A DNA stretch of 64,000 nucleotides, taken from Macrostomum lignano (lineage: Eukaryota). A program made the position numbers and the translations under genes. Positions within the stretch are counted from its first letter, which is position 1, and the number at the start of each line of letters is the position of its first letter. Shown here in pieces: positions 1 through 64,000 of this stretch. The notes below the pieces were generated by a model. That model saw nothing but the letters and a program-made list of their open reading frames with translations. It was not told the origin of the DNA and ran no database searches. Where the stretch lies: the NCBI GenBank assembly GCA_002269645.1, contig NIVC01001124.1, positions 62,001 to 126,000 of the forward strand, read 5' to 3'.

Positions 1-333
1 GTCTCACCTTTCGTTCAGGGGGAGACGCGGTCCACTACAAGCCACATGAACACATGAATCGTCGTTGGGCACCCCCGAACCTTTGTGATGACTGCGGGCA
101 GGAACACGGTGTGGGTTCTCGCCGACAATCGGTTGCAGTTAGCTAGCACTAATCAGCTGGCGCCTCAAAACCAGCCTTCAGACGCCAATGATGAGAAGAT
201 GCTGTTCCAACATCCAATGCAGACGAGCCGCCCGAAGACCAACAGGCCCATGCAGCTGCGACGAAGTTTGCGAGACCGTCGACCGCCCGAGAGATTTACC
301 CCGCGCGTAGAGCATTCTCATGAGTTGCAGTGA
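1..333 (+). mobile_element. 3' end of a Ty3/Gypsy pol (post-integrase C-terminal region), frameshifted
   Basis: Frame 3 reads FRSGGDAVHYK..RRWAP. After a shift at the C-run near 70-76 it continues TFVMTAGRNTVWVLADNRLQLASTNQL...LRRSLRDRRPPERFTP*. This matches the F..GD.V..W.PG..V pattern and RRS.R.R.PP.R tail typical of Gypsy integrase C-termini. It is cut by the window start. Confidence 0.6.
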
Positions 334-475
334 ACAATAACTACCTTGCCCGTTAACAATGAACTGAATAAAATATGTATTCCTGCTCTAATAGTTACCC
401 CAATGCAATTCAATACTTTATTCATTTAACCCATACATAGGTCCATGTTTGTGGGCAGCTTGTGAAGAAGGTGCA

Positions 476-782
476 TGTTGTGCATTGAGAGAATGCACAC
501 ACAAATCACCTCTTTACAAATTAACGCATTGATGTACTGCTATCAATTCTCCTATTGTCTGTTTCTTTATGGTCTCGTTCCCTTGAAGTTTCACTTTTGT
601 CTATGTCCTATATCTTCCTGCAGGCATTCGTATATTCCAGAGCACCGCTCCCTTGTTTTGTTTCCCCCAAAAAATTGCTTGAGCCCTCAAGGCAAATCGA
701 CGTCAAGAAAAGTGCTCAGCGTTCGCGCTGCTCTGATTCCTAGCAGAGAATCCACATTCTCCTGACGACTGTGCCCACATCA
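476..782 (+). mobile_element. Probable 3' LTR of the same Gypsy element
   Basis: A purine-rich tract GAAGAAGGTGCA (464-475) is followed by TGTTG; the segment ends CATCA, an imperfect TG...CA inverted end. The partner LTR is not in the window. Confidence 0.35.
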
Positions 783-2097
783 ATGTATATACTTGAACCA
801 TCTGAAAAGAGTTCCTAACCGAAAAAGTAACGGTATAGGAGCTTCGTGCCTATTTTAGCTCAAAAAAGTTAGAGCAGCTTATTTTTCTTAGTACAATTAC
901 AAGATTTCTGATTAATTTGAAAGGATGAGAGGAAACAAGAGCATCATCCGCTATTCATAGCTCATAATTAATTTCTTTTTGTATATTTATATTGACTGAC
1001 GCTGGTGCAACAAAACTCGGGGGAATTTTTAGCTTTTGGAAATATTTGCAGAAAATATATATATTTTTCATATAATCTTTCCAATTTTTATAAATCTCTT
1101 TATTTACAGCAAAAAATCAATAAAGCAATACAACAGCTATGTAATACTAAAAGACGATCAGTCAATCTGTTTCTGATGAAAACTATCGCTATATTTTTGG
1201 ATTTTTATTTTCATTTTTAGATTTGATCAAAATTGTCCACACACAGACAGAGTTTTGACTTTTATAGGTAGAGATTAAAATAGGATTTTATCTTGATCAA
1301 AAGTTTGCATTTCCATAGTGTATTTTTCGCACAAATCCAGCCCAGTTTTTTTTTAAGAAACAATGATAAATCCTACTCTTCTGCTCAAGTCGTTCTAGTA
1401 TTTTTTTGAAAAAGATATGTAGTGGAAGTTCCACAAAAATATATAATTAATAGCTGAATATAATTTCTTTTAAAACACGTGATAACTCCGGACATTTTTA
1501 ACCTATAAAACAAAACTTTACACTTTACCGAAAATTTATATCATAAAGCTGCAAACAGTGAATAAGTAAGTTGCATTTAAAGCTTTAGATTTCAGATATT
1601 TGTTAAAAGTGTATTTTAAGATGCTAACTCAAACTTGTTTTCAAATGTGCAATAACGCAACAAGCGCTACTATGCTTGCAGCAGCAAGAACTAAGCCAGT
1701 AAGCAGCAGACCAATTTTTATCACACTCTAACTTCAGCTCTACTTATTTAAATTATTGAATCGCAGAAAACACTTACAATTTGCTTAGGGGCTAGTAACT
1801 CCAATTTATTGCTTGTGTATTGATAGGCCTAATCCATTTGCATTAACGTGATTTTTGCAATCTGTTAAGTTAGGTCATAATTAAACACAACACAAATTTA
1901 AGCTTTAAAGGTTTAAATGTAAGGATTTCATCTGCTTGCTTGAGGCTGGTAAAGAAGAATATTTTGTAGTATTTTCCTTTAATTACAATATTTTTCATAT
2001 ACTAAAACCTATTTAGAATCCTACAACATATATTTAGCTCTTGATTGTTTCATTTTGGATGATTTAGGCCTATCATTAAATTTGACTGAATTTTATA

Positions 2098-5000
2098 ATG
2101 CCACCCAAAGGAAAAAATGAACCATCAAAAAAGACAGTGGAAAAACAAAAGCAGAAAGTCATAGAGGTAAATAATTTGTTCTATTTTTATATTGCTAATG
2201 ACAAATTTTATGTCTACTTTATAGGCCTAGCTTGTAAACAATAGCAAGTCAATTTGCCAAAAGTTGATTCACCAAAAGTCAATTTGCCAAAAGCAGGTTG
2301 TTTTGCCAAAAGCAGGTTGTTTTGCCAAACAAATAAACCACAAAAAATAAAAAAATAAACAAATGAAGAAATGAAATATTAAATGCTAGATCTAAAACAT
2401 TAAAATCAATCAATGACCCCATCTATAAATAAATAAATAAGGATTATGTAGAATGTAAAATATAGAATATAGAATTTGTAGAATGTTAAATGTTACAACC
2501 ACCTATGTTTTACAAATAAAGTGATAAAACATGTGATGTGCACATTGTGGCTTACAAAACAATAGCCTATAAATTACAAGAAGTTTGCCACATTGTAAGC
2601 TAATTCTTAATTCATTTTTGATTTATAGAGTAAAAGAGAAAATAGTAATATTTTGTAATTAGTGTATAAGTATGTTGTTTGTTTATCTGAAAATTATCTT
2701 TCTCAAGAAGGAACATACATGCGCAACCCTCCTGATTTACACTGGTCATGTGACTTACTTTTTGACCAAAAATGCAACTTACCTGTGAAAGACCCTAACG
2801 CAATTTTGGGTAAACAGCAAGAGTAACTATGACTGTCTTATAAGGGCTAAATGCCTCGTCATCTAATTAGTACTACATCTATATTCTTTAGGCTGGGAAT
2901 TTTTGCAACTTACCCCTAGTCCACCACAATTTACGGTGGCCAGATCGGCCAGGTTGGCCAGCAGTTGCGCATGTATGGGAAGGAATCTTGAAAGATCTCT
3001 TTTGATATATATCAGCTTAACCCAGGATAGAATTCTTGCTTGGGGATAGGAAAACATGCATGTTCATATTTGTGTGCAAGTGTGCATACTAGCTATAAAA
3101 ATAAGTCATAATGTGGATCATTGCCCATGCACAAAAAATGAAATTTTTAGTTTTTCAATTCTATGCCAATGTAAATTAAAAGTTGTACTTCAAATGTAAA
3201 GTAGCTTAAATACTATATTTTTAGAGACAATTTTCTTTACAAATTATAGGAGTTTTACTAAACTTTAAAGTAACTATTTTTGTTAAAAACAATTATTCTT
3301 TATTTTACTTTTGTTTTGAAGTTTTCTAGTGTAAAAACAACCTTCTGGTCTATGAAAAGTAAGAGAACTTGAGTGCATATATATCACATGGCACATAACC
3401 ATGTTGAATGCGTGTAAAAGTCAAATCCTATCTGTGATTCTGCAGCAAACGGCTTCTTGCGTAAGTGCATACGATGGAATAAACATATACCTTTAAGAGT
3501 GTGCAAGTAGGCTCCTTTTTAGCACGCATAAATGTGTAACAACTTTTGTTCAAGAATTCCATCTTGAACTCAACTGCTATACAGTATATATGTGGCAGTT
3601 GTTGCACAAAAAATATATTTCCCACATTTTTATAATAATTAAAAGAATTGTGCCAGTAGGATTAAGTGTTCTGTAGTTGATAATCAATAAAAAATTCTTG
3701 GCAATGACAAATAAAAAATCAAACTCACAACCTTACATGTGTGACTCAAAGTATCACATCATGATGGCAGAAAAAAACTTGTTAGCACTATTGCTAATAT
3801 TGCTATTTGAATTGGTAGATATCAGTTAATTCCCAACCTGGTTTTACAGCAAATTGACTGTAGTGTTGGCAAAAGGGTATTTGGCAAATCATCTCATATT
3901 CTTATAAATTATATAATCTTGTGTTGTAGTAGGCACTTGCAACTTAGCACTTTTGTTGATGGTCATTTTGTCTGCTACCAGTTTGTCTCCAAAAATATGA
4001 TGTAGTTATTTTGTCTGCCAACAAAATAAGCAATTGTTATTTGTCTAGTGACTGAACAAACAAATATGTCTGGTTAAATTGCTAATACAAGTATCTATTT
4101 GTTTAGTGATATAGATTTTAAAGACCTTTTCTTGTATCCTGATTTGAATAATATATTGTTATATACTAATGTCTAAGCAAAGCATATATGTGTGTGCGAT
4201 TTAGCATAATTTGGTATATAAGACATATACTAGTATAACTACATAATAAAGATACAAGTGAGAATTCTTTGAAGTCCAGGAATATTCACCCTTGTAGTTT
4301 CTGTAAAATAGGTATTTTAGAATTATTAATTTTACCAGACAAATAACAAAATGCACATTTGTCTAGTATTAACTGGATGAATAGGGAAACATTTTAGAAG
4401 AGCAAGGTGAGCAGAACTGTGACAACTTTTTATTTTCACAAAGGTCTTTTATACAGAGCATGGGGAGGTGCACGAGAGTGGCATGAGTCAACCCCCGGCT
4501 TAGCAAGCTGGCGAGCAGTGCACCCACCCCCAGGCTAGGCAGCTGGGGGTTTGGAGTGCAAATGTACTGCAACTGTGCTGCATGCAGGCCTGGCCGCCAC
4601 ATGGCTCCCCCCAGCACCGAGTTAGGCTCTGAACTTTGTTGGGCGACACTGTTGAGGTGGCTGCCAGTGGATGGGATGAGCAGTGTTGCGTTGAGGGACT
4701 AGCAGTGGGCGGGTGGTTTTGTCAGTTGTGGCCCATGTCGGTGGGGCCGCAGGCTGTCGAGGTGGGCGGCCACTTGGTCGCACAACTGGCGCCAGAACTT
4801 GCTTGCGCAGATAGAGGATCGCCGGCTTGAGTCTGTCAATGGACACCTGGTCGCGTCGCGTGCCTAGGTCCAACAGGAAGGTCTTTTTGTCGCGTTCTAT
4901 GACCTTGAATGGGCCGTTGTAGGGCTTCTGCAGCGGTGCTCAATGGCCATCCCACGAGGTCGACATGCACGTGGGCGAAGCGCTGGCCCGGCACGCGGAT

Positions 5001-8000
5001 GCTGTCCACTGGAGCGGCGACGTGGCGCTGAACCTTGGTGGTCTGGCAGGCGACGCAGGTCTTGGCCCACTGGCTGACGTCCTTGTTCTGTTGTTCATAC
5101 CGGCCCACACGAACTTGGCGGCGATGAGTCGCCGTGTGCTGCGAACCGACGGGTGGGCGAGGCTGTGGATGGCGTCGAACACAGCGCGGCGAAAGTCCGG
5201 CGGCACCAGCGGGCGCGGCCGGCCAGTCGAGATGTCGCAGAGCAGAGCGACGCCGGGGCTGATCTGCAGCGGCTCAAGCTGAAGACTGGCGCCTGCCTGG
5301 GCGGCTGGGTCCGCTGCCTGCGCCGCGGCCATCGCCGCGTAGTCCACGCGGGGGAGCAGCCCGGGCTGCACCGACGCGACCGTGCAACTGGACAGCGCGT
5401 CCGCCACCGGGTTGTCCTTGCCCGCCACGTGCTGGATGTCCGCGGTGAACTCGGACACGTGGGCCAGATGCCGCTGTTGCCGGGCCGACCACGGGTCTGA
5501 CATTTTGGACATGGCGGCAGCCAGCGGCTTGTGATCTGTGAATGCGGTGAAGTTGCGGCCTTCTAAAAAGTAGCGGAAGTGCCTCACGGCCAGGTACACG
5601 ACGATCGAACGCGCTGTACTTCCGCTCGGGCGGGCGAAGTTGCCGGCTGAAGAAGGCGAGCGGCTGCCAGGCGTCATCCATCCGCTGCTCAAGTGCCGCT
5701 CCGACGGCAACGTCTGAGGCGTCGACGATGAGGGCGATGGATGCATCCGGCCGCGGGTGCGCCAGCATAGCGGCGGAGGCCAACTTGCCAAGGCCTGCTA
5801 CGCCCCGTCGAAAGCGGCTGTCAGCTCGGGCGTCCACCGGACGAGCTTCTCCTTGCCGGCCATGGCCGCGTAGATGGGACGCAGCAGCTGGGCGGCCCGC
5901 GGCACGGCACGAAACGGTGATAGAAGTTGACCATGCCGGCGAAGTCCTGCAGGCCGTTGACGGTGGCTGGTGGCTCGAAGCGGACGATGGCGTCGACCTT
6001 GGATGGCAGCGGCACGGCGCCGGCAGCGCTGATCCGGTGGCCAAGGAAGTCGATCTTACTGCGGCCGAACTCGCACTTGGCCGGGTTGATGAGACCGTTG
6101 CTGGCCAGGCGCTGGAACAGTGTGCGCAGGTGCTCCAGGTGCTGCTGTGGGCTGCGGCTGGCGACCAGGAAATCGTCGATGTAGGCGAAGACGATATCTA
6201 AGTCCTGGCAAACAGAGTCGACAAGGCTGCGTGCAGGCCTGGCCGCCACAACTTAGTTTTAACAAAAAATCCAATGTAGTTTTTGGCCAAAAACGCACCT
6301 ACATGTAAAAGAAACCCTAAAGCAAAATTAATGCAATTTTGGGTAAATGGCAGGAGTAACTATGACTGTCTTATTAAGGTAAAATGCCTCGTTATCTACA
6401 AGATAAAAAACTGATTTTTTTAAAGTGTGAGTGTATCTAAAAATATTATTTTAAGACCCATCAAAGGTTGACTTAACTTATATATGTAAGTATATAATTT
6501 GAAGTTAACTTTATATAAACTTTTCAGTAGGATAGCAAATGCATTATCATCATTGGATCAAGATGGGGCCAGGGATCATAACAATGCTCAGAATCATATT
6601 CAACTGTGAACTACTCTACCTTCTGATTCACTAACAACTAACTGACTATTACAAAATTGTTTTTCAATGAATGTTTAAATTGAATATAATATTTATTTGT
6701 AATTTTGTATTAAACAATATTACACATTCAAAAGAGACATCCCATAACAACTATTTGTATGACTTGCAATATTTTATAATAAAAAATAGCTGTACAATTT
6801 TCATAGCTAAATTTTACTTTTTCTTTTAAAAAAAGTTGTTTTGTCTGCCAGCAGACAAAGTATGCCTGGTTAAATTTGACAAAAATAGACAAAAGTCTCT
6901 GGAGATACATAGCTCTAAATAAACATTCAATCAATTTTTACTTTTTGCTTTTTAACCTTTTATTTAAACACGCAGGACAAGACATTTGGCTTGAAGAACA
7001 AGAAGGGTGCCAAACAGCAAAAGTTTGTACAACAGGTGTCTAAGCAGGTAACTTTGGGCAACAAAAGCGCAAGAGAAGTTGAAATAGCCAAGCAGGAGAA
7101 GGAAGCCAAGAAGGAAGAGAAGAAAAAGCAGGCAGCCGAGCTGAACGCCCTGTTCAAGCCAGTGGCCGAGCTGCAGAAAGTCGCTCACGGAGTCGATCCC
7201 AAATCCGTGCTGTGCCAATTCTTCAAGCAGGGCAAATGCACCAAAGGAGACAAATGCAAATTCTCTCACGACTTGTCCATCGCTCGAAAAACAGAGAAAC
7301 GATCCATCTACGATGGCGAAGGCGCGGACAAAGGCGCTCAGGACTCGATGGAGAACTGGAGCCAGCAGCAGCTAGAAGAGGTTGTTAATAAAAAGCACGG
7401 CGAATCAGAGCGCAGTCTACCGCCTACGACAATTATCTGCAAGTACTTTCTAGACGCTGTTGAGGACAATAAATATGGCTGGTTTTGGAGCTGTCCAAAT
7501 GGCGAGAAGTGCCACTACAGGTGATTGATTTTAAAATGGCTTAACAATTTCGGATTATACATTTGTTACTAATATCTAAAAAATACTAAAACTCTCTCTC
7601 TAAAGTAATACCTAATTCCTATTGTAATCGAAAACATTCTATTCCCATAATAGATCCCAAATATCCCCAATATAAATCTCTATTCCCATAATAAATCCCA
7701 AATATCCTCAACAAAAAATCTATTCCCATAATAGATCCCAAAATATCTCCAAAAGAAATCTCTATCCCATAATAGATCCCAAAATATCCCCAACAAAAAT
7801 CTCTATTCCCATAATAGATCCTAAAATATCCCCAACAAAAAATCTATTCCCATAATAGATCCCAAGACCCAAATATCCCCAATAAAAATCTATTCTCGTA
7901 ATAGATCCTAAGAGATCCTAATAAATCTATTCTCATAATAGATCCTAAAATATTCCCAACAGAAATCTCTATTCCCATAATAGATCCCAAATATCCCCAA

Positions 8001-10276
8001 CAGAAATCTTCATTTCCATAATAAATCCCAAATATCCTCAACAGAAATCTCTATTCCCATAATAAATCCCAAATATCCCCAACAGAAATCTTCATTTCCA
8101 TAATAAATCCCAAATATCCTCAACAGAAATCTCTATTCCCATAATAGATCCCAAATATCCTCAACAAAAATCTCTATTCCCATAATAAATCCTAAATATC
8201 CTCAACAAAAATCTCTATTCCCATAATAGATCCCAAATATCCTCAACAGAAATCTCTATTCCCATAATAGATCCCAAATATCCTCAACAGAAATCTCTAT
8301 TCTCACGATAGTTTCCAAGATATCCCCACTAGAGATATCTATTCCCACAATGGTTTCCAAGATATCCCCACCAGAGATTTCTATTCCCACAATGGTTTCC
8401 AAGATGTCCCCACCAGAGATCTCTATTCCCACAATGGTTTCCAAGATATCTCCACCAGAGATCTCTATTCCCACAATGGTTTCCAAGATATCCCCACCAG
8501 AGATCTCTATTCCCACAATGGTTTCCAAGATACCTCCACCAGAGATCTCTATTCCCACAATGGTTTCCAAGATATCCCCACCAGAGATTTCTATTCCCAC
8601 AATGGTTTCCAAGATGTCCCCACCAGAGATCTCTATTCCCACAATGGTTTCCAAGATATCTCCACCAGAGATCTCTATTCCCACAATGGTTTCCAAGATA
8701 TCCCCACCAGAGATATCTATTCCCACAATGGTTTCCAAGATATCCCCACCAGAGATCTCTATTCCCACAATGGTTTCCAAGATATCCCCACCAGAGATAT
8801 CTATTTTCACAATGGTTTCCAAAATATCCCCACCAGAGATATCTATTCCCACAATGGTTTCCAAGATATCCCCACCAGAGATCTCTATTCCCACAATGGT
8901 TTCCAAGATATCCCCACCAGAGATCTCTATTCCCACAATGGTTTAATGGTTTCCAAAATATCCCCACCAGAGATATCTATTCCCACAATGGTTTCCAAAA
9001 TATCCCCACCAGAGATCTCTATTCCCACAATGGTTTAATGGTTTCCAAGATATCCCCACCAGAGATATCTATTCCCACAATGGTTTCCAAAATATCCCCA
9101 CCAGAGATCTCTATTCCCACAATGGTTTCCAAGATATCCCCACCAGAGATATCTATTTCCACAATAGTTCCAAGATATCCGCATCATAAATCCCATTCCG
9201 CAGACACGCCCTGCCGCCCGGTTTCGTGCTGAAGCGGGACAAGAAGAAGATGGAGGAGCAGCGCGAGCAGATCAGCCTGGAGGAGCTCATCGAATCGGAG
9301 CGGGCCGCCCTGGCCAGCCGGGCGGGCCAGACGCCGGTGACCCTGGCCAGTTTCCTAGCCTGGAAGCGGCGCAAGCGGGCGGAACGCCAGGCCAAAGCCA
9401 GCGCCGACAAGGCCAAACGCCAGGCCGAAGCCGCCGCCGGCCGTGTTGTCGGCATTAGCGGCCGCGAGATGTTCGAATTCCGGCCGGAAATGGGCCTGGA
9501 CGCCGACGATCAGGACGATGACGGAGGTGTCGCTTGGGACTTCCGGCAGCGCGAGAGCGAGGAAGATCCGGAAGGCGCGGGTGGCGGCATGCAGGTTAGT
9601 GGGACGGCTGTCGCTTTTCTAGCTAGGGGACCGCCTTAAAAATTGTCTCTGTGAGAATCTCCCTTTAGCCACTGTGAGAATCGCCCTTTAGCCACTGTGA
9701 GAATCGCCCTTTAGCCACTGTGAGAATCTCCCTTTAGCCACTGTGAGAATCTCCCTTTAGCCACTGTGAGAATCGCCTTTTAGCCACTGTGAGAATCGCC
9801 CTTTAGCCACTGTGAGAATCTCCCTTTAGCCACTGTGAGAATCTCCCTTTAGCCACTGTGAGAATCGCCTTTTAACCACAGTGAGAATCGCCCCATGAGC
9901 CACTGAGAATCGCCCTTTAACCACAGTGAGTCGCCCTTAATACGCACAATTTCGCATACGCACAATTTCGTATAAACACTACTGTCAGTAGTTTACTAGT
10001 TAGCACGCAGATAATTAGCAACAAATTCCAACCCTCCCACAGGTTCGCGAAATCCGCCTGGAAGACCTATACGAACAGGACGAAGAAGCTAGCGAGTGCG
10101 GCGCCGCCGCGTCCGCCTCGGCGGCCTCCGAAGCCTCGGCGGCTGGCGCTGTGGGCGGCGGCGACAGCAACGGCGCCGCCGGGGTGGTCATCGATGAGAA
10201 TCTGTTCGCCGACGAAGACCTGGACGAGTTGGATAACATTGACAAAGAGTTGGACACGTTGGAATTGCAGGAATGA
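2098..10276 (+). CDS. ZC3H15: Zinc finger CCCH domain protein 15 / DRG family regulatory protein 1 (4 exons, ~412 aa)
   Basis: Exons 2098-2166 ([23 protein letters not shown]), 6976-7520 ([17 protein letters not shown]...[19 protein letters not shown]...[29 protein letters not shown]), 9204-9594 ([15 protein letters not shown]...[13 protein letters not shown]) and 10043-10276 (...[14 protein letters not shown]...*). All introns are GT-AG with matching phases 0/2/0. Two CCCH fingers and the DFRP C-terminal region are recognisable. Confidence 0.95.
2808..2871 (+). other. Dispersed 28S rRNA-derived fragment (helix 69-71, R2/I-PpoI target region), copy 1
   Basis: GGGTAAACAGCAAGAGTAACTATGACTGTCTTATAAGGGCTAAATGCCTCGTCATCTAATTAGT versus the conserved eukaryotic LSU GGGTAAACGGCGGGAGTAACTATGACTCTCTTAAGGTAGCCAAATGCCTCGTCATCTAATTAGT: 54/64 identical ungapped by hand count. 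No rRNA context on either side. Confidence 0.85.
4455..6250 (-). mobile_element. Degenerate Ty3/Gypsy LTR retrotransposon fragment (RT-RNase H-integrase, PPT, partial 3' LTR), antisense in ZC3H15 intron 1
   Basis: RT: [35 protein letters not shown]. RNase H: [30 protein letters not shown]. Integrase zinc-binding region: HSLAHPSV...CVACQ, VHVDLVG. C-terminal region: [11 protein letters not shown]...[23 protein letters not shown] is followed by TGTGG at 4601. Several frameshifts; 5'-truncated within RT. Confidence 0.93.
6341..6398 (+). other. Dispersed 28S rRNA-derived fragment, copy 2
   Basis: GGGTAAATGGCAGGAGTAACTATGACTGTCTTATTAAGGTAAAATGCCTCGTTATCTA: 47/58 identical to the LSU consensus by hand count. 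It shares upstream flank with copy 1. Confidence 0.8.
7640..9180. repeat. Intronic minisatellite, ~41-bp unit grading into a 42-bp unit
   Basis: AATAGATCCCAAATATCCTCAACAGAAATCTCTATTCCCAT to about 8290, then CTATTCCCACAATGGTTTCCAAGATATCCCCACCAGAGATCT. Confidence 0.9.
9648..9930. repeat. 23-bp tandem repeat (ZC3H15 intron 3)
   Basis: (CTGTGAGAATCGCCCTTTAGCCA)n, about 12 copies. Confidence 0.9.
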
Positions 10277-11039
10277 CGTGTCAGTTTAGCCAGCTGATGC
10301 TGATGATGGCGCTGATGTTTGGCTGTTTGCTGGCTAATATTATTATGAATGATTGAAATAAATGATTGATATCTGATAGAGTCTGCTTCCTTCTCTTCCC
10401 GATTCAGCTCCATGCTTTTGCGCCCTCATGTGTGTTCCTCTGCTCTTCTGCTTTTCAGGGTTCTCCCTCTCTCTCGTGTTTATTTATTGCACAAAATTGT
10501 TTTACTGGCATCATATTACTGTAAGTAGGATTGGGGAGTTTTTTTCAATCAAATTAGAAAAGACATGGGCTTTATTACAATTCCTAAAGCCAGGCTTTCA
10601 TCATATAGTATATCTGAAATCCAAGTAACTTACGTATGTAATCCTGACGTGATGTTGCTGTCCTATCTTTGATGAAGCTCGGTTAACACGTGTTCGTCGC
10701 TGTTTTGGTTTATTCCCTTTAAAATTCTACTCAATTCTCTGCTGCGTCGCCTGAATTGCTCACCGAGTCTTTACTGAAATTACTGCTATTAAATTAATGT
10801 GTTGCACCTGTCCATGAACTATTTTCGATTGCGTGTAATATGCTACTTACTCATATCCTCTCGCTTTGACGCCATAGTGCATGGCTGCCAATATTTTGAG
10901 AGAAGAGAATCAATAACATGCCGGCAAAACTAACTGACCAGCAGAGGACTGAATTTTTATTGAGACAATTCTTGTGTCTTGCTTATTTGTGGCGCACTGT
11001 AAGACCAGACACACACTGAGGTATTGGAGGACAGCCACA

Positions 11040-12150
11040 CACTGAAGTACCGGACGGTAACCAGCCTGAAGTATCGGACGGTAACCAGCCTGAAGTATCG
11101 GATGGCAAGCACACTGAAGTATCAGAAGGCAAGCACACTGAAGTATCGGATGGTCACCAGCCTGAAATATCGGACGGTAACTAGCCTGAAGTATCGGACG
11201 GTAACTAGCCTGAATTATCGGACGTTAACTAGCCTGAAGTATCGGACAGTAACCAGTCTGAAGCATCGGACGGTAACCAGCCTGAAGTATCGGACGGTAA
11301 CTAGCCTGAAGTATCGGACGGTAACCAGCCTGAAGTATCGGATGGTAACCAGCCTGAAGTATCGGACGGTAACCAGCCTGAAGTATCGGATGGTAACCAG
11401 CCTGAAGTATCGGATGGTAACCAGCCTGAAGTATCGGACGGTAACCAGCCTGAAGTATCGGACGGTAACCAGCCTGAAGTATCGGACGGTAACCAGCCTG
11501 AAGTATCGGATGGCAAGCACACTGAAGTATCAGAAGGCAAGCACACTGAAGTATCGGATGGTCACCAGCCTGAAATATCGGACGGTAACTAGCCTGAAGT
11601 ATCGGACGGTAACTAGCCTGAATTATCGGACGTTAACTAGCCTGAAGTATCGGACAGTAACCAGTCTGAAGCATCGGACGGTAACCAGTCTGAAGCATCG
11701 GACGGTAACCAGCCTGAAGTATCGGACGGTAACCAGCCTGAAGTATCGGACGGTAACCAGCCTGAAGTATCGGACGGTAACCAGCCTGAAGTATCGGACA
11801 GTAACCAGTCTGAAGCATCGGACGGTAACCAGTCTGAAGCATCGGACGGTAACCAGCCTGAAGTATCGGACGGTAACCAGCCTGAAGTATCGGATGGTAA
11901 CCAGCCTGAAGTATCGGACGGTAACCAGCCTGAAGTATCGGATGGTAACCAGCCTGAAGTATCGGACGGTAACCAGCCTGAAGTATCGGATGGTAACCAG
12001 CCTGAAGTATCGGATGGTCACCAGCCTGAAGTATCGGAAGGCAAGCACACTGAAGTTTCAGAATGCAAGCACACTGAAGTATCGGAGGGGAGCCACCCTG
12101 AAGTATCAGAAGGCAAGCACACTGAAGTATCGGAGGGGAGCCACCCTGAA
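11040..12150. repeat. 24-bp tandem repeat (intergenic)
   Basis: (CCTGAAGTATCGGACGGTAACCAG)n; produces the spurious LKYRTVTS ORF. Confidence 0.92.
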
Positions 12151-12825
12151 TACAATATTGGAACTAGGTTTCAATGCTGGATGTAATCTTGGCTATGAAA
12201 GTGCGGCTATAATGGCCTGTCAATCATAAAGCACAGAAGCGCACTAAAATTAATCGATTTGCGCAGGAAGCTGGAAGAAAGGATTTGCCATACTTGTGAT
12301 GAAAACAGCTGGCATAATTATCGACTTAGCTATATGGCTGCAGATGAGTCATCAGTTGCAGCTACATGGCACTACTTGAACAGCAGCAGGACCAGAGCTT
12401 AAAAACGCACACAGGCTGGTCTGTAGCTCCTCCCGCGCCCGTCCAGGTTCCTCCGCGGACGTCGTCAGCCTGCAGGCACTGGGCCGCGGTATCCTGCTGT
12501 TACCTCTATAGACCGGCCTCTGTTGACGCCCCTAAATTGTGCCCACTCTGCCCATTTGTACACTTCAGCGCAACAACCCCCTTTTCGGTCACGCTATACG
12601 CCTCTCTCTCTGCCAGCCATCCCCGATACCCCAGTTACTTCCATCATCGTCGGCTTGCCCCAACACAGTCAAATCCCCCGGTGAAGGCTGAACAAGACTG
12701 GGAGCGAGTCATCCTCTAACCTCCGCTAGTTTTTTTCCCTTGTAGTTCCTGTCCCGGTAGACCAATTCACCAGCTAATCCTTCATTCTTTCTATTGGAAA
12801 TTTTTGCCAATATTGACTGCGCAAC

Positions 12826-15800
12826 ATGTCGGTACCGGAGTTCGGCCAGCAGCAGCAGACGACACGGGTTCGCCTGGTCCGGCCGGCCAAAGAGGCCGCC
12901 TGGGGCTTCCGGTTGGACCGAGGCTCCCGACACGCAGGCGGGTTCGTTGTGTCTCGGGTGAGGAAGCGAAATTGTTTTGCTTCTCTGAGGGTTTGGCTTG
13001 CTTCCAGATGAAATAGTTCTGATTGACGCTGTTCGATCTAGAGCTGATATGGTGGAGCTTACTTCCAGAGCTGAGATGGTAGAGCTTACTTCCGGAGCTG
13101 AGATAGTGGAGCTTACTTCCGGAGCTGAGATAGCGGAGCTTACTTCCAGAGCTGAGATGGTAGAGCTTACTTCCGGAGCTGAGATAGTGGAGCTTACTTC
13201 CAGAGCTGAGATGGTAGAGCTTACTTCCGGAGCTGAGATGGTAGAGCTTACTTCCGGAGCTGAGATGGTAGAGCTTACTTCCGGAGCTGAGATAGTGGAG
13301 CTTACTTCCGGAGCTCAGACTGTGGGAGCTTACTTCCGGAGCTGACACTGTGTAGCTTACTTCCGGAGCTCAGACTGTGGGAGCTTACTTCCGGAGCTGA
13401 CACTGTGTAGCTGTGTGTAGCTGTGTAGCTCGTACTTCTGAGCTGAGACTGTGGGAGCTTACTTCCGGAGCTGAGACTTTGGGAGCTTACTTCTGAGCTG
13501 AGACTGTGGGAGCTTACTTCCGGAGCTGAGACTGTGGGAGCTTACTTCCGGAGCTGCGATGGCGGAGTTAAGATGCTGGGACCATTTGATAATGCACGCT
13601 ATACGTACCAATAAAAAAGCTCATATGATTTCCCCAATCACTTGTCCAGGTGACCCCCGGCAGTCCCGCATCCAGCGTGCTGTTCAAAGGCGACTTGCTG
13701 GTGGAGGTGGACGGCACGAGCTGCGCCAAGCTGGCCTATGATCAGGCCGTCCAGATGATGCAACGGGCCGGTCAAATTGTTGACCTCGCCGTAGTGTCCG
13801 GGTGAGGCTGTGTGGAGTTCGAACCATGGACCTATTAACTATAGCAAAGAATTAGTAATAACAAAAATGAATAAAACGATTCGAAATATTTGCAGATCGA
13901 CTCCGCTGGAACTGGTGACTTCACCGCAGCATTTTCGAAACACGGTGAGAAGGCCTTAATTTGCTGATTTTTATTAGGCTGCGTCAGCGCCTCCCTACAG
14001 AGTGGGAGTGGCGACCCTCCACTACCACTGCCATCTGACTGCCACTATCTGACTGCCACTATGACTGCCACTATCTGACTGCCACTATCTGACTGCCATT
14101 TGACTGCCACCATCTGACTGCCACTATCTGACTGCCATCTGACTGCCACTATCTGACTGACACTATCTGACTGACACTATCTGACTGACACTATCTGATT
14201 GACACTATCTGACTGCCACTATCTGACTGCCATTATCTGACTGCCACTATCTGACTGACACTATCTGACTACCATTTGACTGCCACCATCTGACTGCCAC
14301 CATCTGACTGCCACTATCTGACTGCCACTATCTAACTGCCACTATCTGACTGACACTATCTGACTACCATTTGACTGCCACCATCTGACTGCCACTATCT
14401 GACTGCCACTATCTGACTGCCACTATCTGACTGACACTATTTGACTGACACTATCTGACTGACACTATCTGACTGCCACTATCTGACTACTATCTGACTG
14501 CCACTATCTGACTGCCACTATCTGGCTGCCACTATTTGACTGACACTATCTGACTGCCACCATCTGACTGACACTATTTGACTGCCACTATCTGACTGAC
14601 ACTATTTGACTGACACTATTTGACTGCCACTATCTGACTGCCATCTGACTTCCACTATCTAACTGACACTATCTGACTGACACTATTTGACTGCCACTAT
14701 CTGACTGCCATCTGACTTCCACTATCTAACTGACACTATCTGACTGACACTATTTGACTGACACTATCTGACTGCCACTTTCTGACTGCCACTATCTGAC
14801 TGACACTATTTGACTGACACTATTTGACTGACACTATCTGACTGCCACTATCTGACTACCACTATCTGACTGCCACTATCTGACTGACACTATCTGACTG
14901 CCACCATCTGACTGACACTATTTGACTGCCACTATCTGACTGACACTATTTGACTGACACTATTTGACTGCCACTATCTGACTGCCATCTGACTTCCACT
15001 ATCTAACTGACACTATCTGACTGCCAAGCCAAACCCTAACCCTAATCTCAATCTTTAGCCTAAGGCAGTCAAATTGTGGACGCTGGGCTGCGCTGCTGGC
15101 TGTCACACCCTAGGCACCAAGTCAGTTATGATAATTTGCTAATGACAATCATGACACTGGATTTCTTAGAAATGAGCTTGAGGCCGGTAAGGAACGCGTA
15201 TAGAATACTTAGTTTCTTAGCAATTTTTTGAAAGCTGGATTTACAGCGGAAAGACACAATCATTTTTTTTTCACTTTTTCAATCAACCAATGCTAGTGTT
15301 GCTCTTTAAATAATTGGTATTATATTAGATATTTGTAATGCTTCTTAATGAAATCCGTCGGTACAAAATGTGCACACTTCATTTTGGTGTTTGCACAATG
15401 TACAATAATTAGAGACAGACATAAAATACTGTAATAGATTAGGATGAGCAAGGCTTAAATATACACTGGCGTAGCATGTGGGGGAAGGGCGACGGCCCTG
15501 GCGCCCCTGGTGCTGAAGCCCCTGGTGCTGAAGCCCCTGGTGCTGAAGCCCCTGGTGCTGAAGCCCCTGGTGCTGAAGCCCCTGGTGCTGAAGCCCTGGT
15601 GCTGAAGCCCCTGGTGCTGAAGCCCCTGCTGGTGCTAAAGCCCCTGGCACCCCCTCTCCCCAATAAAACTCCTGGCCGCCACGCTCCCGCGCTTATTCAC
15701 GTAGAAGCCACCAATATAAAAATAATGCTGCATCATTGATTTCTTAGAAATTCCCGGCGTAGGATACGCACACAAAATATCTAACTTTATAACACCCTTT

Positions 15801-16402
15801 ATGAGCAGGCCGTTCATCGGGAGTCTGCTACGCCAACCGTGCTAGACTACTAAAAGTAGCATGAAGGAATGTGAACTCTATGGTTTCCAGATGCTCAGAA
15901 AAAATGATAATATTGCATTGAGACTAGCAGAGATCTGAGAGAAACAGCAGATTCACACTGGGGAATTAAGAGGGAATTACACTGGAAGTAGGATTTACAT
16001 CAAGTACTACTTAGATTTCAATTACAATATTACAATATTACAAGATTACTTAAATTACATTACAATAAGAAGTAGGACTTACATTAATACAAGTCCTACT
16101 TGTATCCCAGGTTTCCATGCACCGAAAGACTCCGTCCTTCAAAATCCTCCATGAAACCCCCCCCCCTGCAGAGCTTCGGTGCCGAGAGCAACGCTTCGTC
16201 CACCACCTTCAGCGAGTGCTACGGCAGCCCGCACTCCAGCGCCATCAACCTGTTGCACACCAGCAACCCGCACCAGATGCGCGCCCAGTCAACTGCCCAG
16301 CCGGCATTCCGCCGAGTCTGCAGCTCCGAGGCCGGCAGTCCGACGCCCAGCTTTCAACGGCAGCAGCAGCTCCAGCAGCATCACACCATCGACCCGCATC
16401 AT

Positions 16403-16434
<32 letters not shown>

Positions 16435-16657
16435 GCAGTATTTCACTTTCAACGCTCGTCCCAGACGGATGTCAGTCGGCTATCACAACTACGTGAAGCA
16501 GTTCCAGCAGCCGCAGCAGCAGTCGCTGGCTCATCGGCCTCTAGTTCATCAGCTTCAACAACTTGGCAACCGGCCACTGATTGCGTCTTGCAGTTTGAGG
16601 TTCTGTGGTTTGGATTTCAGGACATTTTTATTTGAGTTTTATTCAAGCTTCAAATGA
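12826..16657 (+). CDS. PDZ-domain protein (N-terminal PDZ resembling the PDLIM/Zasp type, followed by an S/Q-rich region); 3' end uncertain
   Basis: Exon 12826-12957 (MSVPEF...AWGFRLDRGSRHAGGFVVSR) plus exon 13650-13801 (VTPGSPASSVLFKGDLLVEVDG...YDQAVQMMQRAGQIVDLAV) form a complete PDZ fold, joined by a phase-0 GT-AG intron. The phase-2 end fits an acceptor at 16111 opening the S/Q-rich frame (FPCTERL...HHHHHQQQQ...). The donor of that exon is not certain. Confidence 0.7.
13042..13556. repeat. 27-bp tandem repeat (intron)
   Basis: (GAGCTTACTTCCGGAGCTGAGATGGTA)n. Confidence 0.9.
14025..15025. repeat. 14-bp tandem repeat (intron)
   Basis: (CTATCTGACTGCCA)n with variants, about 70 copies. Confidence 0.92.
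15494..15650. repeat. 15-bp tandem repeat
   Basis: (CCCTGGTGCTGAAGC)n. Confidence 0.85.
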
Positions 16658-16659
16658 TG

Positions 16660-19600
16660 ACTTCCTCTGAAAAATGTCCGCTCTCTGAAGACTTTCATCT
16701 CCGCTCTCTGAAGACTTTCATCTCCGCTCTCTGAAGACTTTCATCTCCGCTCTCTGAAGACTTTCATCTCTACTCTCTGAAGACTTTCATCTCTACTCTC
16801 TGCAGACTTTCATCTCCGCTCTCTGAAGACTTTCATCTCCGCTCTCTGAAGACTTTCATCTCCGCTCTCTGCAGACTTTCATCTCTACTCTCTGAAGACT
16901 TTCATCTCCGCTCTCTGAAGACTTTCATCTCCGCTCTCTGAAGACTTTCATCTCTACTCTCTGAAGACTTTCATCTCTACTCTCTGCAGACTTTCATCTC
17001 CGCTCTCTGAAGACTTTCATCTCCGCTCTCTGCAGACTTTCATCTCCGCTCTCTGCAGACTTTCATCTCTACTCTCTGCAGACTTTCATCTCCGCTCTCT
17101 GCAGACTTTCATCTCTACTCTCTGCAGACTTTCATCTCTACTCTCTGCAGACTTTCATCTCTACTCTCTGCAGACTTTCATCTCCGCTCTCTGCAGACTT
17201 TCATCTCTACTCTCTGAAGACTTTCATCTCCGCTCTCTGCAGACTTTCATCTCCGCTCTCTGCAGACTTTCATCTCCGCTCTCTGAAGACTTTCATCTCT
17301 ACTCTCTGCAGACTTTCATCTCTACTCTCTGAAGACTTTCATCTCCGCTCTCTGCAGACTTTCATCTCCGCTCTCTGCAGACTTTCATCTCCGCTCTCTG
17401 CAGACTTTTATCTCCGCTCTCTGCAGACTTTCATCTCTACTCTCTGCAGACTTTCATCTCTTCTCTCTGCAGACTTTTATCTCCGCTCTGCAGACTTTCA
17501 TCTCTACTCTCTGAAGACTTTCATCTCCGCTCTCTGCAGACTTTCATCTCTACTCTCTGCAGACTTTCATCTCTACTCTCTGCAGACTTTCATCTCCGCT
17601 CTCTGCAGACTTTCATCTCTACTCTCTGCAGACTTTCATCTCTACTCTCTGAAGACTTTCATCTCCGCTCTCTGCAGACTTTCATCTCCGCTCTCTGCAG
17701 ACTTTCATCTCCGCTCTCTGCAGACTTTCATCTCTACTCTCTGCAGACTTTCATCTCTACTCTCTGCAGACTTTCATATCTACTCTCTGCAGACTTTCAT
17801 CTCTACTCTCTGAAGACTTTTATCTCCGCTCTCTGCAGACTTTCATCTCCGCTTTCTGCAGACTTTCATCTCCGCTCTCTGAAGACTTTCATCTCCGCTC
17901 TCTGCAGACTTTCATCTCCGCTCTCTGCAGACTTTCATCTCTACTCTCTGCAGACTTTCATCTCTACTCTCTGCAGACTTTCATCTCTACTCTCTGAAGA
18001 CTTTCATCTCCGCTCTGTGCAGACTTTCATCTCCGCTCTCTGCAGACTTTCATCTCTACTCTCTGAAGACTTTCATCTCCGCTCTCTGAAGACTTTCATC
18101 TCTACTCTCTGCAGACTCATCTCTACTCTCTGAAGACTTTCATCTCCGCTCTCTGCAGACTTTCATCTCTACTCTCTGAAGACTTTCATCTCCGCTCTCT
18201 GCAGACTTTCATCTCTACTCTCTGCAGACTTTCATCTCTACTCTCTGCAGACTTTCATCTCCGCTCTCTGCAGACTTTCATCTCTACTCTCTGCAGACTT
18301 TCATCTCTACTCTCTGAAGACTTTCATCTCCGCTCTCTGCAGACTTTCATCTCCGCTCTCTGCAGACTTTCATCTCCGCTCTCTGCAGACTTTCATCTCT
18401 ACTCTCTGCAGACTTTCATCTCTACTCTCTGCAGACTTTCATCTCTACTCTCTGAAGACTTTCATCTCCGCTCTCTGCAGACTTTCATCTCCGCTCTCTG
18501 CAGACTTTCATCTCCGCTCTCTGCAGACTTTTATCTCCGCTCTCTGCAGACTTTCATCTCTACTCTCTGCAGACTTTCATCTCTTCTCTCTGCAGACTTT
18601 TATCTCCGCTCTGCAGACTTTCATCTCTACTCTCTGAAGACTTTCATCTCCGCTCTCTGCAGACTTTCATCTCTACTCTCTGCAGACTTTCATCTCTACT
18701 CTCTGCAGACTTTCATCTCCGCTCTCTGCAGACTTTCATCTCTACTCTCTGCAGACTTTCATCTCTACTCTCTGAAGACTTTCATCTCCGCTCTCTGCAG
18801 ACTTTCATCTCCGCTCTCTGCAGACTTTTATCTCCGCTCTCTGCAGACTTTCATCTCTACTCTCTGCAGACTTTCATCTCCGCTCTCTGCAGACTTTCAT
18901 ATCTACTCTCTGCAGACTTTCATCTCTACTCTCTGAAGACTTTTATCTCCGCTCTCTGCAGACTTTCATCTCCGCTTTCTGCAGACTTTCATCTCCGCTC
19001 TCTGAAGACTTTCATCTCCGCTCTCTGCAGACTTTCATCTCCGCTCTCTGCAGACTTTCATCTCTACTCTCTGCAGACTTTCATCTCTACTCTCTGCAGA
19101 CTTTCATCTCTACTCTCTGAAGACTTTCATCTCCGCTCTGTGCAGACTTTCATCTCCGCTCTCTGCAGACTTTCATCTCTACTCTCTGAAGACTTTCATC
19201 TCCGCTCTCTGAAGACTTTCATCTCTACTCTCTGCAGACTCATCTCTACTCTCTGAAGACTTTCATCTCCGCTCTCTGCAGACTTTCATCTCTACTCTCT
19301 GAAGACTTTCATCTCCGCTCTCTGCAGACTTTCATCTCTACTCTCTGCAGACTTTCATCTCTACTCTCTGCAGACTTTCATCTCCGCTCTCTGCAGACTT
19401 TCATCTCTACTCTCTGCAGACTTTCATCTCTACTCTCTGAAGACTTTCATCTCCGCTCTCTGCAGACTTTCATATCCGCTCTCTGCAGACTTTCATCTCC
19501 GCTCTCTGCAGACTTTCATCTCTACTCTCTGCAGACTTTCATCTCCGCTCTCTGCAGACTTTCATATCTACTCTCTGCAGACTTTCATCTCTACTCTCTG

Positions 19601-22600
19601 AAGACTTTTATCTCCGCTCTCTGCAGACTTTCATCTCCGCTCTCTGCAGACTTTCATCTCCGCTCTCTGCAGACTTTCATCTCCGCTCTCTGCAGACTTT
19701 CATCTCCGCTCTCTGCAGACTTTCATCTCTACTCTCTGCAGACTTTCATCTCTACTCTCTGCAGACTTTCATCTCTACTCTCTGAAGACTTTCATCTCCG
19801 CTCTGTGCAGACTTTCATCTCCGCTCTCTGCAGACTTTCATCTCTACTCTCTGAAGACTTTCATCTCCGCTCTCTGAAGACTTTCATCTCTACTCTCTGC
19901 AGACTTTCATCTCTACTCTCTGCAGACTTTCATCTCTACTCTCTGAAGACTTTCATCTCCGCTCTCTGCAGACTTTCATCTCTACTCTCTGAAGACTTTC
20001 ATCTCCGCTCTCTGCAGACTTTCATCTCTACTCTCTGCAGACTTTCATCTCTACTCTCTGCAGACTTTCATCTCCGCTCTCTGCAGACTTTCATCTCTAC
20101 TCTCTGCAGACTTTCATCTCTACTCTCTGAAGACTTTCATCTCCGCTCTCTGCAGACTTTCATCTCCGCTCTCTGCAGACTTTCATCTCTACTCTCTGCA
20201 GACTTTCATCTCCGCTCTCTGCAGACTTTCATATCCGCTCTCTGCAGACTTTCATCTCCGCTCTCTGCAGACTTTCATCTCTACTCTCTGCAGACTTTCA
20301 TCTCCGCTCTCTGCAGACTTTCATCTCCGCTCTCTGCAGACTTTCATCTCCGCTCTCTGCAGACTTTCATCTCCGCTCTCTGCAGACTTTTATCTCCGCT
20401 CTCTGCAGACTTTCATCTCTACTCTCTGCAGACTTTCATCTCTACTCTCTGAAGACTTTCATCTCCGCTCTGTGCAGACTTTCATCTCCGCTCTCTGCAG
20501 ACTTTCATCTCCGCTCTCTGCAGACTTTCATCTCTACTCTCTGAAGACTTTCATCTCCGCTCTCTGCAGACTTTCATCTCTACTCTCTGCAGACTTTCAT
20601 CTCTACTCTCTGAAGACTTTCATCTCCGCTCTCTGCAGACTTTCATCTCTACTCTCTGAAGACTTTCATCTCCGCTCTCTGCAGACTTTCATCTCCGCTC
20701 TCTGCAGACTTTCATCTCCGCTCTCTGCAGACTTTCATCTCTACTCTCTGCAGACTTTCATCTCCGCTCTCTGCAGACTTTCATCTCTACTCTCTGCAGA
20801 CTTTCATCTCTTCTCTCTGCAGACTTTCATATCTACTCTCTGCAGACTTTCATCTCCGCTCTCTGAAGACTCATCTCTACTCTCTGCAGACTTTCATCTC
20901 TACTCTCTGCAGACTTTCATCTCTACTCTCTGAAGACTTTCATCTCCGCTCTCTGCAGACTTTCATCTCCGCTCTCTGCAGACTTTTATCTCCGCTCTCT
21001 GCAGACTTTCATCTCTACTCTCTGCAGACTTTCATCTCCGCTCTCTGCAGACTTTCATATCTACTCTCTGCAGACTTTCATCTCTACTCTCTGAAGACTT
21101 TTATCTCCGCTCTCTGCAGACTTTCATCTCCGCTTTCTGCAGACTTTCATCTCCGCTCTCTGAAGACTTTCATCTCCGCTCTCTGCAGACTTTCATCTCC
21201 GCTCTCTGCAGACTTTCATCTCTACTCTCTGCAGACTTTCATCTCTACTCTCTGCAGACTTTCATCTCTACTCTCTGAAGACTTTCATCTCCGCTCTGTG
21301 CAGACTTTCATCTCCGCTCTCTGCAGACTTTCATCTCTACTCTCTGAAGACTTTCATCTCCGCTCTCTGAAGACTTTCATCTCTACTCTCTGCAGACTCA
21401 TCTCTACTCTCTGAAGACTTTCATCTCCGCTCTCTGCAGACTTTCATCTCTACTCTCTGAAGACTTTCATCTCCGCTCTCTGCAGACTTTCATCTCTACT
21501 CTCTGCAGACTTTCATCTCTACTCTCTGCAGACTTTCATCTCCGCTCTCTGCAGACTTTCATCTCTACTCTCTGCAGACTTTCATCTCTACTCTCTGAAG
21601 ACTTTCATCTCCGCTCTCTGCAGACTTTCATATCCGCTCTCTGCAGACTTTCATCTCCGCTCTCTGCAGACTTTCATCTCTTCTCTCTGCAGACTTTCAT
21701 CTCCGCTCTCTGCAGACTTTCATATCTACTCTCTGCAGACTTTCATCTCTACTCTCTGAAGACTTTTATCTCCGCTCTCTGCAGACTTTCATCTCCGCTC
21801 TCTGCAGACTTTCATCTCCGCTCTCTGCAGACTTTCATCTCCGCTCTCTGCAGACTTTCATCTCCGCTCTCTGCAGACTTTCATCTCTACTCTCTGCAGA
21901 CTTTCATCTCTACTCTCTGCAGACTTTCATCTCTACTCTCTGAAGACTTTCATCTCCGCTCTGTGCAGACTTTCATCTCCGCTCTCTGCAGACTTTCATC
22001 TCTACTCTCTGAAGACTTTCATCTCCGCTCTCTGAAGACTTTCATCTCTACTCTCTGCAGACTTTCATCTCTACTCTCTGAAGACTTTCATCTCCGCTCT
22101 CTGCAGACTTTCATCTCTACTCTCTGAAGACTTTCATCTCCGCTCTCTGCAGACTTTCATCTCTACTCTCTGCAGACTTTCATCTCTACTCTCTGCAGAC
22201 TTTCATCTCCGCTCTCTGCAGACTTTCATCTCTACTCTCTGCAGACTTTCATCTCTACTCTCTGAAGACTTTCATCTCCGCTCTCTGCAGACTTTCATCT
22301 CCGCTCTCTGCAGACTTTCATCTCTACTCTCTGCAGACTTTCATCTCCGCTCTCTGCAGACTTTTATATCCGCTCTCTGCAGACTTTCATCTCCGCTCTC
22401 TGCAGACTTTCATCTCTACTCTCTGCAGACTTTCATCTCCGCTCTCTGCAGACTTTCATCTCCGCTCTCTGCAGACTTTCATCTCCGCTCTCTGCAGACT
22501 TTCATCTCCGCTCTCTGCAGACTTTTATCTCCGCTCTCTGCAGACTTTCATCTCTACTCTCTGCAGACTTTCATCTCTACTCTCTGAAGACTTTCATCTC

Positions 22601-24390
22601 CGCTCTGTGCAGACTTTCATCTCCGCTCTCTGCAGACTTTCATCTCCGCTCTCTGCAGACTTTCATCTCTACTCTCTGAAGACTTTCATCTCCGCTCTCT
22701 GCAGACTTTCATCTCTACTCTCTGCAGACTTTCATCTCTACTCTCTGAAGACTTTCATCTCCGCTCTCTGCAGACTTTCATCTCTACTCTCTGAAGACTT
22801 TCATCTCCGCTCTCTGCAGACTTTCATCTCCGCTCTCTGCAGACTTTCATCTCCGCTCTCTGCAGACTTTCATCTCTACTCTCTGCAGACTTTCATCTCC
22901 GCTCTCTGCAGACTTTCATCTCTACTCTCTGCAGACTTTCATCTCTTCTCTCTGCAGACTTTCATATCTACTCTCTGCAGACTTTCATCTCCGCTCTCTG
23001 AAGACTCATCTCTACTCTCTGCAGACTTTCATCTCTTCTCTCTGCAGACTTTCATCTCCGCTCTCTGCAGACTTTCATCTCCGCTCTCTGCAGACTTTCA
23101 TCTCCGCTCTCTGCAGACTTTCATCTCCGCTCTCTGAAGACTTTCTTCTCTTCTCTCTGCAGACTTTCATCTCCGCTCTCTGCAGACTTTCATCTCCGCT
23201 CTCTGCAGACTTTCATCTCCGCTCTCTGCAGACTTTCATCTCTACTCTCTGCAGACTTTCATCTCTACTCTCTGCAGACTTTCGTCTCCGCTCTCTGCAG
23301 ACTTTCATCTCTGCACTCTGCAGACTTTCATCTCTACTCTCTGCAGACTTTCATCTCTACTCTCTGCAGACTTTCATCTCCGCTCTCTGCAGACTTTCAT
23401 CTCCGCTCTCTGAAGACTTTCATCTCTACTCTCTGCAGACTTTCATCTCCGCTCTCTGCAGACTTTCATCTCTACTCTCTGAAGACTTTCATCTCTACTC
23501 TCTGCAGACTTTCATATCCGCTCTCTGCAGACTTTCATCTCCGCTCTCTGAAGACTTTCATCTCTACTCTCTGCAGACTTTCATCTCCGCTCTCTGCAGA
23601 CTTTCATCTCTACTCTCTGAAGACTTTCATCTCTACTCTCTGCAGACTTTCGTATCCGCTCTCTGCAGACTTTCATCTCTACTCTCTGAAGACTTTCATC
23701 TCCGCTCTCTGCAGACTTTCATCTCCGCTCTCTGCAGACTTTCATCTTCGCTCTCTGCAGACTTTCATCTCCGCTCTCTGCAGACTTTCATCTCTACTCT
23801 CTGCAGACTTTCATCTCCGCTCTCTGCAGACTTTTATCTCTACTCTCTGCAGACTTTCATCTCTACTCTCTGCAGACTTTCATCTCTACTCTCTGCAGAC
23901 TTTCATCTCTTCTCTCTGCAGACTTTCATCTCTACTCTCTGAAGACTTTCATCTCCGCTCTCTGAAGACTTTCATCTCTGCTCTCTGCAGACTTTCATCT
24001 CCGCTCTCTGCAGACTTTCATCTCCGCTCTCTGCAGACTTTCATCTCCGCTCTCTGCAGACTTTCATCTCCGCTCTCTGCAGACTTTCATCTCCGCTCTC
24101 TGCAGACTTTCATCTCCGCTCTCTGCAGACTTTCATCTCTACTCTCTGCAGACTTTCATCTCCGCTCTCTGCAGACTTTCATCTCCGCTCTCTGCAGACT
24201 TTCATCTCCGCTCTCTGCAGACTTTCATCTCCGCTTTCTGCAGACTTTCATCTCCGCTCTCTGCAGACTTTCATCTCTACTCTCTGAAGACGCATCTCTG
24301 CTCTCTAAAGACTTGAATCTCTACTCTCTGCAGACTTTCATCTCTGCTCTTTAAAGACTTGAATCTCTACTCTCTGAAGACTTTCATCTT
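16660..24390. repeat. 7.7-kb 23-bp satellite array with internal higher-order duplications
   Basis: (ACTTTCATCTCCGCTCTCTGCAG)n, about 335 units, with CCG/CTA and GCAG/GAAG variants. Confidence 0.97.
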
Positions 24391-24503
24391 ATGTCAAAAA
24401 CCAAGAAAGCGATTTATGTTTTAGACACTGTCCAGAAATTTCCAACCACTCAACAATCGGTCCCTCCTTCCCTAAAAGTCGGTAGTGTTGCTGTTAGCGG
24501 CAG

Positions 24504-24561
24504 CCAATCAGGTTAACTTTCGAAGGGGCATCCTTGGGCGAATAGTTCGAGGCTGTATATA
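24504..24561 (+). promoter_or_regulatory. Candidate Pol II core promoter (CCAAT box + TATA box)
   Basis: AGCCAATCAG (CCAAT at 24504-24508) and TATATA (24556-24561) at canonical spacing, about 470 bp upstream of the ATG at 25032. Confidence 0.4.
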
Positions 24562-24994
24562 CCGGTACCTCTGGTCAAAAAGCTGCACTGGCATTCGAAA
24601 TAACGGGCCTAAAACAGAAAAAGAGAGAGAGAGTGATGGTTGCTAGGAAGAAATCAATTTTTCTGCGACTGGCCAACGGGATGGAAGGAGAAGGGAAGAC
24701 AGAGAAGGATGCGAATATGTGCGCGCAGCCCATGTTCGACTAGAATTCACTTTCTGTTGCACCCCGTGCTTCTTCGGTCTTCCTTGCCTTTCTCCCCGCT
24801 CTCTGTCTGTCTGCCACTTCCCGGTCCTCTCACACTAACGGGAATCACGCAAACACCCGCCATCGGTTCTGCCTCTCCCCCTCTCTCTCCTCTCTCCTGT
24901 TCTCCCCCATTTCCGGATTTTATTTTGCAAAGTAGAAAGCGGACGTGGCGACAAAAATCTTCCATATTTCTGGCATCGCTACGCGTCTTGGCAG

Positions 24995-25493
24995 GTCTTT
25001 GACATCGACAGCGGAGGACGAAGGAACAGTCATGGATTCCTTCATGGAAAGTATGCAGCAGTACCCGGGGTACAGTCAGCAGCAACAGCTACAGCAGCAG
25101 CAGCAGCAGCAACGGCAACAGCAACAACAGCCTCCATCAGGCCTTGCTTTCCCGGCTAGACAGGAGCGTAAAGTGTCCACTTCGTCGATCACGTTGAACT
25201 TCACCGGTCAGAGACCGCCTGCTGGACCTGCTGTAAGACAGCCGCTGCAGCACCCGCAGCAGCACCCGCTGCAGCACCCGCAGCAGCACCCGCTGCAGCA
25301 CCCGCAACAGCAGTACCCGCAGCAGCACCCACAGTCGCGCTCACTCGGCGGCAGTTTGCCGCGCCGATTCTCAAATCCGGCGCCGCCGCAGATGGCGCGA
25401 CACCAGGGCCCATCTCCGTACGCGGCTCAGCCGCCGCAGCCGCCGCAGCCGCCGCCGCCTCCGCCGCAGCCACCGCAGCCACCGCAGGCCTAT

Positions 25494-25524
<31 letters not shown>

Positions 25525-27819
25525 ACTCGCTCCGCCTGCTGCAGTGGCTCAGCAGCAGCTCGGACAACATGATGGATCGAGACGTGCGAGACGAAGTTTG
25601 GCAAAAGCTGAGACAGCGTGAGTTGAGAACATTATTATGAAAATTAATACATATATTTTCATAAAATCTCGATCGGGTATCCACAGTCGCCTGGTGTCAC
25701 TCGTTGAAGGAGTCGACGGCGTCAGGGTGATGACAGAATTCTCAAGAGTCTAGCCTAGGATGTCCAGCAGTTGAGGTTTGATCAGCGAAACTAGAGAAAT
25801 TCGCTGAGGATAAAGTGGCACCCAGTCTTGAAATAAAGTGGCACCCAGTCTTGAAACAAAGTGGCACAGTTTGAGGATAAAGTGGCACACAGTCCGAGGA
25901 TAAAGTGGCACACAGTCCGAGGATAAAATGGCACAGAGTCCGAGGATAAAGTGGCACACAGTCCGAGGATAAAATGGCACACAGTCTGAGGATAAAGTGG
26001 CACACAGTCCGAGGATAAAATGGCACACAGTCTGAGGATGAAGTGGCACACAGTGGCAATTAGAAGCTACAGAAAAGCTGAAACGCCATCCCGGATGTTC
26101 CTCATATTCCAGCAGCTTCTCCGCAGCGCCAGCTCAGCCACTCAGCCAGCAGCAGCACTCATCAGGGCCTGGTGGTTCCCCAGCCGCAGCCGATGTACCA
26201 GCGCTTCAGCAGCGGTGGCGGCAGCGGAGGCGCCGGACAGCCTCTGCGCGCCTCGGCCAGCACAAGCGACATCGCCGCCGGAGTTGGCGGAGCCGGCGGC
26301 GACACCCAGTCGGAGGCCGGGGACGATTATTTCCGCAGGCGGCTGCAGCAGAACCTGCAGCAGCAACAGCAGCAGCCGGGGGCCTCGGCAGGCCGGCCCC
26401 CGTTCGAGCTGCCTTCAATCCGGCCCTGCGGGTGCCCCGATCGAGAGCCAGACGGGAGCAGCTGCTGCAGCAGCGGCCGCCCGACCAGATGGAGGCCATC
26501 CGGGCCACCATTCGGGCCAACCAGCAGCAGCTGCAACAGCAGCAACAGGCGGCTGCGATGGAGAAGGCCGAACCCAGTGAGCACTATTCTTATCCCTGCT
26601 TCATCTGCCTGCTCCTCTTTCATCTCTCTATCCTTTTTTCTCCCTGTCTCTTTCCTCCTCTACCTGTCTCCCTCTACCTGTCTCCCTTTACCTGTCTCCC
26701 TCTACCTGTCTCCCTCTACCTGTCTCCCTCTACCTGTCTCCCTCTACCTGTCTCCCTCTACCTGTCTCCCTCTACCTGTCTCCCTCTACCTGTCTCCCTC
26801 TACCTGTCTCCCTCTACCTGTCTCCCTCTACCTGTCTCCCTCTACCTGTCTCCCTCTACCTGTCTCCCTCTACCTGTCTCCCTCTACCTGTCTCCCTCTA
26901 CCTGTCTCCCTCTACCTGTCTCCCTCTACCTGTCTCCCTCTACCTGTCTCCCTTTACCTGTCTCCCTCTACCTGTCTCCCTCTACCTGTCTCCCTCTACA
27001 TGTCTCCCTCTACCTGTCTCCCTCTACCTGTCTCCCTTTCTCCACTTGTCTCTTTTCTTTCTCTACCTGTCTCTCTTCTCTCTCCACCTGTCTCTCTCTC
27101 CTCTCTCTACCTGTCTCTCTCCTCTCTCCACCTGTATCTCTCTCTCCTCTCTCTACGTGTCTCTCTCCTCTCTCCACCTGTATCTCTCTCTCCTCTCTCT
27201 ACTTGTCTCTCTCCTCTCTCCACCTGTATCTCTCTCTCCTCTCTCTACCTGTCTCTCCTCTCTCTACCTGTCTCTCTCCTCTCTCTACTTGTCTCTCTCC
27301 TCTCTCCACCTGTATCTCTCTCTCCTCTCTCTACGTGTCTCTCCTCTCTCTACCTGTCTCTCCTCTCTCTACGTGTCTCTCCTCTCTCTACCTGTCTCTC
27401 CTCTCTCTACGTGTCTCTCCTCTCTCTACCTGTCTCTCCTCTCTCTACCTGTCTCTCCTCTCTCTGACATGTCTCTCTCCTCTGCGAGTGTTTTCTATTA
27501 AATCAATCCTCTTTGTCTCACCTACCCGCTCGATCGCTTCTCTTCCCCTCCAACCGCCAGCTGTTTCCCGCAATGCCACGCACCCCCGGCAATTCCAGAC
27601 GAGCTGTCGCACAACCCGCGCTTCCAGCAGCTCCGCGAGCAGCTCCAGTCGCAGCCGTCAGTTGAAGACAACGGCGGCGGCGACGGCCTGGCGGTGGCCC
27701 GCGAGGACAACACGGACTCCGCCAAGCGCATTGACGAACTTCGCCGAATCCAACTGGGAGCGCCCGCGGGTGTCGGCGACAGTCAGCAGCGCCAGCAGCG
27801 GGCAGCCAGCGAGTTCTGA
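24995..27819 (+). CDS. Q/P/G-rich low-complexity protein coding unit (3 exons); 3' part of the PDZ gene or a separate gene
   Basis: Exons 24995 (or ATG 25032)-25617, 26113-26576 and 27599-27819 have consistent phase-1 GT-AG junctions. They encode ...WLSSSSDNMMDRDVRDEVWQKLRQ/PASPQRQ...GDDYFRRRLQQ...EAIRATIRANQQ/NELSHNPRFQQLREQL...QRAASEF*. The model needs one extra C at 26424-26426. Confidence 0.7.
25805..26055. repeat. 23-bp tandem repeat (intron)
   Basis: (GAGGATAAAGTGGCACACAGTCC)n. Confidence 0.88.
26640..27475. repeat. 14-bp pyrimidine repeat grading into CT-rich low complexity (intron)
   Basis: (TCTACCTGTCTCCC)n, then degenerate CTCT units. Confidence 0.9.
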
Positions 27820-29867
27820 TCAGCCAAGGACACCTGGAAATAGCGAGGCCGATTGGTTTTACTCTGCAAAATGCATTGGATAGATAACATTTTTCCTGCC
27901 TTTTTTAGGCAAGGCAAGCTTCCAACAATTCATTTATTACGTTAGATATGATATTAATAACCGCAAATAGATGCCCTGGCGCAACGCCTTCAGCGACCCT
28001 CACACAAGGGTGTACAACGGCGCCTTCGTGTGTGTGAGTAGCACGACAACGCCCATTCGAAATTGGGGAGAGAGGTCAACATGTACTCTACTCAATAAAT
28101 AAAAAACACTTGAGAATGCGATGAATTTGCCCCATCCTTCTTAACGCTTTAATTGCGGCCTTCAAAGTATTGTGTTTTTTATCGCTTCTCATTTTGTAGA
28201 ATATAGTACAGCGCTACTATTTAACTACTCGAGTACTTCAATAGTAGTATGATGCAAATCCATCGCTGAATTTTTAACAGTATTCATAATGCATCTGCTT
28301 CATTGCCTTAAAATTAATTGCTGTGTTAGTTAGTTCACAGCTTCTGTAGTTGACTAAAGTTAGCAAAATTTAGAATTGACTCACTGCATGTTAGTTTGCG
28401 AATAATGTTTTTGTTTGATGAGCTATTGAAATCTGCAAATTATGAAAAAAAAATTGAAAATTACTTGTCTAACATTTTGTGGGTAACGCACTGATTAGGC
28501 TTGTGCTAAGCTTTTCTGCCTTAAATATATTATATATTCAGCATTCGCACATCATTCTTCTGGAATAACGTTACCGTTTTGTTCATCACTAGTATAATAC
28601 GACAGTATTGAGTCTGTCCTGTTATAAGTTTATAAAACACCCTAATCTGAGGACAAAGTGGCATAGTCTCGGGATAAATCGGCATAGTTTTGGGATAAAG
28701 TGGCTCACAGTTTGATAATTAGGGTGGCGCAATATTAAAATAAAAACGGACACATTTAGGTAATCGAATACTACAAGAACAACATTGTACTTTCTACAAG
28801 AACTGAGTATACAGTTCATTTGATCAGCAAAAGATTTAAAATTAATAGCCACGGGCAAGGGTTCACCCGAGTGCTCAACCCTAATTCAACAGGGCTACAC
28901 TGTGTCAGCCAGCCAGACAAAGATAATTGATTAGCTGCAGCATGACTCTGTCAGACGGAAGGTGGAGGAGGAGAGAGAAGGAATTTTAAGAGCCATTAAA
29001 ATTCGCAACGGGCTTTGCAACCCCCGTTTTTAACCATCGTATTCAACTGAGGTGCTCAATTACTGGCTGATAACAATCTTGTTTTATAAATGACTGTTTC
29101 AACTGGATTAAGAGTGGGTGGTCCAGCACGGCGCCTCTTGTGTGCCAGCGGCCCAGGCTCCATTCCAAGTGCAGTCACATTAATTTATGGCTAAATCGGA
29201 ATCTCGGCTTGGCTCTGCTCGTGCAATTAGCGGCCTTGTAGGCCAACCCCCAAGGCACAGTGAAGTGTACATGCCTAACGATAATTAAAGTTATGGCCGC
29301 TGTGCACTCCTGTGTGAGTGTGTGCCTGTGCGTATGACTGCGTACGTATCTGCCGCTTGTGTGCCTGTGTCCGCGCTTGTGTGTCCAGAGATATGCAGCA
29401 TCGGAGCCTGCAAATTAGCGGCATTTTGGCGAGTTTTGCCGAGGGCACCACTGTCCATGGCATCGGCAGGCTGAGCCAGGGCCCCTCGGTCAAGAGGCTG
29501 CTGTGGTGCTGCATCGTGACCGCGGCCTGTGTGGGATTCAGTTTGCACCTGTCCGAGGTTGTGCAGCACTACCTGTCTTATCCCGTTGGCACCGAGTTTC
29601 TTGCCGACGAAGAGAATTTCCAGTTTCCCGACGTCACTTTCTGTCCGACTAATCTGATCTCGGATGACTACGGGCACGACCCGGTGCCCAGCAACTACAG
29701 CCTGCCAGGTGAGTTGGGGAATGGCTTTGATGATATTTTGGTAAACCTATGGGAATGAGCGGAATCCCTTTAGAAACTTTTTGAAACCTTTGGGAGTCTT
29801 AGGGAAGCCTTAACAACCATCGGGACCTTAAGCCTGAAGGCTTAAGAACCTTCAGGATCTCAGGAAA

Positions 29868-30012
29868 ATGTCCAGGGAGTGGCTTCAGGACCTCAGGGAC
29901 AGGTCAGGGAGTGGCTTCAGGATCTCAGGACAGGTCAGGGAGAGAGTGGCTTCAGGATCTCAGGACAGGTCAGGGAGTGGCTTCAGGACCTCAGGGACAG
30001 GTCAGGGAGTGG
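29868..30012. repeat. ~32-bp tandem repeat (intron)
   Basis: (CAGGGAGTGGCTTCAGGACCTCAGGGACAGGT)n, about 4-5 copies. Confidence 0.8.
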
Positions 30013-31348
30013 CTTCAAAACCTCAGGGACAGGCTATGGTAAGAATTAACCGTGAACTATTAAATAAACCTATGCATCGAACCATGCAAGCCACGACAGG
30101 TTTCTCTTCAGCATGATTTAAGACTTGGCCCGTTTCTACTTGCAACTCTCGGTGCCGAACGAGAACACGTCGGTGCCCCGCATCGCCTTCAGCGCCTACG
30201 CTGACGGTCGTCTGGCGTTGAAGAACTTCTCCTACAGGGGCAAGTACTTCCAGGAGCCGTACGAGACTTTCATTTACTGTCGGTTCAACTCCGCCCGTGC
30301 GACTTCCGGAACTTCACAGTATACAAGGATGAGCAGAGGTGACTGGCGGATTCATTACACCGTTATTTATTTTTAGAGTGACTCAATGGGTGCCAAGAGT
30401 GACAGAGGGGCTGCAAGGAACCACAGGGAATCCCAGCCCAATAAAAATGAAACCTATTCGTAAAGCCAAGAAGCGTTCCACAGTCAATTGCGTCGCCCCA
30501 GAGTCGGTTCAGAGGTAAAATTGGAAAGAAGTGACTTTGAAACGACTCTAACATGACAAGATGTCACGGTACAAGTCGTCAAAGAGTCGCCCAAGAATCT
30601 ATTTGAAGCGTTTTTTATTGTCTGCGACCTTGAAACGACTCTGGGTCGATGGTATAACGTCTCAAACTCTGGGCAGTAGAGTCGATCTGAGGCGTGCCGC
30701 GGAGTCGCTGTAGAGTCACTGATTTGTGTTTGAAGCGCGTTTGCGTCGCTTGATAAATCAGAGTCATCTCTAGCGAAAGTTCAGCGTTCAACACAACGAT
30801 TCTTGGACGACTCTTTTACGATTCTACAGCTCACAACTCGCGTGACGCGTTTGTGACGCAACAGTCGGTCGCCTCTCCGTCGCATTAGACGCGTTTGAGT
30901 CGTTAAAAAGTCGCAAGAACCGCCCCAGAGTCACTACAGAGTTGTTTTCAATTACTCTATAGCGATTCTGGTCATGGTAACGCTTTTAACGGGCAGGAGT
31001 GACCGGTCATTCCAGAAGAAGTCATTCCAGGAGTACACTCTTGGATCTCGTAGATTACTATTTTGATCATAGCTCGTATTTTTTAAATTTAGATTTGGAC
31101 ATCAGATATTCGAAGTTTTCATTCCAAATTACGAGCGAAAATTCGAATTCAGCGTGCCAGCAACCCATTTAAAACCTTCCAGGTTTCTCTGCATGACTTT
31201 CAAGCCAAGAAATCGAATGGTTGTTCGTGCAGGCAGCGGAAACGGGTTGTACGCCTTGCTGATGAGCAAGTCGCGATCGTTCCTGACCGAAAAAGAGCAG
31301 ATTGACTATGTGCCCGGCTTTTCCATGGCGCTGCACGAAACAGGTAAT

Positions 31349-31895
<547 letters not shown>

Positions 31896-32331
31896 CACAG
31901 ATTCTCAATCCCAATCGAACCGGCTGGTAGGCACCCGACCAGATTTCACCAACGCCATCCAAGTGCCGCTGAACTTCAAAACTTCGATTGGTATCGCTGG
32001 CGAGATCGTGAAGACAGAGAACCGCTTCTCCAGTCCGTGCCATGAGATCCGCAGCAACGTGACCGTCGTGACCGACTACTCCCGTCCTGGTATCGTGGAG
32101 AATGCCACCTTTATTAATGACAGGGCCACCTGCATTGATATAGCCATGCAGGAGGAGTTTCTGAATCAGTGTGGCTGCCTGCTGGGCACCCACCTGGTCA
32201 TGCCGGTTGAGATGTTCGACTGAGCGCCCGTCTGCCATTCGATGTACGAAGAGGTGAGTGCTGTTATTACTACGAGCTAGTAGTGTGTTAGTGTTACGAC
32301 AACAGCAAGTACTAGTCGTCACACGAACAAA

Positions 32332-32363
<32 letters not shown>

Positions 32364-32636
32364 GTAGCACCTGGGTTTTTCCTTCTTCTAAGGCCTCATA
32401 GCACGTGGGTTTTTGTTTCTGTCGCGTCGTTTAACTAAGAGTTCAACTGAGTAGCACGATGATTTGGTAAAATAAACGATGTCTCAGTTTCGATATATTA
32501 TTCATAAACGATGCTAACACAAACGATGCTCAATATATAATTATTAACGCATTGGGGTGGTGGGGCGCACGGGACACGAAGCCGGGGTGGTGGGTACACT
32601 GGATGTACAGTCAATATTTCAATAGTTAATCAGATA

Positions 32637-33005
32637 GTCACTTAGTCATAAGTACAGCGGCAGAATCCAGCGCTGCCTCATCTCCCCCCTTCGAAACGGA
32701 TAGGGGGCACGCCTCGAGTTGACCGAGCTGGGTAGCGACGTGCTGCTGTTTGACTTGGGCCTTGTTCGGATTCGGTGGGCGGGTCCCGACTGAGTTCGCC
32801 GAGCGGGTCCGACCGAGTTCGCCAGGCGGGTCCTGACCGAGTTCGCCGAGCGGGTCCGACCGAGTTCGCCAGGCGGGTCCTGACCGAGGCCGCAAGGCGG
32901 ATCCTGACCGAGTTCGATAGGTAGGCTCTGGCCTAATCGGTTTGGCTGGGCCTGGTCTTTGGTCACTTAGTCATAAGTACAGCGGCAGAATCCAGCGCTG
33001 CCTCA
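32637..33005 (-). mobile_element. Small LTR-like insert: 44-bp direct repeats flanking ~280 bp, with a PPT
   Basis: Identical GTCACTTAGTCATAAGTACAGCGGCAGAATCCAGCGCTGCCTCA at 32637-32680 and 32962-33005. On the minus strand, PPT-like AAGGGGGGAGA directly precedes the TGAGG start of the downstream copy. Confidence 0.5.
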
Positions 33006-33270
33006 GTTTCTCCTCAGGCCTCATAGCACCTGAGATTTGCTTCTCCTCAGGCCTCATAGCACCTGAGATATGGTTGTCCTCAGGCCTCATAGCACCTGAG
33101 ATATGGTTGTCCTCAGGCCTCATAGCACCTGAGATTTGTTTCTCCTCAGGCCTCATAGCACCGGAGATTTGCTTCTCCTAGGGCCTCATAGCACCGGAGA
33201 TTTGCTTCTCCTCAGGCCTCATAGCACCGGAGATTTGCTTCTCCTAGGGCCTCATAGCACCTGAGATTTA
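33005..33270. repeat. 33-bp tandem repeat
   Basis: (CTCCTCAGGCCTCATAGCACCTGAGATTTGCTT)n. Confidence 0.88.
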
Positions 33271-33974
33271 GTAATTTTACGGTCCCAATTTTAGGCCTCT
33301 AGGTCGGCGTGTCCATCATGACGCTGTTCGAAGTAGGCCAGCTAACTTTGGAAATCGGTCTCTGCCTGCTGCGCAACGATCCAGTGGGCAGCTCTGACAG
33401 CCAGGAAGAAACGCAATGAAGAAGCCGAGCCGCTGATACAGAATTGCCCTCAATGGATGGCGAAAAAAAGTAGAAGACGACCAAGTGGTTGCTGTTGCCA
33501 TCAAGAAGACAGCGGTTCCAACGCCGGAGAACATGATTAAGCATACAGAATCCTGGCTGCACATTGGCTGCTCAACTCTCTGAACTGTCGGGAGACAGCT
33601 GAGTAGGATAATGATATATTGAATTATTTAATCCCACTGTTACTATAGTCAGCAAGCTGTGCAATGTACATGTATCAACCAAGCTTATCTATATTAACAC
33701 CCACACCTTCGCTAGTTATACTTTTTGTCTTGTGTACAAGTACAAAGCATGCATACGAGCTACTCGTAAATTCCGTGTAAAGCAGCTGACACAGCCTTGT
33801 CTAAGTGACCGTTGTATCATCTGCTATTAATTGCTTCTAACGTTTATGGCGGTGTTAACTTGAGAAGCACAGGCCAGCAACAAGCTGAGATGCAAAAGCG
33901 GTGCCTGTCTTCATCACCCGTTTTCTTTCCCCTGTAAGCAACTCTTCTTCTCAGTTGTAGAAGACGCTACATCA

Positions 33975-34400
33975 ATCCCCAATCTGTACAATGCCCAAGC
34001 TGTACAATTCCCCAATCTGTACAATGCCCAAGCTATACAATTCCCCAATCTGTACAATGCCCAAGCTATACAATTCCCAAATCTGTACAATGCCCAAGCT
34101 GTACAATTCCCCAATCTGTACAATGCCCAAGCTATACAATTCCCAAATCTGTACAATGCCCAAGCTGTACAATTCCCCAATCTGTACAATGCCCAAGCTA
34201 TACAATTCCCCATCTGTACAATGCCCAAGCTATACAATTCCCCATCTGTACAATGCCCAAGCTATACAATTCCCCATCTGTACAATGCCCAAGCTATACA
34301 ATTCCCCATCTGTACAATGCCCAAGCTATACAATTCATTAATCTGTACAATGCCCAAAGCTGTACAATTCATTAATCTGTACCTGTACAATGCCCAAGCT
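33975..34400. repeat. 33-bp tandem repeat
   Basis: (AATCTGTACAATGCCCAAGCTATACAATTCCCC)n. Confidence 0.9.
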
Positions 34401-36869
34401 GCACTATTTCTTAATCCCGTGAGAAAAGAGCGAACCAGCATCGGGCATAGCACACAAAGTGTACTTGCTCTAATTTCCAATTCAGAACTCCAGGTGAGAG
34501 ATTAGGGATTCTTTGCTAAAAAACTGAAAACCTTCTGTCTCGCTCATCCAGCGATAATTGCAAGACATACCATTGTAGCGTCCTTCTGCGTGTGCTTTAG
34601 CTGTCCATGCCTAAACCTGTCTCTTATTATATCTATTATATTTGTTTAAAAAATCCTTAAAATGTTTATCCACGCTACTTAAAGTACGAGAACCAGCATA
34701 TAGCAAGCTCTTTTTGCGGCCGATTTGTTTTAGCAGCACTGAATCTGTTTTGCGAGTCGCTGAGTTGCGGACTTTTATATATTATTTTCTATTTTCTTTA
34801 CCAAACTATGGAACCAAAATTTATTTTGCCTTGTTATAAATAAAAATCATTCATTCTGAACTAAAAAACTCTCTCTTCTGGAAGACAAACCAGTCTGGTA
34901 TTTAGCCAAAAGAAAACATGTTCGACTTCTGTTCTCCCGGTTCCGCCGGGTGGAGAGTGTGCGAGGGGAATCTCTCTCTAGTTTCTCCCATGCAGTCCTC
35001 AGTTCTCTTTGTCTAGCTTCCCAAGCCTCTAAAGCTCGTTTCCCCGCGGACGAAGGCAATGGGATTAAAAAAATGGGGTAGCCAAGTCCAAGCAACGAGA
35101 GCACGAAGGAGGGATTTCGGCTCACCCGCTTGAGCTGGAGGGGGTGGAGAATATTCGGAGGCCAGCCATGCAGAAGGAAGACCCTGACTCAGGCCTGAGC
35201 ACCGCCTCTCCAGCCAGCCCTACCTTTTCTTGGGAGGAGGGGGGTGGAGGGAAGGGGCAGAGGCTTCGTGAGCGCCATCCCAGCTCCTGCTCACAGTAAG
35301 AAGGGGATCCAGTAGCCATAGGTATACAGACAGAGAGCGCCATATCAGCTGCGAGGGTTGGGGTGTGGGAGGTGCCGGGAAGACGCTCGGCGAGGAGAAG
35401 GAGAAGAAAAATCTGGCGGGTGGGGCCGAGCCTTTTAGACCGGCAGCCAGGAACCGCCGCCCTCTACCCCCGGTCTCTCCCGTCCTTGCTCATTCCAGAC
35501 CAGTCACCGCCAGTCTCAGCATCCGCCATCAACCCCCCCCCTCTCTATGCTCTCCAGCTGCAGAGAGAGCAGTTTGGCACCCGCTGGCTGTCTGGCTCCT
35601 CCCGCAGCTCCCCTCCCCTAGGGAAGTCAGCAGAAGTACAGAAGAGCAGGGAGCAGAGATAAGCTTTGAGTAGAGACAGAGGAAGAGAGCGGCGAGGCGA
35701 CTGTACACCGCTGCAGAGGCCTGATAGCAGTGCAAAAATAGTACACGCCAAGCAAGGCTAGGACTGGGGGATTATTGCACGGGAGAAAACGAAGGGGAAA
35801 GCTTAGGCCTGAGCTGCCTGACCCTGCGGCACCTGGAGCCTAATTCCCTTGCAAACTGCTGCTAGCTATAAGGCCTGTTGCTTGACCAGCTCTGCTGATA
35901 AAGACATGCATAGAGAGGATCTTTGCCCCACGGCATCCGGGTGACGCGAGAGATCGATTCAGAAGGCGGCCGGCTGGGGCGAACTAAGCGAATTAGAGCA
36001 GCTGGCGGCTCAGTACTAACCGGATGAGCATGAGAAGGTTATGGATAATTCAGAGACAGGCTGGATAGATAGACTTGCTGCAGAGGGCCGAGAACAGATT
36101 AGCGGGGACATACAGTATAGCTAGCTAAAAATAGCGCATAGACTAGCAAAGCCTACTAGAAAAAAAGGCAAACAAAAGACATCCAGCACCATGACAGATT
36201 TTCATGTGGCTTCAATCAAGCACAACTTTAATATTTTAGTTAAATAATTATCGTATACATATATATATGTAAATATTAACTTTTACATAATATCATATAT
36301 AAATAGACGCACAAAAACACTCACGTGAAAACTTGAAGGTCTGTGCGCAGCAGAGCAGAGTTCGCAGATAAAAACTTCAGAGAGAACGGATCGTTGCACT
36401 TTATTGTAAAAAAGTACATCGAATAGTGCAAGCATTGATTTGCTTATGCGTTTTTTGAAGTACTATTTTACCGCGGCACTGAACTTGTGGGGAGTCAAAT
36501 GACAGGCAAATTATAATTCACTTTCAACACAGGAGATAAGCGGGCCTACAAGCGGCTAGATGTATAAATAGCTCACAACTATGTAGATAGATATATGCGA
36601 TTCAGACTAGTGCAAGCACAAAGCGTACTATTAAGCTTGCGAGAACACAGAAAACCTTATTAAATTTGCACATTAATTGACACAAAGCACACACTAACTC
36701 ATTATTATGATTATCTGTAAGACATGGAACCTCTGCACTGTGCAGACTGCCAGCGGGAGTGCAACAATAAAATGCTGCTGCAACTGTGCCAGCGAGATTG
36801 CAATCAGGAGAGGACACCGTCAGAATTCCGAGGACAGGAGACAGACATCTGAGGACAAGATGGCAGAAT

Positions 36870-37010
36870 TCCGAGGACAGGAGACGGCAATCTAAGGACA
36901 GGAGACGGCAATCTAAGGACAGGAGACGGCAATCTAAGGACAGGAGATGGCAATCTAAGGACAGGAGACAGCAATCTAAGGACAGGAGACAGCAATCTAA
37001 GGACAGGAGA
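36870..37010. repeat. 21-bp tandem repeat
   Basis: (GGACAGGAGACGGCAATCTAA)n. Confidence 0.85.
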
Positions 37011-37645
37011 CATGCATCTTTCAGGTCATAAAACAATATTACCAATGACAGAGCAGATCTGGCGGTTCAGAAGTTGCTCAAACAAAAAAGAAGACAATAA
37101 AGCATAAATACACCAGTGTAAAAAGCAGTTACGCCAGCAGAAGCAAGAGCGAATTCGAAAGAGAGACGCATCGCCAAGCAGCAGGGCGAATACTGCATAG
37201 CAACTAGCTTGATAACTGCTATAGTGACTAGATATAAGTTAAAAAAATTGAGGAACTCAAGGTTAAGGGTAGGTGAGAGAAGGGTAACCGCTATTCAAAA
37301 TCTATTGTAAAATTGTATTGTAAAACTCTCATTGCAATCAGCAACAACAGAAATAAAAGCAACAAGTACGCGCACTGTCGGGGCACAGGGAAAAACAAAG
37401 CGACTAGAAATTAGCTCTTATTCGCGAACTGGGACAACCGCAGCTGGCTAGGCTATATCATTGATAAATAAGTAATTAGCAAACACACAGAAACCGAGGG
37501 ACGCACTCAGATAGACAGCTAATATTACAGTTTTAAAACAGATGTTTAAACAGTACAGTGCACACACAAGAGCAGAGACAACACGGAGAGAAAAAACGAA
37601 AAAACGGCGATTGGCTTTTTACTATTTTTATAGTTATTAGCCATT

Positions 37646-37706
37646 GGGTAAACGGCGGGAGTAACTATAACTGTCTTAATAAACCGAATTGCCTCGTCAT
37701 TTAATT
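37646..37706 (+). other. Dispersed 28S rRNA-derived fragment, copy 3
   Basis: GGGTAAACGGCGGGAGTAACTATAACTGTCTTAATAAACCGAATTGCCTCGTCATTTAATT: 52/61 identical to the LSU consensus by hand count. Confidence 0.85.
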
Positions 37707-37860
37707 TCCATGATAATTAGTCATTAAACCCAACTCCAGATAATGATAGGACAGGCTGACTACTGAAAAATACTTTGTATGTATCCAGAAAAAAACAACA
37801 ATCGTCTTGTGATAATTGAATTTAAGTCTGCCGTTGCTACGCCGTTGCTAATTGGGTCGT

Positions 37861-40800
37861 TTAGTCGACAACGGCCTGGTCTGACCCGCCAGTGGCGCCC
37901 TCCTCAATCTCGGGACTGTAAAACGACGGCTCAGCGTTCCGGCCGGACTTCAGCTTGGCTTTGCTTTTCTTCAGCATTGAGGCGCGCAGGGCGCTGCGCA
38001 GGATTACAACCTGGCCGCTGGACTGCACCCACGGCTCGCCATCGATCTGCGGTGCGGGAGGGAAGGCTGGCTGCTTAGCCTGAGGATCTGGGAGGCTGGC
38101 TGCTCAGCCTGAGGATCTGGGAGGCTGGCTGCTCAGCCTGAGGATCTGGGAGGCTGGCTGCTCAGTCTGATGATCTGGGAGGCTGGCTGCTCAGCCTGAG
38201 GATCTGGGAGGCTGGCTGCTCAGCCTGAGGTTCTGGGAGGCTGGCTGCTCAGCCTGAGGTTCTGGGAGGCTGGCTGCTCAGTCTGAGGATCTGGGAGGCT
38301 GGCTGCTCAGCCTGAGGATCTGGGAGGCTGGCTGCTCAGTCTGATGATCTGGGAGGCTGGCTGCTCAGTCTGATGATCTGGGAGGCTGGCTGCTCAGCCT
38401 GAGGATCTGGGAGGGTGCTAGCTCAAGGACTTTACAGAACTGAAGTACAGTAGATCTGTCCAATGACGTATTTAGCTACAGTCTCACTTAAGCAGCTCAA
38501 TGCACAAATTAGGTTGGCAATGATTGCTGGCACTGGAGTCTGCTACCCAGATTAGGGATAAAATATAGCCAAATGGTCTCTGAACCGGACCAAATGATTA
38601 GTGGAACGTGTGGCCAGCTCAAAAAGCCGCTGCTCAAGGGCGGGGCCGCTAAACTGTGAGTACCAGGGGGGGGAGGGCAAGTGGCGAAAGAGAAGAGATA
38701 TGAGCAACAATAAAAACACGGCAAAAAACAGACAGACCCTCCCGCCAGTCGGTCTCCCCAGGAAATGGGATAAAAAGAAGACAAGCAAAAATTAACCCAG
38801 AGGAAGAGAGAGAGATTTTGCTTTTTCTGCCTGCTAAGAGGAGTCTAAATTTAGCAGCCAAGCCTTACAAACTGCCGGAAAGAGGGACCCGCACACACAC
38901 ACAAGTGCCTCAATTTCGTTGCGTACGCATGAGAGATTAAAGCAGCATTAGTAGCTAAGCATTTGGCACAATTCGGTGAAATTGTACAGAATAAAAATAT
39001 ATAAGGAGCATTAACTACCAAAGCAAAAAACTGTAAAATTTAGCTTAGATACTCGTATATATAGAGACTGTCTGTCTTTGTCAGGAAGACAGTGTGAGCA
39101 GACAGTGAGCAGTGTGTGAGCAGACAGTGAGCAGTGTGTGAGCAGACATTGTGAGCAGTGTGTGAGCAGACATTGTGAGCAGTGTGTGAGCAGACATTGT
39201 GAGCAGTGTGTGAGCAGACATTGTGAGCAGTGTGTGAGCAGACAGTGAGCAGTGTGTGAGCAGACAGTGAGCAGTGTGTGAGCAGACATTGTGAGCAGTG
39301 TGTGAGCAGACATTGTGAGCAGTGTGTGAGCAGACAGTGAGCAGTGTGTGAGCAGACAGTGAGCAGTGTGTGAGCAGACATTGTGAGCAGTGTGTGAGCA
39401 GACATTGTGAGCAGTGTGTGAGCAGACATTGTGAGCAGTGTGTAAGCAGACATTGTGAGCAGTGTGTGAGCAGACATTGTGAGCAGTGTGTGAGCAGACA
39501 TTGCGAGCAGTGTGTGAGCAGACATTGTGAGCAGTGTGTGAGCAGACATTGCGAGCAGTGTGTGAGCAGACATTGTGAGCAGTGTGTGAGCAGACATTGT
39601 GAGCAGTGTATGCAGACATTGTGAGCAGTGTGTAAGCAGACATTGTGAGCAGTGTGTGAGCAGACATTGTGAGCAGTGTGTGAGCAGACATTGCGAGCAG
39701 TGTGTGAGCAGACATTGTGAGCAGTGTGTGAGCAGACATTGCGAGCAGTGTGTGAGCAGACATTGTGAGCAGTGTGTGAGCAGACATTGTGAGCAGTGTA
39801 TGCAGACAGTGTGAGCAGCAGCAGCAGGAGCAGTGAGAGCAGCACTGAGCACACCCAACAGCCAGAGCTGAGTGTTAATCAAAACTTGATCGAAATTAGC
39901 CGGCACGCGATGAAACTCGGGCAGACACGAGCGAGCACAAAAAAAAATTGCACGACTCTGGCCGGCTGGAGATGCGAGTCGCGAGTATCCCAAAAATCCG
40001 CATCATCTCCTTGCTTGTCCTTTTCTATCTGCCCGACCCGCCTTTTTATAGTGCCAGTTTCTCAGTCCAAAGCAGACTGGCAGGGCTATCGCTTCACCGT
40101 GCCTCAGTAGGAAAAAGGAGATTAAATAATTTTTTGTCTTGCACATCCTATCGGTCTTTTACTCTAGTAGAAGGGCGTGAGTAATTGATAATAATTCCTG
40201 AATCAACTTTTCAAATTAAGCGAAGGCGATGGAAGCGCTCACCTGCACGGGAATGTCGGCCTTCAGCGTGATTTTTATGTGACCGCCCTGGGCCAGTCGG
40301 CTGCCCGAGCGGAGGCCGCTGAATATCTGCGGGTGGGCGATAAGCGTGCAGGCAGTAGAGGGTCTGCTCATTGGGCTGTGGGGCGCACAGTGGGGCAGAG
40401 GAACAGACAGACAGCCACCCCACTCCACACGCACAGTGGGGCAGAGGAACAGACAGCCCCCCCACTCCACACGCAGTGGGGCAGAGGGACAGACAGCCAC
40501 CCCACTCCGCAAGCACAGTGGGGCAGAGGGACAGACAGCCACCCCACTCCCGCACGTACAGTGGGGCAGAGGGACAGACAGCCACCCCACTCTGCACGCA
40601 AAGTGGGCCAGAGGGACAGACAGCCACCCCACTCCCGCACGTACAGTGGGGCAGAGAGACAGACAGCCACCCCACTCACACACAGCTGCAACCAACCTGT
40701 CCCATGTGCACCATGCCGGTGACGCCGACCACTTCAAGCTGGCCGTCCCAGTGGTTCGGCCGGTTGAAATTGTCGTCCTTCTCGGTGCCCCACGGATTCG

Positions 40801-43800
40801 CCCCGCTGGCCCAGGACAGAATGTTGAGGATAATAATCCCTTCTAGCGGCGGCAAGTCGATGACTTTGCCATCAACCTCAACGATAATCTGCCTGTGCAA
40901 ATCCTTGCAGCTGCCTTTGTTAATCATTTTTCTAACGCTCATCTTAAAGTACACGCCCTTGTTATGGAAACGGGAGTTGAACTTTGAAGGATTCTCGTTG
41001 CGGGCCAGGTGGAAGTCCAGGGAGACGTCGGCGTCCAGACCTGCGGCAGAAAGGATTAGCGAAAATTCTCTCAATTCGTGGTTGAAAAACACAAACCAAA
41101 TTCGCCTGACTGTTTCATTTCCCTAAGCAAATGGGAACACGAAGTTCCCTGTGGAGCCGTCCACTCTTTCTCCAACCCAAGGCAGCCAGAACTAAGAAAG
41201 AAAGAGCAAGAGAAGCGGGAAGGAGCGGGTACATCCAATCAACAGGCCGATTCCCTCGCACCAGCCAGTATTCCCAATTTCCCGGATGAATTTGCCACGG
41301 CCAATCAATCAATTAATCGATAAATAAATAAAATTTGCCAGGTCACAAACCGGCCCCGACTCATAAGATTAAATATAAATGGCCAATCTAACCTGGTTAC
41401 GGTCTGCCAGTTTCTATGGCACCTCCTGTCACCCATACTTAGCACTCTCGTTCACCCATACTTAGCACCCCTGTTACCCATACTTAGCACTCCCGTTCAC
41501 CCATACTTATTAACCCTGTCGCCCATACTTATTAACCCTGTCGCCCATACTTGGTACTCCCTGTCACCCATATTTAGTACCCCCTGTCACCTATATTTAA
41601 TAACCCCTGTCACCCATACTTGGTACTCAGTATAACCCATATTAGTACCTCCTGTCACCCATGCTTCACTGCACCTGCAGACAACAGGCCTAGAAGGATA
41701 ACAAATCTCCAGCCTTTGCGTGCTAATCGGTCCGAAAGTCAGTCAAGCTTCTCCAGTTCCGGATAACATCCGGACCAACCCCCTGCAGTCTGTCGGCAAC
41801 ACCTTGATGACACAACCCTGCACTGGCATAATTTATGTGCCATATACAAGAAAGTCGCGGCAGTGACGCCCTCGAACGCCCCCGCAGCTCACCGATGCCG
41901 AAGTAATTATTCATAACGAATATGCTAGCATTGTCCTCGTTTGTGTTGGCGGCGTTGCTTTCGTATTGCAGCTGCACTTTGGTCTCGTCCTTCTCCTTCT
42001 CCTCCGGGTGGAAGATCACCGTCCATCTGCCCGTGAGGGGGTTAGAGGTGTCAATCAGCATGCCAATGATTGTAGTCTACTGGAGCTTTGTTTTATTCGA
42101 CACATTAATTATCTTATGACTAAGAGCTGAGTATCTCATGACTGACTAACAGGTGAGTATCTCATGACTGACTAACAGGTGAATATCTCATGACTGACTA
42201 ACAGGTGAATATCTCATGACTGACTAACAGGTGAATATCTCATGACTGACTAACAGGTGAATATCTCATGACTGACTAACAGGTGAATATCTCATGACTG
42301 ACTAACAGGTGAATATCTCATGACTGACTAACAGGTGAATATCTCATGACTGACTAACAGGTGAATATCTCATGACTGACTAACAGGTGAATATCTCATG
42401 ACTGACCAACAGGTGAATATCTCATGACTGACTAACAGGTGAATATCTCATGACTGACCAACAGGTGAATATCTCATGACTGACTAACAGGTGAATATCA
42501 GGGCTAAATACGCTCGTAAGAGCCAAATTTTAGCCATAAATCAATCAACGCCTGTCAGTACACGATTTATCTCACCTGTCCAGCGTCACCACCTCCGCCT
42601 CGGCCACGTCCCTGAGTATGTTCAGGGGCAGTTCCTGGCCGGAGTAGCCGGAGCCCCAGCGCAGCACCCGGGACAGATCGTTGCCGGTGCCCAGAGGCAC
42701 GATGGCCATAGGCGGATAGTTGCACTTGGCATCCGGGCCGACGTTGTCCAGGCAGCTGAGGGCCCAGCCAACCGTGCCGTCTCCGCCGCACACCAGGATT
42801 TTATAATAAGGAACTTGCCTGCGGAGATAGGTTAGTTAGGGCGATTGTGTTAGGCGACTATATTGTGCTCATACGGACTAGAGCTCATTGGGAATGAAGC
42901 TCATTAAGAATGTAGCTCATTGGGACTGGAGTTCATAGGGAATGGAGCTCATAGGGACTGGAGCTCATAGGGACTGGAGCTCATAGGGACTGGAGTTCAT
43001 AGGGAATGGAGCTCATAGGGACTGGAGCTCATAGGGACTGGAGCTCATAGGGACTGGAGCTCATAGGGACTGGATGGAGCGCATAGGGATTGTAGTTCAT
43101 AGGGACTGCATGGAGTTCATAGGGACTGGAGTTCATAGGGACTGGAGTTCACTGGGACTGGAGTTCATAGGGACTGGAGTTCACTGGGACTGGAGTTCAC
43201 TGGGACTGGAGTTCATAGGGACTGGAGTTCACTGGGACTGGAGTTCATAGGGACTGGAGTTCACTGGGACTGGAGTTCACTGGGACTGGAGTGCATAGGG
43301 ACTGGAGTTCACTGGGACTGGAGTTCACTGGGACTGGAGCTCATAGGGACTGGAGTTCACTGGGACTGGAGTTCACTGGGACTGGAGTTCACTGGGACTG
43401 GAGTTCACTGGGACTGGAGTTCACTGGGACTGGAGTTCACTGGGACTGGAGTTCACTGGGACTGGAGTTCATAGGGACTGGAGTTCATAGGGACTGCATG
43501 GAGCTCATAGGGACTAGAGTTCATAGGGACTGGAGTTCACTGGGACTGGAGTTCATAGGGACTGGAGTTCACTGGGACTGGAGTTCACTGGGACTGGAGC
43601 TCAAAGGGACTGGAGTTCACTGGGACTGGAGTTCATAGGGACTGGAGTTCACTGGGACTGGAGTTCATAGGGACTGGAGTTCACTGGGATTGGAGTTCAC
43701 TGGGACTGGAGTTCATAGGGACTGGAGTTCACTGGGACTGGAGTTCACTGGGACTGGAGCTCATAGGGACTGGAGTTCACTGGGACTGGAGTTCACTGGG

Positions 43801-46800
43801 ACTGGAGTTCACTGGGACTGGAGTTCATAGGGACTGGAGTTCACTGGGACTGGAGTTCACTGGGACTGGAGTTCATAGGGACTGGAGTTCATAGGGACTG
43901 CATGGAGCTCATAGGGACTAGAGTTCATAGGGACTGGAGTTCACTGGGACTGGAGTTCATAGGGACTGGAGTTCACTGGGACTGGAGTTCACTGGGACTG
44001 GAGCTCAAAGGGACTGGAGTTCACTGGGACTGGAGTTCATAGGGACTGGAGTTCACTGGGACTGGAGTTCATAGGGACTGGAGTTCACTGGGATTGGAGT
44101 TCACTGGGACTGGAGTTCATAGGGACTGGAGTTCACTGGGACTGGAGTTCACTGGGACTGGAGCTCATAGGGACTGGAGTTCACTGGGACTGGAGTTCAC
44201 TGGGACTGGAGTTCACTGGGACTGGAGTTCATAGGGACTGGAGTTCACTGGGACTGGAGTTCACTGGGACTGGAGTTCACTGGGACTGGAGTTCATAGGG
44301 ACTGGAGTTCACTGGGACTGGAGTTCACTGGGACTGGAGTTCACTGGGACTGGAGTTCATAGGGACTGGAGTTCACTGGGACTGGAGTTCACTGGGACTG
44401 GAGTTCATAGGGACTGGAGTTCACTGGGACTGGAGTTCACTGGGACTGGAGTTCATAGGGACTGGAGTTCACTGGGACTGGAGTTCACTGGGACTGGAGT
44501 TCACTGGGACTGGAGTTCACTGGGACTGGAGTTCACTGGGACTGGAGTTCATAGGGACTGGAGTTCACTGGGACTGGAGTTCACTGGGACTGGAGTTCAT
44601 AGGGACTGGAGTTCACTGGGACTGGAGTTCACTGGGACTGGAGTTCACTGGGACTGGAGTTCATAGAGACTGGAGTTTATAGGGACTGGAGTTCATAGGG
44701 ACTGCATGGAGTTCACTGGGACTGGAGTTCACTGGGACTGGAGTTCATAGAGACTGGAGTTTATAGGGACTGGAGTTCATAGGGACTGCATGGAGTTCAC
44801 TGGGACTGGAGTTCACTGGGACTGGAGTTCATAGGGACTGGAGTTCATAGGGACTGGAGTTCACTGGGACTGGAGTTCACTGGGACTGGAGTTCATAGGG
44901 ACTGGAGTTCACTGGGACTGGAGTTCACTGGGACTGGAGTTCATAGGGACTGGAGTTCACTGGGACTGGAGTTCACTGGGACTGGAGTTCACTGGGACTG
45001 GAGTTCACTGGGACTGGAGTTCACTGGGACTGGAGTTCACTGGGACTGGAGTTCATAGGGACTGCATGGAGTTCACTGGGACTGGAGTTCACTGGGACTG
45101 GAGTTCATAGAGACTGGAGTTTATAGGGACTGGAGTTCACTGGGACTGGAGTTCATAGAGACTGGAGTTTATAGGGACTGGAGTTCATAGGGACTGCATG
45201 GAGTTCACTGGGACTGGAGTTCACTGGGACTGGAGTTCATAGGGACTGCATGGAGTTCACTGGGACTGGAGTTCACTGGGACTGGAGTTCATAGGGACTG
45301 GAGTTCATAAGAAGTAGAGCTCATAGAGAATGAAGAAAATGGGAGCATAGCGTTCAGGGGAATGAAAATAGTTCATAGGGTAATTAAATTTATGGGGAAC
45401 TGAGTTGATCAGGGAATCGAAGTTAATAGTGAATAACAATGTTATCAATCTCCCTAATATATGATTGTTGTTAAATGGCTACTAGAGACTGGTGTTGCAA
45501 CGGGGAGAATTAAAGCAGCTAAAAGGAGAAAGCCTGGAGTTCCCGTTTGAATTCTTCATAACCGGTGCATTGCATGGGTCGGCCGGTAGAGAGCAGCGAA
45601 TTCGGTCGGAGATTCAGCAAACGCAGGCGGATTTAGACGAGGGAAGGGGAGGAGGTAGTGGCAGCGCGTGGAGAAGGGGATAAAAATCCTCCCTTGGGAG
45701 AAGCAGCCGGGAAATTGAGAAAGAGAGGGGAGAGGGAGAGAAAGAAAAAGACGAGAGGACGGCTTAAGACGACTCAGTCTGACTTGGGAAGGAAATGCGC
45801 TGGCTACGAAAACCTGGGAGCTTTACTCTTCATCGTATATATATTTTTTGCCTCGCCAGCCTCCCTCCCTCCCTGTAGCTGTCGGCTGTCGCCTGAGCTT
45901 TCTTCTGGGCTGGCGGGCTAGAAGCCTCCACCAGCCGTTCCGATACGCCTCTCGCCTCGGCTCCAGCCCGACGGGCGGTAATTAAGTGTTAATTTCGGGA
46001 GCACGCTGCCCGCTAGCCCCTACCCGGATGGGAGGTCCAGATTAAAACTGCCAATCTATCTAAGCTGCAGTTCGAACCAAGCCCGAGAGGGGGAGCGAGC
46101 TGTTGCCACAGCCTCAACATTTATTACGTTTTAGTAATTTTCAGCGTTGTGAATCGCGGATTTTAGCTGATTTGAAAACTTAGAATGCTAATATGAATGT
46201 TTGCTGATTTGCAACGCTTGCTGTCAGTGGGATGGGATATTTGCTGTGTATGTGATGGGGATATTTGCTGTCAGTGGGATGGGATATTTGCTGTGTATGT
46301 GATGGGGATATTTGCTGTCAGTGGGATGGGATATTTGCTGTCAGTTGTGATGGGAATACTTGCTGTCAGTTGTAATGGGGATATTTGCTGTCAGTGAGAT
46401 GGGGATATTTGCTGTCAGTGGGATGGGGATATTTGCTGTCAGTGGGATGGGATATTTGCTGTGTATGAGATGGGGATATTTGCTGTCAGTGGGATGGGAT
46501 ATTTGCTGTGTATGAGATGGGGATATTTGCTGTGTCTGAGATGGCGATATTTGCTGTGTATGAGATGGGGATATTTGCTGTCAGTTGTGATGGGGATATT
46601 TGCTGTCAGTGAGATGGGGATATTTGCTGTCAGTTGTGATGGGGATATTTGTTGTCAGTGGGATGGGATATTTGCTGTGTATGAGATGGGGATATTTGCT
46701 GTCAGTTGTGATTGGGATATTTGTTGTCAGTGGGATGGGATATTTGCTGTGTATGAGATGGGGATTTTTGCTGTCAGTTGTGATGGGGATATTTGCTGTC

Positions 46801-49800
46801 AGTTGTGATGGGGATATTTTCTGTCAGTGGGATGGGGATATTTGCTGTCATTGGGATGGGATATTTGCTGTCAGTTGTGATGGGGATATTTGCTGTCAGT
46901 GGGATGGGGATATTTGCTGTCAGTGGGATGGGATATTTGCTGTCAGTTGTGATGGGGATATTTGCTGTCAGTTCTGATGGGGATATTTGCTGTCAGTGGG
47001 ATGGGGATATTTGCTGTCAGTGGGATGGGATATTTGCTGTGTATGAGATGGGGATATTTGCTGTCAGTTGTGATTGGGATATATTTGCTGTCAGTGGGAT
47101 GGGGATATTTGCTGTCAGTGAGATGGGGATATTTGCTGTCAGTGAGATGGGGATATTTGCTGTCAGTGGGATGGGGATATTTTCTGTCAGTGAGATGAGG
47201 ATATTTGCTGTCAGTGGGATGGGATATTTTCTGTCAGTTTTGATGGGGATATTTTCTGTCAGTGGGATGGGGATATTTGCTGTCAGTGGGATAGGGATAT
47301 TTGCTGTCAGTGAGATGGGGATATTTGCTGTGTCTGAGATGGCGATATTTGCTGTGTATGAGATGGGGATATTTGCTGTCAGTTGTGATGGGGATATTTG
47401 CTGTCAGTGAGATGGGGATATTTGCTGTCAGTTGTGATGGGGATATTTGTTGTCAGTGGGATGGGATATTTGCTGTGTATGAGATGGGGATACTTGCTGT
47501 CAGTTGTGATGGGGATATTTGCTGTCAGTGAGATGGGGATATTTGCTGTCAGTGGGATGGGGATATTTGCTGTCAGTGGGATGGGATATTTGCTGTGTAT
47601 GAGATGGGGATATTTGCTGTCAGTGGGATGGGGATATTTGCTGTCAGTGGGATGGGGATATTTGCTGTGTATGAGATGGGGATATTTGCTGTCAGTGGGA
47701 TGGGGATATTTGCTGTGTATGACGCTCCGCACCCACCGGAACACGTAGAGGCCTGGCAGGGGACCGCCGTAGTCCAAGTTGAACACCTGATGCGGATTAA
47801 GCAGCTTGCGAAACGCTGTGACCAGCTCGATGCCCTGACAGCCGCCGCTCTTCACGTTAACCAGCACCAGCACTGGGGTGATGCCGTCCGGTATCATCTC
47901 TGGGTGCAGGTGCGGCAGCGGCAGCACCAGCAACGGTTTGTCATCGAACCATTGGTCGCGAAGTACACTGTAAGCCTGCTGCAGGCGAGCTGCGCTTCGG
48001 TACACGAGCACTAATGCGCCGTACTCGTAGTAGATAACGTCGATACTGTCCCACTTGTTCTCTGGGCAATGGGAGATCAGATAGAACTCATGGTAAGGAA
48101 CCATTTATCCAAATTACTCCAACATGCAATTTAGATTTGAAAAAATATTGAACTTCAACTGGTCTTCAAGTCGCGACTCGATCTCAGTACCTTCTCAGAT
48201 ATACGCATAAGCCTCAACTCAACTGGTCATTTATCAGTCTTACACGTACGTGAGAATCGAACTCGGGACCTTATCAGTTTTACACGCACGTGAGAATCGA
48301 ACTCGGGACCTTATTAGTTTTACACGTACGTGAGACTCGAACTCGGGACCTTATCAGTCTTACACGTACGTGAGAATCGAACTCGGGACCTTATCAGTCT
48401 TACACGTACGCGGTACTCGAACTCGGGACCTTATCAGTTTTACACGCACGTGAGAATCGAACTCGGGACCTTATTAGTTTTACACGTACGTGAGACTCGA
48501 ACTCGGGACCTTATCAGTCTTACACGTACGTGAGAATCGAACTCGGGACCTTATCAGTCTTACACGTACGCGGTACTCGAACTCGGGACCTTATCAGTCT
48601 TACACGTACGTGAGACTCGAACTCGGGACCTTATCAGTCTTACACGTAAGTGGACTCGAACTCAGGACCTACTCAGTTTTAATGTAACATAATAATAATT
48701 GATAACTTCAGTCAATATTTTTTCTCCGATTTTCACATAAAAATCGAACTCAGGACCATCCTTAGGAGAACCAAAACACCATAAAATTCTTACCTGGTCC
48801 CAATTTCTCAAGCAGAATTTTCTCGTAAACCCGTTGCGACATGCCGTTCATCAGATTGCCGACAAACATAGCGGCGCCGGCCGGGGCGACGCCTCGCGAA
48901 TCGGTCAACGACTGTACATGAAATCTAGTCAGGCGGTATTGCCGAACAGAGTCGCGCCTGATGGCGGCCAGCAGCGGCAAAAGTCGCTCCTCGCGCGGCA
49001 GCGGTCGCTGAGTAACAGTTCGGTCTAGGCTGACCTCAACCAGCTCCAGCGTGGCCGGATCCGCGCCCTCGGCCGAGCGCATCCGCTTAGCCGACGAAAC
49101 CAGCGCGTCGCCGGCGGTGGTGTCCGGGCCGACGGTAACGTCAACGCCGCGACCCCGGCCGGGCAGGCCGATCGGGTAGACCCGGATAACGGCCGGCTCG
49201 GAGCTGCTGGCCGAGCTGCGATAGCGCAGGATCACCGCCGGCCGTCTGGCATCGTAGCGGAACTGCTGCCGGACAGGTGAGGCCTCATCTAGCGGCCGCT
49301 CGCCGCAGTCCTTCTCCGAGTATTCGTGCACGGTGTACCGGCTGGCGTCCTCAGCCATGTTGTAGGCCCGCAGGGAGCTCTCCGTCAGCTGAGCAACCGT
49401 CGTGCCGCGCTGGATGCCTACCAGGCGGTACAGCCGGCGCTGCGCCGAGTAGTTGCCGTCGAACACCTGAAGGTGGGGGGAGAGAGCAGCTCAGCGGTAA
49501 ACTTGTCTGAGCCTCATTTGGCCGAGGGGTGTCATGATGTCACACTCACGAGGGCCAACCCCTAAGGCACAGCTAAGCAGGGGAGTTGCCACCGGGGGGG
49601 GGGGCCGAGGGGATATGTCCCCCAAGTACTCGTAAAAGCTATGGTGGGACATGCCAATGCTTTGTCCCCCACCCCACCTTGTGAATTGTTGTGAAAACCA
49701 ATGATATTACTTTAGGTCGTCAAAAAAAGCGCCTGCGGCGCCAAAATGAGTGCCTGCGGCGTCAAAATGAGTGTCTGCGGCGCCAAAATGAGTGCCTGCG

Positions 49801-52800
49801 GCGCTAAAATGAGTGCCTGCGGCGTCAAAATGAGTGTCTGCGGCGCCAAAATGAGTGCCTGCGGCGCTAAAATGAGTGCCTGCAGTGCCAAAATGAGTGC
49901 CTGCGGCGCTTAAATGAGTGCCTGCAGTGTCAAAATGAGTGCCTGCGGCGCTAAAATGAGTGCCTGCAGTGCCAAAATGAGTGCCTGCGGCGCTTAAATG
50001 AGTGCCTGCAGTGTCAAAATGAGTGCCTGCGGTGCTAAAATGAGTGTCTGCAGTGCCAAAATGAGTGCCTGCGGCGCTAAAATGAGTGCCTGCAGTGCCA
50101 AAATGAGTGCCTGCGGCGCTTAAATGAGTGCCTGCAGTGCCAAAATGAGTGCCTGCGGCGCCAAAAATGAGCGCAACACCGATTCTCAAAATAGTGTGTA
50201 CATGTAAGATAGGAATTTATTCTTATACATGTACATGAAGAATTCTTGGCTTCGTCTCCCCACCATAAAATCCATGGGCAACGCCCCTGCAGTGAAGTGT
50301 ACATGCCTGACGATTAGACAGTCAACAGGGGCGCTGTACACCCTGTGCGAGCGATTGTATGCTCAGGAGTCAGTGGAATGGGGGCAGAATCGCCGTCAGC
50401 GCTGCTTGTGAGACAATGTCGCCGAAGGCGTTGCGCCAAGGTGCCCCACAGCCCTGCAACTACTTCGAAGCATCAATTTTACCTTCACGAGGTCCTCGTT
50501 GCCGGCGTCCGATTTGTCTTTCTGGCCGGGCCGCCTGCCCTGCGCCTGCTGCGGCTGGTCCAGGCCGGAGGCGCCGCCGATTGCCGCAGCGTCATCGCCG
50601 CGGGCCGAGTCTCCGCCGCTGCTGGACCAGTCCTCGCTGATAGTGCGGGCTGCGCCAATGGGAATTAAGGGCCGATGATTGCAGCGGGATTCGAACTTAT
50701 AACTTTTACTCACTGCCTGTCTCTTCTAAGGTGTGAGAGCACTTGAGAGTGCGAGTACTCATTGACATTCCAACACTCCCTGATTGACATTCCAACTCTC
50801 TAACAGACATTCCAACTCTCCCTGATTGACATTCCAACCCTCCCTGATTGACATTCCAACTCTATCTGATTGACATTCCAACTCTCCCTGATTGACATTC
50901 CAACTCTCCCTGATTGACATTCCAACTCTCCCTGTTTGACATTCCAACTCTCCCTGATTGACATTCCAACTCTCCCTGATTGACATTCCAACTCTCCCTG
51001 ATTGACATTCCAACTCTCCCTGATTGACATTCCAACTCTCCCTGATTGACATTCCAACTCTCCCTGATTGATATTCCAACTCTCCCTGATTGACATTCCA
51101 ACTCTCCCTGATTGACATTCCAACTCTCCTTGATTTACATTCCAACTCTCCCTGATTGACATTCCAACTCTCCCTGATTGACATTCCAACTCTCCCTGAT
51201 TGACATTCCAACTCTCTCTAACTGCCATTCCGACTTTTGCGCGTGCTTTTGTATTAGAATTTATTTACACACACTATTAAAGAAAATCTTGCACAACAAT
51301 AGATTTCTGTGCTTGTTTGAGTGCATAGCGTATGTAGCGACAGTGCATTGGCAGGTGCATGTGCGCCTATCTAAACGGTATTAACTACATTGAGGGACAG
51401 AAGGTGCGTGAATTAGGCCTGCATTTTCTAACCCCCTCCTCAATCTCCCCGATGAAGCCATTGATAACAATGGCAATCTTGAATGCCAGGGTTGACATTG
51501 ACACGCGGATAACAAAGATTAAAGTATATGTGTAGAAAAAAACATATTTCAGGACAGACTATCAGACACTCAAGAAGTAAATAACATCAACTCTAAAGCT
51601 AAGAGGAACATGTGTAAGTATTTTAAATTTCAATATTTAATAACAAATGAGAAAATAATTAGTCAATAAGGAAATGTGGAAGACAAACAGCAAAAACTAG
51701 CCATAGAGACGAGACTAGCCATAGAGACAGAGACTAGCCATAGAGACAGAGACTAGCCATAGAGACAGAGACTAGCCATAGAGACAGACACTAGCCATAG
51801 AGACAGAGACTAGCCATAGAGACAGAGACTAGCCATAGAGACAGACACTAGCCATAGAGACAGACACTAGCCATAGAGACAGACACTAGCCATAGAGACA
51901 GACACTAGCCATAGAGACAGACACTAGCCATAGAGACAGAGAATAGCCATAGAGACAGACACTAGCCATAGAGACAGAGACTAGTCATAGAGACAGACAC
52001 TAGCCATAGAGACAGAGACTAGTCATAGAGACAGACACTAGCCATAGAGACAGAGATTAGTCATAGAGACAGAGACTAGCCATAGAGACAGACACTAGCC
52101 ATAGAGACAGACACTAGCCATAGAGACAGACACTAGCCATAGAGACAGACACTAGCCATAGAGACAGACACTGGCCATAGAGACAGACACTAGCCATAGA
52201 GACAGACACTAGCCATAGAGACAGACACTAGCCATAGAGACAGACACTAGCCATAGAGACAGAGACTAGCCATAGAGACAGACACTAGCCACAGAGACAG
52301 ACACTAGCCACAGAGACAGACACTAGCCATAGAGACAGACACTAGCCACAGAGACAGAGACTAGCCACAGAGGCAGACACTAGCCACAGAGACAGACACT
52401 AGCCACAGAGACAGACACTAGCCACAGAGACAGAGACTAGTCATAGAGACAGACACTAGCCATAGAGACAGAGACTAGCCACAGAGACAGACACTAGCCA
52501 CAGAGACAGAGACTAGCCATAGAGACAGACACTAGCCACAGAGGCAGACACTAGCCACAGAGGCAGACACTAGCCACAGAGACAGACACTAGCCATAGAG
52601 ACAGAGACTAGCCATAGAGACAGAGACTAGCCATAGAGACAGAGACTAGCCATAGAGACAGACACTAGCCACAGAGGCAGACACTAGCCACAGAGACAGA
52701 CACTAGCCACAGAGACAGACACTAGCCACAGAGACAGAGACTAGCCCAGAGGCACTCCAGGAAGACAAAAGCAGACTCAGACCAGAGCAAAAAGCTCGCA

Positions 52801-55800
52801 CAGGCAGCTGGCTTACCTGGCAGGGCGGCTAGAGATTATCGCACGGGAAAAAATCGAAGTGGGTTTTCTTTGTCACACAAGTTGCGGTTGGCTTCTGGCC
52901 AGGCTTTTAATCGCTTTTCATGTACGTGAAGAAATCAATAAAAATCAAACAAAGATAGACAATGGTTTAATATAAAGAATAACTAATAACTAAATATAAA
53001 ATGCTTCGATAAAGTCAAGTAAATAATATAAAGTAAAAGTTAATCGTTAAAATAGTTTCCTATTTGTTTTACAAGTAAAAAAATCATGCAACAAACTATA
53101 CCCGACTCTAACTATAAGAAATAGTAACTAAAATGCCCTAAATTAAACAATAAAATATCTGATACGTTGACGCAGTGGTGTAGCAGCCACCGCTGTACTT
53201 ACATTTTACAGCACACCAGTCCTAGGTTTACAGAACACCAGTCCTAGGTTAACAGCACACCAACCCTAGGTTTACAGAACACCAGCCCTAGGGACACAGC
53301 ACACCAACCCTAGGTTTACAGCACACAAACCCTCGGTTTACAGCACAATAGAACTAGGTTTACAGCACAGAAGCCCTAATTTTACAGCACACCAGCCCTA
53401 GGTTTACAGCACACAAACCCTCGGTTTACAGCACAATAGAACTAGGTTTACAGCACAGAAGCCCTAATTTTACAGCACACCAGCCCTAGGTTTACAGCAC
53501 ACCAACCCTAGGTGTACAGCACACCAGCCCTAGGTTTACAGCACACCAACCCTAGGTTTACAGCACACCAACCCTAGGTTTACAGCACACCAACCCTAGG
53601 TTTACAGCACACCAACCCTAGGTTTACAGCACACCAACCCTAGGTTTACAGAACACCAACCCTAGGTTTACAGAACACCAACCCTAGGTGTACAGCACAC
53701 CAGTCCTAGGTTTACAGAACACCAGTCCTAGGTTAACAGAACACCAGTCCTAGGTTAACAGAACACCAGCCCTAGGGACACAGCACACCAACCCTAGGTT
53801 TACAGCACACCAACCCTATGTTTACAGCACACCAACCCTAGGTTTACAGAACACCAACCCTAGGTTTACAACACACCAACCCTAGGTGTACAGCACACCA
53901 GCCCTAGGTTTACAGCACACCAACCCTAGGTTTACAGCACACCAACCCTAGGTTTACAGCACACCAACCCTAGGTTTACAGCACACCAACCCTAGGTGTA
54001 CAGCACACCAACCCTAGGTTTACAGCACACCAACCCTAGGTTTACAGCACACCAACCCTAGGTTTACAGAACACCAGCCCTAGGTGTACAGCACACCAGC
54101 CCTAGGGTCACAGCACACCAGCCCTAGGGTCACAGCACACCAGCCCTAGGGTCACAGCACACCAGCCCTAGGGTCACAGCACACCAGCCCTAGGGTCACA
54201 GCACACCAGCCCTAGGGTCACAGCACACCAGCCCTAGGGTCACAGCACACCAGCCCTAGGGTCACAGCACACCAGCCCTAGGGTCACAGCACACCAGCCC
54301 TAGGGTCACAGCACACCAGCCCTAGGGTCACAGCACACCAGCCCTAGGGTCACAGCACACCAGCCCTAGGGTCACAGCACACCAGCCCTAGGGTCACAGC
54401 ACACCAGCCCTAGGGTCACAGCACACCAGCCCTAGGGTCACAGCACACCAGCCCTAGGGTCACAGCACACCAGCCCTAGGGTCACAGCACACCAGCCCTA
54501 GGGTCACAGCACACCAGCCCTAGGGTCACAGCACACCAGCCCTAGGGTCACAGCACACCAGCCCTAGGGTCACAGCACACCAGCCCTAGGGTCACAGCAC
54601 ACCAGCCCTAGGGTCACAGCACACCAGCCCTAGGGTCACAGCACACCAGCCCTAGGGTCACAGCACACCAGCCCTAGGGTCACAGCACACCAGCCCTAGG
54701 GTCACAGCACACCAGCCCTAGGGTCACAGCACACCAGCCCTAGGGTCACAGCACACCAGCCCTAGGGTCACAGCACACCAGCCCTAGGTGTACAGCACAC
54801 CAGCCCTAGGGTCACAGCACACCAGCCCTAGGTGTACAGCACACCAGCCCTAGGGTCACAGCACACCAGCCCTAGGTGTACAGCACACCAGCCCTAGGGT
54901 CACAGCACACCAGCCCTAGGGTCACAGCACACCAGCCCTAGGGTCACAGCACACCAGCCCTAGGGTCACAGCACACCAGCCCTAGGGTCACAGCACACCA
55001 GCCCTAGGGTCACAGCACACCAGCCCTAGGGTCACAGCACACCAGCCCTAGGGTCACAGCACACCAGCCCTAGGTGTACAGCACACCAGCCCTAGGGTCA
55101 CAGCACACCAGCCCTAGGTGTACAGCACACCAGCCCTAGGGTCACAGCACACCAGCCCTAGGTGTACAGCACACCAGCCCTAGGGTCACAGCACACCAGC
55201 CCTAGGGTCACAGCACACCAGCCCTAGGGTCACAGCACACCAGCCCTAGGGTCACAGCACACCAGCCCTAGGGTCACAGCACACCAGCCCTAGGGTCACA
55301 GCACACCAGCCCTAGGGTCACAGCACACCAGCCCTAGGGTCACAGCACACCAGCCCTAGGGTCACAGCACACCAGCCCTAGGGTCACAGCACACCAGCCC
55401 TAGGGTCACAGCACACCAGCCCTAGGGTCACAGCACACCAGCCCTAGGTGTACAGCACACCAGCCCTAGGGTCACAGCACACCAGCCCTAGGTGTACAGC
55501 ACACCAGCCCTAGGGTCACAGCACACCAGCCCTAGGTGTACAGCACACCAGCCCTAGGGTCACAGCACACCAGCCCTAGGGTCACAGCACACCAGCCCTA
55601 GGGTCACAGCACACCAGCCCTAGGGTCACAGCACACCAGCCCTAGGTGTACAGAACACCAGCCCTAGGGTCACAGCACACCAGCCCTAGGTGTACAGAAC
55701 ACCAGCCCTAGGGTCACAGCACACCAGCCCTAGGGTCACAGCATACTTATTAAAAGATACGCATGCTGTATGCCAATCACCAAGATATCAAAAACAAAAA

Positions 55801-57233
55801 TCCTATAACTTAAAAACCACGCTTTAGTACTTTCAATGCGTTACGCTTTAGCGTCAGAAACACCAGTGCAGGACTCACAGGTATTCCTGCGCTGCAGTCC
55901 GAAGATCTTGTCCAGCGGAATGTCCGTCCTGGGCAGGGTGACCGCACTTGGCGGCAGAAGGATTTCGCCCAGGATGCCAAAGTTGCAGTCGAGCGGCACC
56001 GCCCGATGGCAGCCGGCGTGAGCGGTGAGGCCGCACCATTCGCAGCGGTAGCCGCTGAGGCACTCAGAGCTCCAGCAGGTGCGCTTGCAGACGGCGCACT
56101 TGGAGTTGCCGGGCAGGTTGCCCTCCCGCCAGTGATGGTAATGATTCTTTGAAGGACAGGTGAGGCGGGATGTCTTTGCTTCATTGGCATGGACTGACGA
56201 CCAGTCAAGGAGAGGTTCTGCACCAGCCCGAGGAGGGTTGAGGACCGGCCTGAAGGAGTTGAGGACCGGCCTGAAGGGGTTGAGGACCAGCCTGAAGGGG
56301 TTGACGACCGGCCTGAACGGGTTGAGGACCGGCCTGAAGGGGTTGAGGACTAGCCTGAAGGGGTTGAGGATCGGCCTGAAGGGGTTGAGGACTAGCCTGA
56401 AGGGGTTGAGGACCGGCCTGAAGGGGTTGAGGACCGGCCTGAAGGGGTTGAGGACCGGCCTGAAGGGGTTGAGGACCGGCCTGAAGGGGTTGAGGACCGG
56501 CCTGAAAGGGTTGAGGACCGGCCTGAAAGGGTTGAAGACGAGTCTAAAGAGATTGAGGACAAGCTAGCCAAGCTACCTAGCAACCTGAAGGTTGAATACC
56601 TGAAGGAGGTTTGTGGGCCACTCTGAGGCTAAATGTATGGGCAAACCGAGTTCAAGAGACTGGATTACAAATGGACGTAAATAGCTGCAAAAAGAACCTT
56701 ATAAATGATATCGACTGAATCATTGATATTTGACTGAATTTCAAATTGGAAAGCAGTCTTATGCTGTAAGAATAGAATCAGAAATAGCCAGATGAAATCG
56801 CACTCACCTGATGAGTGCCCGGATAAAACGTGGCGCACTCTTTGCAGTCGTTAGTGACAAAATCCTGACACTCCAGGTGGCAATAGTACTCGCAGACTGG
56901 AAATAGGGAGAAGACAAAGCAAGTGCAAAGCATTTGGAACCCACTTGTATTGATTTTTCCGATCTCTACTTTTAGGCATGGTCTTTTGATGCTATAGTCA
57001 AAAGAAACTGATGACAGATAAAGGATGGAAAGAGAAATACAGAGCGCCAAATGGAAGTTTAATGCAAATGGGTTTCGATTTATGTCTTGGTGTCATTTTC
57101 TGACTTTTGTAGAACCAAAGGGAGAGAGGAAGGAGAGACAGGAAGGAGAGACAGGAAGGAGAGACAGGAGGAGAGAGAGAGAGGGGAAGGGGAAAGAAAA
57201 GAAAGAGAGAGGAAGAAGAAGGACAGAGAGGAA

Positions 57234-57302
<69 letters not shown>

Positions 57303-60197
57303 GAGGGGAGGGGAGAGAAAGGAGAGAGAGGAAAGAGAAAGAGGAAGGAGAGATAGGAAGGAGAGAGAGGAAAGAGAAAGAGGAAGGAGAGATAGGAAGG
57401 AGAGAGAGGAAAGAGAAAGAGGAAGGAGAGATAGGAAGAAGAGAGAGGAAGAAGAGGGAGAAGAGGGAGAGGAAAGCGAGAGAGGAAGAAGAGGGAGAGG
57501 AAGGAGAGGGAGAGGAAGGAGAGAGAGGAAGAAGAGGGAGAGAGAGGAAGGAGAGAGAGGAAGGAGAGGGAGAGAGAGGAAGGAGAGAGAAAAGGAGAGA
57601 GAGGAAGGGGAGAGGGAGAGAGAGGAAGGAGAGAGAGGAAGAAGAGAGAGAGGAAGGAGAGGGAGAGAGAGGAAGGAGAGAGAGGAAGAAGAGGGAGAGG
57701 AAAGCGAGAGAGGAAGAAGAGAGGAGGAAGGAGAGAGAGGAAGAAGAGGGAGAGGAAGGAGAGGGAGAGGAAGGAGAGAGAGGAAAGAGAAAGAGGAAGG
57801 AGAGATAGGAAGGAGAGAGAGGAAAGAGAAAGAGGAAGGAGAGATAGGAAGGAGAGAGAGGAAAGAGAAAGAGGAAGGAGAGATAGGAAGGAGAGAGAGG
57901 AAAGAGAAAGAGGAAGGAGAGATAGGAAGGAGAGAGAGGAAAGAGAAAGAGGAAGGAGAGATAGGAAGGAGAGAGAGGAAAGAGAAAGAGGAAGGAGAGA
58001 TAGGAAGGAGAGAGAGGAAAGAGAAAGAGGAAGGAGAGATAGGAAGGAGAGAGAGGAAAGAGAAAGAGGAAGGAGAGATAGGAAGAAGAGAGAGGAAGAA
58101 GAGGGAGAAGAGGGAGAGGAAAGCGAGAGAGGAAGAAGAGGGAGAGGAAGGAGAGGGAGAGGAAGGAGAGAGAGGAAGAAGAGGGAGAGAGAGGAGAGAG
58201 AGAGGAGGAGAGGGAGAGAGAGGAAGGAGAGAGAAAAGGAGAGAGAGGAAGGGGAGAGGGAGAGAGAGGAAGGAGAGAGAGGAAGAAGAGAGAGAGGAAG
58301 GAGAGGGAGAGAGAGGAAGGAGAGAGAGGAAGAAGAGGGAGAGGAAAGCGAGAGAGGAAGAAGAGAGGAGGAAGGAGAGAGAGGAAGAAGAGGGAGAGGA
58401 AGGAGAGGGAGAGGAAGGAGAGAGAGGAAGAAGAGGGAGAGGAAGGAGAGGGAGAGGAAGGAGAGGGAGAGGAAGGAGAGAGAGGAAGAAGAGGGAGAGG
58501 AAAGCGAGAGAGGAAGAAGAGGGAGAGGAAGGAGAGGGAGAGGAAGGAGAGAGAGGAAGAAGAGGGAGAGAGAGGAAGGAGAGAGAGGAAGGAGAGGGAG
58601 AGAGAGGAAGGAGAGAGAAAAGGAGAGAGAGGAAGGGGAGAGGGAGAGAGAGGAAGGAGAGAGAGGAAGAAGAGAGAGAGGAAGGAGAGGGAGAGAGAGG
58701 AAGGAGAGAGAGGAAGAAGAGGGAGAGGAAAGCGAGAGAGGAAGAAGAGAGGAGGAAGGAGAGAGAGGAAGAAGAGGGAGAGGAAGGAGAGGGAGAGGAA
58801 GGAGAGAGAGGAAGAAGAGGGAGAGGAAGGAGAGGGAGAGGAAGGAGAGGGAGAGGAAGGAGAGAGAGGAAGAAGAGGGAGAGGAAAGCGAGAGAGGAAG
58901 AAGAGGGAGAGGAAGGAGAGGGAGAGGAAGGAGAGAGAGGAAGAAGAGGGAGAGAGAGGAAGGAGAGAGAGGAAGGAGAGGGAGAGAGAGGAAGGAGAGA
59001 GAAAAGGAGAGAGAGGAAGGGGAGAGGGAGAGAGAGGAAGGAGAGAGAGGAAGAAGAGAGAGAGGAAGGAGAGGGAGAGAGAGGAAGGAGAGAGAGGAAG
59101 AAGAGGGAGAGGAAAGCGAGAGAGGAAGAAGAGGGAGAGGAAGGAGAGGGAGAGGAAGGAGAGAGAGGAAGAAGAGGGAGAGAGAGGAAGGAGAGAGAGG
59201 AAGGAGAGGAGAGAGAGGAAGGAGAGAGAAAAGGAGAGAGAGGAAGGGGAGAGGGAGAGAGAGGAAGGAGAGAGAGGAAGAAGAGAGAGAGGAAGGAGAG
59301 GGAGAGAGAGGAAGGAGAGAGAGGAAGAAGAGGGAGAGGAAAGCGAGAGAGGAAGAAGAGAGGAGGAAGGAGAGAGAGGAAGAAGAGGGAGAGGAAGAAG
59401 AGGGAGAGGAAGGAGAGGGAGAGGAAGGAGAGAGAGGAAGAAGAGGGAGAGGAAGGAGAGAGAGGAAGAAGAGGGAGAGAGAGGAAGGAGAGAGAGGAAG
59501 GAGAGGGAGAGAGAGGAAGGAGAGAGAAAAGGAGAGAGAGGAAGGAGAGAGGGAGAGAGAGGAAGAAGAGAGAGGAAGGAGAGGAGGAGAGAGAGGAAGG
59601 AGAGAGGGAGAGAGAGGAAGGAGAGAGAGGAAGGAGAGAGAGGAAGGAGAGAGGAAGGAGAGAGAGGAAGGAGAGAGAGGAAGAAGAGGGAGAGGAAGGA
59701 GATCAATAGGCGAGCAATAGGAAAAGGGCGCAGAGTGGAAGTGGAAGGAGAAGGAGAGCACAGAAGCAGCAGACAGAGTCGTCGCGCTCACTCTCGCATC
59801 GCACAGCCGCAAAATCTTCCAATCGTTTGCGGCAGACGTTGCAAAATTTGCGCTTAAAATGTCCCGGATCGCTCCAACAGTGGGAGATTGGCACCATGAC
59901 CAGACTTGGGGCCAGAGTGGAACAGGGCGACAGCACGGATTTCAGGCAGCGATCGTGCACCGTGAAGGAGCACAGGCTGCAGGTGAAGCCCTGAGACAGC
60001 AGGCCCCAGAGCATCTCGGCGCAGTGATGGCAGTAGGTTGGCCGGTGGAAAGTTCTCTTAATGAAGCTGTGGCCGTGGCCGGCAGAGTATTCTGGCTCGG
60101 TGGATTCCCAGGCATCTGTGCCGCCGTTTCTGTCCGAGGCGTCCATTGGAGAGGTCTCGTTGTCTGGGGAGGCGGCTGCCTCGGCGGCGGTTGACAT
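37861..60197 (-). CDS. DGKQ: Diacylglycerol kinase theta (type V DGK; 3 C1 domains, RA region, catalytic and accessory domains), ~972-976 aa
   Basis: Exons in transcription order: 60197-59792, 56896-56808, 56146-55879, [52828-52817 candidate microexon], 50649-50483, 49466-48794, 48061-47737, 42818-42576, 42026-41893, 41040-40697, 40326-40243, 38046-37861. All are GT-AG and phase-consistent. Motifs: [81 protein letters not shown]. Confidence 0.95.
38068..38413. repeat. 29-bp tandem repeat (DGK intron)
   Basis: (GGCTGGCTGCTCAGCCTGAGGATCTGGGA)n. Confidence 0.9.
39085..39815. repeat. 24-bp tandem repeat (DGK intron)
   Basis: (GAGCAGTGTGTGAGCAGACATTGT)n. Confidence 0.92.
40380..40680. repeat. 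~43-bp tandem repeat (DGK intron)
   Basis: (ACAGTGGGGCAGAGGGACAGACAGCCACCCCACTCCCGCACGT)n, about 7 copies. Confidence 0.85.
41445..41665. repeat. Degenerate ~23-bp tandem repeat (DGK intron)
   Basis: Recurrent CACCCATACTTAGCAC/TATTAACCC units. Confidence 0.7.
42135..42497. repeat. 26-bp tandem repeat (DGK intron)
   Basis: (TGACTGACTAACAGGTGAATATCTCA)n, about 14 near-identical copies. Confidence 0.92.
42885..45320. repeat. 2.4-kb 16-bp minisatellite (DGK intron)
   Basis: GGGACTGGAGTTCACT and GGGACTGGAGTTCATA variants interspersed. Confidence 0.95.
46222..47720. repeat. ~24-27-bp degenerate minisatellite (DGK intron)
   Basis: (GGGATATTTGCTGTCAGTGGGATG)n with variants. Confidence 0.92.
48232..48670. 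repeat. 40-bp tandem repeat (DGK intron)
   Basis: (GAACTCGGGACCTTATCAGTCTTACACGTACGTGAGAATC)n. Confidence 0.9.
49730..50165. repeat. 21-bp tandem repeat (DGK intron)
   Basis: (AAAATGAGTGCCTGCGGCGCC)n. Confidence 0.9.
50762..51218. repeat. 22-bp tandem repeat (DGK intron)
   Basis: (TGATTGACATTCCAACTCTCCC)n. Confidence 0.92.
51707..52745. repeat. 19-bp tandem repeat (DGK intron)
   Basis: (GACTAGCCATAGAGACAGA)n with CAC/GAC and CATAG/CACAG variants. Confidence 0.92.
53205..55742. repeat. 2.5-kb 22-bp minisatellite (DGK intron)
   Basis: TTTACAGCACACCAACCCTAGG variants on the left; homogeneous CACAGCACACCAGCCCTAGGGT on the right. Confidence 0.95.
56238..56545. repeat. 21-bp tandem repeat (DGK intron)
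   Basis: (GAGGACCGGCCTGAAGGGGTT)n. Confidence 0.9.
57120..59703. repeat. 2.6-kb almost pure polypurine/polypyrimidine tract (DGK intron 1)
   Basis: G/A-only units (GAGAGAGGAAGGA..., (GA)n) with internal block duplications; source of the spurious 902-aa and 910-aa Ser/Leu/Pro ORFs. Confidence 0.95.
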
Positions 60198-63100
60198 TGC
60201 GTGCGAGTGCAGCGTTTGTATCAATAGGGATCAAAAGAGGCCAGCAGGGATTAAAGAGAGCCTTTGCAACGCACTTCGCTCTCGTCTCGCCAATAAACAG
60301 TGAAGATGAGGGAGGCGCTGTCAAACTTGGCAATGAGGATGCTGGCTCATCTACAGAAACAGGGGTATTGTAGATTGTAGAAATGCTAAAATGTTTCTTA
60401 TGGTAAGTATCAATGATAAGCAGAGTATATACATATTGAATGTTATAATAAAATCATTATAATACAGTTTCTATTATATCCTGCTTACCCTAAAAATTTA
60501 ATGGGAGCTCAAGAATTTCATTCTTTCCTATCTCTTTCTAGACAATCATAAAATGAAAATGCAATGTATATAAAAATGCATCAACTGCTAATCTATGTAG
60601 ATATATAATGTAACTGGTATTTACATGAATATAGATTTTTAAACTGATTTTAAGGAACTAGAACCTAATGAAAACCAGAATCTTGAATTCCAGTATAGAA
60701 ACAGCCAAAGCAAAGCAAGACATTGGGGCAAAAAACTTTGCCCCAAGAAACCCTTTGCAGAAAAACTTTAGCAAGAAACCTGCCTGCAGGAAAATCTGAT
60801 AGACACATATAAATCAATATCAGTTATTTGCAAGGTATAACTAGAAACTTCAAGTCAAATATATTGTATTGTAATACAATATCTGGTTCATTAGAAAGTT
60901 CTCATAGTTTATGCAATGTTATATGATCAACCAATTTTTCAATATACCAAATGATAGATATAGTCTATACCTATATATATATATATCTTCATTTTATATA
61001 GAGAAAACATTCTAAAAAGTCTATCCAGATATTCAGAATATTCTGAAAATTTTCAAAACTGCAAGTTTTTTAAAACTTTCGAATAATACTATATTAAAAC
61101 TTTAAGAATATAAAATGGTTAGAATTTTTTATAAACAATTTTGACTTTGTAAAGGGTTTTAATAATGTTAATTTTGACCTTTAACTCTTCTTTCATAGCT
61201 TAAACCTAAATCTATATAGCCTAGAATGTATAAAGAATAATGAATCAATATAATTACCAAAACATAAAAAATGAAGTTTTTAGGATATAGAGATTATTAC
61301 ATATAATATATAATTTTGCTAGAATAATTTAAGCATAATTCTAAGAACATTACAACTTGCTATAAAACATATAATTATTTATAAATCTAACTTGTATTTT
61401 TAAATGCTATGTTTTGATACATTTTATGTAGATTCATACTTTGAAATAGTACATATAGGCCTAGCATTTACATAAAATATAAAAAACATATATATTATTT
61501 TCCAAAAATTTATTTAGGATTGGCATATACTGTGCCACCTTTCTAACTATAACTATGTTTATTTTTGTGTATTAGGGATGTTATAGTATCCTGAATTTCA
61601 AAATCATATCTTCAAATTAGACCTTAGATATGATTTTGCTTTTTAGCATTAATAAAAACCTAGGCTAGGCCTAGGTGTTTTTTTATGCAATAGAGATACT
61701 AATCATATTTTGACTTTCTAAATTGCATACTAAAATTTGACACTGATGCGATTTTGCATCTTAGTGCTAACAAAAAACCTAGACTATAAACTTAATCTAA
61801 AGTTTATTAAATATAAAAAATTAATTCAAATAAAAAGCAAAGTTTAGTACCTTGATTTTCTTTGCCTTATAATAGATATGAAACCAGAGACAGTATAGTA
61901 TTCCCAATTTAATTGGGAGCAATAGATAGATGACCACCCTTCTATCCAAATGAATTTATAGAATTTGAACATAATATTGCTAAAATCTTATAAATGCATT
62001 ATATATATGCTTGAGTTTTATAGGGTAGTTACCTTTTCCTTGGCCTTTCCCAAAGGACAAAAGAGAGTGTGTGCCCCAAAAAGAATAGGAGACTTTTAGG
62101 AAAATAGTCATTTAGGGGCTTTAGCCCTATTATCCCTTGAATTATCATAGCAAAGGAGTTAGAATTCATTGAATTGGGAAATAATTATATGTAAAAAATA
62201 CAAAAAGCTTGCATGCATAGTAGCCATCCACCCAATGTTTTAATTGCATACATGGCAGCTATCTTATATATAGTAAGTCATATATTGTTTGAATTAATAT
62301 TCAAATTAACAAAAAATAACAATGAATTAAGATTATATTTAGTATACATGGTGTATATAAAATCTAGGTTTATTTTTTGTGTGCTAAATATGCAAATTTT
62401 AAAATTCCACCCTGAAATTAAAAAGTGGATGTGGTTTAGGTGCAGTCTCTTAACCTGTTTTTCCATTAAAGCCTCATTTGCACTGCCTTAAAATAAAAAA
62501 GAGAAATTGCACCCTGGCCTTAAATCATATCTTAAAATTGAGCATAGGGAACAATTTTGCACCTTGTCTCTGGTGAAAAGTAAATCCTGTATGGGATAAA
62601 ACATTATAAAACAATATATTAACAAAAATTTTTTGATCAGGTTTAGTTAGTAGCAATGCAAAAATTTGAGAAAAGGGTCCAATTTACTATAGTGCAATAT
62701 AGGGCCTATAACCAGCTGCCAACTGCCGTGCTCGCAATTAAAACACTAGGTGGACAGCTGCTGTGCACACAAGCTCTCCGAAAAAATATAGGCATTTGCC
62801 TAGGTCTAAGACAAATACACTTTATTCCGGTACTAAGTTACAGTACTCTAGTTTTTAAACTACAAGGTAACATTGTGGTTATTCTGTAACGTCATAAATA
62901 GCAGGATTTTCTTTAATTCAAGTTCTAGAACTGTTTCAATCAATGTCATTTGAATTTGAACCTAAGCTAAGCTAAACAGAAACAGAAGCTAAACAGAAGG
63001 TGAAGATACAGAGGAAAGGTTGAAAAAACGACTAGATCGTTTAGAAAATTATAGTCTGCTTTTTGTAGGTTATAAATTTTAATTATAATAAAAACCATAA

Positions 63101-64000
63101 AAAATAAATGTACTGTGATCATAGATTCATGGACATGGCGGTGTGGGGTTTCGTTTAATATTTAAGCCTAAGGATACTTACCATATTTTTGTGAACTTCA
63201 AATGAAAAATATGTAAATGAGCTCAATGACTTTGACAAATCTTGAATGACTAGAATAAAATGCTATAAAATCTATAATTTAATCTACATAATAAAAATAT
63301 AAATGGTCCCATTCGCTGCTGTTTCGAAGAAAAAACATAATGTTTAAATTTTCTAAATATTTTTAGTTTTCGTAACGTTTCTATTCGTAATTTTTCCGGG
63401 TTTTACGCGCAAAACACAACAAAGTCGATTTTTTTATATAGTTGAGCAGAAAAAAGAAATATCCATATTTTAAATTATACAGGATATCAAGAGTCAACAA
63501 AAAAGTTCATGCATGTGCGTTTTTTATTTAACACTTAAGATTCGATAGTTACTTTATGGTATTTGTTCATCTTACAAATAACATGAATAAACAAGCAACA
63601 AAACATGTGAAATAAATTGATGACATCGTATTGAGCCTAGTTATCGAATTGGGTGCATATGTATTGATAAAAATAAGAATATTATTTCGTTCTTTCTAGG
63701 GTATCGTTATTGAATTGGCAGTAAAAGCAAATGACAGGATAAAATTAAATTACAAATTTTAGAGGATTAGAATTATTGTTTGCAATATTTATGCATGTAT
63801 AAGAGTATGTATATGTGTATGTACACGTTAAAATTCTGAGTTACGAGCTATAAATATTAAAATTAAGAAAAATATTTATCACTCTCAGCCAGCTGTCTTT
63901 GGGTTATTTTATATCTCTTTAGTTACATGATCTGCACATTCATTCCCTGCACAGCCTATTAGCCCGTGTATACAACTGTTCTACCGTCATGTCGCAACTG

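Follow-up and report, generated by a model that had tools for sequence, protein, structure and literature searches.

The stretch of Macrostomum lignano DNA analysed here (64,000 nucleotides of contig NIVC01001124.1, positions 62,001 to 126,000, hereafter the window) matches that contig at 100% identity. Its ZC3H15 exons agree completely (100%) with M. lignano PAA71954/P0121, and a DGK-theta gene model of 11 exons, rebuilt by hand, equals PAA71956.1. A Ty3/gypsy-type pol fragment at 4622-6249 is the sole such element near the repeats described below. A protein search with this LTR pol ORF returned no M. lignano matches, and a representative protein search with a DGK exon returned no M. lignano protein, its best match being 37% identical. 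Among these features, three segments on the + strand, at 2808, 6341 and 37646, resemble a universal stretch of the 28S rRNA gene, with identities of 50/60, 47/60 and 51/60, respectively.

The resemblance is far above chance. Against the 61-mer, the three segments score 52, 51 and 47 matches, while shuffling the window 200 times gave best matches of 31.4 on average and 35 at most; in the rest of the window, on both strands, no place reaches 36/60. In a search restricted to 401 nt, positions 2255-2310 of the Rfam LSU_rRNA_eukarya model align to 2819-2873 (E=4.5e-4), and the consensus of this model is identical to the reference string of the original prediction; at the gathering threshold, the whole window returned zero Rfam families. 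All these comparisons are made to the universal stretch or the Rfam consensus, and M. lignano's own 28S would be expected to read CTCTCTTAAGGTAGCC there. The three LSU-like segments that the original prediction had picked out are therefore real, and so are the peculiarities it ascribed to them. In each copy the 28S similarity sets in at the same G, with TT in place of GCGC before it (TTTT in copies 1 and 2), and all three carry the CTCTC>CTGTC change. TCTTA and AAATGCC are always separated by exactly 8 nt, and the core between these two motifs holds about half of the mismatches in each copy. The common non-rDNA ancestor proposed on these grounds was correctly inferred. In addition, copies 1 and 2 are alike for about 50 bases further upstream, in non-rDNA sequence (2756-2865 versus 6277-6398), so the 60-mer is not the whole repeat unit.

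The whole unit can be seen in copy 1, a complete element of 264 bp at 2714-2977 on the + strand, delimited by the limits of its homology to L005c, a family member on a sister contig; a family profile in nhmmer matches 2712-2975 (E=1e-78). Its left terminal inverted repeat, CATACATGCGCAAC (2714-2727), is 14 nt long and 100% complementary to the right one, GTTGCGCATGTATG (2964-2977), and the perfect pair lies 236 nt apart. At up to 2 mismatches this motif has only its own two matches in the window, where 0.15 are expected by chance, and a search of the window with the inverted-repeat motifs found no further elements. Immediately outside are candidate target-site duplications, AGAAGGAA on the left (2706-2713) and, read from the sequence, GGAAGGAA on the right (2978-2985), which agree at 7/8 positions and differ by a transition. 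The 28S-derived cargo occupies the middle of the element (2808-2873, about -36 to +27 around the R2 insertion site), and its variable 8-nt core, TAAGGGCT at 2841-2848, spans the element midpoint at 2845.5. No ORF of at least 50 aa lies wholly inside 2714-2977, and two short ORFs merely cross its edges.

A contig of the sister subgenome, L003, with 96-97% identity to the window in the vicinity of an insertion site, captures the family in motion. At the place corresponding to window position ~5400, it holds a 276-bp family member on the - strand (L003 16403-16678, hereafter L003ins). The 10-bp sequence CGCGCTGTCC stands on both sides of L003ins and occurs once at the corresponding site of the window (5390-5399, - strand), which is the empty target filled in L003. 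L003ins has perfect 14-bp inverted repeats, ATTGCAGCGCATGG and CCATGCGCTGCAAT, carries its 28S-like segment at offsets 107-170, and ends, at a proven 3' end (…GCTGCAATCAGG), with no A-rich or LINE-like tail. In both L003ins and copy 1, the inverted repeats lie at, or within 3-5 nt of, the element ends. The youngest copy also shows a 13-bp fold-back palindrome that borders the captured piece on its 3' side. The filled and empty sites prove one insertion only, and with it the mobility of the element.

Using blastn and the nhmmer profile, six independent members were found in the ~166 kb sampled: copies 1, 2 and 3, L003ins, L005c and L005b. Copy 2 (6268-6398, + strand; profile positions 36-164, E=3.6e-35) is truncated at both ends and abuts the LTR-retrotransposon pol fragment; its 28S-like part is at 6341-6398, and its 28S-like 61-mer is identical to that of its L003 ortholog (from L003 17391). 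Copy 3 is old, and the family profile finds its 28S-like part only (37644-37706, + strand, E=1.6e-11). It lies ~155 nt past the stop codon of DGK and is oriented opposite to that gene. The paralog of copy 3 in the corresponding position of L006, with 97% identity across 270 bp, is the sole addition from loci L006 and L007. Decayed remains of the right inverted repeat of copy 3 may perhaps be read at 37774-37786 on the + strand (TTTGTATGTATCC, compare GTTGCGCATGTATGG in copy 1), where the local alignment passes through. The non-rDNA sequence beside the 28S-like part is common to the copies, and the termini of the family are of two kinds, CCTATTGCAGCGCATGG or CATACATGCGCAAC. The inverted repeats of copy 1 and L003ins differ in sequence, and reverse-complementing one gives something similar to the other, so at least two subfamilies, or two families that share one inner module, have to be supposed. 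Two old copies have decayed candidate target duplications of about 8-9 bp and L003ins has one of 10 (or 9) bp; this range of 8-10 bp, with no single fixed length, is compatible with hAT, Mutator or Merlin and is not decisive among them. The scanned ORFs of the window include no transposase domain or autonomous partner. One insertion is polymorphic between the sister contigs, and such an insertion is a usable marker for comparing the M. lignano subgenomes.

These segments are neither rDNA nor nuclease scars but the central cargo of a non-autonomous DNA transposon family of ~265-276 bp. Most likely, the elements are miniature cut-and-paste transposons (MITEs) of M. lignano: they are short (264 and 276 bp) and without coding capacity, bear terminal inverted repeats, and have a target-site duplication established by a filled and an empty site. 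The original prediction had offered an rRNA-derived SINE or MITE as one possible carrier of the segments; its MITE half holds, on account of the inverted repeats, the target-site duplications and the filled versus empty site, and its SINE half falls. How the family arose may be sketched as follows. A founder element would have taken up about 63-71 bp of 28S rDNA, likely by template switching in gap repair, and would already have had the TTTT/GGG left junction, the CTGTC (C>G) change, an altered 8-nt centre close to TTAAGGCT and rDNA-like spacing. A transposase, presumably encoded elsewhere, could then have spread copies, with 8-10 bp of target duplicated at each insertion, and the inserted copies would decay neutrally, their arms eroding fastest.

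Decay in place can be followed between copy 1 and its L003 ortholog, which diverge by 5.8% over 311 bp. Within the 28S-like part, 4/60 positions differ; every difference is a transition and three lie at CpG sites, a neutral course of change in situ. The window as a whole has a CpG observed/expected ratio of 0.57, versus 1.04 for GpC. In the young copy L003ins, the arms are CpG-rich (23 CpGs in the 3' arm, observed/expected 1.8) and the 28S-like piece is CpG-poor, while the arms of copy 1 are at 0.46-0.6. M. lignano retains DNMT1 and DNMT3, and its 5mC level is low (PMC11292947). CpG-rich young arms, CpG-poor old arms and a CpG-depleted window together suggest that the arms probably decay faster, driven by CpG loss, and leave the 28S-like island recognizable; bare 60-mers would be what is seen in the raw sequence because the arms erode and the island does not.

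The 8-nt core is a separate matter. Its family consensus, from six copies of which three are on sister contigs, is TTAAGGCT, and rDNA has AGGTAGCC. The original prediction had reported a different core string in each copy; the cores do differ, but they are related and have a common consensus. Measured against the family's own consensus, 10 of the 20 within-family changes fall in these 8 of 66 columns (scanning-window permutation P≈6e-4), and both 28S-like flanks are ~95% identical to that consensus. The enrichment of changes in the core, as opposed to uniform divergence, is thus real even on this stricter comparison of six copies, and decay that is purely neutral would not be expected to place half of the between-copy changes in 8 central positions. 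In three orthologous or paralogous pairs (copies 1 and 2 against L003, copy 3 against L006), 0/24 core positions and 5/156 flank positions have changed. The core differences arose between source elements.

The variation of the centre might be a by-product of gap repair, in which strands refilled from both ends anneal near the middle of the element and errors and template slips accumulate there. The core spans the midpoint of copy 1 and lies 1.5 nt from that of L003ins (276 nt), and its differences predate or coincide with insertion, with none afterwards. Nevertheless, we consider this origin of the hot spot unlikely: it is pure inference from two elements of one family, annealing in register should be error-free, and the constant core length is left unaccounted for.

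A further possibility is that the inner module is not passive cargo, the 28S-like halves being kept through binding by an rDNA-targeting protein or by the element's own machinery. In its specific form, the flanks would be selected as a mimic of the R2/rDNA target that is bound by an rDNA-specific protein, with a core that is free to vary or uncleavable, a decoy as the original prediction had it. The clustering of between-copy changes in the core beside flanks that remain ~95% identical to the family consensus would fit such selection, and the conserved blocks presumably correspond to the binding regions known from R2 biochemistry. Flatworms also have R2 lineages, some of which no longer have target specificity (PMC5035012). 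Were it true, the element would be a mobile, uncleavable mimic of the ribosomal genes' most parasitised site. However, the ~45 nt of non-rDNA sequence just upstream look, by eye, about as conserved as the 28S-like flanks, in which case conservation would extend beyond the rDNA-like part. Resident flanks change neutrally in the three pairs, no copy has an insertion at the site, and no R2 or other rDNA-specific element was found among the ORFs tested; in particular, the search that had been proposed for R2, Pokey and His-Cys endonucleases gave no match in the ten longest non-repeat ORFs. Nothing points to decoys for an rDNA-specific protein, and both the specific and the broader version of a non-passive module appear to us quite improbable.

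Still less probable is that the element is a retroposon, SINE-like or LINE-mobilized, with a 28S piece in its body in the manner of the mammalian SINE28. Target duplications of variable length (8-10 bp) would suit target-primed reverse transcription, and the sole inner part of copy 3 could be read as truncation. Against this, two copies have perfect 14-bp terminal inverted repeats, the 3' end of L003ins is tailless, ARAGORN and Rfam detect no tRNA-, 5S- or 7SL-like head, and copy 3 seems to hold a decayed right terminal repeat.

Least credible of the four is the proposal that resident cores are repeatedly cleaved by an rDNA-specific nuclease (the R2 endonuclease or one like I-PpoI), imprecisely repaired and so scrambled in place. 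In its favour, the core varies more than any other part of the copies. At its roughly nine-fold excess of changes, ~5-7 core changes would be expected in the three pairs, but there are none beside five flank substitutions, and cutting and repair are therefore not at work in the resident copies. Furthermore, exactly 8 nt separate the flanks in 6/6 copies, whereas end-joining repair gives indels, and a common core consensus means that the cores are not independent scrambles. Excision footprints, another suggestion of the original prediction, do not fit a 28S piece that is uninterrupted and lies 93-107 nt from either element end rather than outside the termini, and random-boundary rRNA pseudogene fragments do not fit copies with the same left boundary and a 28S similarity confined to about 63-71 nt.

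Several narrower candidates were tried and set aside. The 28S homology does not extend into the arms: both arms of L003ins and the 5' arm of copy 1 align to the 28S flanks no better than shuffles, and the 3' arm of copy 1 is marginal, with 29/500 shuffles scoring at least as well. R2 or another rDNA-specific insertion is rejected by a 28S-like stretch that is uninterrupted in all copies, with no TTAAGG/TAGCC junction. A rod-like, ribozyme-type RNA (retrozyme) is rejected as the fold is closed by the terminal repeats alone (z about -2.3), and for a hairpin of the 28S-like halves with the core as its loop, the pairing is limited, by eye, to 5 bp (ATGAC/GTCAT). Scanning metagenomes for GAGTAACTATRACTGTCTTA hit two contigs, neither of which is a family member; L001 has a 22-nt match, at chance level by a rough estimate, and L002 an unrelated stretch of 28S-like sequence, 81 nt long, whose end coincides exactly with the R2 site. 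Among the 28S-carrying or non-specific R2 structures (Kojima 2016, PMC5035012), none fits, because the copies span both sides of the R2 site.

The main value of identifying these segments as MITE cargo is that it averts a false lead: dispersed R2 target sites whose core is scrambled could be taken for nuclease off-targets and yet are here transposon cargo. Transposon biologists may also be interested in a mutational hot spot at an element's midpoint, and in CpG-rich arms possibly outpacing a CpG-poor core in decay in a flatworm that retains DNA methyltransferases.

Among known systems, Pokey/mPok of Daphnia is likewise a DNA transposon with MITE derivatives that is tied to this 28S region. Pokey, a piggyBac element, inserts at the TTAA in this 28S stretch, with TTAA duplications and 28S flanks outside its ends; in the M. 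lignano element, by contrast, the 28S piece is internal and uninterrupted, and the duplications are of 8-10 bp, not TTAA. R2 is similar in that the captured stretch is centred on its insertion site and that its lineages can bear 28S-like sequence, as in fish R2 with a 28S-like 3' UTR, beside non-target-specific flatworm R2 (PMC5035012). The M. lignano copies, however, have no associated reverse transcriptase or endonuclease and no R2 junction, with 28S on both sides. Mammalian SINE28 (PMC4994717) and other rDNA-derived transposable elements have the same combination of a mobile body and a stretch derived from 28S rDNA, but SINE28 is a retroposon and the M. lignano element has inverted repeats and no tail. 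Excerpts from Table 2 of a 2024 review (PMC10946416) name repeats derived from the IGS in Pokey/mPok, and SINEs and TRIMs derived from 5S; among the entries in these excerpts there is no DNA-transposon MITE with 28S gene-body sequence. There is also a close likeness to MITEs and to DNA transposons that carry gene fragments, such as Pack-MULEs and transduplicating hAT or Mutator derivatives, which have the same short non-coding form with terminal inverted repeats and 8-10 bp target duplications, and are likewise dispersed in introns and UTRs with a captured host-gene fragment between their ends. The M. lignano family differs from these in that its cargo is a fragment of the 28S rRNA gene body rather than part of a protein-coding gene, and in having two kinds of termini around one inner module; it adds a DNA-transposon case to the few mobile elements bearing rRNA-gene sequence.

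Three short segments of the window, at 2808, 6341 and 37646 and all on the + strand, match the 28S string around the R2 target site at 50/60, 47/60 and 51/60 positions, respectively; this reference, taken from the original prediction, is the same as the Rfam LSU consensus. Nowhere else in the window are 36 matches reached, and the best match in shuffled windows averages 31.4 and is at most 35/61, which upholds the dispersed 28S-like segments. In a 401-nt search, 2819-2873 aligns with positions 2255-2310 of the Rfam model for eukaryotic LSU (E=4.5e-4), and the window contains no rRNA by Rfam at curated thresholds and no tRNA by ARAGORN. In all three copies the similarity opens at the same G with TT before it, CTGTC is present, and TCTTA and AAATGCC are exactly 8 nt apart, as predicted. 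On the - strand, 2816-2866 gives a faint hit to snoRNA snR63 in Rfam (E=0.37), which arises only from this strand being antisense to 28S, and no C/D box snoRNA is evident there.

M. lignano is described as a recent polyploid (PMC5704211, PMC10733133), so sister loci are expected, and they were used here as natural controls for change in resident copies. Two joined exons of a ZC3H15-like gene in the window are 100% identical to M. lignano protein PAA71954 (P0121), to which three contigs of GCA_002269645.1 are tied: L004 (NIVC01001124.1), which is the window itself (100% identity over 7.1 kb, window position 1 being L004 position 7904); L003 (NIVC01000525.1), a sister copy with 96-97% identity; and L005 (NIVC01001716.1), a paralog more distant than L003. 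The window also encodes a diacylglycerol kinase (DGK) theta gene (37861-60197, - strand) with 11 exons, GT-AG introns throughout in the hand-built model, three C1 regions, and RA, DAGK_cat and DAGK_acc domains. One of the two hand-built models (972 aa) is exactly PAA71956.1, whose sister PAA64773.1 is encoded on the L005 contig; searches with the retrotransposon ORF and with a DGK exon returned no M. lignano proteins. The DGK theta introns carry minisatellite arrays of up to ~2.6 kb, and long minisatellite arrays fill the introns and intergenic DNA of the window in general (one at 16677-24389 plus ~40 others); in one of them, within an intron of a Q-rich gene of 506 aa, a 23-bp unit occurs 336 times, and only ~1 kb of this array is present in L003. 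An exon at 29318-29758 (+) encodes a clear start of an amiloride-sensitive sodium channel (ASC) domain (E=1.7e-15), where the public annotation of the contig has no gene.

Between copies 1 and 2 the similarity extends upstream for ~50 more bases without rDNA counterpart, which suggests that the 60-mer is part of a repeat rather than the whole. The nature of this repeat is revealed by L003, which carries orthologs of copies 1 and 2 and, in addition, a 276-bp block within an LTR-retrotransposon fragment, at the place matching window ~5400. The block has CGCGCTGTCC on both sides (element's strand), a sequence found once at the empty site of the window (5390-5399); close to its ends the block carries the inverted repeats ATTGCAGCGCATGG / CCATGCGCTGCAAT, perfect over 14 bp, and at offsets 107-170 a 28S-like stretch. 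Because of the flanking duplication, the empty site and the inverted repeats, the block bears the marks of an insertion by cut and paste that postdates the divergence of the two loci, and of the carriers originally proposed for the segments, SINE or MITE (a short non-coding cut-and-paste DNA transposon), the second is supported. Adjoining the insertion, L003 has two tandem copies of a 21-bp sequence, GCAAGGACAACCCGGTGGCGG (~16690-16730), that is single in the window (~5400-5420); the duplication may have arisen as a side effect of the insertion or of its repair.

Copy 1 is built alike: its inverted repeats (2714-2727 and 2964-2977, +), perfect over 14 bp, are found nowhere else in the window, its flanks are AGAAGGAA and GGAAGGAA, and its 28S-like part is at offsets 93-157 of 264. 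In the paralogous gene on L005, intron 1 contains two more decayed members, L005b and L005c; L005c matches copy 1 end to end, with differences that by eye are mostly G>A and C>T transitions. Copy 2 (6268-6398, +) lacks both ends and directly adjoins a GC-rich, frameshifted Ty3/gypsy-type pol fragment in ZC3H15 intron 1 (4622-6249, -) with RVT_1, RNase H and integrase zinc-binding domains; L003 has ~3.1 kb more of this fragment (12293-15386), so the window copy has an internal deletion. Only the inner part of copy 3 (37644-37706, +) is recognised by the family profile, and its local alignment continues to 37774-37786, a possible decayed right terminal repeat. Since the terminal repeats differ between the two best copies, copy 1 and the L003 element, these sequences imply that there must be two subfamilies, or two families with one common inner module. 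Target duplications of 8-10 bp across the family would suit hAT, Mutator or Merlin.

The census gives six independent insertions in ~166 kb, which, if typical, would mean thousands of copies in the genome; a further 39 kb of DNA from paralogous loci, together with 6 kb outside the window, yielded one member only, the paralog of copy 3. Copy 3 and this paralog (L006 28988-29050) share 97% identity over 270 bp and occupy the same relative place, ~155-215 nt past the stop codon of DGK, on the strand opposite to that gene, and thus copy 3 probably lies antisense in the DGK 3' UTR. This identity contrasts with the ZC3H15 introns of these paralogs, which are no longer alignable. Intron 1 of ZC3H15 has four members in all, two in each paralog (window 2712-2977 and 6268-6398; L005 11974-12200 and 12556-12805), and their orientation in one paralog is opposite to that in the other; chance, a hot spot or an old inversion could account for this.

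Within the element, rDNA is confined to the middle: for both arms of the L003 element (the sequence outside its 28S-like part) and the 5' arm of copy 1, alignment to the 28S flanks does not exceed that of shuffles (3/4 tests), and the 3' arm of copy 1 is marginal, with 29/500 shuffles scoring as well or better. In the young L003 element the 28S similarity runs for ~71 nt, up to …CTAATTAGTACCGCGC, and immediately afterwards its last bases recur inverted (ATTAGTACCGCGC, C, GCGCCGTACTAAT), a fold-back that may be the trace of template switching when the 28S piece was captured. The visibility of the 60-mer probably has a mutational basis. The window is CpG-depleted (O/E 0.57 vs 1.04 for GpC), and some 5mC is present in M. 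lignano, which retains DNMT1 and DNMT3 (PMC11292947). The L003 element has 23 CpGs in its 106-nt 3' arm (O/E 1.8) and only two in its 28S-like part, and the arms of the old copy 1 are CpG-poor (O/E 0.46-0.6); arms would therefore probably lose identity fast through C>T and G>A, leaving the AT-rich, CpG-poor rDNA-like island recognisable. By eye, the ~45 non-rDNA bases immediately before the island seem to be conserved between copies to about the same degree as the island, and if so the rDNA-like part enjoys no special protection.

The 8 central nt of the 28S-like part, at the R2 cleavage region, read TAAGGGCT in copy 1, TTAAGGTA in copy 2, TCAAGCCT in the L003 element, ATAAACCG in copy 3, TAAAGACT in L005c and TTTAGGCT in L005b. 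Changes do concentrate in this core, as the prediction of a scrambled core held: on a star tree, 10/20 within-family changes fall in 8/66 columns (Fisher P=2e-5; P=6e-4 with any 8-nt window allowed). The strings differ between copies, as the prediction says, but are not unrelated: four well-kept copies give a common consensus, TTAAGGCT (AGGTAGCC in rDNA), and all cores descend from a single altered founder, which retained TTAAGG, moved by three bases. The sister loci indicate when the core changed. In the 28S-like part, copy 1 and its L003 ortholog are separated by four transitions, all in the flanks and three at CpG; copy 2 is identical to its ortholog there; and copy 3 has one difference from its L006 paralog, in the flank. 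Summed, this amounts to 5 changes at 156 flank positions and 0 at 24 core positions, where 5-7 core changes would be expected at the between-copy excess. Resident copies are therefore not hit at the core, and its differences arose between source elements or at transposition.

As a lead only, gap repair could place such changes at the centre: after excision, repair runs from both ends and the new strands meet mid-element. Consistent with this, the core spans the midpoint of copy 1 (2841-2848; midpoint 2845.5) and sits next to that of the 276-nt L003 element (140-147; midpoint 138.5). Repeated cutting and repair of the core in place, as first proposed, is contradicted by the sister pairs, and the 8-nt spacing, constant in 6/6 copies, argues against break-and-rejoin repair. 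A decoy or mimic of the rDNA target site has low probability, and the more exciting interpretations are not supported. Near the copies there is no R2 junction, reverse transcriptase or endonuclease, and the Ty3/gypsy-type pol fragment is the sole retroelement around them. R2 elements of flatworms that lack target specificity, and those of fish whose 3' UTRs resemble 28S, have been reported (PMC5035012), but their structures do not fit, as the family copies span both sides of the site. Separately, a metagenome contig (L002, Ga0066190_10018534; 69-150, - strand) has an 81-nt 28S-like stretch with 4 mismatches in non-rDNA surroundings; the stretch ends precisely where R2 inserts (TTAAGG|), gives way to unrelated sequence and looks like an R2 5' junction outside rDNA, and the C>G it shares with the family is an effect of the search pattern. 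A SINE is ruled out, as the element has inverted repeats but neither a pol III head nor a tail; a structured RNA replicon is not supported, the folds being closed by the terminal repeats only (z ~ -2.3).

The family is thus a MITE with captured host sequence, and the central hot spot of changes is its remaining oddity. Mobile elements carrying rRNA-gene sequence covered in a 2024 review of rDNA-derived elements include 5S-derived SINEs and TRIMs, the 28S-derived mammalian SINE28 and Pokey with its IGS-derived repeats (PMC10946416); none of the review passages considered here mentions a DNA-transposon MITE that contains a piece of the 28S gene body. Whereas SINE28 is a SINE, the M. lignano family is a MITE with inverted repeats and no tail, and in contrast to the IGS-derived repeats of Pokey, it carries a fragment of the 28S gene body.
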